64,000 nt of DNA, from assembly GCA_964019335.1 (NCBI GenBank), contig OZ025651.1:1-64000 (forward strand), given 5' to 3'. Below, one piece after another: positions 1-64,000 of the stretch. The position numbers were made by a program, and so were the translations under genes. The notes under the pieces are model-generated. The model ran no database searches. It saw nothing but the letters and a program-made list of their open reading frames with translations, and was not told the origin of the DNA. This DNA comes from Diplonema japonicum. Taxonomy: Eukaryota > Protista > Euglenozoa: Diplonemea. Numbering within the stretch: position 1 is the first letter of the stretch; every line of letters begins with the position of its first letter.

Positions 1-330
1 GGGTTTGCGGGTTTGCGGGTTTGCGGGTTTGCGGGTTTGCGGGTTTGCGGGTTTGCGGGTTTGCGGGTTTGCGGGTTTGCGGGTTTGCGGGTTTGCGGGT
101 TTGCGGGTTTGCGGGTTTGCGGGTTTGCGGGTTTGCGGGTTTGCGGGTTTGCGGGTTTGCGGGTTTGCGGGTTTGCGGGTTTGCGGGTTTGCGGGTTTGC
201 GGGTTTGCGGGTTTGCGGGTTTGCGGGTTTGCGGGTTTGCGGGTTTGCGGGTTTGCGGGTTTGCGGGTTTGCGGGTTTGCGGGTTTGCGGGTTTGCGGGT
301 TTGCGGGTTTGCGGGTTTGCGGGTTTGCGG
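1..330 (+). repeat. Perfect tandem 8-mer satellite (GGGTTTGC)n, 41 copies, continuing off the window edge
   Basis: Seen directly; the array ends at 330 (...gggtttgcgg|aagcc). The listed ORFs 5..460, 13..471 and 21..527 are artefacts of this repeat. Confidence 0.99.
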
Positions 331-484
331 AAGCCAGCACACAGCCTGTTGCGTCAGCTGTGCTTGTCACCGTCATCAGGGCATCCGAAGCACTGTCATG
401 CCACTTGCCGTCGAAGTCATCGCACCTTTCAGTCACTACACTGGCAGCCATGGTGGCTAAAAGCCCCCTAAGCAACATCATCAT
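331..484 (-). CDS. 5' part of a putative secreted protein gene running into the satellite (partial)
   Basis: Minus strand from ATG 484 reads MMMLLRGLLATMAASVVTERCDDFDGKWHDSASDALMTVTSTADATGCVLAS and continues stop-free into the repeat. Signal-peptide-like start; same orientation as all other genes. Confidence 0.5.
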
Positions 485-1037
485 TTATGAAACTGTGAAT
501 GCAAAAAAAGTAATGGAAGAAAGATAATAACGCATGTCAAAGCTACTTGAACTTCTTAGAGGGGAAAGGGAAGCATGGTCTGGCTGTTTTGAGCCCTCCC
601 AGTGAGACCGGCCGGTGACCAGTCGATAGCGCGGTCGCGTACCCTCTTCGCAGGTTTTTCACACCTCGGTCCCGGCAAACGATGCAAAGAGATTTCACAA
701 ACGCCACGGAAATGAACAGATTGAAAATCCTTGATGTTCCTGTTCGAAACGGGTGCGGCACTTAAAATGCCTCGCATAAAATTAAATCATTTGATCGCAA
801 AAGATATCTGCGTTTCGTTCTTTAATGGTTAAAGTCCAAATCACTACCATGCTGAAGGACCACTATTTCCCGCAAGCGGCACCACGATGAACCTGTAGCA
901 GTGTTGTGGATTTGGTTTTGCGTGGACACAGAAGCAAAAGATGCAATAAATATAAGAATTAAGATTCTACGAAGAAATCTTCGTTGTTTTGTTTTTTTGG
1001 GGGAAGGGAGGCGTCTGAAGTAATTACCAAGTTCCAC

Positions 1038-1676
1038 CTAAGCAGCATCGGCTTTTTCTTTACCGGTGTTTGTTACTGTCATGATGCGATCAAGTGGGAT
1101 GGAGGAAGCGAAGAGTAAACACGCCAGCAAGCATCTCTCGTGCTCGCATTGGATAAGATTCATCGCGAAGGAGTCGAGTTGCGCAAGAGGTCTGCCTCGC
1201 CCGACACCGATGCGCAACCGGCAGTGAAGTGCACCGCGTGCTGCCGCACAGACGTTACGTACTCCATTGTGAGACAACAATTTCATATCGGTCTTTTTTA
1301 AACCCCGCATCTTGACGGTGCCTAATGGCAGGTCCAGCTCATCGTGCACCACAAACATATTCTCCCAGTTGCCCTCAAGCCTTTTCTCAACCCAGCTCTT
1401 TGCCGGTGCTCCGCTCAGATTCATATAACTGTTAGACAGTACCAAATAAGTGTCGCTGAATTCTGGCTCCAACTTCTTCCAATACTGAAACTCCTTCCGT
1501 TCTAACACCTCCTCCCACTTTTCCTTTTTCACCTTGACGAATTCCCCCCTCTTCCCTGCCTTCATCTCTAACCCCAAGTCTCGGACAATCCTGCTCAGAA
1601 CTATCTGTCCTGCATTGTGCTTCTGCGTAGCATGCGCCCTGCCTGGGTTCCCTAATGCAAATATCACTTTTTTCAT
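1038..1676 (-). CDS. pth: Peptidyl-tRNA hydrolase (bacterial/mitochondrial Pth1 type)
   Basis: LGNPG...HNAG, YMNLSG, VVHDELDLPLG, SHNGV and RLRIGVGR motifs. Confidence 0.92.
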   Translation of the reverse strand: MKKVIFALGNPGRAHATQKHNAGQIVLSRIVRDLGLEMKAGKRGEFVKVKKEKWEEVLERKEFQYWKKLEPEFSDTYLVLSNSYMNLSGAPAKSWVEKRLEGNWENMFVVHDELDLPLGTVKMRGLKKTDMKLLSHNGVRNVCAAARGALHCRLRIGVGRGRPLAQLDSFAMNLIQCEHERCLLACLLFASSIPLDRIMTVTNTGKEKADAA

Positions 1677-1742
1677 ATCCCCCTTCCTGTCTGTAAGTCA
1701 AGCTTTTTCTTTTTTAATCTGTTAAAAAGAGTGCGGATACAG

Positions 1743-2760
1743 TCACAAGCGCTTCAGGCTCCTTAAGTATTGCTCGAAAGGTAATATCACATCCGCCTGC
1801 CGCCAGTTGTCGCTGAGGTACCACAATTGTCTCTCTTTTGCCTTATTTGATTTTAGCACGGCGTTCTTCTTCCCAACACCCCTGTCAAAGCAGTGAGCCA
1901 CCACCTGCAGAGTTATATAAGACATGTTATTTAAGACATACCACATCCCCCAGCGGTGTAGGACACACGCGGGGATAGGTTGAATGAGGTAGCAGGGCAA
2001 CTGTCAGCTGTGAAAGGGAAGCTGTGCCATAGGCCATAACAGAGCTGTTAGTGTAAGTGAGCAAGCCTTCCCATCGTACGCCGAGCGTTGCAAGAGCTGT
2101 ATTGAGAGCTACTTGGTCGTCACGTGTTTCCTTAATGTTCTCTAACGCACTCTGCAGAAGCTGCAGTGTCCCTTCAGTAGTTTTAAAGGCAATGAAGCCC
2201 ATGCATGCAGTTGCACCCCACTTCTTGAACAACTTATTGGGGTAGGAACCTCTTTGAGCCACGATATCGGCCTTCAAGGAACGCACTTCCTGCACAGGGC
2301 TTTTTACCCAGATGGCATCCAAGTCACTCAACAGGACCATTTTCACTGTCGTGTCATGAAAATATTGTGCCACAAGCCCAAGTCGCAGTTCCCATAGGTC
2401 GGCAAGATTGCCAGTAGTAAAAGATCCTTCGCAAGACCCGCCAAGGGCGCTCAGCCACCTCCTCATCTTTTCGTCCAAACACAGCACTTTCACCCTAAAG
2501 GTTTCACCTTCGCTTTTAGAACTCTCTGCAGCCACTAACCAGTTCAGCAAAAGCTCTTTATATTCGTAGCTCGCACTAACCACCACCACAGTGCTGCTCA
2601 CGGCTTCTTCTCCTCTCACTGTATTGCCGTATAAAGCAGTCTGGCACACCCACACCAATAAGAGCAGCACAGCCACTATGAACCATCTTCTCAATCTCAT
2701 ACTATCTGATTGTGATATGCTGTGGTCATCTGCAAGCATGGCATAACCTCGTGTCTGCAT
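1743..2760 (-). CDS. Type II membrane nucleotide-diphospho-sugar transferase (GT77-like); intron 1905-1941
   Basis: N-terminal TM anchor, SDLDAIW (DxD) and DDQVALN. A 37-nt GTATG..CAG intron joins ORF 1927..2760 to VVAHC...W in ORF 1743..2000. Confidence 0.8.
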
Positions 2761-2810
2761 TAAATGTTAACCGAACCGAACCGTAATATATAAGTATGAA
2801 ATGTTGAGTG

Positions 2811-4271
2811 TTAATCTTTAAAAATAGAAAGGGCGAGCGAAGCAGCTGCCGTGGTGGTCATCTCGTGGAACAAGGAAATATCCCAGCCAGTGCAGGCGCG
2901 CTTCCATGGCATGGTAAGGAGCCTTGCAAAGCACGTGTTCTGTGATGAGCTGTTTGTGGGCTTATTGACACACCTGCGAGACAGAGGAGGCGGAGTTTCC
3001 TATGAAGACACTGCCCTTGCGTAGAAGGAAGTAATCTGTTGCAAGACCGTGAAGCCCGCCAATCTCTTCCGTGTGGTACTTCCCTGAGTAAAAAACAGCG
3101 CCTTTAGTGAGGAGATCCATCTCAGCTGCCTTGTTCTGATGGTCTGAAGCAAGGAAGGCCGGGTAGGGTAAAATGTTGGGATCTCCAGTGCTGCTGATCC
3201 CGAGCCTGTGGTGGTATTTCTCCTTGCGCAACATACACATTCCGTAGCGTCACTGACGTGTAAGTAAAGTTCACCTTGCACTGTGCGTGCAGCTCCCCAA
3301 GCTGTGATCGTGTCTTGTTGGTCGTGTCATACCAGCTTAGGTGAAATATTGAAGTTCTTCACGAAATCTGTTTCTATCTCAGCGCTGCACGTCCCTTCTC
3401 TGTATCGCAGATGAATGGCGATGTAGTCTTGCCCTTCTCCATATGTTGCTTTGCTAAATCGATCCACTTCCTCCTGTACTTCCTTCGATGGTCGCAAAAG
3501 CCCATATCCCATTGCCATGAAGCGGAGCCCTGGTCGCAGGAAGAAGGCCAGCTCGCCCGAGAGGTTGATGAGCCGCTGTTGGGCGGCTCGAAGCTTGGGG
3601 ATGGCAGTCTCGATAGTAGTCTTAAAACCCGGGATTGGGAAGGACTTAGGAAAGAGTGCTTTGGGGTCACATTTTAGGTGGTTCTGCTTGCCAAGGGGCA
3701 TGTCGTGGATGTCCTGCCCAAAGCAGCCGACTGACCTTTCGTGCAATAACTGAGCTGAGGCGGCGTCCTTAATACAGAAGTACCGTCCGAGCTCCTCGAA
3801 GCTGTAGAAGGATCTGACATCGTGCCATGCCTTGGCATGTCGGAAGTGTCCGAGCACGAAGGTGCGGTTGAGAAGGTGTGCCATGAGGATGCCGTGGACA
3901 ACGGACTGCAGCTGGTTGTGGTGACGGCCCCATGTGTGGGTGTTCACTGTGAGATACTTGTCGGGACAGGGAACTGAAGGGTCGCGCAAAGGAGGCAGCG
4001 TCGGGGGGGTCCATTCCTCGATGTCATGTCGTGCAACGAGGTCTATGTGCACCTCCTCCATACCCTTCGTCTCGCTGCCTACAGGGGGGTCGGGCTGCCG
4101 TTCAATCGCTCCACATCCTAATCCCTTCCGCAGGCAATCTAAATCCTGCTGTGTTGCACCCGCATGGTGCGCCTCATCGTCGATCATGTCACTAAACGAC
4201 CACCCGACAGTGCACCCCAACAGCACAAGAATCAACAATAAGCCGTATAGCCATCGCTTCTGTCGGTTCAT
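2811..4271 (-). CDS. O-fucosyltransferase-family type II membrane protein; introns 3302-3332, about 3223-3253 (tentative) and 2940-2973
   Basis: TM anchor, GRHHNQL...AHLLNRTFVL, IAIHLR, FLASD and FIGNSASSVS. Three short GT-AG introns restore one frame ending at TAA 2811-2813. Confidence 0.78.
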
Positions 4272-5892
4272 ATTTAGTTTTAATTCTTTATATCGTGTTC
4301 CTCGGCTGCTTCACAGCATTGCCCTGCATGATTGCAATGTAATGAACTGCTTTGTGATAAAAACATAAGGGAGAGGTGCGGGGGTGCGGGGGGGGGGGCA
4401 TACTCAAAAAAAGGAGAAAAAAATGAAATAAATTTAAATAAAAAGAATGGAGAGGGAAGATAAGATAAAATAAGAATTCTTCTTTCATTTTCTTGTTTTT
4501 TTCTTTTTTCTTTTTTTTCTTTTTTTCATGTCTCCTCCGCCTACCTTCTTGCTTTCTCCCTCTTTTATCTTCTTTTTTTTCTTTACCTTTTCTCCTTTTA
4601 ATATTACACAATCACCCTCTTCGAAAGGAAAAAAAAAGAAAGTCGGAAGAAAAAAAAAAAGGGAGGGGGAAAGTAGAGTACTCCGTAGAAGGAGCTGGGT
4701 AGACGCCAAATTTATTCTTGTTTGTTTGAATTGGAAAAAGAAAAACAGGGGAGAATAAAAGCGAGAAAAACATGCTTTGCCTTTTTCAAATACATCAAAG
4801 TATCGACTACTTGTTGTCTCGCTTTTCTTTTTTTGTGTTTTCCTCCTTTTCTCTATTTCGCTTTTTTTACTCGTTTCTTTTTCCCCTTTTTCTTGTTGTA
4901 TGACACTGTTCAGCTGCTGAAAGGGACAACAAAATATTCCTCCCAGTCATTCAATGCCATACGGTGAGTGCCTTCCTCTATTGCGCACCTAAGCACACCT
5001 GGGCGTACCATCGTGCTCCAGGGGAAAACAGATTGCTGAACAGCTTTTTTTAAAAAATCGCACTTTTCTAATCTTTTGATTCTCTTTTCTTCCCCTTTTT
5101 TCCCCGCCCCCTTAAGAGAAAAATAAGATAAAAAAATAAAATAAAAAAGTAAAGAGTCCACTGCAAGGTTTCTGAGGCGGCGTAGATAATGGGGCCTAGA
5201 AAGCAGCTTCTTCTATAATAAAAAAAAAGAAATCACTATAATGGGGATTTACACAACGACCCACTGTGGTTTTCTTTTTTTCCCTTGTTTTTCTTAAGAA
5301 ACACTGTGATTGAGACAAGGCAACTGCCCTGACGTCAAACTTGAACGAATAACCATCGAAACGCCAATTGCAGCGCTGCAGTTTCATTCACAACGCACTC
5401 TTTTGTGGTAGTTAAGGTCACCAGCATGTACTCCAGAGAAAAGAAAACAAAACTAAAAAAAAAAAAAAAAAAAAAAGAAATGCATGAAAATATCCCAAAG
5501 AGAGCAGAGTACTTTGAATACCGGGCATCATGCTTTCGTTCCTATTCCACGGGCGATTAGAAAAGCATATTCTTAAAACGGTGCACGGCTTAGCCTATAA
5601 CGTTCGCTAGCCTAAAACTTATCCATCAATGTTCTTTTCTTTCTCCCATGTGTGCATAAAGATAGTATCAAAGGGTAATTAAAAAACAAAAACTGTGGGG
5701 ACTGGAGCTCAATTCGCCAAAAAAACGGGGGGGGGGGGAAGAAGAGAAAAGGGAGATTCCTGGGATGGAATGCCCCCTTCTCTACTTATCAGCCCTTTTT
5801 CTCCCTCAGAAAAAAAAGGGGGGGTGGGGGAAATCGGAATTTAAAATCCCTTCAAAAACAGTTTCAAAGGATTACATTTTATTTCTTCATCT

Positions 5893-6397
5893 TTAAGCGG
5901 GTTCGCACATGAGCTTGATGAACTCGGCAAGATCGATCTTCCCGTCACCGTTGGGGTCCACGTCGCTCATTACCTTTTTGGATTAAAATAATACTTTAAA
6001 TTCTTTCACAGAAACATACCTCCTTTGCCTCCTCATCTGTCATGGTGGTGTTGGCGAAGGTCTTGAGTGCATAGACAAGGTCCATGGCGTTCAGGTAACC
6101 ATCACCATCGTCGTCGAACTTCTGGAACACAGCCTCCAGCTGCTCCAGGAGCTCAGGCTCCGATACTTTCTTTGCCACAAGGTGCAGGAACTCATCGAAC
6201 TCGATCTCTCCCGTCCCATCCGTGTCCACTTCGCGCACCATCTCCTCCAGTTGCTGCTCGGAAGGCTTCATGCCCAACGACCTCATGGCACACCCCAATT
6301 CCTTCAAACAAATCGCTCCGCTGTTATCCGAATCAAACAAGTTGAACACATGTCTGTATTCCTGCACCTGCTCTGACGTCAAACCGTGGCTTGTCAT
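5893..6397 (-). CDS. Calmodulin-like protein with 4 EF-hands; intron 5974-6019
   Basis: Loops [24 protein letters not shown] and [12 protein letters not shown], plus [12 protein letters not shown] after the 46-nt intron. Too divergent to be calmodulin itself. Confidence 0.9.
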
Positions 6398-6509
6398 GGC
6401 TGCTTTTTTTATGACCTGTGTGGGAAGGGCGGTGGGACATCATTATGAAATTTAAAAACTCTTAAATGTGTTACCATATCCGTTATTCGGACTTCTTGCT
6501 TTCTCCTTG

Positions 6510-7634
6510 TCATCTACGCCGCTTAGTGCTTCCCGTGATTCTTTTCAATAGTGTGTAGAACAATACCGCTAACAGTAACAAGAACACGATGAGGTAGTAG
6601 TAGTAATAGAAGGAAACGGGCCCTGTCTGTAGGGGGGGAGGGGAGAGGGGAAAGAGGGAAAGGGGAGGTGGAAGGGATGAATTCTGTACCCTTTGTTTAA
6701 TGGTCTGGAGATTAAAGACCGCCCCCTTGTTATTCCTGTTCGGGATTGTGATGTTGTGCACCATGCCTGCAGGTGTGTGTGCTGAGATAATCATATATGT
6801 GGGTGTAGTTCGGTGCAAGAAGATCCCGTCGGCGAAGAAGTGCCACAAGCTATGGAGGGATACACGGTAGCCCTTGTCATGCGGGGTGTGCGGCATGTAC
6901 CCAGCACCACCACCTGAGTTCAAATAATAAACCCCTTCGTAGAGGGAGTACTGCATGTAGTGGTTGTCTGCGTTGATGTACAGCGATACGTTCGCCACCG
7001 TGAACAAGGGGCACAACATGTCCACCAACCACTTTTTGTTTTCGTGTGGCCCGTTGGCATGCAGGGGGTAGTGTCCGACCACGACCTTCCACCCGGTGAA
7101 ATCCTTGAGCAACTCCTCTTGCATCCATGCCCACTGCAGCATGTTGTCCCAACAACGGGCCTTGTACAGCTTCGGCTTGTCCTTGTTGACAACACACCTC
7201 TCTAGCAGCACAGTGTCGATGAAGACAAGCTTGACTCCATTCTCGACAACAGTGTGGTAGGGGTATGGTAAGTTCCACCTTGCAGGGTTTATCTTCGTAT
7301 AATTCACCTGTGCCCATATGTCACCTCGGTAGTCATGGTTCCCTAGCGCCACATGGAACTTCACTTCCTCTGGGTACACATCCAGGAAGGTTTCCCTCCA
7401 CCTGTCCTCCATTGTTGTCTGCACGCCTTTCCTGTAAAAATTATCACCCGCTGCCACTGCGTACCGTACACCATTCTCCTTGGCCACCTTTCCCATCAGC
7501 TTGCCTATTTCCCTCTGCCGGTCTCGACTTTTCTTCTCACCCCCCCAACACCCGAAGCTGATGAAGTTCTCATCTTCACCCTTTGTTCCCTGCAGACACA
7601 TGGACAATAATATTAATATCACTACGCCTATCAT
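6510..7634 (-). CDS. Membrane-anchored purple/tartrate-resistant acid phosphatase-like metallophosphoesterase
   Basis: Signal peptide, GDNFY, GNHDY, VVGHYP and a C-terminal TM helix. Motifs 1 and 5 are variant (GCWG, ADNH). Confidence 0.85.
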   Translation of the reverse strand: MIGVVILILLSMCLQGTKGEDENFISFGCWGGEKKSRDRQREIGKLMGKVAKENGVRYAVAAGDNFYRKGVQTTMEDRWRETFLDVYPEEVKFHVALGNHDYRGDIWAQVNYTKINPARWNLPYPYHTVVENGVKLVFIDTVLLERCVVNKDKPKLYKARCWDNMLQWAWMQEELLKDFTGWKVVVGHYPLHANGPHENKKWLVDMLCPLFTVANVSLYINADNHYMQYSLYEGVYYLNSGGGAGYMPHTPHDKGYRVSLHSLWHFFADGIFLHRTTPTYMIISAHTPAGMVHNITIPNRNNKGAVFNLQTIKQRVQNSSLPPPLSLFPLSPPPLQTGPVSFYYYYYLIVFLLLLAVLFYTLLKRITGSTKRRR

Positions 7635-8088
7635 CTTCTTTCAGTTTTTTTGGCCCCCTTTGCCTGTTTGTCGTCTTCAAATGCACCTCGTAAAAAGGAA
7701 GGAAAAAATGAGAAAAATATGATGGAGAATAAAAGAAAAGAATCATCACCAAATCTCTTACTTTGCATTTTGGCCTTCTTTCCTTTTGTAGGTGAAGCGC
7801 AATATTCTTGTGAACTATGGAAAAGGAATAAAAAAAAAAAAGGTCTTAAGAGCACAAGAAAGGGTCCGTGTATTCTCCCGGCTCCGGTGTAGAAGCATCC
7901 AAAAAAAATGGCTTTACTTTTTACTAATAATAAAGCAAGCTTCTTGGTCGCAACCTATGTCAATCACGTAAAGACAGGGATAAAAAAAAAACCGAGGAGC
8001 CTGTGAAAAGAAGGAAGGGAAGATAAAAAAGAAACGTCCCATGTTTGTAAAAACTGAGAATTAAGAAAGGAGAAAAACTCAAAGTGCA

Positions 8089-8200
8089 GGACAAACCCCC
8101 TCATGGAGGGCCGCCCTTGGGTGGGTTGGGGGGGGCTATCTATTTATACTCCCCTTCTGGAGCATTGCTTTCGTTCCAATCGAGGCCTTGAGCGTCTTGC
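8089..8200. repeat. Dispersed intergenic element family A, copy 1
   Basis: Collinear with 29122-29228 over about 110 nt (e.g. ctccccttctggagcattgctttcgttcc vs ctccctttctggagcctcgctttcgttcc). Confidence 0.75.
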
Positions 8201-8280
8201 AAAAAAAAAAGCGATGTAACAAGAAAAAAGTGAAAGGGGAGGACACTTGAATCAGACGTGGAAACGCCCCAGAACAGCTG

Positions 8281-11200
8281 CTATTCACCCGCAACGCTGT
8301 TTGAAGGTGGTGTGGAGGCGGTGATAGATGGCTGTCGACAGTGCTGAAAAAAGTTAAATGCTATTTTATTTACGTACCTCGAGTGACTGAGAAACACGTA
8401 CCTCGAGTGACTGAGAAGAGCCACCCGCACGCGGGCTACTAGGTACTCTCGAAGAAGATGCAGGTGAGAGAGACAAGACAGGTGTCGGTGTGTTGCTTAA
8501 GTGCTCGCTGTCGGGCACCGTCCGGACCTCGTGCTTCTTCTGGATGGCGATGTGCCTTCCCTTGCGGCCTCTCCAAACCTTCTGAATCTGCATTGCGGAG
8601 AGTTCCACCTTTGCGTACCCATTGCGTATGGAGGTGAGTTCTTCATAGTAGCCGTCGCTGTGCAGCGCATTCCACGCCTTACGATTAGTCTCCAGCACGT
8701 CTTCCCAGTACGGCACATCAACAATGATCAGCCCGTACTTGAACAGATTGAACTCAATCAGCACCGTCACTAGCTCTTGGTACGACACATGACTATCGTA
8801 GTTGCAGCACCTGTTCCCGATGCTGTTGAGAAGCGTCTTTCTGAAAAACGCGCTTGTAGCGTCGTTCTCATCGTCGAACCCAAGTGGAGGGCCCACAGCA
8901 CGTAGCTGCGACGAGATCTCCCTGATAGGTATGAGCCGTGTCCCCCGCGGGTCGCGCTTCTCCCACTCGTTGTAGAAGACAGTCACGTGGTCCTCCGTCA
9001 ACAGAGCGTTCTCCTCCATTGAGACAACTTCGTAGCCACTCAGGATGACCGCAATGAACACGTTCAGCAGCACATACATCCCCAACACCATAAACGACGT
9101 GAAATACATCACCGCGATTGACCCATCTCCGCAGTTCCCTAGCTGGTCACTGCAGCGTGGCACCCCAACTCTGCAGTCGTTCATGATGCACTGCCACGCC
9201 TCACCTGTCGTCATGCGGAACAGCAGCAGAATGGCGTTGAAGAAGTGGTCAAAGTTGGCATGCTCGTGGAGACACTGACCACGTTTCACCCTCCCAAACA
9301 GGTCCACGCCCAACACCGCGTACAAGAAAAACAGCAACGACAGCAACCCCGCAACATTAACAAGGGTCGGGAGGGATAGTATCCTGGGATAGTTATAAAC
9401 CCATTGTAAATAACATACAGCGTCTTCAGCAGAGCACGTACCCCAGCAGCACTCCGTATAACTCTGATGATTCTCGCAAGACGAAGTACCCTGAAGGTGG
9501 ACAGCATCAAGGCCTCGTTCACAGTACTCTGTAAATTTCTTGTAACACAAACAGCGTGACACACCTCCATTATTGTCCCCATCAACGAAATCAACACGAT
9601 AGAAAAGTCAAACTTGTTCCCCGGGTCCTGGAAGTAGCCTTGTGGCTGGTGCGCGGTAATCTGCGAATGGATTGCTATCTTGTATGTTTTATTTTAACAC
9701 ACCTTTACAATCGCTTCTACGAGGAATACCCCCAAGAAGATTTGATTGTTTATGGAAAGCGCCTTGTTCCACTCGCTACTTTGATCAACGTGCTCAGTGG
9801 CCATGACAAGGACGTTGATGGTGATACATGCAGTGATGAAGTGATTGAAAGCTGCGTGCTGCACGAATTGAAAAAGGCGCATCCTCCAGGGGGCCATTCC
9901 CTCTTGCTTGTTCATTTTTGGTGTATTCAGCAGCATCGCGTCCTGCACAGCGATCCACTGCCGTTGGGACTCTGAGAGGTTAACCCACTTCTGCTGGTCG
10001 TTCCTGTCCTTCGCCGTGTTGTATTGCTCTATCAACACACCCACAAAGAGGTTGATAATGAAAAAGCTCCCAACCACGATAAAAATAATAAAGTATAGAG
10101 CCATGTACTGCTGGTTGCCCTTCTGAGGTGCGCTGTCTGGTCCGACAGCATCCTGTCCTAAGTGCATTAAAACCACCCAGCCTTCTAGCGTGGCGATTTG
10201 AAACAACGCTAGTAGTGCTGCACCCAGGTGGTCAAAGTGGTCTGGGTAGCTCTCCCATGTGTACAAGGGCTCTCCAGCGTCGTTCTTTAACAGGAGACAG
10301 TCCTCCTTTGTCATGGGTGCTGCGATGACCTTCTCCGTCAGGGTCCACAGCGGGTAGCTCACGTCGCCCCAATTCTCGTCCGTGCATGCGTAGAAGCTGC
10401 CTTGGAAGAACTGCATGCCCATGATGGCAAACATAAAGAACACAAGAGTTGTGATAAAGGCGATGTTTGCCATCGGGGGAATTGAACTGATAAGGGCAAC
10501 AACCACCAGCTTGAGACCGGGAGACTTATTGATGAACCTCAAAGGCCTCAGCGTTCTCATCATTCTGAAGATCTCAAGCTGCTGCGCACCAGACGACGAC
10601 TTGAACGCCATCGCGACGAGCGAGAATACAACAATCACGAAATCCAGCCTGTTCCAGCCATCGCGACGTAGGTACGACGTCGGGTGCATCACAAATCCAT
10701 GCGCAAGGATCTTTAACACAGCCTCCGCCGTGAAGCATATGGTGAGGGCTAGGTCAATGTTGTCAATGACTCTAGGGAACAACTCGTCTGGTGCTGCGAT
10801 GGGGTTCGCCATGGTGAGTGACACGGTCGAAACGGCGATGAGAAAAATCACAGCAGCTTCAAAGGCTTTGTGTGTGACTGCCGCATATAGCACTTTCCGC
10901 ACAGGGTGGTTGAAGGGCAGGATAAATAGCGCCCTATCATTAAAGTCATCTTCGGTGTTCAACGGCTCTGTCCTCGCAGCCGCCACATCAGGAAACAAGA
11001 CAGACTTCATTGTCAGCACGTTACGGTCCCTCCTTGTGATGTCCCGCACTGAAGAGTGGAGCTCCAATTCGTTCTTCAGCTCTCTCGCAGCGTGTTTTGA
11101 TAACTCGACTGTGAAGTTAGTTGCACTCCACCCGTATCTAACGAAGATAGGTGTAAGTTCTGGGTGGTGGTCAAGGACCCGCTTCGTGATGATCTTTAGA

Positions 11201-13659
11201 CAGAAGTCATCCCGCTTCTCATCCTCTTCGTCTTCCCCTATCCTACTTAGCACGTATGTCAACGTCTCGATGTCGTTCCGTTCTTCGGACAGGTTGTCCC
11301 TGATGTTCTCAGACAGCTCACGAGCAGCCGCGCCGTTGTACTCCATGAACTCCCCCTCCGCGTCACTCCACCCCGCCTTCACGAGCTGTGGGTGGAGCAC
11401 ATTACCGATAGGAGTCTCTAATGCCTTTTTAGCAGCAGCATTTGCCACTGTTGGTGTTTCACAATTATCGAGCGCGCGCAAAAAGTGCTTTACATCCTCC
11501 GGTATTGATGACGTTGGCGACAGCGTCAACTCTTCGGAGATCGGAATCACACGCTCGTTCTGCCCACAGCATAAGCAAACGCACAGCTTCTGCTTGAGAT
11601 CATGTAAGACACCTTCTTCTTCGTTATCCTTCGTTGACAGCTCGTCTTCCACGTCTCCGCTTTCGAAGTTGTTGATGAGAACAGCAATGAACAAGTTCAG
11701 CACTATGTAGTTCCCTATAACAAAGAGCGACACGAAGTACAAGCAGTAAAAGTTCCCGCTACTTGCGCCCCCGATGCGCATCCCGTTGTACATCACAGTA
11801 TTCCAATCCTCGCCGGTGATCACCTGGAACACTGTTGTCGTTGCTGTCCCCACATCATCAAAGTTCGATCTTGGCAGGTTTACACAGTGGTCGGACGCCG
11901 CCAATATGTATGTTTCATTGTCGGCAAGCCCGCAGAACTTCCCACCGAATAACTGCATGCCCAGAAGTCCGTACACGAAGATCACGAGGATGAGAAGCAA
12001 GGTAAGCACGGAGACACCTTCCAAGGACCTCAAGATGGTTTTAGTGGTTGCCCACAGACCAGGGAACTGCTTAAAGATCCTTGCTAGCCTCAATGAGCGC
12101 AGGACAGAGATACCTGTTTTCTTCCCGGATATCTGATTCTGCACAATGTCTACCAGTGACAGGATCACGATCAAAGCGTCGAACAGGTTGGGGCGGTCAC
12201 GAGCAAACTCTTTTACGCCGTAGCCGTAGAGCTTCAGAAGGGTTTCTGCACCGAAGATGCTTGTGAAAATGTAGTTCAAGATTTCCAGCGTCATTGTCAT
12301 GTCATCGGGCTGCCCATGGTGCTCGATCGCCATGGACAGCGTATTGCAGATGATAACACCAGTGATACACCAATCGAAGTGTTTCGTGCTGATGACCTGT
12401 AGTACCTTTTGTTTCACTTCGCTTGTAAATCTTGCAGTGCTCTCATTTTCCTCTGAGGCGTTACTTGGTATTTCGGTTAAAGCGTCGTCGGATGCCTGCT
12501 GGTTAAGCATCTTCTCCTCCTCCTTACCCTTTGCTTCGAAGAAGGCTATGCTGATCATGACCAGTGCTAGGTTGGATATGAAAAACGATCCCACCAGGAT
12601 CAAGATTCCAAAGTACACCGCTGCCCACGGAGTGGTCCCGTCCATGACGTAGTACATGACATCCGTCCAGCCTTCCAGTGTGACGGCCGTGAAGAGTGTA
12701 AGAAACGAGATGGCAAGGTTGTCAAATGAAACCTTTCCATTGTAAGGATTGAAATCTCTTCGACACTCCCACCCCCATGGGCATTGGTACCCGTGGTGCC
12801 CCGGGTTGTTCAGCCGCGTGCATACCCGTCCTTCTTCAACCTCTGTCAAGGGGGATGCTTTACTGTTGACCTGCACACACCGACTCCGCAGGGCTCCCTT
12901 CCAAAGCTGGATGGCGGTAATTGCAAGAAGAAGGATGAAGAACAGAAACAACAGCAGAACGTCCCCGAGCCTCGGCAGCGACTGCAGCAGCGACGTCACG
13001 ATCAGCCGTACTTCCTTCATGTGATTCACAGCACGGAGGGGTCGCAATAGCCTAAATGCCCTCAAGCCTCCGAGGCCGCTGTTATTGCCCCCTAGAATAC
13101 TTGTCAGTAAGATGCTGATGAGCCCTGCTACAACGATAAAGCAGTCGAGCACACTCCAAGGATCCCGCAAGTATGAGAATGAATGCTCCACAAGGCCTAG
13201 ACCTATGATTTTAATGATCGTTTCGATGGTGAAACAGGCCGTGAAGAAGTAGTCGGTGTACTTCACGATCTGGTTCCGTGTGCTGCTCTCGTTGGCCGTT
13301 GGGTCCTCTATTGCTAGGAACAGGCAATTCAGCATGATCAACAGCAAGGTGATTCTGTCGAACCACTTGTTCTGAATTACGTTTTGTCTCACGTCGTTCC
13401 GCCACTGTGACATTGACAGCTTCTCATCATACACAGCGTTGAGCTGCTTGAAGGCACCGGCACTGGTCCCTAGCGGGAAGCTCGCGAGGTCATCGCGCAG
13501 TGCCAATGTTATCAAGCTAGCCCTTTTACCCTTCAAGATGCTCCCCTTCGACATGGCACTGGGCCGTTTATGCATCAATCTCTCTGCACATATCTGCAGG
13601 TCACTCGCAACATCACCGTGCTGCCCCACCTGGATCAGACTTGCCCTTCGGGTCGCCAT
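8281..13659 (-). CDS. Four-domain voltage-gated Ca2+ channel alpha subunit (EEEE filter); introns 9661-9702, 9529-9564, 9384-9418 and 8344-8377
   Basis: Four S4 Arg ladders. P-loops TLEGW, TGEDW, TLEGW and TGEAW. C-terminal EF-hand-like region and IQ motif (IQKVWRG). Short introns join the three listed ORFs. Confidence 0.93.
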
Positions 13660-13799
13660 TTGATCGCATTGCCCTGCCCACTACAGGGCCCGCGAAGCCT
13701 GGAAGGTGATGGGTACACGCATGGTCAAATATTCGAAACTAAAACAGAAACAAATACAAAAAAGCAAGGTCGCGCACCTCTGGTAAGAGGTTCTTTCAT

Positions 13800-16700
13800 T
13801 CAGCTTTCTTTCTTCACTTCGGTCAGCGTTTTGATAGTCCCACCCTTACGTGCGGCTTTAACGAGCTTCGACTCTTTCTTTGCATCCAGGTACACATTGA
13901 TCAAGTTTACTTCCAATCTCCCCCACTGGTCGAGCGCGCCATCGCTAGTGCGAACTGTGATATGCACCTTGTAGTCTCCAGATGGTGGAGAGAGCGACAT
14001 GTGGGCTCCGGGGGGCACAAAACATATTTGATCATCTGGCAAGCAGGGGGCAAAGTAGCAGAGTCGGAAGAGCTCCTGAAGTCGCTTTCTGTCAACAGTC
14101 CTGCTACCAGGCAGGAAATCAATCCTGACGCGCGTTCTGTGGGTTGAGTACTTGCCGATCAAGTCCTGCCCATAATGCAAACACCCATCCTTCACGTGGT
14201 ACTGGTTGAAACGCTGATACTGTAAGAAGATCGCGTCGCTCGTGGGGTTGTCAGACTCCCTGATGCACACTTCTAAGAAGCCATCATTGAGGGTGATCTT
14301 ATCAGGCAGCGTGCACACTGCCTTCGGTAGCAAGCACACTACCACTGTAGAAGGCGAGAATAAAATGCTAGACTCCATGCCCTGCACGTGGATTAATGGC
14401 AGTGAGAAGTCCACAGTCACTGTCGCTTTTCCATCACCCTTGTGTTTTCCATCACTGACACGAACCCGGTACAGCCTCACTCCTTGGTGGTTCCTGTCAG
14501 GTGAAGGTGCAATGACAGTGTTGCTGTACCCAACACAGTTGAGCACGTAGCTTACCTGCAAGATGCATAACGTGGCAAATAAGCATACCAAAGCTAGCCC
14601 AACCTCTTTTACTACTGAATCGAAGCTGATGCACAAATCGCGTTGGTTATTCTGCTAAAATACAAAACAATACGGTCATACCATCACTGGGCTCTTTACA
14701 AAGGACAGTCTTGCAAACGACTCCTCTGGGTTATTGATGTACAAAGTAGTTTCCCCTTTTGCGTTCTTTTCCGTGTGAACGATAGGTGGGTAGATGGTAG
14801 GGAGGGACTCGCTGCGTGCACGTTTGTTATAGTTATCTATCTGCGATTGCTGCTGCGAAGGTGTCAAGAAGCTCAATGAATCGCCCTTGCAGGCGCCACC
14901 GGTGGCTTCAAATGAAAGCGAGCCGCCGTAGAAATTGTTTGTGTCGGGGTCCTCTAGACAGGCGTCACCCAACGGCGCAAGGATCAATCGCTCGAAGGGG
15001 TCCGTCATGCAACCTTGACGATATTTCCACTTATCATGCATGAGTAGCACATCAGTCGGGTTGTTGACTGCCATTATCTCGCATGACACAAAGGCACCTG
15101 TAGTGGTGGTGCTTGACCCGTCCATCAGGCTGAACCTAAAGAGCTTCTTGAGCACATGCGGATCATTGCTAGTGTTCATGTACGTGATGTTTTTCACAAC
15201 CTGTTGTACATCTTTCCTCTTTACCACAGATGTAGTTACGAAAGTGCACTTCATTCTCCCCTTGCTGGCCTCAATCACACCAATGGGTATGTCACCTCTG
15301 AAAACATCAATCATGTCTGCTTTTGCAAACAACGACTCGTCGTCAGCGGCTGCTTCCTTCAACAACACAAGCCTCTTTGCGACGGCTTCGTGGGCTACTG
15401 TATGGCGCCGTTCAGCTCTAACAGGACCTTCTGGTTCTTTGAATGTTTCAATCAGCGTGCCAAGGGCGGAGAAGGGTGTTGGTAGCAACTCGCGGACGGA
15501 GGCAAGTGCAAGGAGCGAGCTGCCAAGTGAACACACCTCTTCTCCCTCGATTCCTGCCTCCTCTTCCTCCCCTTCCTCTTCTTCCTCCTCTTCGTCATAA
15601 TGTACGGACTCAAGGTCGTCTTGGGAAGTACCGTCAGAGCAAGCAAAGCTCAACTTGTATGTCTGAAGTTCTGCATAGCTGCTGTTCACAGGAAGGACGG
15701 GTCTCGGCACCAACCGAAGCGAGTCGGGCTCGAGGCCTACCTTGATAGAAAGCTCGTCTTCCTCACAAAGCCCTTCAGCGATCTCGACCACAACGCAGCC
15801 GCCACTGTAACTGTCAGTGTGCCCTTCATCGTCCATTGCCACTTCCAGTGGTGCGATTCTCTTGTGCCCGCTGCCCTCAATGTATACAAAATCACTATGC
15901 TTCGGTGGTACTCGCAGCAACCCCATTGTAATGCGCAGCGACACCCTCTCCCTAAGTTCTGTGTTCGGGCAGATCGGAAGCTTCACCAACTTTACCTTGT
16001 CGTCCTCCATCACCTTTTTCACAGTGCTTCCAATCAGCAACTCGATATCGATGTTCCGCACACCGTCCTTGGGGCACAGCATTGTTGATCCAAAGTAGAT
16101 GGATTGTAGTAGTGCCTGCACACCTCGTATTGTTGCCAGGCCATGTGGCATCTCACTGAACTGCACCACAATCTCGCAGCAGTCATTCACATTTAACACC
16201 GGACGCTTCTTTGCAATCTGCTTGCCAGATGTGGTCAGCTGATCCTCCGGGCCCCTGGGGGGCACGAAGGTTGCTATCCCTAAAATGTCGCCTTCGTACC
16301 ATACCTGCACCCTCTTGTACTTACCAGGGATGGGTAGCTGGTAACATTTGATGCAACCTCTTCTGGCGTCAGGGTTGCTGCTGCCTACGACTCTTGTTAT
16401 AGATTTCCTCGGAAATATGTCAAGGATAGTGTGATAGTTGTCTAGCCCAGTGCCAGGCTCGATGCTCTCAATGAGAGGCGATTTGTCTATGCCAGCGTAC
16501 AGCAAGATCTCTGCGTTGCAGTCCTGCTCGTCTGGCTTGATAAACAGACGGTCACCCATCTTGAAGCCGTTCGAAACGCTGACCTTTAAATACCCGCCAC
16601 TGAAGTGCGTGGTGTCCACATCATGAAGTGTTGTATTGGGCAAAACACACCTGCTATTTGGCTTGATGTATTTGTAGAACTGATCGGGCATGTCAGATGC

Positions 16701-19448
16701 CACGGCAGAGCGGAAAAGCAGCTTCTTCTCAGGTACTGTGAGGACGGCGGCGTCGTCGTCTCCACAGATAGTGATCGAAAATGAGATTGACTGCAGCGGT
16801 CTGCCTGGCTCTTTGATCCCAATCACGACGTTCCTTGGGCCTTCCTTCGGGTCAGCAGACAAATTCGAGAACTTTAGCGCCTCAACAAGCACCTTGAGTT
16901 CCTCAGAACGTGTTGCTTCCGTGAGCAGGATACGATGCACTGCACCAGGTGACTTGCACCCGAAGTCGTCAGGGTACATCTCCTGAAGACCTCTTTGCGA
17001 AGGTGGGATTTTGTTCAACAACGCCGTTGGGGGGTGGAACCTCTTCAAAGTTCCTACCTGCAGAGTTCCTATAACCCTGTCCATGCTCATGCAAACCTTC
17101 TCCCCTTCCAACCACAACATGTCGGGTATTCTCCGCAAGTAGATCTGGTCATCTGGTGTGTAGTCCCGAATTTCTATGCTAAGAATGGAGCCTTCAAAGT
17201 TCGACTGCATCTGACTCAGCACAAGCCCCGTCGGTGCTTTGTACAATATCGTAGGGCTTTCAGTTATGACAGGAAGTGACACGAGCGGGCGCTCGTCGGC
17301 GCCCTCCACGTACTCGAAGTCTGCGCAAGACTCAATTCGTAGGTACTTCTGCTGCACAATGGTAGACAAGCAGTACTCTGCTTGCAGAGCAACAAATCTG
17401 TCAGGCTGCACTTGCGCACCAGTGCCTACGAGCAAGTTCACCTCAACAGCAACGTTCTGCATGAAGGGGGGCAGCTTTTTTGTTCCTTCCTGTGTCATGC
17501 AGCACCCAACGGAGGAAATTGTGCTGGATATTTCCGCAACTGTGGCTGTCCCATCTGTGGGCAACAACACAGTCAACTTCGACGACTCACCATTCTTGCC
17601 TTCTGTGATGATATAAGGCGTGTTGATGTGCAGAGTGGCGCTGTAAGCACCGGTGCTGACAACTGAGAACTTCAGCGACCCTCCCCACGGTCTCATTTTG
17701 TAGCCCTCAATCTCTTCCATGCCCATCACTTCCTTGCCAAGAAGGGCCTCATTCTCTGGCCCGAGTCTCGACACTTCTTCAGATAGCGTTGAGCACCATT
17801 GGAATGACATCTTGAAGACTGCCATCTTTTCTGACGCGGTTTGCAGAATTGCTGCAGAGGCCTTCTTCACTGCCTGGTACGTCTTCGTCAACGCCTGTCC
17901 TGTTTGTTGGATCACCTGCGCCACGTTTTCCACCTTCACGTACCACTCTTTGTCAAGACTGCATTTCAGATTCAGCGTGTAGTCCAACATTTCATGGCCT
18001 GGTGCATTGATGAATGACACGGCCGCTGAAGGTAGAGTACTTTCAAAAACCAATTTTGGTAGCTCTTCTAAATACAGTTCGTACTGCCGAAGTGACTGGC
18101 CTAATTTCTCTCTCCTCTCAGTCAGCTGCAGAAACTGTCCTTGAATCGCCTCGATGAACTGCCTCATATACATCTCCTTCCCGACCTTCATACTGTCGAT
18201 CACTTTCCTTGCTTTCTCTTCTTGGTTTGTTATTCTGGAACGCTGTTGGTACTTTTCCAAATTAAACCTCTTCTGCTCTTGCTTTGCGCATTCTTCTTTC
18301 CAAGCCTTCTCGCGTTGCTCTTCTGAGTGCCGTTGGCGCAGTCTGCGCCTTTCCTCTTCTTCTTTTAAGTGTCTTTCTAAAAGCAGCTTCTTGATCACCG
18401 TCTGTGCCTCGTTGAATCTCTCACCCACTTCGTCCTTTGACTGCAGCATCTCAGAAATTATTTTCGTACGTGAACAATAAAAGTCCACTTCTATTGCTGC
18501 CCGCTCGCAGGCATAGTGCGCGAGGCGCTGCTGCTGCTCTTGTGATGCTTTGATCCAACCCCTGTGAGCCACGTGTCTCAGGATGCTGCGAGCTTTCACC
18601 TCAATACCCAGTAACCACGTCCTTCGGAGCTGTTCAACAGCCTCCTCAGCTCCCATGCACCCCACCACCCATGCCTCCATCACTGCAGGCCGTTGTCTGC
18701 TCTCCTCGTTCTCGATGTCTATACTTGCTATTTCTATTTTAATTCGGAGCAGTATCTCTTCACCGGAAATCCTTGCAGCCGCACTTAATGATTCGTAGTA
18801 CTTCAAATACCTGGTGTAGTCACATTTAGCGTTGAATACAATACGCTGTCTGTCAGTCTGTTCCTTTCTCTGTATGGACTTAGCCGCTCTTGTGTCAGGA
18901 CACAGTTCAGAAGTAACTCTCGGCACCTCTTTTGTCGGCTGGACTTCGTGTTTCAGATGCACCGCATTCTCGATCTTCCTCCGCCAGAAGCTACTCACCT
19001 TACATTGGCTGATGTCGACCTTCTCGATGCTCTTGCTGCTAGAAATGGACGAGGCAAGAACCCGGGCACAACGACCTGGGATGTCAGCTGTTCCAAGGTT
19101 GAGGGTCTTGTAGGTGTGGTTGCTCTGGATAGCGTAGCACAGGGCAGGGTAGTCTTCAGGGAGCAGTGCTCTGTCACATAAGTCCAGCGTGTCAGCGGTA
19201 AGTTGAGTCGACCTTAACAAGTCCCGCTTTGTGGCTCGCAGAGTTGCCTGAACAGCAGACGGCCGAACATTCCCCACAGTCACGGGCCTGCGTGCTTCCA
19301 AACAGTTCTCTAGGAGCTCTTTTCGTCTACCTTTATGAGTGGGCTTCGGGAGCCACCCTGGGAGATTCTTGGGAGGAAGTTGTGTGTCGGCGCTCAGGGA
19401 CAAGTTGATGAAAGGAAGATCCATAGCGCCATCCTGCGGTGCGTTCAT
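13800..19448 (-). CDS. About 1860-aa protein: N-terminal RNI-like LRRs, coiled coil, then about 4-5 cadherin/adhesin-like beta-sandwich repeats; introns 14652/14655-14681 and 14556-14588
   Basis: LRR pattern (TLDLCD, TLNLGT, KVDISQC). Recurring YxEG...D-D--nf-GG-l-v...D-l...alxxi-f-N-S-DP motifs. A GTATG..AG intron fuses ORFs 14676..19448 and 13800..14636 in frame. Confidence 0.75.
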
Positions 19449-19557
19449 TTTGAGATGGATAACAAATCATGAAAAGAAAAATCGCAAAAATCGTAAACTG
19501 AAACAAGCAAAAGACAGTGGATATCCGAAAGAGCAATGTAAGTGTGGAAACACTTCG

Positions 19558-19962
19558 CTAGCACTCCCCACAGTCAAACACGTCAGACATACTGCAGCAG
19601 GCCTTGTACCGCACCCAGGAGGATTGGATGACAAGTGCTTTGGAATTGAGGAGTTCGAGGTTGTCAAGCCGGCTGCGCTGGGCTTCTCGCACTCTTTTCA
19701 TCATCTGCAGCCTGAAAATTAAAGGGCGGCACTTCAAGTGGTCTTTGTACCACTTCTGCAAAGTTCGTGCGGCACGGTCTTCGAGCCCATCTACAAAGTG
19801 CAGCCTTGACCCGAGCACCTCAACTGGCGTGCCCACTCCAAATACTTCGTACCTCTGCTTCCCCGCACTTGGGCTTTTATCAATCACGACGTCAAACGGA
19901 AGGCACGCCCCTTGCGTGGTGTCTTCTGTGCTGTTTAAAATTAACGATAACGGCCATCGCAT
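19558..19962 (-). CDS. Small protein with IQ-like calmodulin-binding motifs
   Basis: AARTLQKWYK and ALVIQSSWVRYK. Confidence 0.55.
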   Translation of the reverse strand: MRWPLSLILNSTEDTTQGACLPFDVVIDKSPSAGKQRYEVFGVGTPVEVLGSRLHFVDGLEDRAARTLQKWYKDHLKCRPLIFRLQMMKRVREAQRSRLDNLELLNSKALVIQSSWVRYKACCSMSDVFDCGEC

Positions 19963-20143
19963 GAAAGTGATTACCCTGTTAAGTGTGTGACGACGGGTAA
20001 TTCAAAATGACAATAAAAGAGAGAGGTGAAATGTCTACAATCTAAGAAATAGTGCTAGAAATGGGAGTATTTTAGTTATTCTGACAACGTTTTACTACAA
20101 TCTAAAAGAAAAAAGAGAAATTAACCATCTAAGTTTGAGAGGG

Positions 20144-22780
20144 TCACTGATCTTGGATAAATTCATGGTTTACACGGAGGAGTTCATGCCTCGTAAGCCA
20201 GTTCTGCTTAATAAAGAAGTTGAGTAGTGCCGTGGATCTATATAAGTCGAGAGACGTGAGAGTGCGTATATCATAAATAGTGAGGAAGTTAAAGCCTGTT
20301 GATAAGATCTGCCCTTTAGCATTGAGATAGTCACAAGGGAGGATGTGGGTGGTCTGGCAAAGGTCGATCTCGGCGGGGAGGAGGTCGGCAGCACCGTTTG
20401 CCTGTGAGATATCAAGTAGGGTTGCCCAGTGGAGCTCACAAGCAGTGACTTGAGTGATGGCCAACATCCAGGCTTCTTTATCTGTGCTTGTCTTGCACAC
20501 AATGTCAATAGTCTGCTTCAGTTCCGAAGCAACAAACGAGATGCCCCTGCCACTGTCGTCGTTCCCAAGCAACACAATATCCAGCCCATCCAAGGGGACG
20601 CTGTCCACCACCTGCCGCTTGCTCGGTACATCATTCTCATCTATGCAACACATACACAGTGCCGTGTCCGTAAGATACAGCATTGCCGTCTCCATGCTGT
20701 GGGCAACGTACACCGGCGACCCATAGTACAGGTAGTCGAGCACGTCCTGGATTAGGTCCTTCATCTTGATGTCTTTTGTGATCGCGTCAGTCGCCTCGTC
20801 CGTTACATCAGGTGCCTGTACGTTCGGCTCTGGTTCTTCCTCTTCAATAGTCTTCTCCTGCTCTTTCTCTTTTGTCAGCACCTTCACCGCCGCCCTCGCT
20901 TCTGTCAGCTCATCTTCAGTGACCGCCAGCTGTTTTTTCAGATATTCGATCTCCTGCAGCAGCTTCTGATCAGGTACCCTACTGCCTACTTCATTCACCT
21001 TTACTTTGTTTTTAATCGTCTTAGCGGTCATCCCGAACAGTAGCGTCGATTTCGTCTCCTTGCGGTGGTCCTCAGCGCGTGTCACGGTGCATATCACAGT
21101 TGTAAGCGAGTTCCCACCCAAGGATTGCTTCAGTACCTTCGTGAGGGAGCTGTTCCTGTACACGATATGCGGTGTATTCCGTGAGAGCTCTGTAATAACC
21201 TTCTTGAGATACGAAAGCGATAGGTTGATCTTTGTGGTTTCCCTCTTCTGCGTAATATCAATAGTCTCCAAAAGTGACTCCGACCCAGCAAGGTCCACGA
21301 GGTTGAATTGGCTCTTACGCACAGTTTTCTTCGCGCTGTCTCTGACGAGGAGAGACAGGCGGAACACAGTGTGAGACCTGCTGCTACGGTCGTTGAGGTT
21401 ACTGAAGCCGACAGAGCGGTTTTCGCTTCCTTGCTTGAGAAGAGAAAGGCAGTCGGCGGCAGTGTGGACAGACTGCTCACGGAGGCCGAGGGGGGTGAAG
21501 AGCCCTGCCTCTGTCTCGCGTAGCTGGACAGGTTTGCAAGAGTCGAGAAGGTCGAAGATATCCTCATTGTAGATCTCAAAATACGTGGCCTTCAGGTCGA
21601 CACCAGTGTGCTGTTGCGCGGCTAGGTCTCCGAGCAGCATAAATAGATCAGTAATAGAACGGGGGATGAGCCCATCAGTCTTGGAACCCCCGTACATGGT
21701 GTGCGTCTTCCCAGACGATGTCTGCCCGTAAGCAAAGACTGTACAGTTGACGCCGCTGATGTACCTCGCGAGGAGGTGCTTCAATTTTGTCATCTCATAA
21801 ACATCAGCATTGCTGGCCTGCTCAGGGATGATGCTGTCGAAGACGTACAGCTTGTTTGGTTCCGAACCATGGCGCATCACGTTGGCCTCGCTGTTCACCA
21901 CCCAGTTCGACGGCCCGCTGCCTAAAAGAGGCTTCAGACGGAGACACACATTGATGCGCTGCTGCTGCTTGACGAGGCCGGACTCGATGGGGTTCGGTCG
22001 TGTAGGGGCAGTGCGTGTGCTGGCCGCGTTGCTATTCATCACAGCAGGAAACATTTTCATCGAAACCTCGATAGAAATCCCACTGCCGAACGACAGCTCA
22101 CCCTTCTTCTCTTGTTCCGAGAACTGCGTGGCATCGAGCTTCACAGGCTGTCCTAGGACAGCACCTGTCTTGCTGTCATGTGCAGTGAGGTACAAAAGGC
22201 ACTTCTTCCCTGATCCACCCGGCATTGCGAAACCAGGATTGCGGTGGAGGGTGACAGGCTTCACTGTTGTTCTTAAGCTGCTCTTCCCGCATGGTGCAGG
22301 GAAAGGGATAGAGGTAGCCTCGACCTCAAGACGCTTTGCTCTGACGTTGATGCTGTCGTGTGGGGTATCAGACTTGTTGATAATATTGTTGAAATTCAGC
22401 TGGATGGTGAAGTGGCCGGACTCCGGGGGGGTTGGTGGTGTGATGCTGTTGCTGGGTTCTTTTCGGACAGCAAAGACATTCTTCCACACCTCCGTCTCCC
22501 CTGCAAGAGAGTGGATGACCTTGATCCGTGCATTGCCTGGGAAGTCTTCTGCTGTGTACACCGTTAACTTTGCAGACCCGCCTGGGGGGATGACACCCTT
22601 GATTGGCGCCACTGTCACATCGCTAGCACACGTGCTTTGTACTTTGAAGTTCACACTCTCCCCAACCATCCCACCGTCGTTTACCATCTCCAAAAACCCA
22701 CCACTCATCACGTCCGTCTCCCTGCTAAACCTCAGCAAGCCTGTTCTCTTGGGCCTGCTACTCGGCACTGATACAACCAT
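20144..22780 (-). CDS. Kinesin with N-terminal MSP- and C2-like domains and C-terminal coiled coil, PH-like and SWIRM-like domains
   Basis: Motor motifs AYGQTSSGKT, NDRSSRSH, LVDLAGSE, HIVYRNSSLT. Accessory domains inferred from motifs. Confidence 0.9.
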   Translation of the reverse strand: MVVSVPSSRPKRTGLLRFSRETDVMSGGFLEMVNDGGMVGESVNFKVQSTCASDVTVAPIKGVIPPGGSAKLTVYTAEDFPGNARIKVIHSLAGETEVWKNVFAVRKEPSNSITPPTPPESGHFTIQLNFNNIINKSDTPHDSINVRAKRLEVEATSIPFPAPCGKSSLRTTVKPVTLHRNPGFAMPGGSGKKCLLYLTAHDSKTGAVLGQPVKLDATQFSEQEKKGELSFGSGISIEVSMKMFPAVMNSNAASTRTAPTRPNPIESGLVKQQQRINVCLRLKPLLGSGPSNWVVNSEANVMRHGSEPNKLYVFDSIIPEQASNADVYEMTKLKHLLARYISGVNCTVFAYGQTSSGKTHTMYGGSKTDGLIPRSITDLFMLLGDLAAQQHTGVDLKATYFEIYNEDIFDLLDSCKPVQLRETEAGLFTPLGLREQSVHTAADCLSLLKQGSENRSVGFSNLNDRSSRSHTVFRLSLLVRDSAKKTVRKSQFNLVDLAGSESLLETIDITQKRETTKINLSLSYLKKVITELSRNTPHIVYRNSSLTKVLKQSLGGNSLTTVICTVTRAEDHRKETKSTLLFGMTAKTIKNKVKVNEVGSRVPDQKLLQEIEYLKKQLAVTEDELTEARAAVKVLTKEKEQEKTIEEEEPEPNVQAPDVTDEATDAITKDIKMKDLIQDVLDYLYYGSPVYVAHSMETAMLYLTDTALCMCCIDENDVPSKRQVVDSVPLDGLDIVLLGNDDSGRGISFVASELKQTIDIVCKTSTDKEAWMLAITQVTACELHWATLLDISQANGAADLLPAEIDLCQTTHILPCDYLNAKGQILSTGFNFLTIYDIRTLTSLDLYRSTALLNFFIKQNWLTRHELLRVNHEFIQDQ

Positions 22781-23320
22781 TTTTCCTTTAGGGTTTCCTC
22801 CTTTATTGCTAAGATCCCTTTTACTGTCAACAAAAAATAAAAAGGGATGGAAAAAAGAGAGGTGAAGAGGCAGTATTCAACTACGTTTTTTTAATTCTTT
22901 TTCATATACTGCAACGGATACCCCAAAAAGAAAGACGAGAGAAAAAGGAAAAGAAAACCAAGGAGAGCAAATGAGGGGAAGCGGGAAGAGGGGGAAAAAA
23001 GAGCATAGAGAAAACCGTCTCAATTTAAAAAATAAAGGCTGGAGCCACCACCTGGCTGGAAACAGAATCCGGGCGGAGAATACATTTTCTAAAAGAAATG
23101 GGTGCTCTATGCAGAGGGGAGGGGGAAAAAAAACAAGTGGATGAAGGCATCACTTTCGATTTATAACGTAGTTGAAATAAAAAAGTGCAAAAGGGAAAGG
23201 ACTCCCCTCTTCTTCTTCTTCTTTAGTTTCGTTCAAAAAAAAAAGAAACATTAACAAAGATATTCTTCTTTCTAAATCTCTATTCCACTGTACGTAAAAA
23301 AAGAAGGAACCAGAAATCTT

Positions 23321-24400
23321 CTACAGCTTCTCCATGACGAAAAGGTGCATGGGGGTGAAGCAATTGGACTTGCCACCCCTGACAAGGCCGTCGGCGGCCC
23401 TAAGAAGCATGCCGTGGATGGAGACGGTTCCAGACTCTGCGAGGCCAAGGGTCTCCATGGTGAAGCAGGTGACGTGGGTGAGCTGGTACTGCCACCAAGA
23501 CATGTCCAGACGGTGGTACCAGGGGCGTGTACCTTCGTTGTCCTGAGCAAGGTCCTCCTCGAAGATGACCTTGAAACCCACCTCAGCGGCGACCTTCCTG
23601 ATCTCCTCGGGGGTCCTCATGGGGGGCAGACCGTTTCCGTACTCGATTTCCGTGAGGATGTCCTTGTGGTCCTTGTTGTTGGCGTCGTAGCCCTTGGCAG
23701 TGATCCATTCGTAGGTGGCGAACCTCCCACCCTTCTTCAGCACCCTGTGAATTTCACCGTACACATCGGCCAGCTTGGGCGCGTGGCATGTCGCCTCGAT
23801 CGCGTACACAGCGTCAAGGCTCTCGTCTTCCCACCTCAGCTTCGTGAAGTCACCCTGCTCGAACGCCACCTTGCCCTCCATCCCCTGCTTCGCTGTGTGC
23901 AGCTTGGCGCGTGCCACCTGGTAGTCGTTCAGCGTAACGCCAGTCACATGAGCTCCGGAGTGCCTCGCGATCTGCCTTGCTGGCCCGCCCACACCACACC
24001 CACAGTCCAGTACCTTGTCACCAGTCTTCAGACCAAGCACGTCGGCCAGCCTGTCTTCGTGCCTCGCAATGCTCTCATCGTGTCCCTCGTCTTTCTTGGT
24101 GTGAGCAAAGTGGAACGACTGTCCCCATCCGTACTCGTAAAAGTCAGTCGCCATGTTGTAGTACTGGTTCACCATCTCGACATCCCTAGCGTTATCAGTC
24201 GTCTGCTTCCTGTCGTAGTCCTTGATCTCCTCGGCAAGGGAGCCCTTCTCAAGGTTCCTTGCACCCGCCTGATCGCCGTGGAAGATGTTGATCATCCCGG
24301 GCACGTCGTTCCTGGGGAAGATCCTCCACGACTCCAGTCCGAACACCCATGCGCTGGCAACGCCACCTGCAATGGCCAGAAAGAACAACTTACCGAGCAT
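23321..24400 (-). CDS. SMT1: Sterol 24-C-methyltransferase
   Basis: YEYGWGQSFHFA, VLDCGCGVGGP, YAIEATCHAP and IEYGNGLP. Likely start MLGKLFF at 24400. Confidence 0.95.
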   Translation of the reverse strand: MLGKLFFLAIAGGVASAWVFGLESWRIFPRNDVPGMINIFHGDQAGARNLEKGSLAEEIKDYDRKQTTDNARDVEMVNQYYNMATDFYEYGWGQSFHFAHTKKDEGHDESIARHEDRLADVLGLKTGDKVLDCGCGVGGPARQIARHSGAHVTGVTLNDYQVARAKLHTAKQGMEGKVAFEQGDFTKLRWEDESLDAVYAIEATCHAPKLADVYGEIHRVLKKGGRFATYEWITAKGYDANNKDHKDILTEIEYGNGLPPMRTPEEIRKVAAEVGFKVIFEEDLAQDNEGTRPWYHRLDMSWWQYQLTHVTCFTMETLGLAESGTVSIHGMLLRAADGLVRGGKSNCFTPMHLFVMEKL

Positions 24401-24604
24401 TCTAAGTATTTTCTTTTTATAATAACTGTATGAGAGAATAACAAAGGAAACAACAACAGACCAAAATGAGTAGCACAGCACATGCATGAAAACTAGAAAA
24501 CGTAAGTAGAAGCAAGATAGTGGCTGCTAAGGCAGGTTCGCTTGAGTCTGGTAGTCCAGACGCGTGGTGCCTAGAGACACGAGTAAAGAAATGCTATTCA
24601 TAGA

Positions 24605-25471
24605 TCACACTATGAAAATCTCATCAACAACTTGCTCAAGTACCATGTAGATAGAAGAGCAGCATCCAACTACAGTACACATTGCTACGCCTAAAGTAAA
24701 ATATGCAGACTGACACTCTTCAAAGGAACTGGGCAACGCATCAACAGCATCATTTGCCCAACCCCTACAATACCAACATAGCGCTACAGTCACTAGATGT
24801 TTGGCCGGCCCAAGCCAGAAGAAAACCTTTTGTGAGACCGTCAAGGGGAAAAGGGCGACGGAGATGAGACACATCAGGAACCTCACAGGCAGAAGCTGGA
24901 TGGGCGTGGCTGGCGAGACGAGATGCGTGGAGCGTAGCAAGTGCCATGAGTAGGTGAGGGAGGCAACAGGAAGCCATGCCCTGGCCATGATGAGGTATGG
25001 GAGGGCAATGCGCAGGGCAAGTGCTTCGAAGGAAATGGTGCCGAAGAAGTTCTCTGCATTTGGCAGATAGCTGGACACAAAGTCAAATAGCACTGTCGGA
25101 GCGAAAAGGAAAGAGTGCGAGATGCTGACAAGAGCGTGTTCATCTTCTGGGTAATCCCCTCCATCACCGCCCACCCCAAGAAGCTTACAGCAGATTGCTA
25201 CCTGGAACCATACAAACCAGCACCCTGCACACCACGTCACTGCATCGCCCACTAGAGGTGCTGCGTCGCGCCATCCGACCACACCTAGCGACAGGGCATG
25301 CCACAGCAGCACGCTCATCACCCACATTGCATACCCACCTACCTTGATGACTCCAACACACCCGTACAAAGCACCCCACGCAACATCTGCCATCGTGATG
25401 TTGACCAGCCGCTTCAGCTTACTCTTCCCTGTTTTAAAGGCCAGCTGACCTGCGATGCTGAGAAGCTCCAT
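24605..25471 (-). CDS. Hypothetical multi-pass membrane protein
   Basis: 288-aa ORF with many hydrophobic segments, on the gene strand. Confidence 0.6.
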   Translation of the reverse strand: MELLSIAGQLAFKTGKSKLKRLVNITMADVAWGALYGCVGVIKVGGYAMWVMSVLLWHALSLGVVGWRDAAPLVGDAVTWCAGCWFVWFQVAICCKLLGVGGDGGDYPEDEHALVSISHSFLFAPTVLFDFVSSYLPNAENFFGTISFEALALRIALPYLIMARAWLPVASLTYSWHLLRSTHLVSPATPIQLLPVRFLMCLISVALFPLTVSQKVFFWLGPAKHLVTVALCWYCRGWANDAVDALPSSFEECQSAYFTLGVAMCTVVGCCSSIYMVLEQVVDEIFIV

Positions 25472-25527
25472 GCCGTTTGTGTATTTACCTGCGGGTGGTG
25501 GGCATGCCGCTTGTGAGATAACAGAAG

Positions 25528-25961
25528 CTACGCAGCCAGTTCCTCAAGGATCCTGTAGGCAGCGGTGGCTACCACAGGAATATGTATGCTGGTTAAGCAC
25601 AGGATATCCTTTTGCCTGAGAGTGAAAAAGAAGAGAGGCGAAGCTGTGGCAGCTGCCGTGAGAAGCGACGCCTCAGACGGAGTGAGCGAACCGCTCTGGG
25701 ATTTCAAGTAAGCGACGGATGCTGCCGTAATATGCGCCCCTATCTGTATTGGGTGTTTGAGGTTATTTGCCATACTACTCTGCTCAGTGCATCATCTTTC
25801 CGATCATTTTCGTTCTCTCCCTCTTCTTGGATCTTACCTTTAATCACCCAGTTCAACATCTTCGGTCGCACCATCGATATCACCCCCAGCACTACACCGC
25901 TGCATCCGTACACCGTAGATACCAGCAACTCGTATCGCCCATGAGGCCTTTCATCCGACAT
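25528..25961 (-). CDS. Small hypothetical membrane protein; intron 25744-25775
   Basis: A 32-nt GTATG..CAG intron joins MSDERPH...DALSRV to IGAHITAASV...EELAA in frame. Confidence 0.6.
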
Positions 25962-26045
25962 CCTTGTCTTTGTCACTTTAGCAAATAGTGGCTTGAGAAA
26001 AAAAGCTGAAGATAAACACACTAAACTTCTAGCAGAACATTCTGA

Positions 26046-26891
26046 TCAGTTAGTCTTCTCCTTGCGGCGGGTCTTGAAGATATAGGAGTCAGCAAAGAGC
26101 TTCGCAAAGAGGATCAAGTACGAGGCGTACATGACACCACAGCATGCGAAGTACCAAGTTGTGTACGATGGCGAACACGAGGCAGTCTCTTTAAAGTAGT
26201 AAGAGAAGCCAACGACAGCAGTGCCTACTATCATCTGCGACAGCTGAAGGAGCGTGATGAGGGACCTGAACGGCCTCAGAATGGTGCTGTACTGGGAAAC
26301 AGCAAAGTAGAAGTACATAACGCTGTGAACGAAGTAGTTCATTGTACCGAAGATCAGGGCGGAGGGGGTCCTCTCACCGAACGCAACCCAGCAGTACAGG
26401 AGCACAGTCGCGTGATGCCACCACTGGAGGAACTCGATTCTTTTCCCCATAATAATGAGAAAGAAAGTGTCACCAAGCTCAAGGAACTTACTAAAAGTAA
26501 AGGCGGCAGCAGCAAATCCGACCATCCCATAGCAGGCCCCGTCGGGCTGCTTGAAGATCATGTCGTCAGAGCACACCATGTGGTGCACCAGGTCGCCGCC
26601 CTTGGAGGTCACGAGCTCTATTTCGGCGATGACAAACGTCAAGCATGCGTACAAACCACACCAGCTAAATATTGCCAGCAGTAAGTTCCACAGAGTAAAC
26701 AGGGGTTTCGTGAACCCCCTCGGCAGTCCCTTTCCCATCACCTTCGGAAGCAGCCACACCATCAGCAAGTACGCAGCTACCACCACGCTGGGCGTCACCT
26801 TGTCGGCCCTCACCATGTCCATGTTCACGTGGCACTCATAGTTCTTCACAACAATCTTCAGGTCTGCTAGCAGCAGCGCGAAGGCATCCAT
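26046..26891 (-). CDS. ELO/GNS1-SUR4 fatty acid elongase
   Basis: SKFLELGDTFF, FLQWWHH, NYFVHSVMYFYF, TLLQLSQM and a basic C-terminus. Confidence 0.95.
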   Translation of the reverse strand: MDAFALLLADLKIVVKNYECHVNMDMVRADKVTPSVVVAAYLLMVWLLPKVMGKGLPRGFTKPLFTLWNLLLAIFSWCGLYACLTFVIAEIELVTSKGGDLVHHMVCSDDMIFKQPDGACYGMVGFAAAAFTFSKFLELGDTFFLIIMGKRIEFLQWWHHATVLLYCWVAFGERTPSALIFGTMNYFVHSVMYFYFAVSQYSTILRPFRSLITLLQLSQMIVGTAVVGFSYYFKETASCSPSYTTWYFACCGVMYASYLILFAKLFADSYIFKTRRKEKTN

Positions 26892-27926
26892 GTTGCAGTG
26901 GGAACAAAAGACCTATGGTGCATGTGGTTAAGATTCTCGACGCCGCTTTTTGGAAAGACTTAAGCCGGCCATCAGAGGAGTACGTCTACAATACTAAATA
27001 AAGTGTTTGAAAAGAAAGAAAAGAAAACAGGCTGGTGATTGCTCGGCAAGGGCTTCGTCACCACGAAGCTGCAAGGGCCTCCGGCGTTCGAGGCTCGGAA
27101 TGAACAGCCTTCGTCTAATTGCGGCAGGAGGAATAGGTGTGGAAAGGTGTAGGGCAGAAATCTTTGCTCGGCACAAGTTTTGCATAAACGTAATATTAAA
27201 AAAAACCCCGGGAGGGAAAGAAACGTAACTGAATGAAGAACAAACGTAACCGGCCACCTAAGTGCTGTGGTGCTGTGTAAATGTATCGTTACTCGCGTGC
27301 CTGTGAAAGAAGGGGGGGGGGGGGGGGGGGGAGGGGGAGTTTGTTAAGTGGAAAATTCCAAAAAGTTTCACAAAATAGTGCGTTTTTCGTTCACTTCAGT
27401 TTAAATTTAACATCAAAAAGGAGTCGGATATTTACACCATACAACCCTATTCTAGGCACCTACCTAGTTGTTAAAAAAAAAACAAATCCTTTTCTCCTAA
27501 AAAAAAGGACGATAGAGGAAAAAAAACTGAAAAGGGAACAGAAAATAGAGGGAAAGAAAACATTCTAAAAACAGGTTCAGGACAAGTATCATCATATAGT
27601 ACACAAAAAAAAAAGTTCCTTCTTTTTCTTCCATACCTTTTATCCAGAGAAGAGAGAAAGAGTGAGGAGAACCGAGGCAAAAAATAAGATTTCTCTCTTT
27701 TTTTTTTCCTCTCCATTTTCCGCACTTACATTTACGAGCAATAAAGCCAAATCAACCATTTCTTCTCCCCTCCTTTCCCCCCCCGATCTTTTGTTGGTTG
27801 GCGTTTCTACTCTAGTAAGAAGAAGAAGAAGAAGAAGAAAGAAAAAGAAGAATTCTTTATTGAATAATGAAGAAAAAAAAAGACACTCGAATGAAAACCC
27901 TCTCTCTTCTCTATCTCTTCTCTACT

Positions 27927-28367
27927 CTACTCCTCGTCAGCTTCGTCGAGGTGGATGTTGTAGTACCTCAGCTGGTAGTCCATCTATTGTTTTTTTCCCC
28001 CCCTATCTTTTCCCTTTTTTCTTCTTCTTACCTTTTTTGTGGAAACGGGCCTCAGGTAGTCTCTCAGCTTTTCTCTGAGAAGCCATTTGCGTGTGAGGAA
28101 CTTCAGGTAACGCTTTGCAAAGAGGACCTTGAAGGTGGTCACGGCCACATTCGTTCCATCCACTGTAACCTTTACTTTCTCGCCAAGTTGCCCTGTTTTG
28201 TTATCGATCTTAAGGTGCTCTGTCAGGTAAACCTGCAGAGACGTGGGCTCGAGGAGCCCATCACCGCAAGGGATAGAACAGTCTATGTTGTAGATTAGCT
28301 TGCCTGCCTCGGCTTTCTTCACCCTGGAGTCCTCACGCTTGATCTTCTGAGCTTGCTTGGCGGGCAT
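27927..28367 (-). CDS. RPL22: 60S ribosomal protein L22e; intron 27984-28031
   Basis: IDCSIP..DG, KTGQLG and FAKRYLKFLTRKWL...LRDYLR. Last exon MDYQLRYYNI...EE*. Confidence 0.95.
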
Positions 28368-29121
28368 TTTGATTTTTCTTTTTCTTCTTCCCTTGGGGGA
28401 GTAAGATAATTGCTAGACAAGAATAATAAGAGAGAAAAAAAACTCACAATTCCAAAACCTCACAGTCCACAAGGGAACAGAAAAAAAAATACAATTGAGT
28501 TTAAAAGGAGGTCTTTGCGAGCCTCCCCTGTTCTCCCCGGTCGTGAGGTGGTCTTCTCCCTTGTTGCTTGTCACTTTCCTTTGCAGCTAGAGAAACGAAA
28601 CAGAATAACCGAGGGAAAGAAGAAGGGGGGTAAAAAAAAACTCAGACTTTTTAAACCAAAAGGTTAACCATAGCATAGAACCTTTTGGGGTGACGTAACT
28701 CAAGTTGTATAAAAAAGGGAGAAGGAAAAAAAATGCCACTTTCAAAAAACAAAACAAAACCACGACTTTGTGCTTTTTTTCCCTTTTATTTTCTTCCTTC
28801 TTTTTTTCGCATTTCTGAATTTATTTTGGAATAAAGAAAAAAAAATATTTAAAAAAAAAAAAAAAAACGAAGAAGATCTTTTGCCTTTGTCAACGTGCAC
28901 ACATTAGCGTCACACCGTGTGGGGGCAAAATGCAGATCTTAGAGTACTGAAGAAAGAGAATGAAAAATATGAAATCTTATAATACTAAAAAAAAAAAAAG
29001 AAAAAAGGGCACGTTCTAAACACAGGAATATTTAAGAAAAAGGGGGGGGGGGGGGGGGAAATGCGCAACCGCTGCGCAATCTGTTTTCAGCCAGGAAGAA
29101 AAATAGAAAGTTGATATTGAA

Positions 29122-29228
29122 GGGCAAATCCCACTTGAGGACCACCCTTAGGGAGGTGGGGTTTATCTTTTGACGCTCCCTTTCTGGAGCCTCGCTTTCG
29201 TTCCTGCTACGGACATCAACGTCTTACG
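29122..29228. repeat. Dispersed intergenic element family A, copy 2
   Basis: Homologous to 8089-8200, same orientation. Confidence 0.75.
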
Positions 29229-29597
29229 TAGACGGCTGATACGGTCTCTCTTCAGACGGCCCTAAGGGTCTTTCTCTGATGCAAAAAACTGGCTTTCTAA
29301 TCGCCTGGAAGATTCGCTCGCCTTCTTGGGTTCTTTCCGATTACAGGGGGCACCTCGGCCGAGCTGTAGCTTCTTTCATGCGTGCGGTATGCTCAACCCC
29401 AGATTCTGCACTCGTGCAGTTTAACAAAGAAGAGACAGAAAAGTTGCTTGTTCCCTTCTTTTTCTTTCTTTTGTATGTATTGTAACTTTTCTTCTTTCAA
29501 TTCTTCTTTTCAAATCTTGTTTTCTTACTATTCTAGTAACGGAGGTGTGTTTCTTTTTTAACAGCGGTTTGTGTCCCCTTTTCTTCTTCTTTCGACA

Positions 29598-30572
29598 TCA
29601 CAGAAGATCATCATCCTATTTTTTCTTTTCTTTTTCTCCCTCTCTTGTTTTACGTTCTCACAAACATACCGCAGTTACCCAATTTATGCCATCTCCAGCA
29701 GGGCCCGAGCCCCAGACAGGGAGGAACCAGAGAAGTGGTTGCGTGCCGAATACCTGTTCCCAGTTACGGCGAGTACCAAGGTCGAATTTACCACTTTTTT
29801 TTCTTTTATTTTCCCCCCCTATCCCCATCACATACGCGGAGGCCTCTATAGAGGTCTCGTTACGCATGGCCATCTCAACGTGGAAACCGGCGAAGCAGAC
29901 GAGAAGCGATCCGAAAATACCATCGAACACCAAAGCGACCAACATAAGGGTCTGGTGCCGTGGGCATGTGCTGGTCTTTTTGCAGCTGGTGGGAGGGAGG
30001 GCTTGGTCCCTGAAGAGAAGCAGGATGGTAATCGCCGCGAAGCAACACGCAAGACTCGCGTAGATCAAGAAGAGAACAAAGAACTTCCGGTTGTAGAATC
30101 CGACGGTGTTGGCAACCCACGGACAGAAGTGGTCCATGTTCAACACAAGCCTCTGCGTCATACTATCATAATGCGTCCGGTCTGGCTTCGGACTTTTCGA
30201 TTTTCTGCAGATGAGATGTTCACCAGGTGGTCGTCCCATCGCCTCCTTAACCCACCACTTTGGTACTGTACCCGCGTCTATAAGGACACACTGGAAGTAC
30301 GACACGAGCATCAAGCAGACGAGTACTGTTAGAACCACCTTGCAGACCTGCGCCCGCACACCCATCTCGCTGTTCATAAGAACATACGGAACAAAGGTTA
30401 ACATGGTCAGTACTACCACCACCGCCACCATGGGGGACGACCACAGCCTTACCCCGTAGCATGGCATGCACTGCGGGTGTGCGCTGTGGTCACCACTCCC
30501 CGCTATTGTATGTGCTTTTCCGCGAGGTGCATTGTTTGGGGATATGCTGCTTATCCTGTTCGATGCCTCCAT
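29598..30572 (-). CDS. DHHC-family palmitoyltransferase (DHFC variant); introns 29794-29835 and 29616-29669
   Basis: DAG, KPDRTH, MDHFCPWVANTVGFYNRKFF, NETSIE and FDLG..RNWEQVFG; four TM segments. Confidence 0.9.
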
Positions 30573-30776
30573 GGCAGACCCTCCTTTGCGGTGTGTTTCG
30601 AAAAGAAATATGGCAGTTGGATGGTTCTTGGACAAAAAAAAACTATTTAGAGGGTGGAAAAAATAATAAAAAGGGGGGGAAACGGACCTTTTGTATTTCT
30701 TTTGTGTTAAAAAAAAAACTCCAAATAGAAAGAAAAAGAGAAAAGTACTTATTCAGTACACCTTCCAACACTGGTG

Positions 30777-33020
30777 TCACTCATCCTCGCACGACTCCAG
30801 ACGTGTCTTGAACTCCTCAATTGCGGCTTCTATCAGCACAGGGTCTGCGTAAGGGTTTGCCTCTTCATTGTCTTCTTCGGCGTCCTTCTTGGGGTCGGTC
30901 TTCAGGGCAGCTTCTTGCTGCATCTGCGCGTGCTTTGTTTCGAGCTCTTTCGCGCGCTTCTCCCACCTGCCTTCGTAGTATTTCACGCGCTGTACCTCGC
31001 GTTCAAGGTACTTCTCCATGTCGCTCTTCTCGTTGCTCTTTGGCTTGACCATTACCTTGGGGAGGCGGAAGATGTGTAAGAAGCCGATACGAGTACCCAC
31101 CGCAAGGGCTTCCGTGCGTTCGGATGCTTGGTGCCGCTTGCCCTCTTGGGTGGGCTTGAATTCCATTCGGGTGACGGAGTCCTGAGAGACTGCCTGCGTC
31201 AGAATAGGTTCATGTGAGCGGTCGAGGAGGTCCCACACTTGAACGTTGCCGTCTGCGGTGCCGACAAAGACGACAGAGGGGCGTGTGGGAGACCAGCAGC
31301 CGCAAGTCACCTTGCTGGAGACAAAAGGGCTGCACACTATGGGGATAGGGCAGCCTGCTTTCCAGATCTTAAAAGACCAGTCCCCTGCGGTTATGTAGTA
31401 TTGTGTTAAGGTCGGATGGCGCTGAACTGACAGCGCAGGCCCGTGGTGCCCGACACGCCGCCCGTCGGGGAGGAACCCCGCACACATCTTGACAGGTTGG
31501 ATGCGCACCGACTCGTCGCCACCGTATGAGGTTGACGAGTTGCTCTGCTCCCCAGGTGCCCAGTTGATGTTCACAAACTCACCTTCTTCTGTCACCGCCG
31601 CTGCCATGTACGGGTCGATGGTTTTGTCCTCCAGCTGGATGCGTAGACCGATGACCTCCCCGCTCCCGTCCGGCTTCGTCAGTGGTATCTTGATCAAAGG
31701 GATCCATGGGATCTCTGACTCGTTGCTCTTCCCCTGGACGAGCTTTCGGTACTTGTCCTTTCGCATGTACTCCTTATTCAGATCCCACACAAACATGTAC
31801 CCGTCGCCCGATATCGTCACGAACTGCCGGACGCCCTCGAACACGAACGGGTTCTGCTCTGTCCCGCCCCACGTCTTCTTCATCTTGTTACTCTCGCTGC
31901 CCGGCTGCCCCGAGGGCACGAGCTTCCCATCGAAATTACATTCCAGCCCTCCCGTTATCCACGCTAGGTCGTGCACCGCCCGTTTGTGTCCTGTTTCAAT
32001 CTTCGACAACTCCTTCCACGAGTTCTTGGGTGTCGTCACCCCGTCGCCCTCCTCGCCCTCTCTCTCCTGCGCTTTTTCTTTTTCTCGTTCTCGACCGCCC
32101 TTCTTCCCCTTCTTAGAGGCTTGGGTTTGCTTCGAGAGATCCCACAGCACAACCTGCCCGTTGATGGCACCCCCGACAAGGATACTGTCGTTCGTGGGGT
32201 TGAACTTCACAACATTTATTTCCTGTCAAATGTCAAAAGAACTTGCTGCTTGGCATACCTGAGGGGCCTCGAGCACCCATCTGGGATGGATGGGGTCGGC
32301 AAAGTCCCATATGATGACGAGGGAGGTGAAAACCTTTCTGTTGAGCATGATGCGGTCTGTGTAACCTGTGACAGGAGGGAAGGCCTCCCCTACGGCAACA
32401 CAGACGACACGTGAGCTGCCTGGGCGCCAGTCGATGGAGGTGACGGTCTTGTTCTTGGTGAACTTGTGGTGTTGAAAATTGCCTGCGTCACTGAAGACGG
32501 CATCGTCCTTGGAGCCAAGGAATGTGTCATCGTCCATGAGCTGTGAGAAGTCGTCGCGGAAGAGCTGCAGCACGTTGTTGCAAGTGCAGGAGTGCTCGAT
32601 CCTTGGAAGGACGGACTTGAGGAACTTTGTGATTTGCGGTTCTTTTTCAGCATCGACAGTGCTGTTTCTTGCGTCGGTGACTTGTGTCTGTACTTGTATC
32701 GCAGTGCTCACCTGTCTGAACCACGGTGTCTGCACCTTCGCATCGGCGGTCTCGCACACAGCTTGAACGGATATCTCATGCTCACACCCGATTCCCTTAT
32801 CCTGCCCCAACCTCTCGTAGCTTGGGTCCTTGAACGGTCTGTACTCATGTGTGTGCTCCATTGCGTCCGTCGTCGACAGCTTCACCTCATGGTGCCGCTC
32901 CACGAACACCTGCCGTGGTCGGGAATAGTGTATCTTAATAAGCGGCCGTGTGAGCTTTATCTTCTCCTCTATAATCTCCCTGTCGGCCCCGTAGGGACGG
33001 AAGTTTCTCAAGGTCGTCAT
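30777..33020 (-). CDS. WDR63: Axonemal dynein intermediate chain WDR63/IC140 (WD40); intron 32223-32258
   Basis: WDFADPIHP..VLEAP|EI..VKFNP, GGAINGQVVLWDL, GDWSFKIWK and WSPTRPSV..WDLLDRSHEP. Confidence 0.85.
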
Positions 33021-33134
33021 TTATATTTCTTTTTTCTTTTGTAATTTCTATTCCCCTTCCCCCTCCCACCGCCTCCACTTTGAGGTTTGTTTGTTAAATG
33101 AGTGAGAATGGGGAGGGGGGGAAGAAGTAGTTTT

Positions 33135-33362
33135 CTAACTATCATCGTCCTCCCTCTTCCGTTTCCCCGACACTGCCACGTACAGGTCGTCGCGGAGCCT
33201 TCTCAGTTGCATAACGCCGGCCTTCAGCTTCGCTACCTTTTCATGCGCGGTCTCTTCATCTCCTCTTTTTCTCGCGTCTGTTACTTCTACCATCAGCATG
33301 AAGTTCGCAGTGGTCTGCTTCTTGAAGGCCTCTACCTTCTCGTCTCCTTCCACAGTGTCCAT
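33135..33362 (-). CDS. Small hypothetical helical protein (MDTVEGDEK...GKRKREDDDS)
   Basis: GC-richer, coding-like 75-codon stretch with an NLS-like KRKR. The upstream part of the listed ORF is low-complexity UTR. Confidence 0.5.
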   Translation of the reverse strand: MDTVEGDEKVEAFKKQTTANFMLMVEVTDARKRGDEETAHEKVAKLKAGVMQLRRLRDDLYVAVSGKRKREDDDS

Positions 33363-33899
33363 GGGACCTGACAGGTGGCGGTGGTATACATAAAAAAGAA
33401 AGAACGGAAAAAAAAAAAGAAAAAGACCCCAAACACTGTAAGGAACAGGAGCAGAAAGGGGAACGGGCAGGAGAGGAAAACTCAAAATAAAAAGGGGGAG
33501 AAGAAGGGAGAGGGCAAAAAAAAAAAAAAAAAGAAAAGGGATATCAATATGCATTTTCTCTTTTGTATCTTTTTTTATTGTTGTCTCAAAGAGGATTAAA
33601 AAAAAAAGATACACACTGTTTTCTTTCCTTTTTCTTTTCGTAGTTCGCTCAGTTCTCTTCCTAAAGCTGAAGGTGGGCTTTTGTATAAAAAAAAACTAAA
33701 CTCTGTGGTTATTTAAGGATAAACAAAAATATAACAAAACAAAAAACAAAAAAATCATCTCTCTCAAATATTGTTTCAAACCTTTTATTATTCTTCTTTC
33801 CCACACCCCCTGCTCCGCTGTGTTACAATGGAACAGGGGATTAAAAAAAACACTTTTTTCTTTCCCTTCTTTTACTTCTTTTCTTTTGTTTTTGCACAC

Positions 33900-36800
33900 T
33901 CACCCCTGAACCTTCTTTTGCAAATGAATCAACATGTCGCCGTAACTCTTCACTTCGCAAACCTGTTTATTCTTTTTTAACTTGTTTCCCCTCTTTTCTT
34001 CTCATACCGTATCCTCGACAAGGTACTTCGTCACCCAAACCTCAGCTTCATCTGTGCCCTCCCGTGCCACCAGGAAGGTCTGGTGTCCTACGCTAATGTT
34101 GCGTTCCCGCTCTTCATCGATAACCTGTTGTTGTTTTCTTTTTTTTTTTACCTGCAAAGTGAAAAAATGTTAAACTGACAAGGCAGTAACCAAGGCCGTG
34201 GCTAAACCCGCAGGCAAGAAGGCAGCACTCAAACCCGGAGGTAACAAGATAGTACCACCCCTATATATTATTTTCATCACGGAGCTGGAGCGGCGGAGCA
34301 GAGTCAGCAGGACGAACTCGCAACGGCACACTGACATATGCGGTTATGGGAGTGCGAACTGGCGGAGGAAGTACGACAACGGGAGGCACATGCAGGCACG
34401 ACACGGAGACACACACCCAACACCAACAGAAGAAGAGTTCGCGAAGCTGCAGACCGGCAACGCCCTGAAGGAGTACACGAAGCCGGTGCTGAAGTGGCTC
34501 AAGCAACTGCGCTGGTATGGAGGGAACAGGAACACGGCAGTGTCGACGGTGGAGCTGGCGCTGGACTTCGAAGGGGATAGGTGCAGGTAGTGGATGAGAA
34601 CAAGGGGGCGTCTCACAAAGACTTCCTTTAACTCATATATCTTTTTCATTTCGCCTTTATTCTCGAGCTCGGTATCTCTCACAGGCAATGAATAGTTGGG
34701 AAAATTTATTCTGAAATCCAGTGGAGGTGGGTTTCTTCGTGTGCTGAACGGCTTTCAAGAAAACTACCGTTCACAACTCCGGACGCGAAAAAGACCAGGG
34801 CATTTGGCAGTCATGGTATTTTTCACTCAGTAGTACCCACCACCCGATCATCCATACCCTCCAGAATGCATCATTAACAGGGTTGTTGTCCCGTATGGGT
34901 AAGTCGGACGTCCCAAACAGACTTTCGATAACAGAGCGGTGCGCAAGCTGTTTGTTGTTAGGTTGTCGTGCAACTACCATACCTTCCCGATCCAGATCAC
35001 AAAGCACGTTGTGTTATCAAGAAGGTAGACACCGTCGCGCTTCAAAGAACTAGCCGCGCAGCGCTGCGACTCAAGATCGTCGCCTGTGCTCGCCGTGTGG
35101 ATGGACCATAGCTGTGGTGGTTATGGTGGCCTCTTGTTTTGTTCATACCTTGGGGACAATGGAGACCAACATGTTTCTGTCGGACATGAGCCTCACCTTG
35201 GACATGGCGTACGTGCGGAGGTCGGGCGACAGCTTGTTGTCCACACGGAACACCGCATTCTTCAACAACCCCAAAGTGTAGAGAGGTATGCACTTCACCG
35301 AAGTGGGGATAAAGAGCTGGTTCCCGATCCTGTTGTACTGCTGCACAAGTGCCTGGCGGTAGTTCTTCAAGAACGTAACGTTTCGCTCTACAAGGAACGA
35401 CCTTGCTGCCTCGAGCTTGTCTGTGGCACCTGCTTCAATGGCCTGTCTGCCGAGCAGTCCTGCCAGCGCAACCTGGTCAAGGCGAGATATCACATGGTGG
35501 TAAGAGTTGCTGACCTCAAGCATCGCGGTATGCACCCTGATCCTGCGCTCCCGGTTGCAATTTGTGTATAGTACCGCGCACTGCACACACACCTGCGAAG
35601 GGGACTTCGCGCCCTCTGTCGGGACCAGCTGCGCTGCGAAAGTCTTGTCAGGATCGATGTTGGGAACCGACATCAAATCGGTGCTTCGAATGTAGAAGTT
35701 CCCGTACATGTTTTGACATTTCCACCCACCAGAGACTCGTATCCTCATCACGGCCTCGAAGCCAGTCTCTCTCGACAGCAGTCTGTGCACTTCTTTGTCC
35801 AGTTTTTCCGTCTGCTGCGGCCCCATCCCCATGTTGTACAGGTATATCTGTCCCGTTGTGATCTTAGGCATCTGGGCTAGCGTTGCAATGTCCATGTAGT
35901 TCTTTCCTTTGAACAGAAACAAGTCAATACTGACCTGTTCTGTTGAAGCGACCAGAGCAAGGTCCTTAAACCACGTGCTAGCGGGCTTCAGGAGAGGGTT
36001 CTCGCCTGCGGTGCCGTACTGCTTCCTGTCGTCACGGTTCTTCAACCTGCCTATCCCGATCGAAGGCAAGCCTGCAGAGAACAAGCACATCTTACCACCT
36101 GTGCCTGCCACGAACTTCATCGCAGTGGCCAAGGCCGGGCCCGTGGCGCACTCGGCATTTTGATTGTTAATCATCATTGAAGGCAATCTCTCGAGCAAGT
36201 CCTCGATCACTTGGTGCGATTCGTGCAAAGGTACCAACATGTCCTCCAGGGCCGCGGGCAGCACTACGCCCTCCACCACACCGTTTTCGCTGATCTTCCC
36301 AACGTTCTCGTCATCTGTCATCTCAGGGAGCACCATCATGCGTGCCTGCGTCAGCTTCGCTCTCAAGTCATACACATGCACAAACTGGTCATATGTGATA
36401 ATGGCTACTTGTGGGTCGCCCTGAGCATGCTTCAAGTTGTTCCTTATCGCCTGGCACGTTGCTTTCAGGAACCCCGACGTCACGCTTGTGTACGACACAT
36501 CAATCACAAAAAGGAACGTAGGCCTCTGCGGTGGACGTCTCATGTACTCGGGAGGTGCAAGGAACTCTACCATGCTGTGCAAAAGTTCAGGGTGGCTTTC
36601 GATGTCTTTTCGCGTCCCGTTCCCGTCCGTCGGGCAGAAGTAGTCCGCGCTCACGTCATTCAGCACTCTGCACATTGGGCACAAGAACCTCTTCCCCCCG
36701 TCTGTAAAAGTGCAGTACGGGTTGATGTAGATCCTGCAGTTCTTGCATCTGATCACAGTCGTCCCATTTCCTGTCGTTGACGTGATAACGGGCATCACGT

Positions 36801-38226
36801 CGCCATCTTCGATCTCTGCAAACGGGCGCATCACCACACCCACAGGCAGCGAAACTTGTGCATTCAGTTTGGTACTGCTAGGCATTGCACCATGTGTGAA
36901 TCTCATGTACTTCGAAGGAAGCGGGACTGCGGAAGGGTGTGCCTTGATGCTCTGTGATGCGTCGGATATTTCTTCTTCGTCAGGACGAGGGAACTCTTCA
37001 TAGCACTTGACCTTGTCAGCATTGGGGCCCATGGCTGGCTTGTGCAGCTGGAGAGAAATATATTGCTGCTGCTGTTGCTGCTGCTGACCTTGGAACTGTT
37101 GCCCTTGCGGTTGAAATTGGCCTTGTTGTTGGTGTTGATGCTGCTGTTGGTGTTGATGCTGCTGTTGGTGCTGATGTTGGTGTTGATGCTGGTGCTGGTG
37201 CTGGTGCTGGTGTTGATGCTGGTGTTGATGCTGGTGTTGATGCTGGTGTTGATGCTGATGTTGATGCTGGTGTTGGTGCTGATGTTGGTGCTGGGTTATT
37301 TGCCCAGGGTAACGAACACCAGGCGCTGCTGCTGCAGGCCCAGGTGGCAGGCGAGTTGCTGGAGCAGGAGCAGGAGGACCTGCACTCGGGGGCCCAGGGG
37401 GAACACCTGGCCTGCCAGGCAGGTTGCTAGGAGAATGAGGAAGCTGAGATGCGGTTGCGCTTGGTGGTCCTGTTGAGGCACCCCAAGCCGGTGGGCCAGT
37501 GGGAGGCGCTGTGCCTGAGGGGGGAGGTGGACCTGTGCCGGGAAATCCTGCCCCAATACCCGCAGGGGGTGCGCCAGGCCTATTCGCAGGAGGTCCGGTA
37601 GGTGCACCCATACCTGTCGGTGGTCCCGTTGGAGGTCCAGTGGGTGGCACACTGGAAATGCCCGCGGGAGGCCCCGGAGGTGCCCCTGCAGGAGGCCCAG
37701 TGGGCGGCGCACCAGGCATGCCCCCTCGGGGAGAGCCTGAAGGCGGTCCAGTTGGAGGTGCACCAGGCATGCCCATGGGAGGTCCTGAGGGTGCACCTGG
37801 CATGAGCTTAGCAGGCGGTCCAGTTGGAGGGGCACCAGGCATACCTCGAAGTGCTCCTGCAGGCGGTCCAGTTGGAGGGGCACCAGGCATACCCCCAGGA
37901 GGGGGACCTGCAGGTGGCCCCGTGGGAGGGGCTCCTGGCATGATGCCCGTTCGGGCTGGCTGTCCAGTAGGTACTCCAGGCATGCCAGGTCGCCCTGCTA
38001 CGTGTGAAGGCATGCCTGAGGGTGGAGGTCCGGTGAGGCCTTTCGGAGGCGGCATCCCAGCCGGGTGCCTTTGTACAACCTGCCCCGACGGGGGAGGCAT
38101 GCCGGCATTGGGGGCAGGCATTCCGGGGCCGGTGCCAGGAACGGGCATGGCTCCTGTGTTGCCCATCGGCGGGGGAGGCATCCCTTTGTGCATCCCCGGC
38201 GGCATGCCGTATCCATTCCCCGCCAT
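33900..38226 (-). CDS. SEC24: COPII coat protein Sec24; introns 35112-35148, 34948-34982, 34125-34857 and 33963-34007
   Basis: Pro/Gly-rich N-terminus, Zn finger RCKNCRIYINP...CPMC, FVIDVS trunk, GFEAVMRIR and RRIRVHT. Four phase-0 introns restore the gelsolin region and the LVED...SYGDMLIHLQKKVQG* terminus. Confidence 0.93.
34270..34590 (+). mobile_element. Degenerate retroelement-like fragment, antisense within Sec24 intron 3
   Basis: C2H2-like relic (DICGY...RHMQARH) and a WLKQLRW...VSTVELALDFE motif resembling C-terminal regions of protist non-LTR ORFs. It sits in the only large intron. Confidence 0.55.
37110..37293 (-). repeat. Coding (Gln-His)n low-complexity repeat in Sec24
   Basis: Mixed CAG/CAA-CAT/CAC codons encoding a long QHQH tract. 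Confidence 0.9.
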
Positions 38227-38883
38227 GTGTTTTGCCGACCTGTGATGAGTGCTGCCGTTGTTCGGTTAGAAAACCTTAATGTAAAGTAGCACAATAGTAA
38301 TAGGGGTAGGTTGGGAATTTCTTTCTTCTATTTTCTTTTTTTTCTTCTTCCGACCTCTCTCATTTGTTCTTTCGCTTTATTGCGAACCTTCCTACGGGAA
38401 CAGGGGGAATGAAAGAAAGAAAAGGAGTGCTTCAGATACGAGATTGGCGACCTTTCTCCCACTGGGAGCAAATAAGAAAAGTGGCTTTGCCTTGCTTGAG
38501 AAGAGAGTTAGCTACCGACTCAAGAAAGCCCCATAAAGGGGCCTTTGTCGTTGCACCAATTAATATGCGATACCAGATCCATAATGTCATGGCTCCTTGT
38601 TCTTTTTATGTCACACGCGAAAAAATAAAAAAGGAAATAAAAAGGCGTTTGGAGACATACTGAAAAGCTATGGTGCTGCAACAACTTGAAACGAAATACC
38701 TTGTTTCTTCCTCTCAAAAATCTGGGTAGATAGCGGGGGGGGGAGATGAAGTGGATAAAACACACTTTCATCCAGGACTTCTTTTTTCCTTTCGTTTTTT
38801 TTCGTTTTTTTTCTTTTTTCTTTTTTTACATTTCTTTATAATGCCCCATGGGTACACCAAAAAGAAAAAAAAAATGGGGATCG

Positions 38884-38933
38884 AAGCTTATAAACCCGTA
38901 AAACACATTGCCACGGTCTTTTTTTTGTGAGAC
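38884..38933. repeat. Dispersed intergenic motif family B, copy 1
   Basis: cttataaacccgtaaaacacattgcca...gagac matches 62736-62788. Confidence 0.6.
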
Positions 38934-38944
38934 AAATCCACCTC

Positions 38945-38983
<39 letters not shown>

Positions 38984-39654
38984 TTACGAAATTAAAAAGA
39001 AAAAGAGGAGGGGAGAAGCTTACTCTTATTACACGGCCTTACCTTCGAAACCAAGAAGGGGGCAATCATTGCAAGGATGCAATTTAAAAAAAAGGAAAAA
39101 GAAGAGGGGGGGACATAAAAAATACAAAGATATTCTTTTCCTTTAGACAGGGCACCTTTCTTGTGGGTTTAAACCGGAAAGACTGACACTTCTTTTAGCC
39201 CAGTTGAGTCGGGCAATCCTGCAGACATTTGAATGCAAAAGCGATTCTTCATAACGAAACCTCTTGCGGTTGCAGGGAACTCAGGAATCTCCTAGGACGA
39301 TATTGAAAATGGTCATATTCATTGCTGGCCTAGAAAACACTTGCCGAGCTAAAACTATGTATTATCTAACAAGAACATCTCGTACTGAGGGAGGGGCACA
39401 ATTTCTTTCTCTTCATCTCTTTTTTAAAATGATTAAGCGAAAAAAAATCGGAATGACAAGTCTTACTATAATATTCTTTTCTTTAACCCCCTCCCTCTTC
39501 CAATTCTCTTTCGTTTGACGACTTGTGCGTTTTCTTTTTCTCTTTCTTTTTCTTGTTTCCCCCTCATCCCTCATCCCTCATTCTTTTTTCTAGAATCCTT
39601 ATACAATCGGAGAGAATATTCTGAAATACACAAAAAAAGAATAATAATATCTTT

Positions 39655-41436
39655 TCACTCCTTTTTCTTCATGCTGAATAAGCCTTTCGTAGATATCTTT
39701 ATAGTCTCACCGGGCTTGACTGAGTTCTTTCTAGGGAAACTAACAGCAGCGCCTTCATCGGTAGGTGAGCTCTCGGTTCTTATCTCACCAACAACGCCTT
39801 CATCAGTAGGTGAGCTCTCGGCTTGGGGGAAAGAGGGCGCAGTGGGTGGGGTGTCAGACGTGAGGATCTAAAAGTTTTGTGTGTTTTTCTTTTTCTTTCC
39901 CGACGCCCGCATACCCTCTCTCCGAAATCAACCAAACCGCGCAGCACCTCTGCCGCACCGCCCATGGTATCCGAGATCTCATCCTGAGGCGGTGCCTGCG
40001 TGTTGCTTTGTTAAAAGAAAAAGAAATACCCCATCACATACCACCTCTACATTCGGCTGCAAATCAGGCGATCCTGAAGGCGAAGAAACACCAACGAAAA
40101 GGTTTTTCGTATTAACAGTTGTAGTGGCGGGGGAGCTACACGGGGTAGCAGACAGAGGCTTCGGCCGCTTTGCATTCTCCGTGGTGACCCAAGTTAAGTC
40201 CTCGGCTTCCTTCTCGTCGATTAGGGGGATGTAAATGTCTTCCAGGTTGGGGAGCACCATCAGTTGTATGACCTCCGATCGAAGAAACGTTAGTACCAAA
40301 TCGGTGAGCTCGGGGATCTCCGTTTTTTGCAGAAGATTGAAAGGGACGTCTGGTGTGGAGGTGGTCACGGAAACGCTGACTGTGGGCTCTGTTGCGAAGG
40401 CCAACCACATGTAGTCTGACACTGACGATATCTCAAAGCGCAGCCTCCCTTCCAGCGTCTTGACAGCAATGGTCACCAGCACCCTGGGCAGCGACACTAT
40501 TGACGCGATATCGAAATCCAGTTCCAGCGTCACACTGAATGCTCCGTTGGTGTACCGCACGTCAACCTCTGCAGTCACGTCGCCGCCACCACCGTTGCCA
40601 ATGATCTCAGTGTTTGAGAAAACCGGTAGGGACGTACCAACTTCCAAGTCTGCGACGCGTATCTCGCCCTTTATAGCAGACGGGGGGTCCACTTTCTTCA
40701 GCTGCCGATCGATCTTTCGTTTGATATAGTCTTTAAACGCGTCCCGTTGCTGCCACTGGTAAAGCAGCCTGCCAAGGAAAACGTTAACCACCTCCTCTGC
40801 TTTCGTGGGGCTTGCGTCTGACACCTTCATTGCTGACAATGCATCTCGCCATTGCGTGCCAATGGAGTACGTGGGGCGTTGGAATCCCGTACCTTGCTGG
40901 AGGATGCTGAACCATCTCTCCAACTCTCGGCTGATAGGGAAATACAGGCTAATCGAGGTTAGCATCGTGTCGTTTATCTCTGAGACGGGCTTCGTGCTGT
41001 CCGTGCTTGTGATTGTAAGATAGTTCTGTTTGTGCCACCTGTGCCTCAGTTTCTTTTTCCCGGCTGTCTTCACCAAATAGCACTGGCACGCTTCCAGCAA
41101 CACAGTCGCCAGCCTCTCGCCTTGCATGTCCATGATGAACAACATAGGTAGCGCTGCCTTCAGCTCCACGTCCATCTCCAGCACCTGGCTATCGCCAGCT
41201 ATGGCCTCGCAAACAGCTTTGCATTTTCCGCTTTTCCATTCACCGCTTATCCTATCCGTGTGCACCCCCCTTGATGCGACACCGTCTTCTTTCATCTTCC
41301 GAATAGTTGCTCGGTCCTCTTCTAGTGTGGCCGTCCCCTTCGCCTTCGCTATCCAATATCCATATGCCACCACAGCCACCACCATCAGCAGCCCCGTCAT
41401 GACCCCCAGCGCATAAACAAGTATGAGCGACATCAT
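39655..41436 (-). CDS. TEX2/Nvj2-like ER lipid-transfer protein (TM, PH-like, SMP domain); introns 39996-40041 and 39868-39914
   Basis: N-terminal TM. SMP motifs VNVFLGRL, LEVGTSLP, LEGRL, MWLAFATEP and LMVLPNLEDI. Two 3' introns extend the frame to TGA 39655. Confidence 0.8.
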
Positions 41437-41616
41437 CTTTCTTTCTATTGTTACACTGCCCGGAGGTTATACGAGAAGCACCACAAAAGCCCAAAGTGCG
41501 CACCCTGCTACGGGTAAGAGGGAAAGGGTGCCGCCAAGAAGAGAGAAAAAGAAAAGAGAACTAAAACTAAAACGACGGCATCTTCATAATACCGTGTGCT
41601 GATGTATTTCATCCGT

Positions 41617-42507
41617 TTACTCGTTTACTTCGTGTGCTGCGTCGCAGTCTGCTTCAGCAGCACTTTCACGATCTTCTTCCTGAATTCTTGTGGCTTCTGT
41701 GAAAACCTGACGCAGCGAAACGTTAACCCGATGGTTAGCCATGCTGGGGAACCGTTCTGTAATGTATTTCGGGCACGTGTCAGGCAAGATGCTAGGGATG
41801 CCGTGGTACGCAAGGCGTGATGGACCTGAGAGGATGACCGCATCTCCCGACTGGATTAGAATAGGCACCGGGGGTGTGTTCTTGGTGAGTCCACCGACAA
41901 GGAAAACGGCAGATCTGCCCAGAGAGAGTGTGAGCAAGGGGCGGTGCAGGACAGAGGTATCCTCATAGCTGTCAGTATGTCCCATGAGAGTGGATTTTGC
42001 GTTGTAGTAGTTCACAATCGCTGTCTGGAATTCCACAGGGGGGAGGCCAAGGCTGGTTCGGATGGATGCATATTTCCTCTGCACGAGTTCCTTGAGATCC
42101 TCTGGAAACTTCGAGGACTTCTCCTTGTCATAGCTCTTCTCGGTCCAGTCGTACGCATACCCCAGCGTCACCCACCGTAGCTCCTTGTCATGGAGCACCT
42201 CGCCCTCGCCACCTGTGAGCCGGCGCCTTTTCTTATCTCTCTGTTTACCGTCGTGCCTCAAATTGCTGTCATGCCCTTCGTTCTCATCAGGGTATCTACA
42301 CAGTGCGTCCCTCACCAGTTGTATTTGCTCTCTTTCTTCCAAGAAACCAGGGAGGAAAAACGCTCCTTGTTTCCCCTCGAGCGCAACCCACACCTTTCCC
42401 GCATACTCCTCCTTGCGCAAGACCCCCGACAGGTCAGGCACAGCACCGTTGCGCAGCTTAAAAGCACGCTCCGCAACACGAAACGCGGTGTCGCCTTCTG
42501 TCGCCAT
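41617..42507 (-). CDS. ALKBH1: AlkB-family 2OG-Fe(II) dioxygenase, ALKBH1-like
   Basis: LRWVTLGYAYDW, IVNYY...LMGHTD, SGD...SGPSRLAYHG and RVNVSLRQV. Start probably MATEGD at 42507. Confidence 0.88.
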   Translation of the reverse strand: MATEGDTAFRVAERAFKLRNGAVPDLSGVLRKEEYAGKVWVALEGKQGAFFLPGFLEEREQIQLVRDALCRYPDENEGHDSNLRHDGKQRDKKRRRLTGGEGEVLHDKELRWVTLGYAYDWTEKSYDKEKSSKFPEDLKELVQRKYASIRTSLGLPPVEFQTAIVNYYNAKSTLMGHTDSYEDTSVLHRPLLTLSLGRSAVFLVGGLTKNTPPVPILIQSGDAVILSGPSRLAYHGIPSILPDTCPKYITERFPSMANHRVNVSLRQVFTEATRIQEEDRESAAEADCDAAHEVNE

Positions 42508-42601
42508 GTCCTGTAGCAAATTTCTCAACCAACTGGTAGGGTCATGCGGTATTTCCTTTTTTTCTTTTTTTGCTTTCTTCGGAAGAAGATGAACAATATG
42601 A

Positions 42602-43136
42602 CTACAACGAGAAAGTGCTGCTCCTCGGCTCAACCTTTTTGACTTCTCTCTCGAAAGTGAACCGTGAGCTCCGAGAACGTCGGACAGTGCCATACACAGG
42701 CGGGGCAGGAAAGCGCGCAGTCGCTATTCCGAAACCCATGGGGCTTTTCGGACTTTTCGGACTTTTGAGCGTGGATTCGGGTTCGCTTATCATCTCTTTC
42801 TTTTCCATTTCCATCGTATACCGAGCAGTAAAGTAGCGATCAATTTCATCAGAGAGAGACTCCCTAACTGCGACAGTGGCGCAAACCTCATCCACAGCAC
42901 TGATAACCTGTGCCATAGTCGTCATCCTTTCCTTCTCCCCGTCATCATTTTCGAATTTATCATCCCTCGCGTCCTGTGCTTCCTCTGTCTCAAACCTCTT
43001 GTACATCACCTGTACTACCTCATTCATGCCCATACTCGCTCCGCTCCCCTCATTCTCGCAGTCGTCTTTCACCTTCTGGTTGACCTTCCTTTTCCCCGCC
43101 GGTCGCAGCGGAGGGACCGGTGGTGGCATCAACATC
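42602..43136 (-). CDS. Hypothetical protein (charged, KSP repeats)
   Basis: Coding-like ORF on the gene strand; start uncertain. Confidence 0.5.
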
Positions 43137-43339
43137 AATATGCGGTACCTGTACAAAATAGATCCAGACGACAAAAAGACACTAAACATGACTAAAACTT
43201 CTCTATTCGAGCAAGTTGCACGCAAACCCTGCCTTGTAAAAGAGAAACATGGTGGCTTGTGTGCTTGTCTCCTTCAGTTGGGTAGAGACCATTGAAGCAT
43301 GCCAAGGTAGTCAAGACGACATGTGTAATCCTGGCGACG

Positions 43340-44200
43340 TCATGTGTTAGAATCCACAGAAGTCCTGTGTTCGTCTTCTTCTTCCGCTTCTTCCTCTGCC
43401 TCTTCGGTGTTTTTAGGGCTGCCGACAGCTTTCGAAGGGCTGCTGGCAGTGCTGGGCTCGGGGCTGATACCTCGTACAGCGTTGTGTAGTTCCTTGCGTA
43501 TCTTGACGATCTTGTTAAGAGACGCGACCTGCTGCATCACGGCAGCGATGTCATCTTCGTCGCTGTCAGAGGGGTTAGTGTCTGCTGCATGCTCGGAAGC
43601 AGGGTGCATGTGGAGCACAGCAGACAAAGGGACAGTGGGCTGTGTGGATGAAGATCCTTTAAGCGATGCGATCCAATCATGGACGGTGGTCGTGTCAGGT
43701 ATTGCAGAGCTTGCAATGTCAGATCGGTTAATTTTAAGAGTGCCACGCGGAGAGGAGGGGGACAGCCTTTTTGTGGTCCCTTCAAAGGACTTCAGCCGAA
43801 GCTCGGCTTGCATTTCACAAGACCGTTTAACCTTCTCCTTTAGTTGTATTTCCTTTCGGACTTTTTCAGCTTCAAGTGATTCCAAAACCTTTACCTGTTG
43901 CCTGACCAGCTCTTCGTACTGCAGACCCGTCTCTTCTGTGCTCTGCCTGACTTCTTGATACGCTTCTTCCTCAAGTTCAGTTGACTTCGTTACCTCTCGC
44001 AGCACCCTGCGTACCATCTTCGTGTATATCCTATTCGTTCGCAACGCTTCCTCCTCACTTAGATTCCTGGCCATCAACTCTTTTTTTGCATCGGCATACC
44101 GCTGAAAGGCCTTTCCTATCTCAGCTACCATCTCATCACGCAGCTTGGCGTTTCGCATTGCCTCCTTGAACAGTGGGGAGGTGCCCTCAGACAGTTCCAT
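43340..44200 (-). CDS. Hypothetical coiled-coil protein
   Basis: E/K/R-rich heptads from MELSEG (44200). Confidence 0.65.
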   Translation of the reverse strand: MELSEGTSPLFKEAMRNAKLRDEMVAEIGKAFQRYADAKKELMARNLSEEEALRTNRIYTKMVRRVLREVTKSTELEEEAYQEVRQSTEETGLQYEELVRQQVKVLESLEAEKVRKEIQLKEKVKRSCEMQAELRLKSFEGTTKRLSPSSPRGTLKINRSDIASSAIPDTTTVHDWIASLKGSSSTQPTVPLSAVLHMHPASEHAADTNPSDSDEDDIAAVMQQVASLNKIVKIRKELHNAVRGISPEPSTASSPSKAVGSPKNTEEAEEEAEEEDEHRTSVDSNT

Positions 44201-44373
44201 TTTTTTTCTTCGTTCCCTACCAAATAAATGAATGTCAGAGGGGGACCAACAGGGCAAGACTATGATAGACACACAAAAAAAAAAAAACTTGTATAAAAAA
44301 AAAGGGTGTGCAATCGTCTCCTTCTTTTCTTCCGCAATATTGCTATTCATTCTGTCTTTTTCTTTTTGATATC

Positions 44374-44874
44374 TCAACATTCATCGTATCCCTCTTCCTC
44401 TGTTGGCTCATTGGGGGGCTTCTCCTCGGCTTCAGCGGGCTTGCGTCGTTTGGCAGGGTTGTCGCTGGTGGCTACGACGTGGGCTAGATGGTTGATGAAA
44501 GAGGCAAACTCAGGAGTGGCTTCAACAGCAGCTTCCAGAGCAGATTCGCGATCGATGTTGCCATCGATTGCCTTGATGAGGTTCTGGAGATTGGAGTCCT
44601 TAAGTTGTTCCCTTATCACAGGGTCCCTCGTGATAGCTTCCAGTTGGAAGGACCCCAGAGTCTCTGAGTCTATGATTTCCCGCTCTCGGAGGGACTCTTC
44701 TTTGATGGCAGCCGTACGTGCTGTGCGCTCACGTTCGTCTTCTTTCCGCTCCCCCGAACACCCTAAGACCTCGAAGTGGTTTTGATAGCATTCACTGCAG
44801 CAGTATCTCTTCTTGCAGCACGGGGTCTTGTACTTCCATTTCCCGTCACCACACACCACGCACAAGGCAGACAT
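44374..44874 (-). CDS. ZNHIT3: zf-HIT protein, ZNHIT3/Hit1-like
   Basis: CVVC...KYKTPCCKKRYCCSECYQNH, followed by the conserved IREQLKDSNLQNLIKAID...PEFASF region. Confidence 0.8.
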   Translation of the reverse strand: MSALCVVCGDGKWKYKTPCCKKRYCCSECYQNHFEVLGCSGERKEDERERTARTAAIKEESLREREIIDSETLGSFQLEAITRDPVIREQLKDSNLQNLIKAIDGNIDRESALEAAVEATPEFASFINHLAHVVATSDNPAKRRKPAEAEEKPPNEPTEEEGYDEC

Positions 44875-45279
44875 TTCCTTACCACCACCACCACCCCCCC
44901 TCCGCCTGCTTTGAAAAGTGTACGTTTTCATTGAGTAAAAAAAGAAGGAAAAAAAGCTTAGAAAACAGGAGCTAACATCTTTTCTCATTTTACGCCTACT
45001 CTTGTGTACTGGGGGACAACCCCTTCTTCCGTTGCGCGCATGGGACGCCTCCATCTGCAGGGTGATCTAGTCTGTACCTCCGCTAATCACGCTTGGTGGG
45101 CGGGTACTCAAAAAAAAACCTATTTTTAGGAAACGCGTTTCCTTGCCAACAGCCTGAGGGGGGGCTCACCGTACTTACGAGGTTCACACTATCCGATAAG
45201 AACGGACTAAGAAGCAGAATAGGAAAGGGGGAAAGGGGGCTGGGGGGAAATGGGGAAAGAGGTAGTATTGCATCTATTA

Positions 45280-46650
45280 CTACTGAATGCTTTTTTGCAT
45301 GTCCTTCTGTGACCGTGTGGCGAAGCTTGTCGTGCCAGTGCCAACAGAGCGCTGTGATGTCCATGTTTCTGCTAAGTCGCGAAGCTCCTTGCCTGCCTTT
45401 TCACCCTTTTCCACGGATTCTTTCGCTGCTTTCAAGTCATCCAAGCAAAAATCAACGGAACCTGAGCCCGCTGAGAGTAATTTAGTTTGCTTTCTCTTCA
45501 GGGACACAATCCTTATCCCTTCTTCCAGCCCAATCAATGCCTGACTTTTGTTGTTCTCACTCACCATCTGTGACGCCGCTATTATCGCCTTGCTTGTCAT
45601 GTCAGTAAGTTCTGCCCTAACAAAGTTCAGGTCTGCGGGTACATCGGGAGTAGCTACCCTCGACACCTCAATGTTGACAGTTTCCTCCTCTATCCTGCCA
45701 CTCGTAGAGTTGTACACAATCGTTGCAGTACCTAGTATGCATTTCGTGTCAGGCTGGTCGATGATGGGAGGCAGCTTCATCGAAACGATAAATGACAGTT
45801 GCTGGCCTATGATGATATTATTTATGTTCAACGTGAGGCACCGCTGGTCGGCCGACAGCGTTTTCTTGTTGGCATCACTAACTACTGTGATTTCTTCCAG
45901 CACGTTGGGGCTGAACAGAACGCCCTCTTTCAGCTGCACTGTAATTGTGATGTCCATTGCCGCCACTGAGAATAGCGCACCTATGGCCGATGCGAAGTAT
46001 TCAACTGTGTTCTTCTCACGGATTGCGTGGTAACTGCCGCCACCGCTTTGGGATATGGCACGGAGCATAACGTCGTTGCAGTCATTTCCGTATTCGAAAG
46101 TGCTGATGGCGATGTTGTTGTTGTTCAGTCTGATCACGTGCTCTGTCATCGTGTCTGCTGATGTGATCCCTGCATTCACAGCCCCGTCTGTGAAGAGCCA
46201 CAGCGCACGGTACACAGAGTTGTCGGTGATCTGAGTCTTTAGCATTTCTCGCAAGCCGAGGGTGATCCCAGCCTCAATGTTCGTCCCTTTGCTGTGTTTC
46301 ATGTTGGTGATGGCCGTCTTGGCACGTGTCCTCCCTGCGTCATCCATATATAAGGGGGGCAGTATCACCTCCGCTTCTTTGCTGTAAAGTACAATCCCGA
46401 ACATGTCACTCTCGCCCAGCACCCTGCAGCCGCTGACAGTGTTTTCGAGAAGCAACATAAGGGACTTCTTCGCTTTTTGTATATTTTCTCCCTTCATAGA
46501 CTGTGATCGGTCGATGACAGCCATCAGGAACACAGGTCGTTCCTTCTCCTTCTCCTGTTTCTCGCCTCCGAGTACAAAACTGACCCTCGACTCTGTTGCC
46601 CCCTTACCAACTTCGCAGAATTCAAACCAGTGAGACAAGACGAGGCCCAT
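45280..46650 (-). CDS. von Willebrand factor A domain protein (possibly N-myristoylated)
   Basis: MIDAS motifs DRSQSM, GTNIEAG and LFTDG; N-terminus MGLVLS. Confidence 0.85.
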   Translation of the reverse strand: MGLVLSHWFEFCEVGKGATESRVSFVLGGEKQEKEKERPVFLMAVIDRSQSMKGENIQKAKKSLMLLLENTVSGCRVLGESDMFGIVLYSKEAEVILPPLYMDDAGRTRAKTAITNMKHSKGTNIEAGITLGLREMLKTQITDNSVYRALWLFTDGAVNAGITSADTMTEHVIRLNNNNIAISTFEYGNDCNDVMLRAISQSGGGSYHAIREKNTVEYFASAIGALFSVAAMDITITVQLKEGVLFSPNVLEEITVVSDANKKTLSADQRCLTLNINNIIIGQQLSFIVSMKLPPIIDQPDTKCILGTATIVYNSTSGRIEEETVNIEVSRVATPDVPADLNFVRAELTDMTSKAIIAASQMVSENNKSQALIGLEEGIRIVSLKRKQTKLLSAGSGSVDFCLDDLKAAKESVEKGEKAGKELRDLAETWTSQRSVGTGTTSFATRSQKDMQKSIQ

Positions 46651-47138
46651 TTTTTTGCCTTTTTTATCCTTCCCTTGGTGAAGAAAATAAGCTTTTCACG
46701 AAGAACCGAAGTGTAGGCGTAAGGTAATAATGAGGAGGAGAGATAAAGAGGAACAGAAAAAAAAAGAAAGCTATTCTTTAAAGGTATGCGTTTTTGCGCT
46801 CACCTCCCTGCTGTCCCCGTTCTGGGGGCTCCGGCGGATTCCTACTGCGGTGGTCAAACTGCTGGGCAGCGTTGTCGGGGTCTGCGACAAATAGACGCCC
46901 GGATAGAAGCCCACGACGCTGTCATGGTTCGCTCCGAGAGCACCGGCCTCCTGTCATACCCATCTGTGGTCGGCGTCCTATCAGCACAGGGAGTTGACGT
47001 GCTACATTCGCCGGAACGCTGCCACCTGCCATCAGCATGGTAGATGTACATTGTATTTTATGTAATTATTTTCGTACTTTATGTCATTTACTATGTTCGT
47101 ATTGCAACCACATACACAGAGGAATGGTCCACACACAG

Positions 47139-47460
47139 GAGGTCTCTGCCTTGAAGAAGGAGCTCGCGAAGCTCGGGAGGCTCAACCGGCAGCTGCACAA
47201 CGATGCGCTACACGATTCCGAGGCGTACGATAAGAGCGGCAGGAGCAGACGAGCACCGTCAAAGATTTGGAAAGGAAGCTGAGCGAGGCAAAAAGCGACG
47301 GCACAGACACGCAAAGACGAAGAGGATGGAACACGAGAACGACGAGATGCGGCAGCAGCTGAACTAGGCGCTTGTGAAGCAGAAGCTGTACGACGTGCCT
47401 GTGGGGCAGCAGGGGTTCTGTGAAGCAGGCAAAGATCAACTCGCTCGACAGGCCGCCATA
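47139..47460 (+). pseudogene. Frameshifted coiled-coil gene relic on the opposite strand
   Basis: EVSALKKELAKL... / RQEQTSTVKDLERKLSEAK / KRMEHENDEMRQQLN*ALVKQKL fall in shifting frames with an internal stop. Confidence 0.35.
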
Positions 47461-48460
47461 AAGCCTGTTGTGCTCACTGCAAGCGACGACGAGGTACAGG
47501 TACACGTCAGCACATATCGCAGCCTCAAATAAAAGAGAACAAAAAAGAGAGCCAACGTTTGCAACTCGGTGCAAAGGAGAAAAGGGGTAAATTGATGGAG
47601 GGGGGCACCCCGTTTCCCCGCTCCATCCCTCCTCCGGCCACAAGAACTCAAAAAGAAGGGAAACAAACAGAAACTATAAGAAAAGAAATGGGGGGGGGGG
47701 GGAACCCCCCCAACATGCTACACCGATATATTTTATCCTGGGACGCAGTCTGACCTCTCCTAGTAATCCGTGAACATTTGGAGAACGAGAGGTAATCCTT
47801 TTTATTTTCATTTTCTGCTGTCTTTTCTTTTTCATTGTTCCTTCCAGTTGCTGCCCCAACACCATCCTGGGTGTTCTGTGCTCCATCCACCCCTTTTTCC
47901 CCTTCTCTTTTCTTTTCTTATTTAATATTTCCCCCTCTGTACCCCCATTATTATCTTTCCTTTTTCCCCCCCTCTCCCCTCTTCTTCTGTGTCCCAATAA
48001 AAACAAAGTAATAATAACACTGGTGAAAAATAAAAAAATCGGTAATTTCAGTGTGCTGGGGGGAGGGGGGCTCACTGTGAAAAAATTCTGTTTTTTTTCG
48101 ATACTGTTATGCAAGGAACTGATTCATCCCCGGGGGGGGAGGGAGGGGGACGGGTTTATTTCCTGAGAAAAAGAATTTTTTGCCCTAACAAGATTCGCAT
48201 TTTTTAGGAAACACTTTTCGAGGTGAATAGGCTGTTGGCTTTGCAAAATTCGGAGTGATGCTTGCTGAAGGGGCAAAACAGCAACAATCCCTCCTTCTCC
48301 TGCTCGGCTGAATCCTAATGTCGGCAAGCCACAGTCGAAGGCGTTCCGTGAAAGTTGGCCGTGTCTTTCTTTTTTTCTTCTTCTGCACCACCAGTACTTT
48401 CTTTTCTCCCTTTTTTTTCTTTATTTTCCCTTTTTCTTTATTTTCTTCTTCTTTTCTCTT

Positions 48461-49866
48461 TCACATCTCAGGGGCGCTCCTTTCGCCTATGATCAGATTC
48501 TTTTCTTTTGAAGAGATTGCGGCTTCTTGATCCCCCTTTCTAAGGTCTTCAAAGGAGTTGACCACGGAGTTGAGGAGGGTAGTGAGTTCTGTGACAGACT
48601 TGGATTCGATTTGGGGATCGAGACGGTCGGGGCTGGGCAGCTCGGTAGGTGGCGCTTCGGTTTCGGTTTCAGCTTCGTCTTCAGGTTCTTGTTCTTCTGC
48701 TTCTGCTTCTCCACCGTCGCCGTCTGTCTCGTCGCTGGCGTCCCAGAAGGGGTGTTTGAGCGCGTCTTCAGCTGACATTCGGTCCTCGGGATCGAATTTG
48801 ATCATTTTATCAACTAGATCGCAAAAGATCTCTAGGTTCTCCACCCCTTTCCCCAATTTCTCCCTCTCGTGTCGTATCACGTCAATGATTTTGACAACCT
48901 CCTTCTCGGGCTGCGTCTGCATGAACTCCCTGGCACGCACAGACACAATCTTCCCCAAAACAGCTTCAGAAGGCTTCGGCACGACCTTAAGTATCGAAAG
49001 CAGCTGCCCTCTAATATCACGCCCCTCAAACAGAGGTTTTCCTATCGCCATCTCCACCAGAACGCAGCCTATGCTCCACAGATCTATCGCTGGAGAGTAA
49101 GCTCGGGTTTCAAGAAGAAGTTCCGGAGCTCTGTAGTACCTTGTCACCACGTACTCTGTCATGTCACCCCCGTCAAGATCCCGTGCGAGCCCGAAGTCAA
49201 CGACGCGTAGGTCGCACGCCTTGTTCACTACGATGTTGCTGTGTGGATGTTACTTGGAAGAAAAGAAAAAGACGGTTTTTTACCTTGGCTTCAAGTCCCG
49301 GTGCACCACGCCGCATTGATGCACGTAGGCCATCGCGTCCACAAGTTGGTACCCAAAATATTGAATATAGTTCATTTCTAGTGCTCTGTGCATTTCCAAG
49401 AGCTTCGTAAGGTCGACGTCAAGAAGCTGAAAAAATTGGGTTTCCCCCTTCCCCCCCCCCCCCATTGTTCAACGTACTTGCGTGACAAGGTAGATATCAT
49501 TCGTGTTCCGCTCAGTAGTGACGGTGGGGGCTGAGAACAAGTCAATCAAACTTATAATGTTGTTATGACTGAAGTGCCGAAGAACGACCACCTGTTTTTT
49601 TTCTTCTTTTCTTCGTAAAGAGAGGAGATGGATACCTCCCGCACCACCCTGCGGAGCTCCGGTAGCTGTTCCTTTCCGGAGGAGGGTATCGCGATCTTTT
49701 TTATTGCCACCTCCACCGTTTGATCCCCATCCTTTGTGGAAGCCTTACACACAGTCCCGTACTCCCCGTTGCCGATAACACTGTCTAGAAGGTATCTCGG
49801 CGGGACCGTGAAGTACGTATCCTTTACCTGGTACGACCTCCATCCCTTGTCCTCTAGCGTTACCAT
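48461..49866 (-). CDS. MAP kinase (TEY); introns 49592-49635, 49427-49477 and 49239-49283
   Basis: IGNGEYG, VAIKK, HRDLKP(S)N, DFGLAR and MTEYVVTRYYRAPE. Confidence 0.93.
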
Positions 49867-50088
49867 GGTTCCCCTCCCAACCGCCCAACCCCCCCTACTC
49901 CTCCCTTTAAGTAATTTACTTTCCCCCCTTTTATTTGTTTAGCAGGAGAACTCTCACCTACTCCCCTCACCGCCCACCCCTCCCCTCCCACCTACCTGGA
50001 AGGAAGCAAATTGAATGAAATCACATGGATTCACTAAAAACAAGTTAAATACAACATAGGTGAACGAACGCGGTAGGGCGCTTCTTTG

Positions 50089-50493
50089 TTATATCATCCA
50101 AGTGCGAGGGCTGCGTGGTTGCGGGGGTGGACGCTGTTGCTGGTGCAAGGGAGATACAAGAGGTATGGTTGAGGGGTTAACATGGAGGGTGTAAGACGGC
50201 CGCGACTCCCCGTATGTCGGGGTGAGGGCGTGGGGAGGCAGTGACGGCTGGACTTTTGCAGCTTGCTCTAATGCCTTTACTGCGTCACGAAGGCCTTGCA
50301 GTTCATCCTCCAGGGTGCCTTCATCCAAAATACGTGGGGGGAGAGCCAAGGCCTTTTTCGCAGGCGGCGGCCTCAATGGGGACATGCCTCTGCTGTCCCG
50401 CACATTTTCATGCCTCCTCCCTGTGTAAGGGCAGAAAGCACTGCTAGAGACATGCCGCCCGCATGCAGGACAACTCCGCTCACTGAAGACCAT
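50089..50493 (-). CDS. Small protein with an N-terminal CxxC...FCPxTGxxH zinc-ribbon-like motif and a short coiled coil
   Basis: SCPACGRHVSSSAFCPYTGRRH. Confidence 0.6.
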   Translation of the reverse strand: MVFSERSCPACGRHVSSSAFCPYTGRRHENVRDSRGMSPLRPPPAKKALALPPRILDEGTLEDELQGLRDAVKALEQAAKVQPSLPPHALTPTYGESRPSYTLHVNPSTIPLVSPLHQQQRPPPQPRSPRTWMI

Positions 50494-50599
50494 GTGCCCT
50501 CCCCTGAGATATGCATTATGTTTTTTACTGCTTCATCAATCTAATCATAATAAGAGAATAACAACAATCTTGCTACATCTTCCGTCTTGTATCATACAT

Positions 50600-52389
50600 T
50601 CAGTGTAGCGGGGGCTGCATAGGCGAACTGCTGAGCAAGCACGGTGCATGAGGCGGGTCTAAAGGCAGCATGTTCATCTCGTCCCCGTTGTCCAGCAAGG
50701 GTGTGCGCAGCTTGATGGGTGTTGTGGCCGGGTTTGCGGAAGAGCTCTTCGACAATCCTGAAGGTGCGAACAGCTGCACCACGATAAACAAAGAGAATGC
50801 ACACGACACCACCACGCTCCCCATGCAGGCCCAGAACTCCCCAGCTGTCCTCGGGAGTGAAATAGACAACCAAATAACTGTTGTTGTTGTTTGTTTCTTT
50901 TCTTTTTCTTTTATATTGTGCCAAGTAAACGCATACGTGTTGCCGCCATGAACAAGCATGGGCTTAGTATTCTGTATCTGCGTTCAATAGTGATAATGGA
51001 ACGCCTTGTCACAGGGAAGCTCCCGCAAATGAGCAGTGCCCGTGCTTCCTCCTGGTTCATAAAGGTATCAAGATGTGTCTCTGCAAAGTTGCACAACTCG
51101 TCGAATTCAATGGTGCCGCTCTGGTCGGTGTCACACTGATACACCCATTCTTGCACCTCCTCCACAGACAGATCGCACCCACGGTCCTCGGCAAATGCGA
51201 GTAACAACGACCCAAGGTCCTGTGTCGTGATGCTCCCTGTCTTCGAGTGGTCGTACAGTTTGAAGACCTCCTTCAGCTCGGCACGCTGCTTCCGGTGCTG
51301 CACTTCAGCTGGTCCCCCCTCCACCATGAGCGCGTCCCGCGGGCCTCGAAGCTTTGCTCGCTGTGCCCTCCGCTTCCCGATATCGCTCTCCAGCTTCGCA
51401 TGCCGCGTGGTGAGATAGTTCACCAACGCGTATTCACATGCATTAAAAAACAAGAATAAGAAGCATATGATGAAGTAGTAGTCCAAGGAAGTCAGGTACA
51501 CAGTTGTGGGGAGTTCCTTCGTCAGTGTGTACATCAGTGTCACAAGCATGAGAAGGGTTGTTGCTGCTATAGCGGTTCTTGCAGGGATAGACCCAGCGTC
51601 GATCCACAAGCCCACGAAGGAGATCGACACCACAAGCAAGAGAGGGATGAACATCGACACAATGTACCGAGACCTGTTCCGCTCGAACTTGTACTTGAAC
51701 TCCACCTTCGAGAATTCCACACCCGAGTAACTGGCTGGTGGTACAACAGTTACCTCCGGGCTTAACAGGCGGTAGGCACCTGACGAAGTGAGGGAGATGG
51801 AAAACCCAAAGGGAACCTCCTCCTTGCCTGCCACCCCCTCTTGGAGTATGTCGAAGATAAGGTCTCTTGTTGGGTAGCCATAGCTCTCGAGGACTGAGAC
51901 ACATTCTTGGGAATCAAAGGGGAAGTGCCTGAAGCTCATGTCGCAGAAGATGGTGAGGACCATGCGTTTGGACCATAAGATGAAACCGTCATGCCAGAGC
52001 TTCGTGTACTCCTCGCCATCAGGAGACTTGATCTCGTTGGAGTTGGCGAAGAAACTGTCAGGACGCCAAATGAGGTCCTCAGGCCGCAGCATGATCATCT
52101 CCACACCACAGTGCTCGGTGGCATTCCATGTGAGCCGTGTGTCCGTCCATCCATGCCGCATGAACATGTTCAGGTGTACAGTTTGGTCTGATGTACGAAT
52201 CTCATTGATCTTTGCAACGGTGGCTGAGAGGGAGATATTGGTGGGCTGTGCAGGAAGTCTTCCATAGTCGTAGCCTGAGAAGAGAAGGGCGACGAGGCGC
52301 TCAGTGGCCTTCCGATGTTCTGTGTCGTTGCATGCAGAAGCCGCATCCACGTAAAGCGCTACAACAAGCAGGTGAACAAAGGCAATCAT
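50600..52389 (-). CDS. Cys-loop pentameric ligand-gated ion channel subunit with intracellular EF-hand pair, copy 1 (576 aa); intron 50878-50936
   Basis: Signal peptide, WTDTRL, IWRPDSFFAN, Cys-loop CDMSFRHFPFDSQEC, ESYGY, M1-M3, M2 PAR..TT.L, EF-hands, then M4 and an extra helix after the intron. Confidence 0.92.
50807..52285. repeat. Tandem gene duplication, period 2167 nt (partner 52974-54452)
   Basis: Near-identical DNA including the intron, with short divergent patches. Confidence 0.95.
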
Positions 52390-52778
52390 CCTCAGCCATC
52401 CACCCCGCTGATAATTATCAATACATGAAGAAAGGGTTAAAGGAATATGTCTATTTTCATTCCACTGTTTTAAAACTCCAAAAGTGTGTTTACAGAGTAT
52501 TTTAACGTCAGCACGACGCCACTAGTTTATTGGTACTCACCACAGTAGCTAAACAGGGTGGTAAAAGATAAACGAAAGGAATCGAGAAACGGGAAAATGT
52601 TCTTTTTTTCCCCATTTCCTGCCACTACTGTTTCGTTTTCTTCTGTAAAAGGAGAGAGAAAAGAAATCCTGTATCGCAACTCATGGAACTGGTGACATTT
52701 GTCCAGACGAATATTATAATTCTGCCCCCCCCCCCTTACCCCCCACTCACCGCAAAGTGGGGGTTGGGGGGTTATTGG

Positions 52779-54556
52779 TTACAAATTGAAGATGTTGTTA
52801 GTGCTTCCCGTTTCGGGGGTGGGGCAAGAGGGGTCCAGAGCCATATTGTCTGCAGAGCTCTTGAACGATCGAGGTGTGCTGCAAGAGTGCGTCTTCTTCA
52901 ACATCGGTGGCCGCTTCCTGCCAAACCATTTCCGTGGCGGGACCCAAGTAACCAACAACGTGAAGAGTGACACCACCACCACGCTCCCCATGCAGGCCCA
53001 GAACTCCCCAGCTGTCCTCGGGAGTGAAATAGACAACCAAATAACTGTTGTTGTTGTTTGTTTCTTTTCTTTTTCTTTTATATTGTGCCAAGTAAACGCA
53101 TACGTGTTGCCGCCATGAACAAGCATGGGCTTAGTATTCTGTATCTGCGTTCAATAGTGATAATGGAACGCCTTGTCACAGGGAAGCTCCCGCAAATGAG
53201 CAGTGCCCGTGCTTCCTCCTGGTTCATAAAGGTATCAAGATGTGTCTCTGCAAAGTTGCACAACTCGTCGAATTCAATGGTGCCGCTCTGGTCGGTGTCA
53301 CACTGATACACCCATTCTTGCACCTCCTCCACAGACAGATCGCACCCACGGTCCTCGGCAAATGCGAGTAACAACGACCCAAGGTCCTGTGTCGTGATGC
53401 TCCCTGTCTTCGAGTGGTCGTACAGTTTGAAGACCTCCTTCAGCTCGGCACGCTGCTTCCGGTGCTGCACTTCAGCTGGTCCCCCCTCCACCATGAGCGC
53501 GTCCCGCGGGCCTCGAAGCTTTGCTCGCTGTGCCCTCCGCTTCCCGATATCGCTCTCCAGCTTCGCATGCCGCGTGGTGAGATAGTTCACCAACGCGTAT
53601 TCACATGCATTAAAAAACAAGAATAAGAAGCATATGATGAAGTAGTAGTCCAAGGAAGTCAGGTACACAGTTGTGGGGAGTTCCTTCGTCAGTGTGTACA
53701 TCAGTGTCACAAGCATGAGAAGGGTTGTTGCTGCTATAGCGGTTCTTGCAGGGATAGACCCAGCGTCGATCCACAAGCCCACGAAGGAGATCGACACCAC
53801 AAGCAAGAGAGGGATGAACATCGACACAATGTACCGAGACCTGTTCCGCTCGAACTTGTACTTGAACTCCACCTTCGAGAATTCCACACCCGAGTAACTG
53901 GCTGGTGGTACAACAGTTACCTCCGGGCTTAACAGGCGGTAGGCACCTGACGAAGTGAGGGACATGGAAAACCCAAAGGGAACCTCCTCCCTGTCCACCA
54001 TCTCTTTTTCAAAGAGAGAATACACAAGGTCGGTCGTAGGGTAGCCATAGCTCTCGAGGACTGAGACACATTCTTGGGAATCAAAGGGGAAGTGCCTGAA
54101 GCTCATGTCGCAGAAGATGGTGAGGACCATGCGTTTGGACCATAAGATGAAACCGTCATGCCAGAGCTTCGTGTACTCCTCGCCATCAGGAGACTTGATC
54201 TCGTTGGAGTTGGCGAAGAAACTGTCAGGACGCCAAATGAGGTCCTCAGGCCGCAGCATGATCATCTCCACACCACAGTGCTCGGTGGCATTCCATGTGA
54301 GCCGTGTGTCCGTCCATCCATGCCGCATGAACATGTTCAGGTGTACAGTTTGTTCGGAGGTACGAATCTCATTGATCTTTGCAACGGTGGCTGAGAGGGA
54401 GACATCTATAGGTTGTGCTGGCAGCCTTCCATAGTCATAGCCTGAGAAGAGACTGGATATGATCTGCTGACTAGCTTGCCGCTGTTCAGCGAAGGTACAA
54501 TTTTCTGCAACTGCAACCTGTATGGGGAAAAGACACAACAATACTACGCTGCGCAT
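52779..54556 (-). CDS. Cys-loop pentameric ligand-gated ion channel subunit with intracellular EF-hand pair, copy 2 (572 aa); intron 53045-53103
   Basis: Same architecture as copy 1. Start MRSVVLLCLF at 54556 gives an exon 1 of identical length (1453 nt). Confidence 0.92.
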
Positions 54557-54794
54557 CACACCATGGCTTCGTCTCCTGAAGGCTCGGTAGTGGGGTCGTA
54601 AGAAACAAGAAAAAGAAGAAACTATAACGGATACCAGACACCAGACCACCTCACAAGATGAGAGAACGCAAAACCGTTGTGTCAAGGGAGGGGCAGTGGC
54701 GCTTGAAGAAAAAAAATCGTAAAAAAAAAAAAGAAAAAGGGGGGAGAAAAAAAAAAGACACACTATCTCCTCGATAATTCCCCTTTTACTTCTT

Positions 54795-55446
54795 TTATTC
54801 TTTTCTCCCTTCAAGTCTTTTTACCTCATCAAGAACTTCTGTTAGCACCTGTAAGATGTAAAGGTTAGCATCATTCAACACATACCTTTTTCACGCCTGG
54901 TGTATAGAGAACGCCTCTGTCGTCGAAGAACTGCCCTATGGACGCAGTGTGCTGCCCGATGCATAATGTTTTTTTGGTGGTGAAGGCATGGATGTGCTCA
55001 GGGATGCTGCCGGGGTGCTGGTGTGGGGAGAGAACTTCGACAACGACCTTGTACTCCGCTGCGAAGTTCGTCATGAATGTCTGGAGGCGGAGCCGTTGGC
55101 CTTTGGAGTTGGGGAGGGAGAGGAAAAGAGTGTCTTTCTCGACGTAGCTCATCAGAAGCTGCATCACCCCGCTGCATATCGCATACAGCACTGCACACAC
55201 AAACAGCATCGGCCTGTTAGCGGGGAACGGCACTGGCACTACGTGAGACAGCACCGCAACCCCAATTGCCGCCAGCCCAAGCCCGATCTTCGTGTTCGAC
55301 ATCCAATGGTCCGGCACATACCCCGCTTCCTCGATCAGTTTCAACACCTTGTCGTCGAGAGAATGCCTCAGCTGCTTGAAATCTTTCAGGTTCACCTGCA
55401 CCATGCTCGAAGGGTGCTCCTCCGGTACCTCGCTACGCAGCGGCAT
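54795..55446 (-). CDS. SPCS2: Signal peptidase complex subunit 2 (SPC25); intron 54849-54885
   Basis: LRHSLDD, two TM helices around PFPANR, YVEKD and SIGQFFDDRG. Confidence 0.88.
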
Positions 55447-55776
55447 ATTGTCGTCCCTTCAATATGACATGACAGAGGACTCAAAGCATGAAATAGTTAC
55501 TACAGCAGGGCAGGGCCGCAAGGAAAAGAGGAAAGAAATCAAAAGGAAAGGGCAAAGGAAAAGGGAAAAAAAGAAGCCCATCGGAGGTTTCGTTTCTCGG
55601 GGTGGTGGGTCAGCCCGGGGGACGGGTGAGGACACATATCACAAATACAGGCTGATGTACTATCAACGCCCACCACCATTAAAGTACCGAGTAACGTTCT
55701 TGGCCTAATCGACTAGTTTCTACTCAGTCACAAACGACACAATAGCTGAAACAAAAAAGAAACCTTTTTATATGTT

Positions 55777-57099
55777 TTAAATAGCGCAAAACTCTTTGTA
55801 GTTGCAGGATGCAGCCAAGGGGTAGGCCGTGAGGAGGTCGGTAGGCGAGCACCAAGGCTGGCTAGTGCGGCCTTCGCCGCAGCGCGGCCAGTTCACTTGC
55901 CGTTCGTTATGGCGGAGCTGGACCTGTGGGCCCGTCTGCGAGCAGTTGTAGAGCACCATGTCTACGTTAACTGCCATAGTGGAAATGACACCCGTGCGCC
56001 ACCGGCGAGAGGAGGCTTGCTCCCAAGGCATGCTGGCCGTGAGGGGGGTAGCATCCTTGTACAAGCCCAAGAAGGCAAGGACAGGCATCAAAGTCTCAGC
56101 GTGAGAAAACATATAGCTTCCACCAGGCAAACCAGCTGCCATGCTTTCCATCATCGCCTGCACAGTAGGACAGGCCAACTGCCACGACAGGTCGATGCCA
56201 TGGCCAGACGCGTAGTACTCGCTCAGATCAGAGTGGAAAGCCCACATGTCGTAGTCAGGAGCATCGAACACAGCACACGGTGAAGTTGCCTCAGACACGT
56301 TCAGGGCTGTCGTTTCAAAGGCGCACGCGTTATAGAACAGCTCGAGATCCTCAGAAGTGGGCACCCACATCGAAGGGTCAATGTCTAGCTTGGCAACCAT
56401 CTTTGGTATCATCGTGCTGCTTATGTTGACTGCCATATAGCGCTGCGGCTCTGCCACAGCGGGCGACGTCGCGTTTTGCAAGACGGCCTGGGTGTACAGG
56501 GGGCAGTTCGCAGCAGGGCGGAGGACCAAGTCGCCGTCTGCCTCAGGGTTACCCGAGAAGACTGTGACCATGGAGATGGGTGCGTTGTCGCCATCGCCGA
56601 GGATGCCCCTCCCCTCCATGAAGGACGACAGAGCGTATGCTACACCTGATACTGACGTCCGGGACTTGTAAGTTGCCTGGAAGGGGTACACGTTGGGGTT
56701 GTAGTTCTGTTGCATTACCGAGCTGTTGAATTCCAAACGGGCCCTTGCCCCCAGGCCGTACTGTTCCTTCTTCCCAACTGCGTTGAGTTCTTTTGCCGTG
56801 TTTTCGGCGAATGGTATTGTCCAGTTCTGCAGAAAGTGATAGTCGGGGTTCCTAATTGCACCACCTTTCGTTTTCAACAGCTCTTGCAGCGATACCAGAG
56901 GCTTGAAGCTCCCATTTCTCGAGCCGTGTCGGCTCAGATGATGCACCCGCACAGGCACACACTGTTCATCATCCTTGCCGCTCGCTGTCCCTATCACGGG
57001 AGACGACCAGTAGGGCGTCTTTGTTGCGAAATCATGCACCGTAGGACGCACGCTTGGAGGTGACACTGTCACAGCACAGGCGAGGAGGATCGCTTGCAT
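55777..57099 (-). CDS. MINPP1: Secreted histidine acid phosphatase, MINPP1/phytase-like
   Basis: TKTPY, RHGSR and FSHAETLMP; signal peptide. Confidence 0.85.
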   Translation of the reverse strand: MQAILLACAVTVSPPSVRPTVHDFATKTPYWSSPVIGTASGKDDEQCVPVRVHHLSRHGSRNGSFKPLVSLQELLKTKGGAIRNPDYHFLQNWTIPFAENTAKELNAVGKKEQYGLGARARLEFNSSVMQQNYNPNVYPFQATYKSRTSVSGVAYALSSFMEGRGILGDGDNAPISMVTVFSGNPEADGDLVLRPAANCPLYTQAVLQNATSPAVAEPQRYMAVNISSTMIPKMVAKLDIDPSMWVPTSEDLELFYNACAFETTALNVSEATSPCAVFDAPDYDMWAFHSDLSEYYASGHGIDLSWQLACPTVQAMMESMAAGLPGGSYMFSHAETLMPVLAFLGLYKDATPLTASMPWEQASSRRWRTGVISTMAVNVDMVLYNCSQTGPQVQLRHNERQVNWPRCGEGRTSQPWCSPTDLLTAYPLAASCNYKEFCAI

Positions 57100-57511
57100 G
57101 TCTTATGTCGCCTTTGAATAAAATTCCAGGAACAAGAGATAAAAACAAAAAAAAATAATACCAAAAGGGCTATGCATGCGTCGTTCGTTCTTTTTTGTCT
57201 CATTAACTCTCCCTTATCCCTTCCCTTTCCATAAACAAAGGGGGGGGGGGGGGATAGAGCAAAAAAAGGGGAGGGCAATCAATACCCGACGCAGCCAGAG
57301 AGGGAGAGGGAGAAAGTACTTATAAAAAAAAAAGCAGACATTCCACGCTGGACAACATCTTCTGATTGAATTTGTTGTTGCTTCTTTTATCAAACACATT
57401 CTCCTTTTAAAAAAAGAAGAAGAAAAACCTTTCTTTCCTATTAATTTGATGGCAGTTTCAAATATGTAGTAAAACCCTCTTCCTTTCCGTTCAGTTGCAC
57501 TCATATTCTCT

Positions 57512-58291
57512 TTAAAGCTTTCCACCAATCGACATGATATCGAACGCAATCTGCCACACAGACCCAACCTGGATCCACCTCACGTAGTAAGGCCCACTCC
57601 CAGTAGAGTCAGTTACAACCCCGATCTCGTGGAGAAGGGTGGGGTTCTCCAGGTAGGTGGTGGTGGGAGTGAGGGTGAGGTTGCGAAGACCGTTGGAGTA
57701 AGCACCAGAGAAGAAAGCCTGAAGCTGGGACTGGAGGAGGTAAGTGTCAGCAGTGGGAGGGATGAGCTGGGCACCAGGGTTGTAGACCGAGGCCACTCCG
57801 GAGAAGTTCTTTGCATTGTACATGGCAGCAAAGTGATGGTCCATGGCAATGAGCCACGAAGGCACTGCTGTTGCCTGACCCACAGCCGATGCCTCATCCC
57901 CAATCACCGTGCTGTCAAACGCAATCTCCCACACCGAGTTGATGTTCACCCACCTCCTGTACAGCTTCGTTACCTTACCGTCCACCTTCGTCTCCCCGAT
58001 TTCATGGTACAGCGAATCCCCTTCCTTGCACGCCAGCACCGGTGTCCATGCCAGTCCCTTCACACCTCCATCTGCCAAGCTCTTGTAGAACGCCCCCACA
58101 CCCGTCCCTAAAATAAACTTACCAGCACTGGGCGGAATCAGCTCCGCGCCAGGGTTGTACACCCCCTGCAGACCGGTGTAGTCCCCAGCGTTGTAAAGAT
58201 GCGTCATCTTCGCTGTCATGTCGTGCATCCATTGCGGGGGCGGACCCGGCTGCGCGGTCACCATTGCCACGGCAAGAAGAGCGGTCAGCAT
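57512..58291 (-). CDS. Secreted protein with two tandem NTF2/SnoaL-like (DUF4440-type) domains
   Basis: Signal peptide. Internal duplication YNAGD..VYNPGAELIPP..HEIG..W.IAFD / YNAKN..VYNPGAQLIPP..HEIG..WQIAFD. Confidence 0.75.
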   Translation of the reverse strand: MLTALLAVAMVTAQPGPPPQWMHDMTAKMTHLYNAGDYTGLQGVYNPGAELIPPSAGKFILGTGVGAFYKSLADGGVKGLAWTPVLACKEGDSLYHEIGETKVDGKVTKLYRRWVNINSVWEIAFDSTVIGDEASAVGQATAVPSWLIAMDHHFAAMYNAKNFSGVASVYNPGAQLIPPTADTYLLQSQLQAFFSGAYSNGLRNLTLTPTTTYLENPTLLHEIGVVTDSTGSGPYYVRWIQVGSVWQIAFDIMSIGGKL

Positions 58292-58470
58292 GTTATTTGT
58301 ATGTAACGTGTATCTCGGAACCTTGCTAGGTAGATAAGGGGTAAATAAGGGGAAAATGTAAAATGTTTTGCTTTTTAAAATACATTGCACTCTGTGGTTA
58401 CGCAACAGAAAAAAGGGGGGAAAGAGGGGGGAAAACGTTGTTGTTAGTCGATACTTCGTTGCTATGTAGC

Positions 58471-59483
58471 TCAGATCTCAGAGGTGCAGGGGGACTTGTT
58501 GAGGCCACACTCGTTGGCGCCCCTCTTGACCCTGATGTAGCCGTTCTCGCCCCAGGACGCACCCCAGGAGTTCTTGATGATCCAGTAGTCGGCGGCGTAG
58601 CCGACGATGAGCACACCGTGGTCGAGGGTGCAGACCTCGCAGCAGTTGGTGAGGATGCCACCGTTGTAGGTCTGCCACTTGGTGGCGTCGACCGCGATGG
58701 AGAGAGGACCGTTGGGGCCTACGAACTCGGCCATCGCGTTCTCATTGTGTGCGATGTCCTTGTGGCCCTTGATGGTGGCACCGACGGCCTTGCCGGACAC
58801 GTCGTGGCACACCCCGCTGATCCCATCTCCAGAGGTGTAGTGGTACGAGGCCTCCGTCACAATCTGCCCGCTGTGGGACTGGAGGAGCCACTTGAAGGCG
58901 TTGTCCATGAGACCACCGTTGCAGCCGTCGTCGATTTTGTCGCACGACACGAGCTCCTGCTCAGAGAGCGAGGTAAGGGTGTGCCCCGAAAGGAACCACT
59001 GTCCCTCGATGCCACCAGTGGTGGAGAACGCCCAGCAGCTGTCATTTAATTTTATCTCTATTTACTAAAACCACCATACCTCCCGCACTGCGCTTGGTTC
59101 TTCACGTGCGTCACGGCACCCTTGGTCCTCCAGTCCACAGAGGTAGGGGCAGCAACAGCTGAGGGAGTGTAGATTGGGCCCTCCTTCTCCTGAACCTGCA
59201 GGTTGTGGTACACCTTGAACTCCTCAGAGGAAAGGTCCGAGAACCTGTTCATGCCGAAGGTGGCCCCCATGGTTTGTTCCTTCTCGTACTCTGCACCCTT
59301 CAGCAGGTTCTTGGTGAAGATTTGGAACCTCCTCTCCTCCTCTGCGGCGCTGCTGTAGGCCTTGTTGTAGTCAGCCTTGAAGGTCCTGAACATCGTCCTG
59401 GAGTTGGCACGGATGTAGTCCTCAGACAGACCCTGCGCGCACCCTGCAAGCAGGGCAATCATAACGGCGGTGCTGCAACGCAT
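58471..59483 (-). CDS. Papain-family (cathepsin L/cruzipain-like) cysteine protease; intron 59039-59079
   Basis: Signal peptide, ERFNIN-like prodomain, VDWR..GAVT.VKNQAQCG|SCWAFS, LDHGV and WIIKNSWG. Confidence 0.95.
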
Positions 59484-60473
59484 CTTGTGTTCCTGTGAGC
59501 GTTGAGAAGGTGAGAAGGACGATAGACAACACAATTCGTTCGTTTCAAGCTCAGCCAACGCCGAGAGATAAAGTTATAAGGAAAGCACAGAAACATAAAA
59601 AAAAAAAACCAAAAAGCCAAAAAGCGGAGAGATTGAAGAGCTGTTGGGCGTGAGTTTAGCCTCCACAAGACAACGATCATGGCGGAGAGAGACAGAAGAA
59701 AAAAAAGAGGGGGGGAATAAGGAAAGAAAAAAAAAAGAAAAAAAAAAGAAAAGACTTTTTTTTTAGAAGAAATAAAAAGCAATCACCACTTCTTTTTTAT
59801 CCTTAAATCTCCGTTTGAGGCATAGGGTTCTTATGGGGGACGTGCTCCCCCACCTCGCTGAAACAGCCCTATTTCTCACGAAGAAAGGAAGATGAAAAAT
59901 GAAGCAGGAAGTGGAAAGAGTAAGAGAAGAAGAAAAACGAAACCCCCAGACGATACCAGGGGGTTTACGAAAAGACGAGGAGGAAAAAAAAAAAAGAAAA
60001 AAAAAGAAGAACTGTGCACACGAGCACGGAAAGAATAAAGGTGGAGCAAAAAAAAAGAAAAAAGAATTGTTTGTGCGCACGAGCGGTCTTTTACCTAATA
60101 AAAAATAGCTCATTGCGCTGCCATCGATTAGTCTTTCGTCTCGACAATAATATTGTTACAACAAAATTAACAAAATAAAAAGGATGTTTTTTTTTTTTTT
60201 TCCCCCTTCTGTTGTTTCCCCTCTCTTTAAAGGGGATAAAAGGCGGATTTTCTATATTCCTTTTTTTTTTCTTTTTCTTTTTTTTTTATTGTCGTATTCT
60301 GGAAAAAAAAAAATAATGGTGCTCACCACAAATTCTAGTAAAGAAAAGAAGAAAAATAAAAACAAAACAAAACTCGATCTTTTAACGTGAAGGTGACACA
60401 AGTCAAACGGCGCTCAGTACGGTTACCCCTCTTTTGAGAAAAAAGAAAAGATTCTACGTGGGGGGGTCTACCC

Positions 60474-61586
60474 TTACAACTCAATGTCGCTCATCTCGGC
60501 AGCATGAATCTCCATGGAATCAGAGGGACGGCTTGCCAGACTTCTCGTGAATTTGACATTTCTACGTCGTTTGACGACAACAGCCGCAACTACACCAACC
60601 ACAAGGCACCCAACAGCGAGAGATACAAATAGATACACAGACGGCTCGGAAGACGAACCATTTGAAGGCGTGGGTACCACACCAGAAGGACTGGGGACCC
60701 CACGGGTGTATACCTCGGTAAAGGCATCAATGGAGAAAGAAGTGATGAAATCGAAGGAAGAAACAGTCACACGCAGCTGCTCCGCAAGGAAGCTACCATG
60801 CGAAGCTGGGATGAAGGTACCACGCGGGATTGTCACGACAAGAAGAATCTTGAAAGGAGCGATCGACACAACGGGTTCGGTAGCAGCTGGCATGGGGTGC
60901 GGTTGGCATGTTGCGTTGACCCACCTGCAAACCACGGACTTTGTGCAAAAATCGAGCCCCGCCAGTGTGAAGGCAGCACAGTGATCACCGATATTGTCGA
61001 TCTCACCCCCACACCACTCCCCTGTAGCTGCACAGTGTGTTGTGTAGTTGAATTTATTCGAAGTGAGTTCAGTCGCGAACCATGCCTCTTCGATGAACGT
61101 GCTGATCTGGTTTCGAATCTCCACAACAATGTGCCGTTCGAGTTCAACAGGAGCCTTGTGGAAGTACATCACCATTGCTGCTGTGATGTCTGTTAACAAC
61201 GGTTCGACATCTGTGCAAGATGGTTCGCATGTGGCGCATAATGGGGCAGCCGCAGCCCCGCACCCTTCTTGAAGATGCTGTGCCGAGCAGGAGGTTGTTG
61301 CACCGTAGCACAGACAGGAGGAGTTGCCTGAAAAGGTCCTGCCGCACTGGTAGCCTTCCTGCCCGTTGATGCATTCTTCAAACCCGTTCTGTATTTTGCA
61401 GATTTCTCCTTTTATGGACTTCGGTAGGTTCTCATACTCGCCTATGATGCAGCCTATGCTTGTCCAGCTGCAGTAGTCCAGGCCGCTTTCCCCGCTGCAC
61501 ACGGTTTCGTTCTGTGCATTGCATAGTACTGTGTAGTCTTCTAAGATATCTGCTAGCATTGCTATTATAGTTAGGTGTATGAGCAT
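60474..61586 (-). CDS. Cys-rich type I membrane/surface protein
   Basis: Signal-like start MLIHLTIIAMLA, Cys-rich ectodomain, S/P/T stalk, and a TM followed by KRRR. Confidence 0.7.
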   Translation of the reverse strand: MLIHLTIIAMLADILEDYTVLCNAQNETVCSGESGLDYCSWTSIGCIIGEYENLPKSIKGEICKIQNGFEECINGQEGYQCGRTFSGNSSCLCYGATTSCSAQHLQEGCGAAAAPLCATCEPSCTDVEPLLTDITAAMVMYFHKAPVELERHIVVEIRNQISTFIEEAWFATELTSNKFNYTTHCAATGEWCGGEIDNIGDHCAAFTLAGLDFCTKSVVCRWVNATCQPHPMPAATEPVVSIAPFKILLVVTIPRGTFIPASHGSFLAEQLRVTVSSFDFITSFSIDAFTEVYTRGVPSPSGVVPTPSNGSSSEPSVYLFVSLAVGCLVVGVVAAVVVKRRRNVKFTRSLASRPSDSMEIHAAEMSDIEL

Positions 61587-62735
61587 TCTTTTTAGTTCTG
61601 TCCGTTCTCCCTGCTCACGCCCCTCCCTCCTTCCCTCCCGGCCTGGTGAAAGATTCAAGGTATTGTTGTAAAGATATTCTTGGTATATTTCTTTCTCACA
61701 TTCTTTTTTTTAAAAAAGAGGGGGGAGGGGGGTGAAGTCATGAAACAAAAAAGGGGGTGGGGGGGGAAACTGGTACACCTTTGCTTTTTTTTTTTCTTCT
61801 CTTTTTCTTTCTTTTTCGTTTTTTTTTTTCAGCTAATTTTGGTTTCAAAAATAAAAAAACGCGGAGTTCTGGGAATAGATACGGAAAAATAAAATTAAAA
61901 AAAAGGGCAAAAAAAAAATCGCTACGATGAGAGAAGTGTTAACAACGACCCATCCACAAAAAAAATGCACTATGTTAAAGCAGAGGTGTGATACCTCTTA
62001 CCTTGCCCGCCACTACTTTTGCCGGCAAAAAAAAAAAAAAAAAAAAGGGAAATCGTAAGAACACGGGCAGTAAAATTGAAACGCGGGCAGAATTAAACAC
62101 ACAAAAAAAAACACTTTTTTTTTCTTTCTTTTCTTCGAAATCGTTCTATTTATTTTCTTTTTCTTCAATGGGGGGGGGGGGGAGAAAGCTATTACAGCAT
62201 TTGATATAACGTTCCAACGCCAACGAACTAGTTGTTACAACCTTTGTATAATAATAAAAGGCAAATCCTAAAGGCTTTCGAGAGAAATACTAATAGAAAG
62301 AGAGAAATGAAGAACTGCACCCACGGCCTTCTTAATCATCACTGAACACTTTTGCATGATTTCCATCCCCTCCCTCCCCTCACAGGACTTGGGTGTTTTC
62401 TTTTTCTTTTTTCTCTTTTCTTTTTTTTCTTCTAAATTGCTACGAAAATTTAAAAAAAAAAAAAAAAGTTGGCGGTAAGTAAGTAATTTCTTTTTTTTTT
62501 TTTTATTCCACCAATTTGTCATGTGAGTCACTCTACTGCTGCTCCTGAGCAAGACCTAAGCAGAGTTAGTTATGAAAATCTTTATTCTGCATTACGACAT
62601 AAAGGTTTTCATTAACTCACTCAGAGTGGGACAAAGATAAACTGTATTGGTTAGAGTCGGGGGAAAAAAAAAAAGAAGAAAAAAAAAAAAAGAGAAAACT
62701 GGCCGTTGTTTGTACGTGTTGGGGAAAAATCTGGA

Positions 62736-62788
62736 GAAACTTATAAAACCCGCAAACACATTGCCAATGTTCCTCTTTTGTTTAGACT
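62736..62788. repeat. Dispersed intergenic motif family B, copy 2
   Basis: cttataaaacccgcaaacacattgcca...tagac matches 38884-38933. Confidence 0.6.
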
Positions 62789-63020
62789 GGTCAAAGAAGT
62801 CTCGTTCTTACAAAAAAAAAAAGAGAAAACAAAGATAACTACATCATGTTCTTGTTTTCTTTTCTTCTTTTCTCTTTTTTAAGATTTCATTTAAAAAATT
62901 AAAGGGAATGTAACAAAAAACTTAGGGGAAAAAAAAAAGAAAGCCTCGATTTAAAAAGAAATAGAATAAAAAAATCCTTCTTTTTTTTCTCTCTCTTCCT
63001 TTTTTATCATTTCTTTTTTA

Positions 63021-63096
63021 TCATTTCTTTTTGCAACTGCATCGCGAATCCCACAACTCTTTCAGCACCTGTGTTTTAAATATTTTGTCGTTCCAG

Positions 63097-63151
<55 letters not shown>

Positions 63152-63226
63152 ACACCTGAACAACATAAGGCATCACAATGTCGCTGTTCTTATGCTTCCA
63201 CGCAAGTTCGATCGCGACATCAGGCT

Positions 63227-63259
<33 letters not shown>

Positions 63260-64000
63260 TTTCCCTTCTTTTTTGGGGCGTTGCAAAACAAACCTCCGCT
63301 ATCTCGTAGCAAGTGTACAAAGTAGCTGCAAAGCACTCATGAAGCCCGTTGTCCATAAATGTGTTCAAGAGCTCGCTCACTGTCTTGGAATCGCCTGACT
63401 CCAAGGCGTACTGAATGGCATCTTGGTAGAGTTTGTCCTCAAGGGCTGTTTCTATGGCAGAGGAGTGCTTGCCCGACTGAGCATGGATCCATGATGCAAC
63501 CCTCCTCAGCTCCATGAGAGGGTGGGTTGACAAAGAGGTGCAGAGATTCTGGCGGTCAAAGTTTGTGTACGAAGACAGCGAGTCGCGCAGAGCCTCGTAG
63601 TCTTCCTCTTCGATGTACACCTCATTGATGGCCTCGTTCACAGTTTTGCTGTTGATCTTCTGCACTGTCTTCAGCCATTCCACGATGAGCCCCACGTTGT
63701 TGTGCCTCTGCACGGCGAGCACCACCCTCTCGGGGTTCACCCTGTTCGAGATTGAAAATAAAAAGTCAGACAGCAGGTCCGGGTGGCACGTCATGTACAG
63801 CGAGATACCTGAGTAGATGTGGTCGATGACCGTCGCCTTCCCGCAGGACTCCTTGAACACTTCATGGGTCCACGAGGTGCTCGGGTGATCCAGCATCACT
63901 GACAGCGCCGAGTCCCATGCCTCGTTGTACGTGTGCAAATACCTCGCCTCGCCCCACAGGTGCTGCACCTCGCACGCACGCAGCATCTCTACTCGGTTCA
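63021..64000 (-). CDS. CHC: Clathrin heavy chain, C-terminal part (divergent; gene extends beyond window); introns 63225-63293 and 63069-63155
   Basis: LRACE..HLW.E, VNEAINEVYIEEEDYEALRDS, HPLMELRRVA, ECFAATLYTCYE, PDVAIELAW and MPY. Confidence 0.88.

What the first reader, a model, noticed from the sequence alone, without database searches (positions are those of the whole stretch)
50600..54556. Cys-loop receptors with a built-in calmodulin-like EF-hand pair in the M3-M4 cytoplasmic loop
Seen: both pLGIC genes encode, in one exon after M3 and a basic helix, ELKEVFKLYDHSKTGSITTQDLGSLL...VEEVQEWVYQCDTDQSGTIEFDELCNF (about 51085-51279 and 53252-53446). EF2 (DTDQSGTIEFDE) is canonical, EF1 (DHSKTGSITTQD) is semi-canonical, and the unit aligns with a calmodulin N-lobe, including that of the protein at 5893-6397. 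Established: the pLGIC intracellular loop is normally disordered or helical and frames the ion portals. I know of no characterised pLGIC with EF-hands there. Inference: a pentamer would hold five Ca2+-sensing lobes under the pore, forming a coincidence detector for extracellular ligand and cytosolic Ca2+, or a directly Ca2+-gated anion channel, in a unicellular eukaryote.
Basis: partly seen in the sequence, partly recalled or inferred. Interest (0 to 1): 0.92.

Follow-up and report, generated by a model that had tools for sequence, protein, structure and literature searches.

The report
Chloride-type receptor channel with built-in calcium sensor
Two neighbouring genes of a marine diplonemid flagellate encode GABA/glycine-receptor-like channel subunits whose normally floppy cytoplasmic loop is replaced by a folded, calmodulin-like calcium-binding module, an architecture shared by many diplonemids and, as far as I could find, not described in any paper.

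Summary
Two tandem minus-strand genes (copy A 50600-52389, copy B 52779-54556) encode anionic-type Cys-loop receptor subunits. They have the CDMSFRHFPFDSQEC loop, a PAR motif and 9' Leu in M2, and their best PDB matches are GlyR and GABA-A. An EF-hand pair (Pfam EF-hand_7, 1.8e-13) lies between M3 and M4, and both Ca2+ loops fit the EF-hand pattern. It sits in the same exon as M1-M3.

The long ORF stops inside M4 because of a 59-nt GT..AG intron. A contig from a 96-97% identical relative skips exactly those 59 bases and keeps the EF segment. AlphaFold2 (pLDDT 91) gives a fully ordered loop with a four-helix EF lobe.

The genome is Diplonema japonicum or a near-identical strain. The architecture belongs to a diplonemid-wide clade, seen in transcriptomes of at least 7 species. 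Sixteen of 27 clade members keep at least one canonical loop, against 0 of 130 animal-type hits. Some paralogues, including three on contig C7, keep only a decayed version.

No paper describing it was found, although an automatically named ESM Atlas cluster already carries this architecture. Ca2+ binding and any effect on gating are inferred, not shown. I rate it a new variant of a known kind, of high interest to channel biologists.

The parts
50937..52389 (-). Copy A, exon 1 (aa 1-484 plus the first base of codon 485): signal peptide, ligand-binding domain, M1-M3, EF-hand intracellular domain, first half of M4
   Evidence: ORF; Pfam; AF2 model ma80f34812b53 with pLDDT 91.1
50878..50936 (-). 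Copy A, 59-nt GT..AG intron interrupting M4
   Evidence: Sequence. Run X1 contig record 1 lies on 50569-50877 and continues at 50937-51712, skipping exactly these bases. The D. ambulator transcript-derived protein P0001 is colinear across the joint. The joined frame is 1731 nt, a multiple of three.
50600..50877 (-). Copy A, exon 2: rest of M4 (..LIWLSISL), fifth TM helix (50768-50836, FWACMGSVVVSCAFSLFIVVQLF), cytoplasmic tail, stop at 50600-50602
   Evidence: Translation; alignment to P0001; P0001 AF2 model shows M4 as H459-488 and TM5 as H493-518
51901..51945 (-). Copy A Cys-loop CDMSFRHFPFDSQEC (C-x13-C with FPFD)
   Evidence: C149, P157, D159, Q161 and C163 are nearly invariant in alignments A3 and A5
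51520..51588 (-). Copy A M2 pore helix IPARTAIAATTLLMLVTLMYTLT (PAR anion-type signature, 9' Leu)
   Evidence: aligned to vPARvslgittvltm of GABA-A delta and aPARvalgittvltm of GlyR alpha2
51349..51489 (-). Copy A M3 plus the basic post-M3 helix (RHAKLESDIGKRRAQRAKL), predicted as one continuous helix of aa 301-347
   Evidence: AF2 secondary structure; sequence
51070..51309 (-). Copy A EF-hand pair (aa 361-440). EF1 loop 51217-51252 is DHSKTGSITTQD; EF2 loop 51097-51132 is DTDQSGTIEFDE
   Evidence: Pfam EF-hand_7 1.8e-13; calmodulin N-lobe matches at 1e-15; AF2 gives H361-379, strand 386-388, H389-402, H409-419, strand 426-428, H429-439 at pLDDT 90-96; loop pattern
50938..51069 (-). Copy A conserved hairpin (LICGSFPVT) and basic pre-M4 helix (TRRSIITIERRYRI) leading into M4
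   Evidence: AF2 strands 452-454 and 458-460, H462-483; E469, Y472 and R473 are invariant or nearly invariant in the family
53104..54556 (-). Copy B, exon 1 (Met at 54556, MRSVVLL...). Identical to copy A from aa 199 on. It differs in the signal peptide and N-terminal helix and in a patch at aa 175-198
   Evidence: 44 aa differences, none in M1-M3 or the EF domain
53237..53476 (-). Copy B EF-hand pair (EF1 loop 53384-53419, EF2 loop 53264-53299), identical to copy A
   Evidence: DNA-run contig X3 record 20 spans 52974-53962 at 100% identity, i.e. exon 2, intron, EF and M3 contiguously.
53045..53103 (-). Copy B intron, identical to that of copy A
52779..53044 (-). Copy B exon 2: rest of M4, TM5 (FWACMGSVVVVSLFTLLVTWV), a basic tail different from copy A, stop at 52779-52781
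   Evidence: Translation; alignment

Best explanation
The two genes encode subunits of a pentameric, agonist-gated, anion-selective Cys-loop channel of the GlyR/GABA-A/GluCl branch, in the diplonemid Diplonema japonicum. Their intracellular M3-M4 domain has been replaced by a single calmodulin-like EF-hand lobe.

Shown here:
- The domain order is signal peptide, ligand-binding domain with a canonical Cys-loop, M1-M3, a basic helix continuous with M3, a short linker, the EF-hand pair, a conserved hairpin, a basic pre-M4 helix, M4 (split by a 59-nt intron), an extra TM5, and a tail.
- The EF lobe is predicted to be folded.
- The architecture is old and conserved across diplonemids.
- The EF segment is retained in spliced sequences.

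Inferred:
- The assembled pentamer carries five Ca2+-binding lobes on the cytoplasmic face, around the ion exit path.
- Ca2+ binds mainly at EF2, with EF1 a weaker site. Binding opens the lobe, as in calmodulin, so that it clamps or releases one of the adjacent basic helices (post-M3 or pre-M4).
- This changes gating, desensitisation or conductance of a channel that is still opened by an extracellular amino-acid-type agonist.
- The channel would then couple a chemical cue to the cell's Ca2+ state.
For: Pfam finds LBD, TMD and EF-hand_7 on both copies.

The core matches GABA-A delta/beta and GlyR alpha1-3 at about 1e-43. Loop B ESYGY, loop D F-x-R, loop C Y-S-G-V-E-F and M2 PAR are aligned to the receptor residues. 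Foldseek places the model on GlyR alpha2, RDL, GluCl and GABA-A, but only over about 300-327 columns, so no solved chain covers the EF domain.

The EF segment matches the calmodulin N-lobe at 1e-15. Both loops fit the EF-hand loop pattern, while 0 of 130 animal-type hits have one.

AF2 gives pLDDT 91.1 and pTM 0.79, with the EF lobe at 90-96 and a paired-loop beta bridge. The full-length ortholog P0001 shows the same fold, with M4 and TM5 following the lobe.

The spliced contig X1 record 1 covers M1 to the tail, including the EF region, and skips exactly 50878-50936. Within the EF domain it differs from the window by two synonymous changes and D406E.

EF-bearing relatives occur in D. ambulator, Artemidia, Namystynia, Sulcionema, Lacrimia and Hemistasia, and a partial version in Flectonema. 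All are transcript-derived. All fall in one clade separated from animal receptors (SH-aLRT 97), with EF-bearing members in every subclade. Several of them have two fully canonical loops.
Against: There is no functional data of any kind. Ca2+ binding, pentamer formation, agonist and ion selectivity are all inferred from sequence.

EF1 uses Ser3/Thr5/Asp12, which may mean low affinity.

Several paralog lineages keep the domain but have lost the Ca2+ ligands: the three C7 genes of the same genome, P0006-8, P0016 and P0023. The fold therefore also has a Ca2+-independent role.

No RNA run of this very organism was found. The only spliced contig comes from a 96-97% identical relative, in a run whose RNA nature is a guess. 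The D. japonicum transcriptome in EukProt does not contain these two genes.

The monomer model says nothing about how five lobes pack or what they touch.
Confidence: 0.55

Rival explanations
1. The EF lobe is mainly a structural, assembly or docking module, for example an anchor to the cytoskeleton or flagellar apparatus, or a subunit-sorting or trafficking signal. Ca2+ binding, where retained, regulates localisation or partner binding rather than gating.
For: Many family members keep the domain with decayed loops: C7a-c, P0006-8, P0016 and P0023. That argues for a function of the fold that does not need Ca2+. From general knowledge, animal pLGIC intracellular domains mostly serve trafficking and clustering (gephyrin, RIC-3). 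Copies A and B share an identical EF domain but have different cytoplasmic tails.
Against: Canonical Ca2+ ligands are kept in 16 of 27 clade members across deep splits. In a 96-97% identical relative the domain shows only synonymous or conservative changes. The lobe is wedged between two helices that continue directly into M3 and M4, an ideal position to act on the gate.
Confidence: 0.25
2. The channel is gated directly by cytosolic Ca2+, making it a Ca2+-activated anion channel built on a pLGIC scaffold. The extracellular domain would be vestigial or only modulatory.
For: Five EF lobes sit next to the M3 and M4 extensions. Unicellular pLGICs have no known physiological agonist (PMC4795631).
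Against: The orthosteric-site motifs (loops A-E, Cys-loop) are as well conserved as in GlyR/GABA-A. That is not expected for a vestigial ligand site. Paralogues without Ca2+ ligands keep the same extracellular domain.
Confidence: 0.12
3. Artefact or dead gene: an assembly chimera, a pseudogene, or an EF segment that is spliced out of the mature mRNA.
For: The long ORF ends prematurely inside M4. No transcript of these two genes is in the D. japonicum EukProt set.
Against: Both copies have intact frames once a canonical 59-nt GT..AG intron is removed. Independent DNA runs carry the region at 100% identity. A relative's contig is spliced exactly there and keeps the EF segment. Transcript-derived orthologs in at least 7 diplonemids have the same order of domains.
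Confidence: 0.03

Closest known systems
Anionic Cys-loop receptors (GlyR alpha, GABA-A beta/delta/rho, RDL, GluCl)
   Same: Pfam LBD and TMD; C-x13-C Cys-loop with FPFD; loop B ESYGY; loop D F-x-R; M2 PAR and 9' Leu; pre-M4 'E..YR..P' motif. Sequence E about 1e-43 and Foldseek E about 1e-26.
   Different: The M3-M4 loop is a folded EF-hand pair rather than a largely disordered or MX/MA segment. Many members, including these two, have a fifth TM helix after M4, which puts the C-terminus in the cytoplasm. The host is a unicellular diplonemid. The agonist is unknown.
Calmodulin N-lobe and other EF-hand pairs
   Same: Helix-loop-helix pair with two 12-residue loops and a short inter-loop beta bridge. 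PDB sequence matches at 1e-15 to 1e-17. Pfam EF-hand_7.
   Different: There is one lobe only, covalently inserted in a membrane protein. A 4-residue insert (EDRG) lies in the EF1-EF2 linker. EF1 ends in Asp rather than Glu.
Ion channels with built-in cytosolic EF-hands (plant/animal two-pore channel TPC1; polycystin-2 C-terminal EF-hand) and channels with resident calmodulin (SK, KCNQ, CaV/NaV)
   Same: In concept, a Ca2+ sensor of the EF-hand type is attached to pore-forming helices so that cytosolic Ca2+ tunes gating. TPC EF-hands between the two 6-TM halves are described in PMC11085791. The other examples are from my own knowledge.
   Different: These are unrelated channel folds (tetrameric or dimeric voltage-gated-like) and none is a pLGIC. 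Here the sensor replaces the pLGIC intracellular domain.
pLGICs with accessory domains or Ca2+ modulation (prokaryotic DeCLIC and relatives; extracellular Ca2+ sites of nAChR alpha7 and ELIC), from my own knowledge
   Same: A pLGIC core combined with an extra element that confers divalent-cation sensitivity.
   Different: Those elements are extracellular or periplasmic (N-terminal domains, sites at the ECD interface) and are not EF-hands. Here the sensor is cytoplasmic.
Protist Cys-loop receptors catalogued by Jaiteh, Taly and Henin 2016 (PMC4795631)
   Same: Anionic-type Cys-loop pLGICs exist in a few unicellular eukaryotes (Emiliania, Aureococcus, ciliates, Monosiga). Their biological role is unknown.
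   Different: That inventory mentions neither Euglenozoa nor EF-hands, with 0 occurrences of 'EF-hand', 'calcium' or 'Euglenozoa'. It treats the M3-M4 region only as variable.

Membership tests
Cys-loop / pentameric ligand-gated ion channel superfamily | Neur_chan_LBD followed by Neur_chan_memb above the Pfam gathering scores | tested here: met
   124.5 bits against a cut-off of 26, and 67.9 against 28.1
Cys-loop / pentameric ligand-gated ion channel superfamily | Disulfide 'Cys-loop', C-x13-C, with the conserved Pro/FPFD | tested here: met
   CDMSFRHFPFDSQEC at 51901-51945. The Cys, Pro, Asp and Gln are nearly invariant in A3 and A5.
Cys-loop / pentameric ligand-gated ion channel superfamily | Beta-sandwich ECD plus a four-helix TMD with M2 lining the pore | tested here: met
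   AF2 models with pLDDT 91 and 86. Foldseek TM-score normalised to target of 0.73-0.81 to GlyR, GABA-A and GluCl.
Cys-loop / pentameric ligand-gated ion channel superfamily | Pentameric assembly and agonist-evoked current | not testable with these tools
   Needs expression with electrophysiology, or cryo-EM. Only monomer prediction was available.
Anionic branch (GlyR/GABA-A/GluCl type) | Pro-Ala-Arg at -2' to 0' of M2, and phylogenetic grouping with anionic receptors | tested here: met
   SIPARTAIAATTLL is aligned to vPARv and aPARv of GABA-A delta and GlyR alpha2. The nearest non-diplonemid hits are UNC-49, GABA-A, GluCl and GlyR. Selectivity itself was not measured.
EF-hand Ca2+-binding domain pair | Pfam EF-hand pair above the gathering score | tested here: met
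   EF-hand_7 at 51.1 bits against a cut-off of 30; EF-hand_6 at 38.2 against 25; EF-hand_1 at 34.6 against 25.4
EF-hand Ca2+-binding domain pair | 12-residue loops with oxygen ligands at positions 1, 3, 5 and 12, Gly at 6 and a hydrophobic residue at 8 | tested here: met
   EF2 DTDQSGTIEFDE is fully canonical. EF1 DHSKTGSITTQD fits the pattern with the less common S3/T5/D12 (the pattern was recalled from memory).
EF-hand Ca2+-binding domain pair | Two helix-loop-helix units packed as a four-helix lobe with an inter-loop beta bridge | tested here: met
   AF2 gives H361-379, strand 386-388, H389-402, H409-419, strand 426-428, H429-439 at pLDDT 90-96. The same is seen in P0001.
EF-hand Ca2+-binding domain pair | Measured Ca2+ binding and a Ca2+-induced conformational change | not testable with these tools
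   Needs ITC, NMR or fluorescence on the isolated loop.
Calmodulin proper | A free protein of about 149 aa with four EF-hands in two lobes | tested here: not met
   Only one lobe is present (two EF-hands), embedded between M3 and M4. It is calmodulin-like in sequence but is not a calmodulin.

The most novel reading that the evidence does not exclude
The built-in EF lobe makes these channels obligatory coincidence detectors, or outright Ca2+-activated chloride channels on a pLGIC scaffold. In that case cytosolic Ca2+ acting from below the membrane would be a true gating ligand of a Cys-loop receptor. This is a gating route not known for any member of the superfamily. Diplonemids would use it to link chemosensing of amino-acid-type cues to Ca2+-controlled motility.
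Probability: 0.15. Interest if true: 0.9.

Novelty: new variant of a known kind. Interest (0 to 1): 0.72.

Why it matters
The intracellular domain is the least understood part of Cys-loop receptors. It is mostly disordered and is usually deleted for structure work, and no member is known to carry a recognisable sensor domain there.

A natural family in which the whole loop is a compact, confidently predicted EF-hand lobe, joined to M3 and M4 by continuous helices, would be useful in three ways:
- It would be a tractable system for seeing how events at the cytoplasmic end of M3 and M4 reach the gate.
- It would give a candidate first example of cytosolic Ca2+ directly modulating a pLGIC through a built-in sensor.
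- It would give a first functional handle on protist Cys-loop receptors, for which no biological role is known (PMC4795631).

Diplonemids are, from general knowledge, among the most abundant and diverse marine heterotrophic eukaryotes. The family is conserved across Diplonemidae and Hemistasiidae, so it is likely to matter for their physiology.

Tried and rejected
**Kinetoplastid origin.** I first took the locus for an intronless kinetoplastid-style gene because all ORFs lie on one strand. I rejected this when the ORF was seen to stop inside M4, and the ortholog P0001 and the X1 contig showed a 59-nt cis-intron.

**Searches that added little or nothing:**
- Word-based search for homologous proteins with the single protein and with the family alignment returned almost nothing beyond P0001 and P0060 because of candidate overflow. 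The exhaustive representative search was what revealed the family.
With A2 it found no relative.
- The search of earlier findings by words gave nothing.

**C7 paralogues.** Pfam does not call EF-hands on the three C7 paralogues. I considered that they lack the domain. I rejected that because their loop aligns at 4e-22 with the EF-bearing loop of P0014, so they carry a decayed copy.

**Haptophyte label.** The ESM Atlas labels its EF/Neur_chan cluster 'commonest Haptophyta'. I could not verify this. None of the 30 best-scoring named relatives is a haptophyte.

**Spliced model.** The joined (spliced) protein of the window was not sent to any search or fold tool. Exon 1 and exon 2 were handled separately by reference. 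The joined frame was used only for codon arithmetic and synonymous/non-synonymous bookkeeping inside a script. The full-length fold was done on the natural ortholog P0001 instead.

Full report
**What is in the sequence.**
The interval holds two tandem genes on the minus strand. Copy A has a 492-codon ORF at 50911-52389. Copy B has an ORF at 53078-54814 whose sensible start is the Met at 54556.

Pfam finds the same three modules on both: Neur_chan_LBD (5e-36), Neur_chan_memb (2e-18) and an EF-hand pair (EF-hand_7 1.8e-13, aa 370-436).

The proteins carry the hallmark Cys-loop CDMSFRHFPFDSQEC. Their M2 helix reads IPARTAIAATTLLMLV, which has the Pro-Ala-Arg signature of anion-selective receptors and a 9' Leu.

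Against solved structures, the first 335 residues match GABA-A delta/beta and GlyR alpha1-3 at about 1e-43. Loop B (ESYGY), loop D (F-x-R), loop C (Y-S-G-V-E-F) and loop A (WRPDSFFAN) align to the agonist-site residues of GlyR alpha2. An amino-acid-type agonist is therefore plausible. That is an inference from the alignment plus my recollection of which GlyR residues bind glycine.

**The EF-hand module.**
The 84-residue segment 51055-51306 hits calmodulin N-lobes at 1e-15 to 1e-17. The only irregularity is a four-residue insert (EDRG) between EF1 and EF2.

EF2 (DTDQSGTIEFDE) is fully canonical. EF1 (DHSKTGSITTQD) also satisfies the EF-hand loop pattern but uses Ser3, Thr5 and Asp12 (pattern recalled from memory). 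I take that to suggest a weaker or less Ca2+-selective site.

As a control, none of 130 animal-type pLGIC hits contains such a loop anywhere.

**Where the module sits: intron and topology.**
The long ORF stops inside M4 (...ILSPCLFMAATR|MRLLGTI*). The D. ambulator homolog P0001 continues there with a normal M4 and a further hydrophobic helix.

The DNA shows a 59-nt GT..AG intron, at 50878-50936 in copy A and identical at 53045-53103 in copy B. Removing it joins ...FMAAT to L-IWLSISL. That completes M4 and adds TM5 (FWACMGSVVVSCAFSLFIVVQLF) and a tail. The joined frame is 1731 nt, or 576 codons plus the stop.

Direct support comes from public run X1. Its 1086-nt contig lies on 50569-50877 and continues at 50937-51712. 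It skips exactly the intron and covers M1, M2, M3, the EF domain, M4 and TM5 in one piece.

That run comes from a 96-97% identical relative, and its RNA nature is only a guess of the index. Even so, the exact GT..AG excision is what splicing predicts. DNA runs of the window's own organism carry the unspliced locus at 100% identity. One example is X3 record 20, which spans 52974-53962.

The EF pair is therefore truly in the M3-M4 cytoplasmic loop. With TM5, the C-terminal tail is cytoplasmic as well.

The joined protein was not submitted to any search or fold tool. Exons were handled by reference, and the full-length fold was done on the natural ortholog.

**Predicted structure.**
AlphaFold2 was run on exon 1 (484 aa, 69-sequence alignment) and gave pLDDT 91.1 and pTM 0.79, with no disordered stretch. 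Its elements in order are:
- M3 runs on as one helix to residue 347, which is the 'basic helix'.
- A 13-residue linker (pLDDT about 66) follows.
- The EF lobe comes next: H361-379, strand 386-388, H389-402, H409-419, strand 426-428, H429-439, all at pLDDT 90-96.
- A conserved hairpin (452-460) follows the lobe.
- A basic helix (462-483) then runs into M4.

The full-length ortholog P0001 gives the same picture, plus M4 (459-488), TM5 (493-518) and a disordered tail.

Foldseek against the PDB returns GlyR alpha2, RDL, GluCl and GABA-A with only 300-327 aligned columns out of 484. No solved pLGIC chain covers this intracellular domain.

**Organism and family.**
The EukProt protein P0015 of Diplonema japonicum is 100% identical over residues 209-611 to a paralog encoded on contig C7 of the window's genome. 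Its N-terminus equals the neighbouring paralog. The genome is therefore D. japonicum or a near-identical strain, and P0015 is a chimeric transcript assembly.

An exhaustive HMMER search of 1.84 billion representatives gave 11,883 pLGIC hits. Among the best 60 scanned, 14 carry Pfam EF-hands. Every one of those with a name is a diplonemid transcriptome protein:
- D. ambulator
- Artemidia motanka
- Namystynia karyoxenos
- Sulcionema specki
- Lacrimia lanifica
- Hemistasia
- Flectonema, with a partial version

The nearest non-diplonemid relatives are animal UNC-49, GABA-A, GluCl and GlyR subunits.

I built a tree on the core columns only, leaving the EF region out. It separates a 27-row diplonemid clade from 60 animal-type rows (SH-aLRT 97). 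EF-bearing members lie in every subclade. The simplest reading is one old insertion before the split of Diplonemidae and Hemistasiidae, followed by decay in some lines. The root is not inferred, so the direction of change is an inference.

Namystynia P0010 and Artemidia P0024 have two textbook loops.

Decay is visible in the same genome. Three tandem paralogues on C7 (33% identical, with an extra Cys-rich N-terminal extension and no TM5) get no Pfam EF call. Their loop nevertheless aligns at 4e-22 with the EF-bearing loop of P0014. In that alignment DQDCSGTITAEE corresponds to NTK-HEKITSHT.

**How it probably works.**
Shown: the architecture, its predicted fold and its conservation.

Inferred: a pentamer would place five EF lobes around the cytoplasmic mouth. 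Each lobe is strung between a basic helix continuous with M3 and a basic helix continuous with M4. These are the two helices whose positions in animal receptors shape the portals and couple to the gate.

Ca2+ binding (EF2 certainly competent by sequence, EF1 probably weaker) would open the lobe, as in calmodulin, and change how it grips one of these helices. That would alter gating, desensitisation or conductance.

Because the orthosteric site is as conserved as in GlyR/GABA-A, I favour Ca2+ modulation of an agonist-gated anion channel (about 0.55). The alternatives I rank lower:
- A mainly structural or docking role (about 0.25). This is supported by the paralogues that lost their Ca2+ ligands.
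- Direct Ca2+ gating (about 0.12).
- Artefact (about 0.03).

**Selection hints.**
In the relative's contig the EF domain differs by two synonymous changes and D406E, and Glu is also the D. ambulator residue there. Changes in the tail are mostly non-synonymous. Only 38 of 64 differences were listed, so this is not a dN/dS estimate.

Copies A and B are 863/864 identical over 50937-51800, which looks like gene conversion. They diverge in three places: the N-terminal helix, a patch at aa 175-198 (56/80 nt), and the tails.

**Novelty.**
Nine full-text searches gave no paper on pLGICs with EF-hands in the intracellular domain, and none on diplonemid pLGICs. The reference inventory of protist pLGICs mentions neither EF-hands nor Euglenozoa.

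The architecture is, however, already present in public data. It occurs in EukProt proteins with precomputed Pfam strings. It also occurs in an 83-member ESM Atlas cluster automatically named 'EF hand/.../Neurotransmitter-gated ion-channel' (score 0.95-0.96). The few taxon labels of that cluster are mostly 'Haptophyta'. I could not verify that label, and I could not run an InterPro architecture query.

My verdict is a real, conserved, undescribed variant of a known channel family. Function is untested.

**Limits.**
- The metagenome scan found nothing.
- There is no RNA run of the source organism.

Noticed in passing
window 50600-50936 and 52779-53103: A 59-nt GT..AG intron splits M4 in both copies. 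Exon 2 adds a fifth TM helix and a cytoplasmic tail, and the tails differ completely between the copies (A is Pro/Ser-rich, B is basic). Most diplonemid relatives also have a TM5; the C7 paralogues do not.
   Followed up: yes
window 51801-51880 / 53968-54047 (aa 175-198): A hypervariable patch (56/80 nt identical) lies inside an otherwise 863/864 identical, gene-converted stretch. It maps to the beta8-beta9 (loop-F-like) region of the ligand-binding domain. The same patch also differs in the relatives' contigs X1 and X2. This may reflect diversification of the agonist site or subunit interface, or a heteromer of A and B.
   Followed up: partly
G000 contig C7: L003 1414-3204(-), L004 901-2772(-), L005 904-2748(-): Three more tandem anionic-type Cys-loop genes, 33% identical to the window's. 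Each has a Cys-rich N-terminal extension of about 100 aa and a decayed EF-like loop. They are intronless through M4 and have no TM5.
   Followed up: partly
P0015 versus L003/L004; P0006 versus G000: The EukProt Diplonema japonicum protein P0015 is a chimera of the two C7 genes, with 100% identity to each part. That identifies the genome. Another D. japonicum transcriptome pLGIC (P0006) has no copy in the 62.5-Mb assembly (best match 34%), so either the assembly is incomplete or that transcript is foreign.
   Followed up: partly
window 5996-6397 (-): A calmodulin/centrin-like EF-hand protein (EF-hand_7 9e-25). The ORF ends oddly (..EVCFCERI*), so it probably also has a small 3' intron. It is only weakly similar to the channel's EF lobe (35%, E 5.5e-4).
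   Followed up: partly
window 54616-54762: A long pyrimidine-rich, low-complexity tract lies just upstream of copy B's start. It attracts enormous read depth in all runs because it is repeat-like. It is probably the polypyrimidine tract of a trans-splice acceptor region.
   Followed up: no
window 48461-49866 (-): A protein-kinase gene appears split into at least two ORFs: the C-terminal half of a Pkinase domain at 48461-49228 and an N-terminal, MAPK-like piece at 49552-49866. This suggests further short introns in this gene cluster. The flanking genes are ordinary: SPC25 at 54871-55446, a histidine phosphatase at 55777-57099 and a VWA protein at 45280-46650.
   Followed up: no
ESM Atlas: One 83-member cluster of environmental eukaryotic proteins is auto-named for EF-hand plus Neur_chan_LBD and scores 0.95-0.96 to the window protein and to P0010. 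The few taxon labels are mostly Haptophyta. This is unverified, and the sequences could be mislabelled marine diplonemids or a second lineage with the same fusion.
   Followed up: partly
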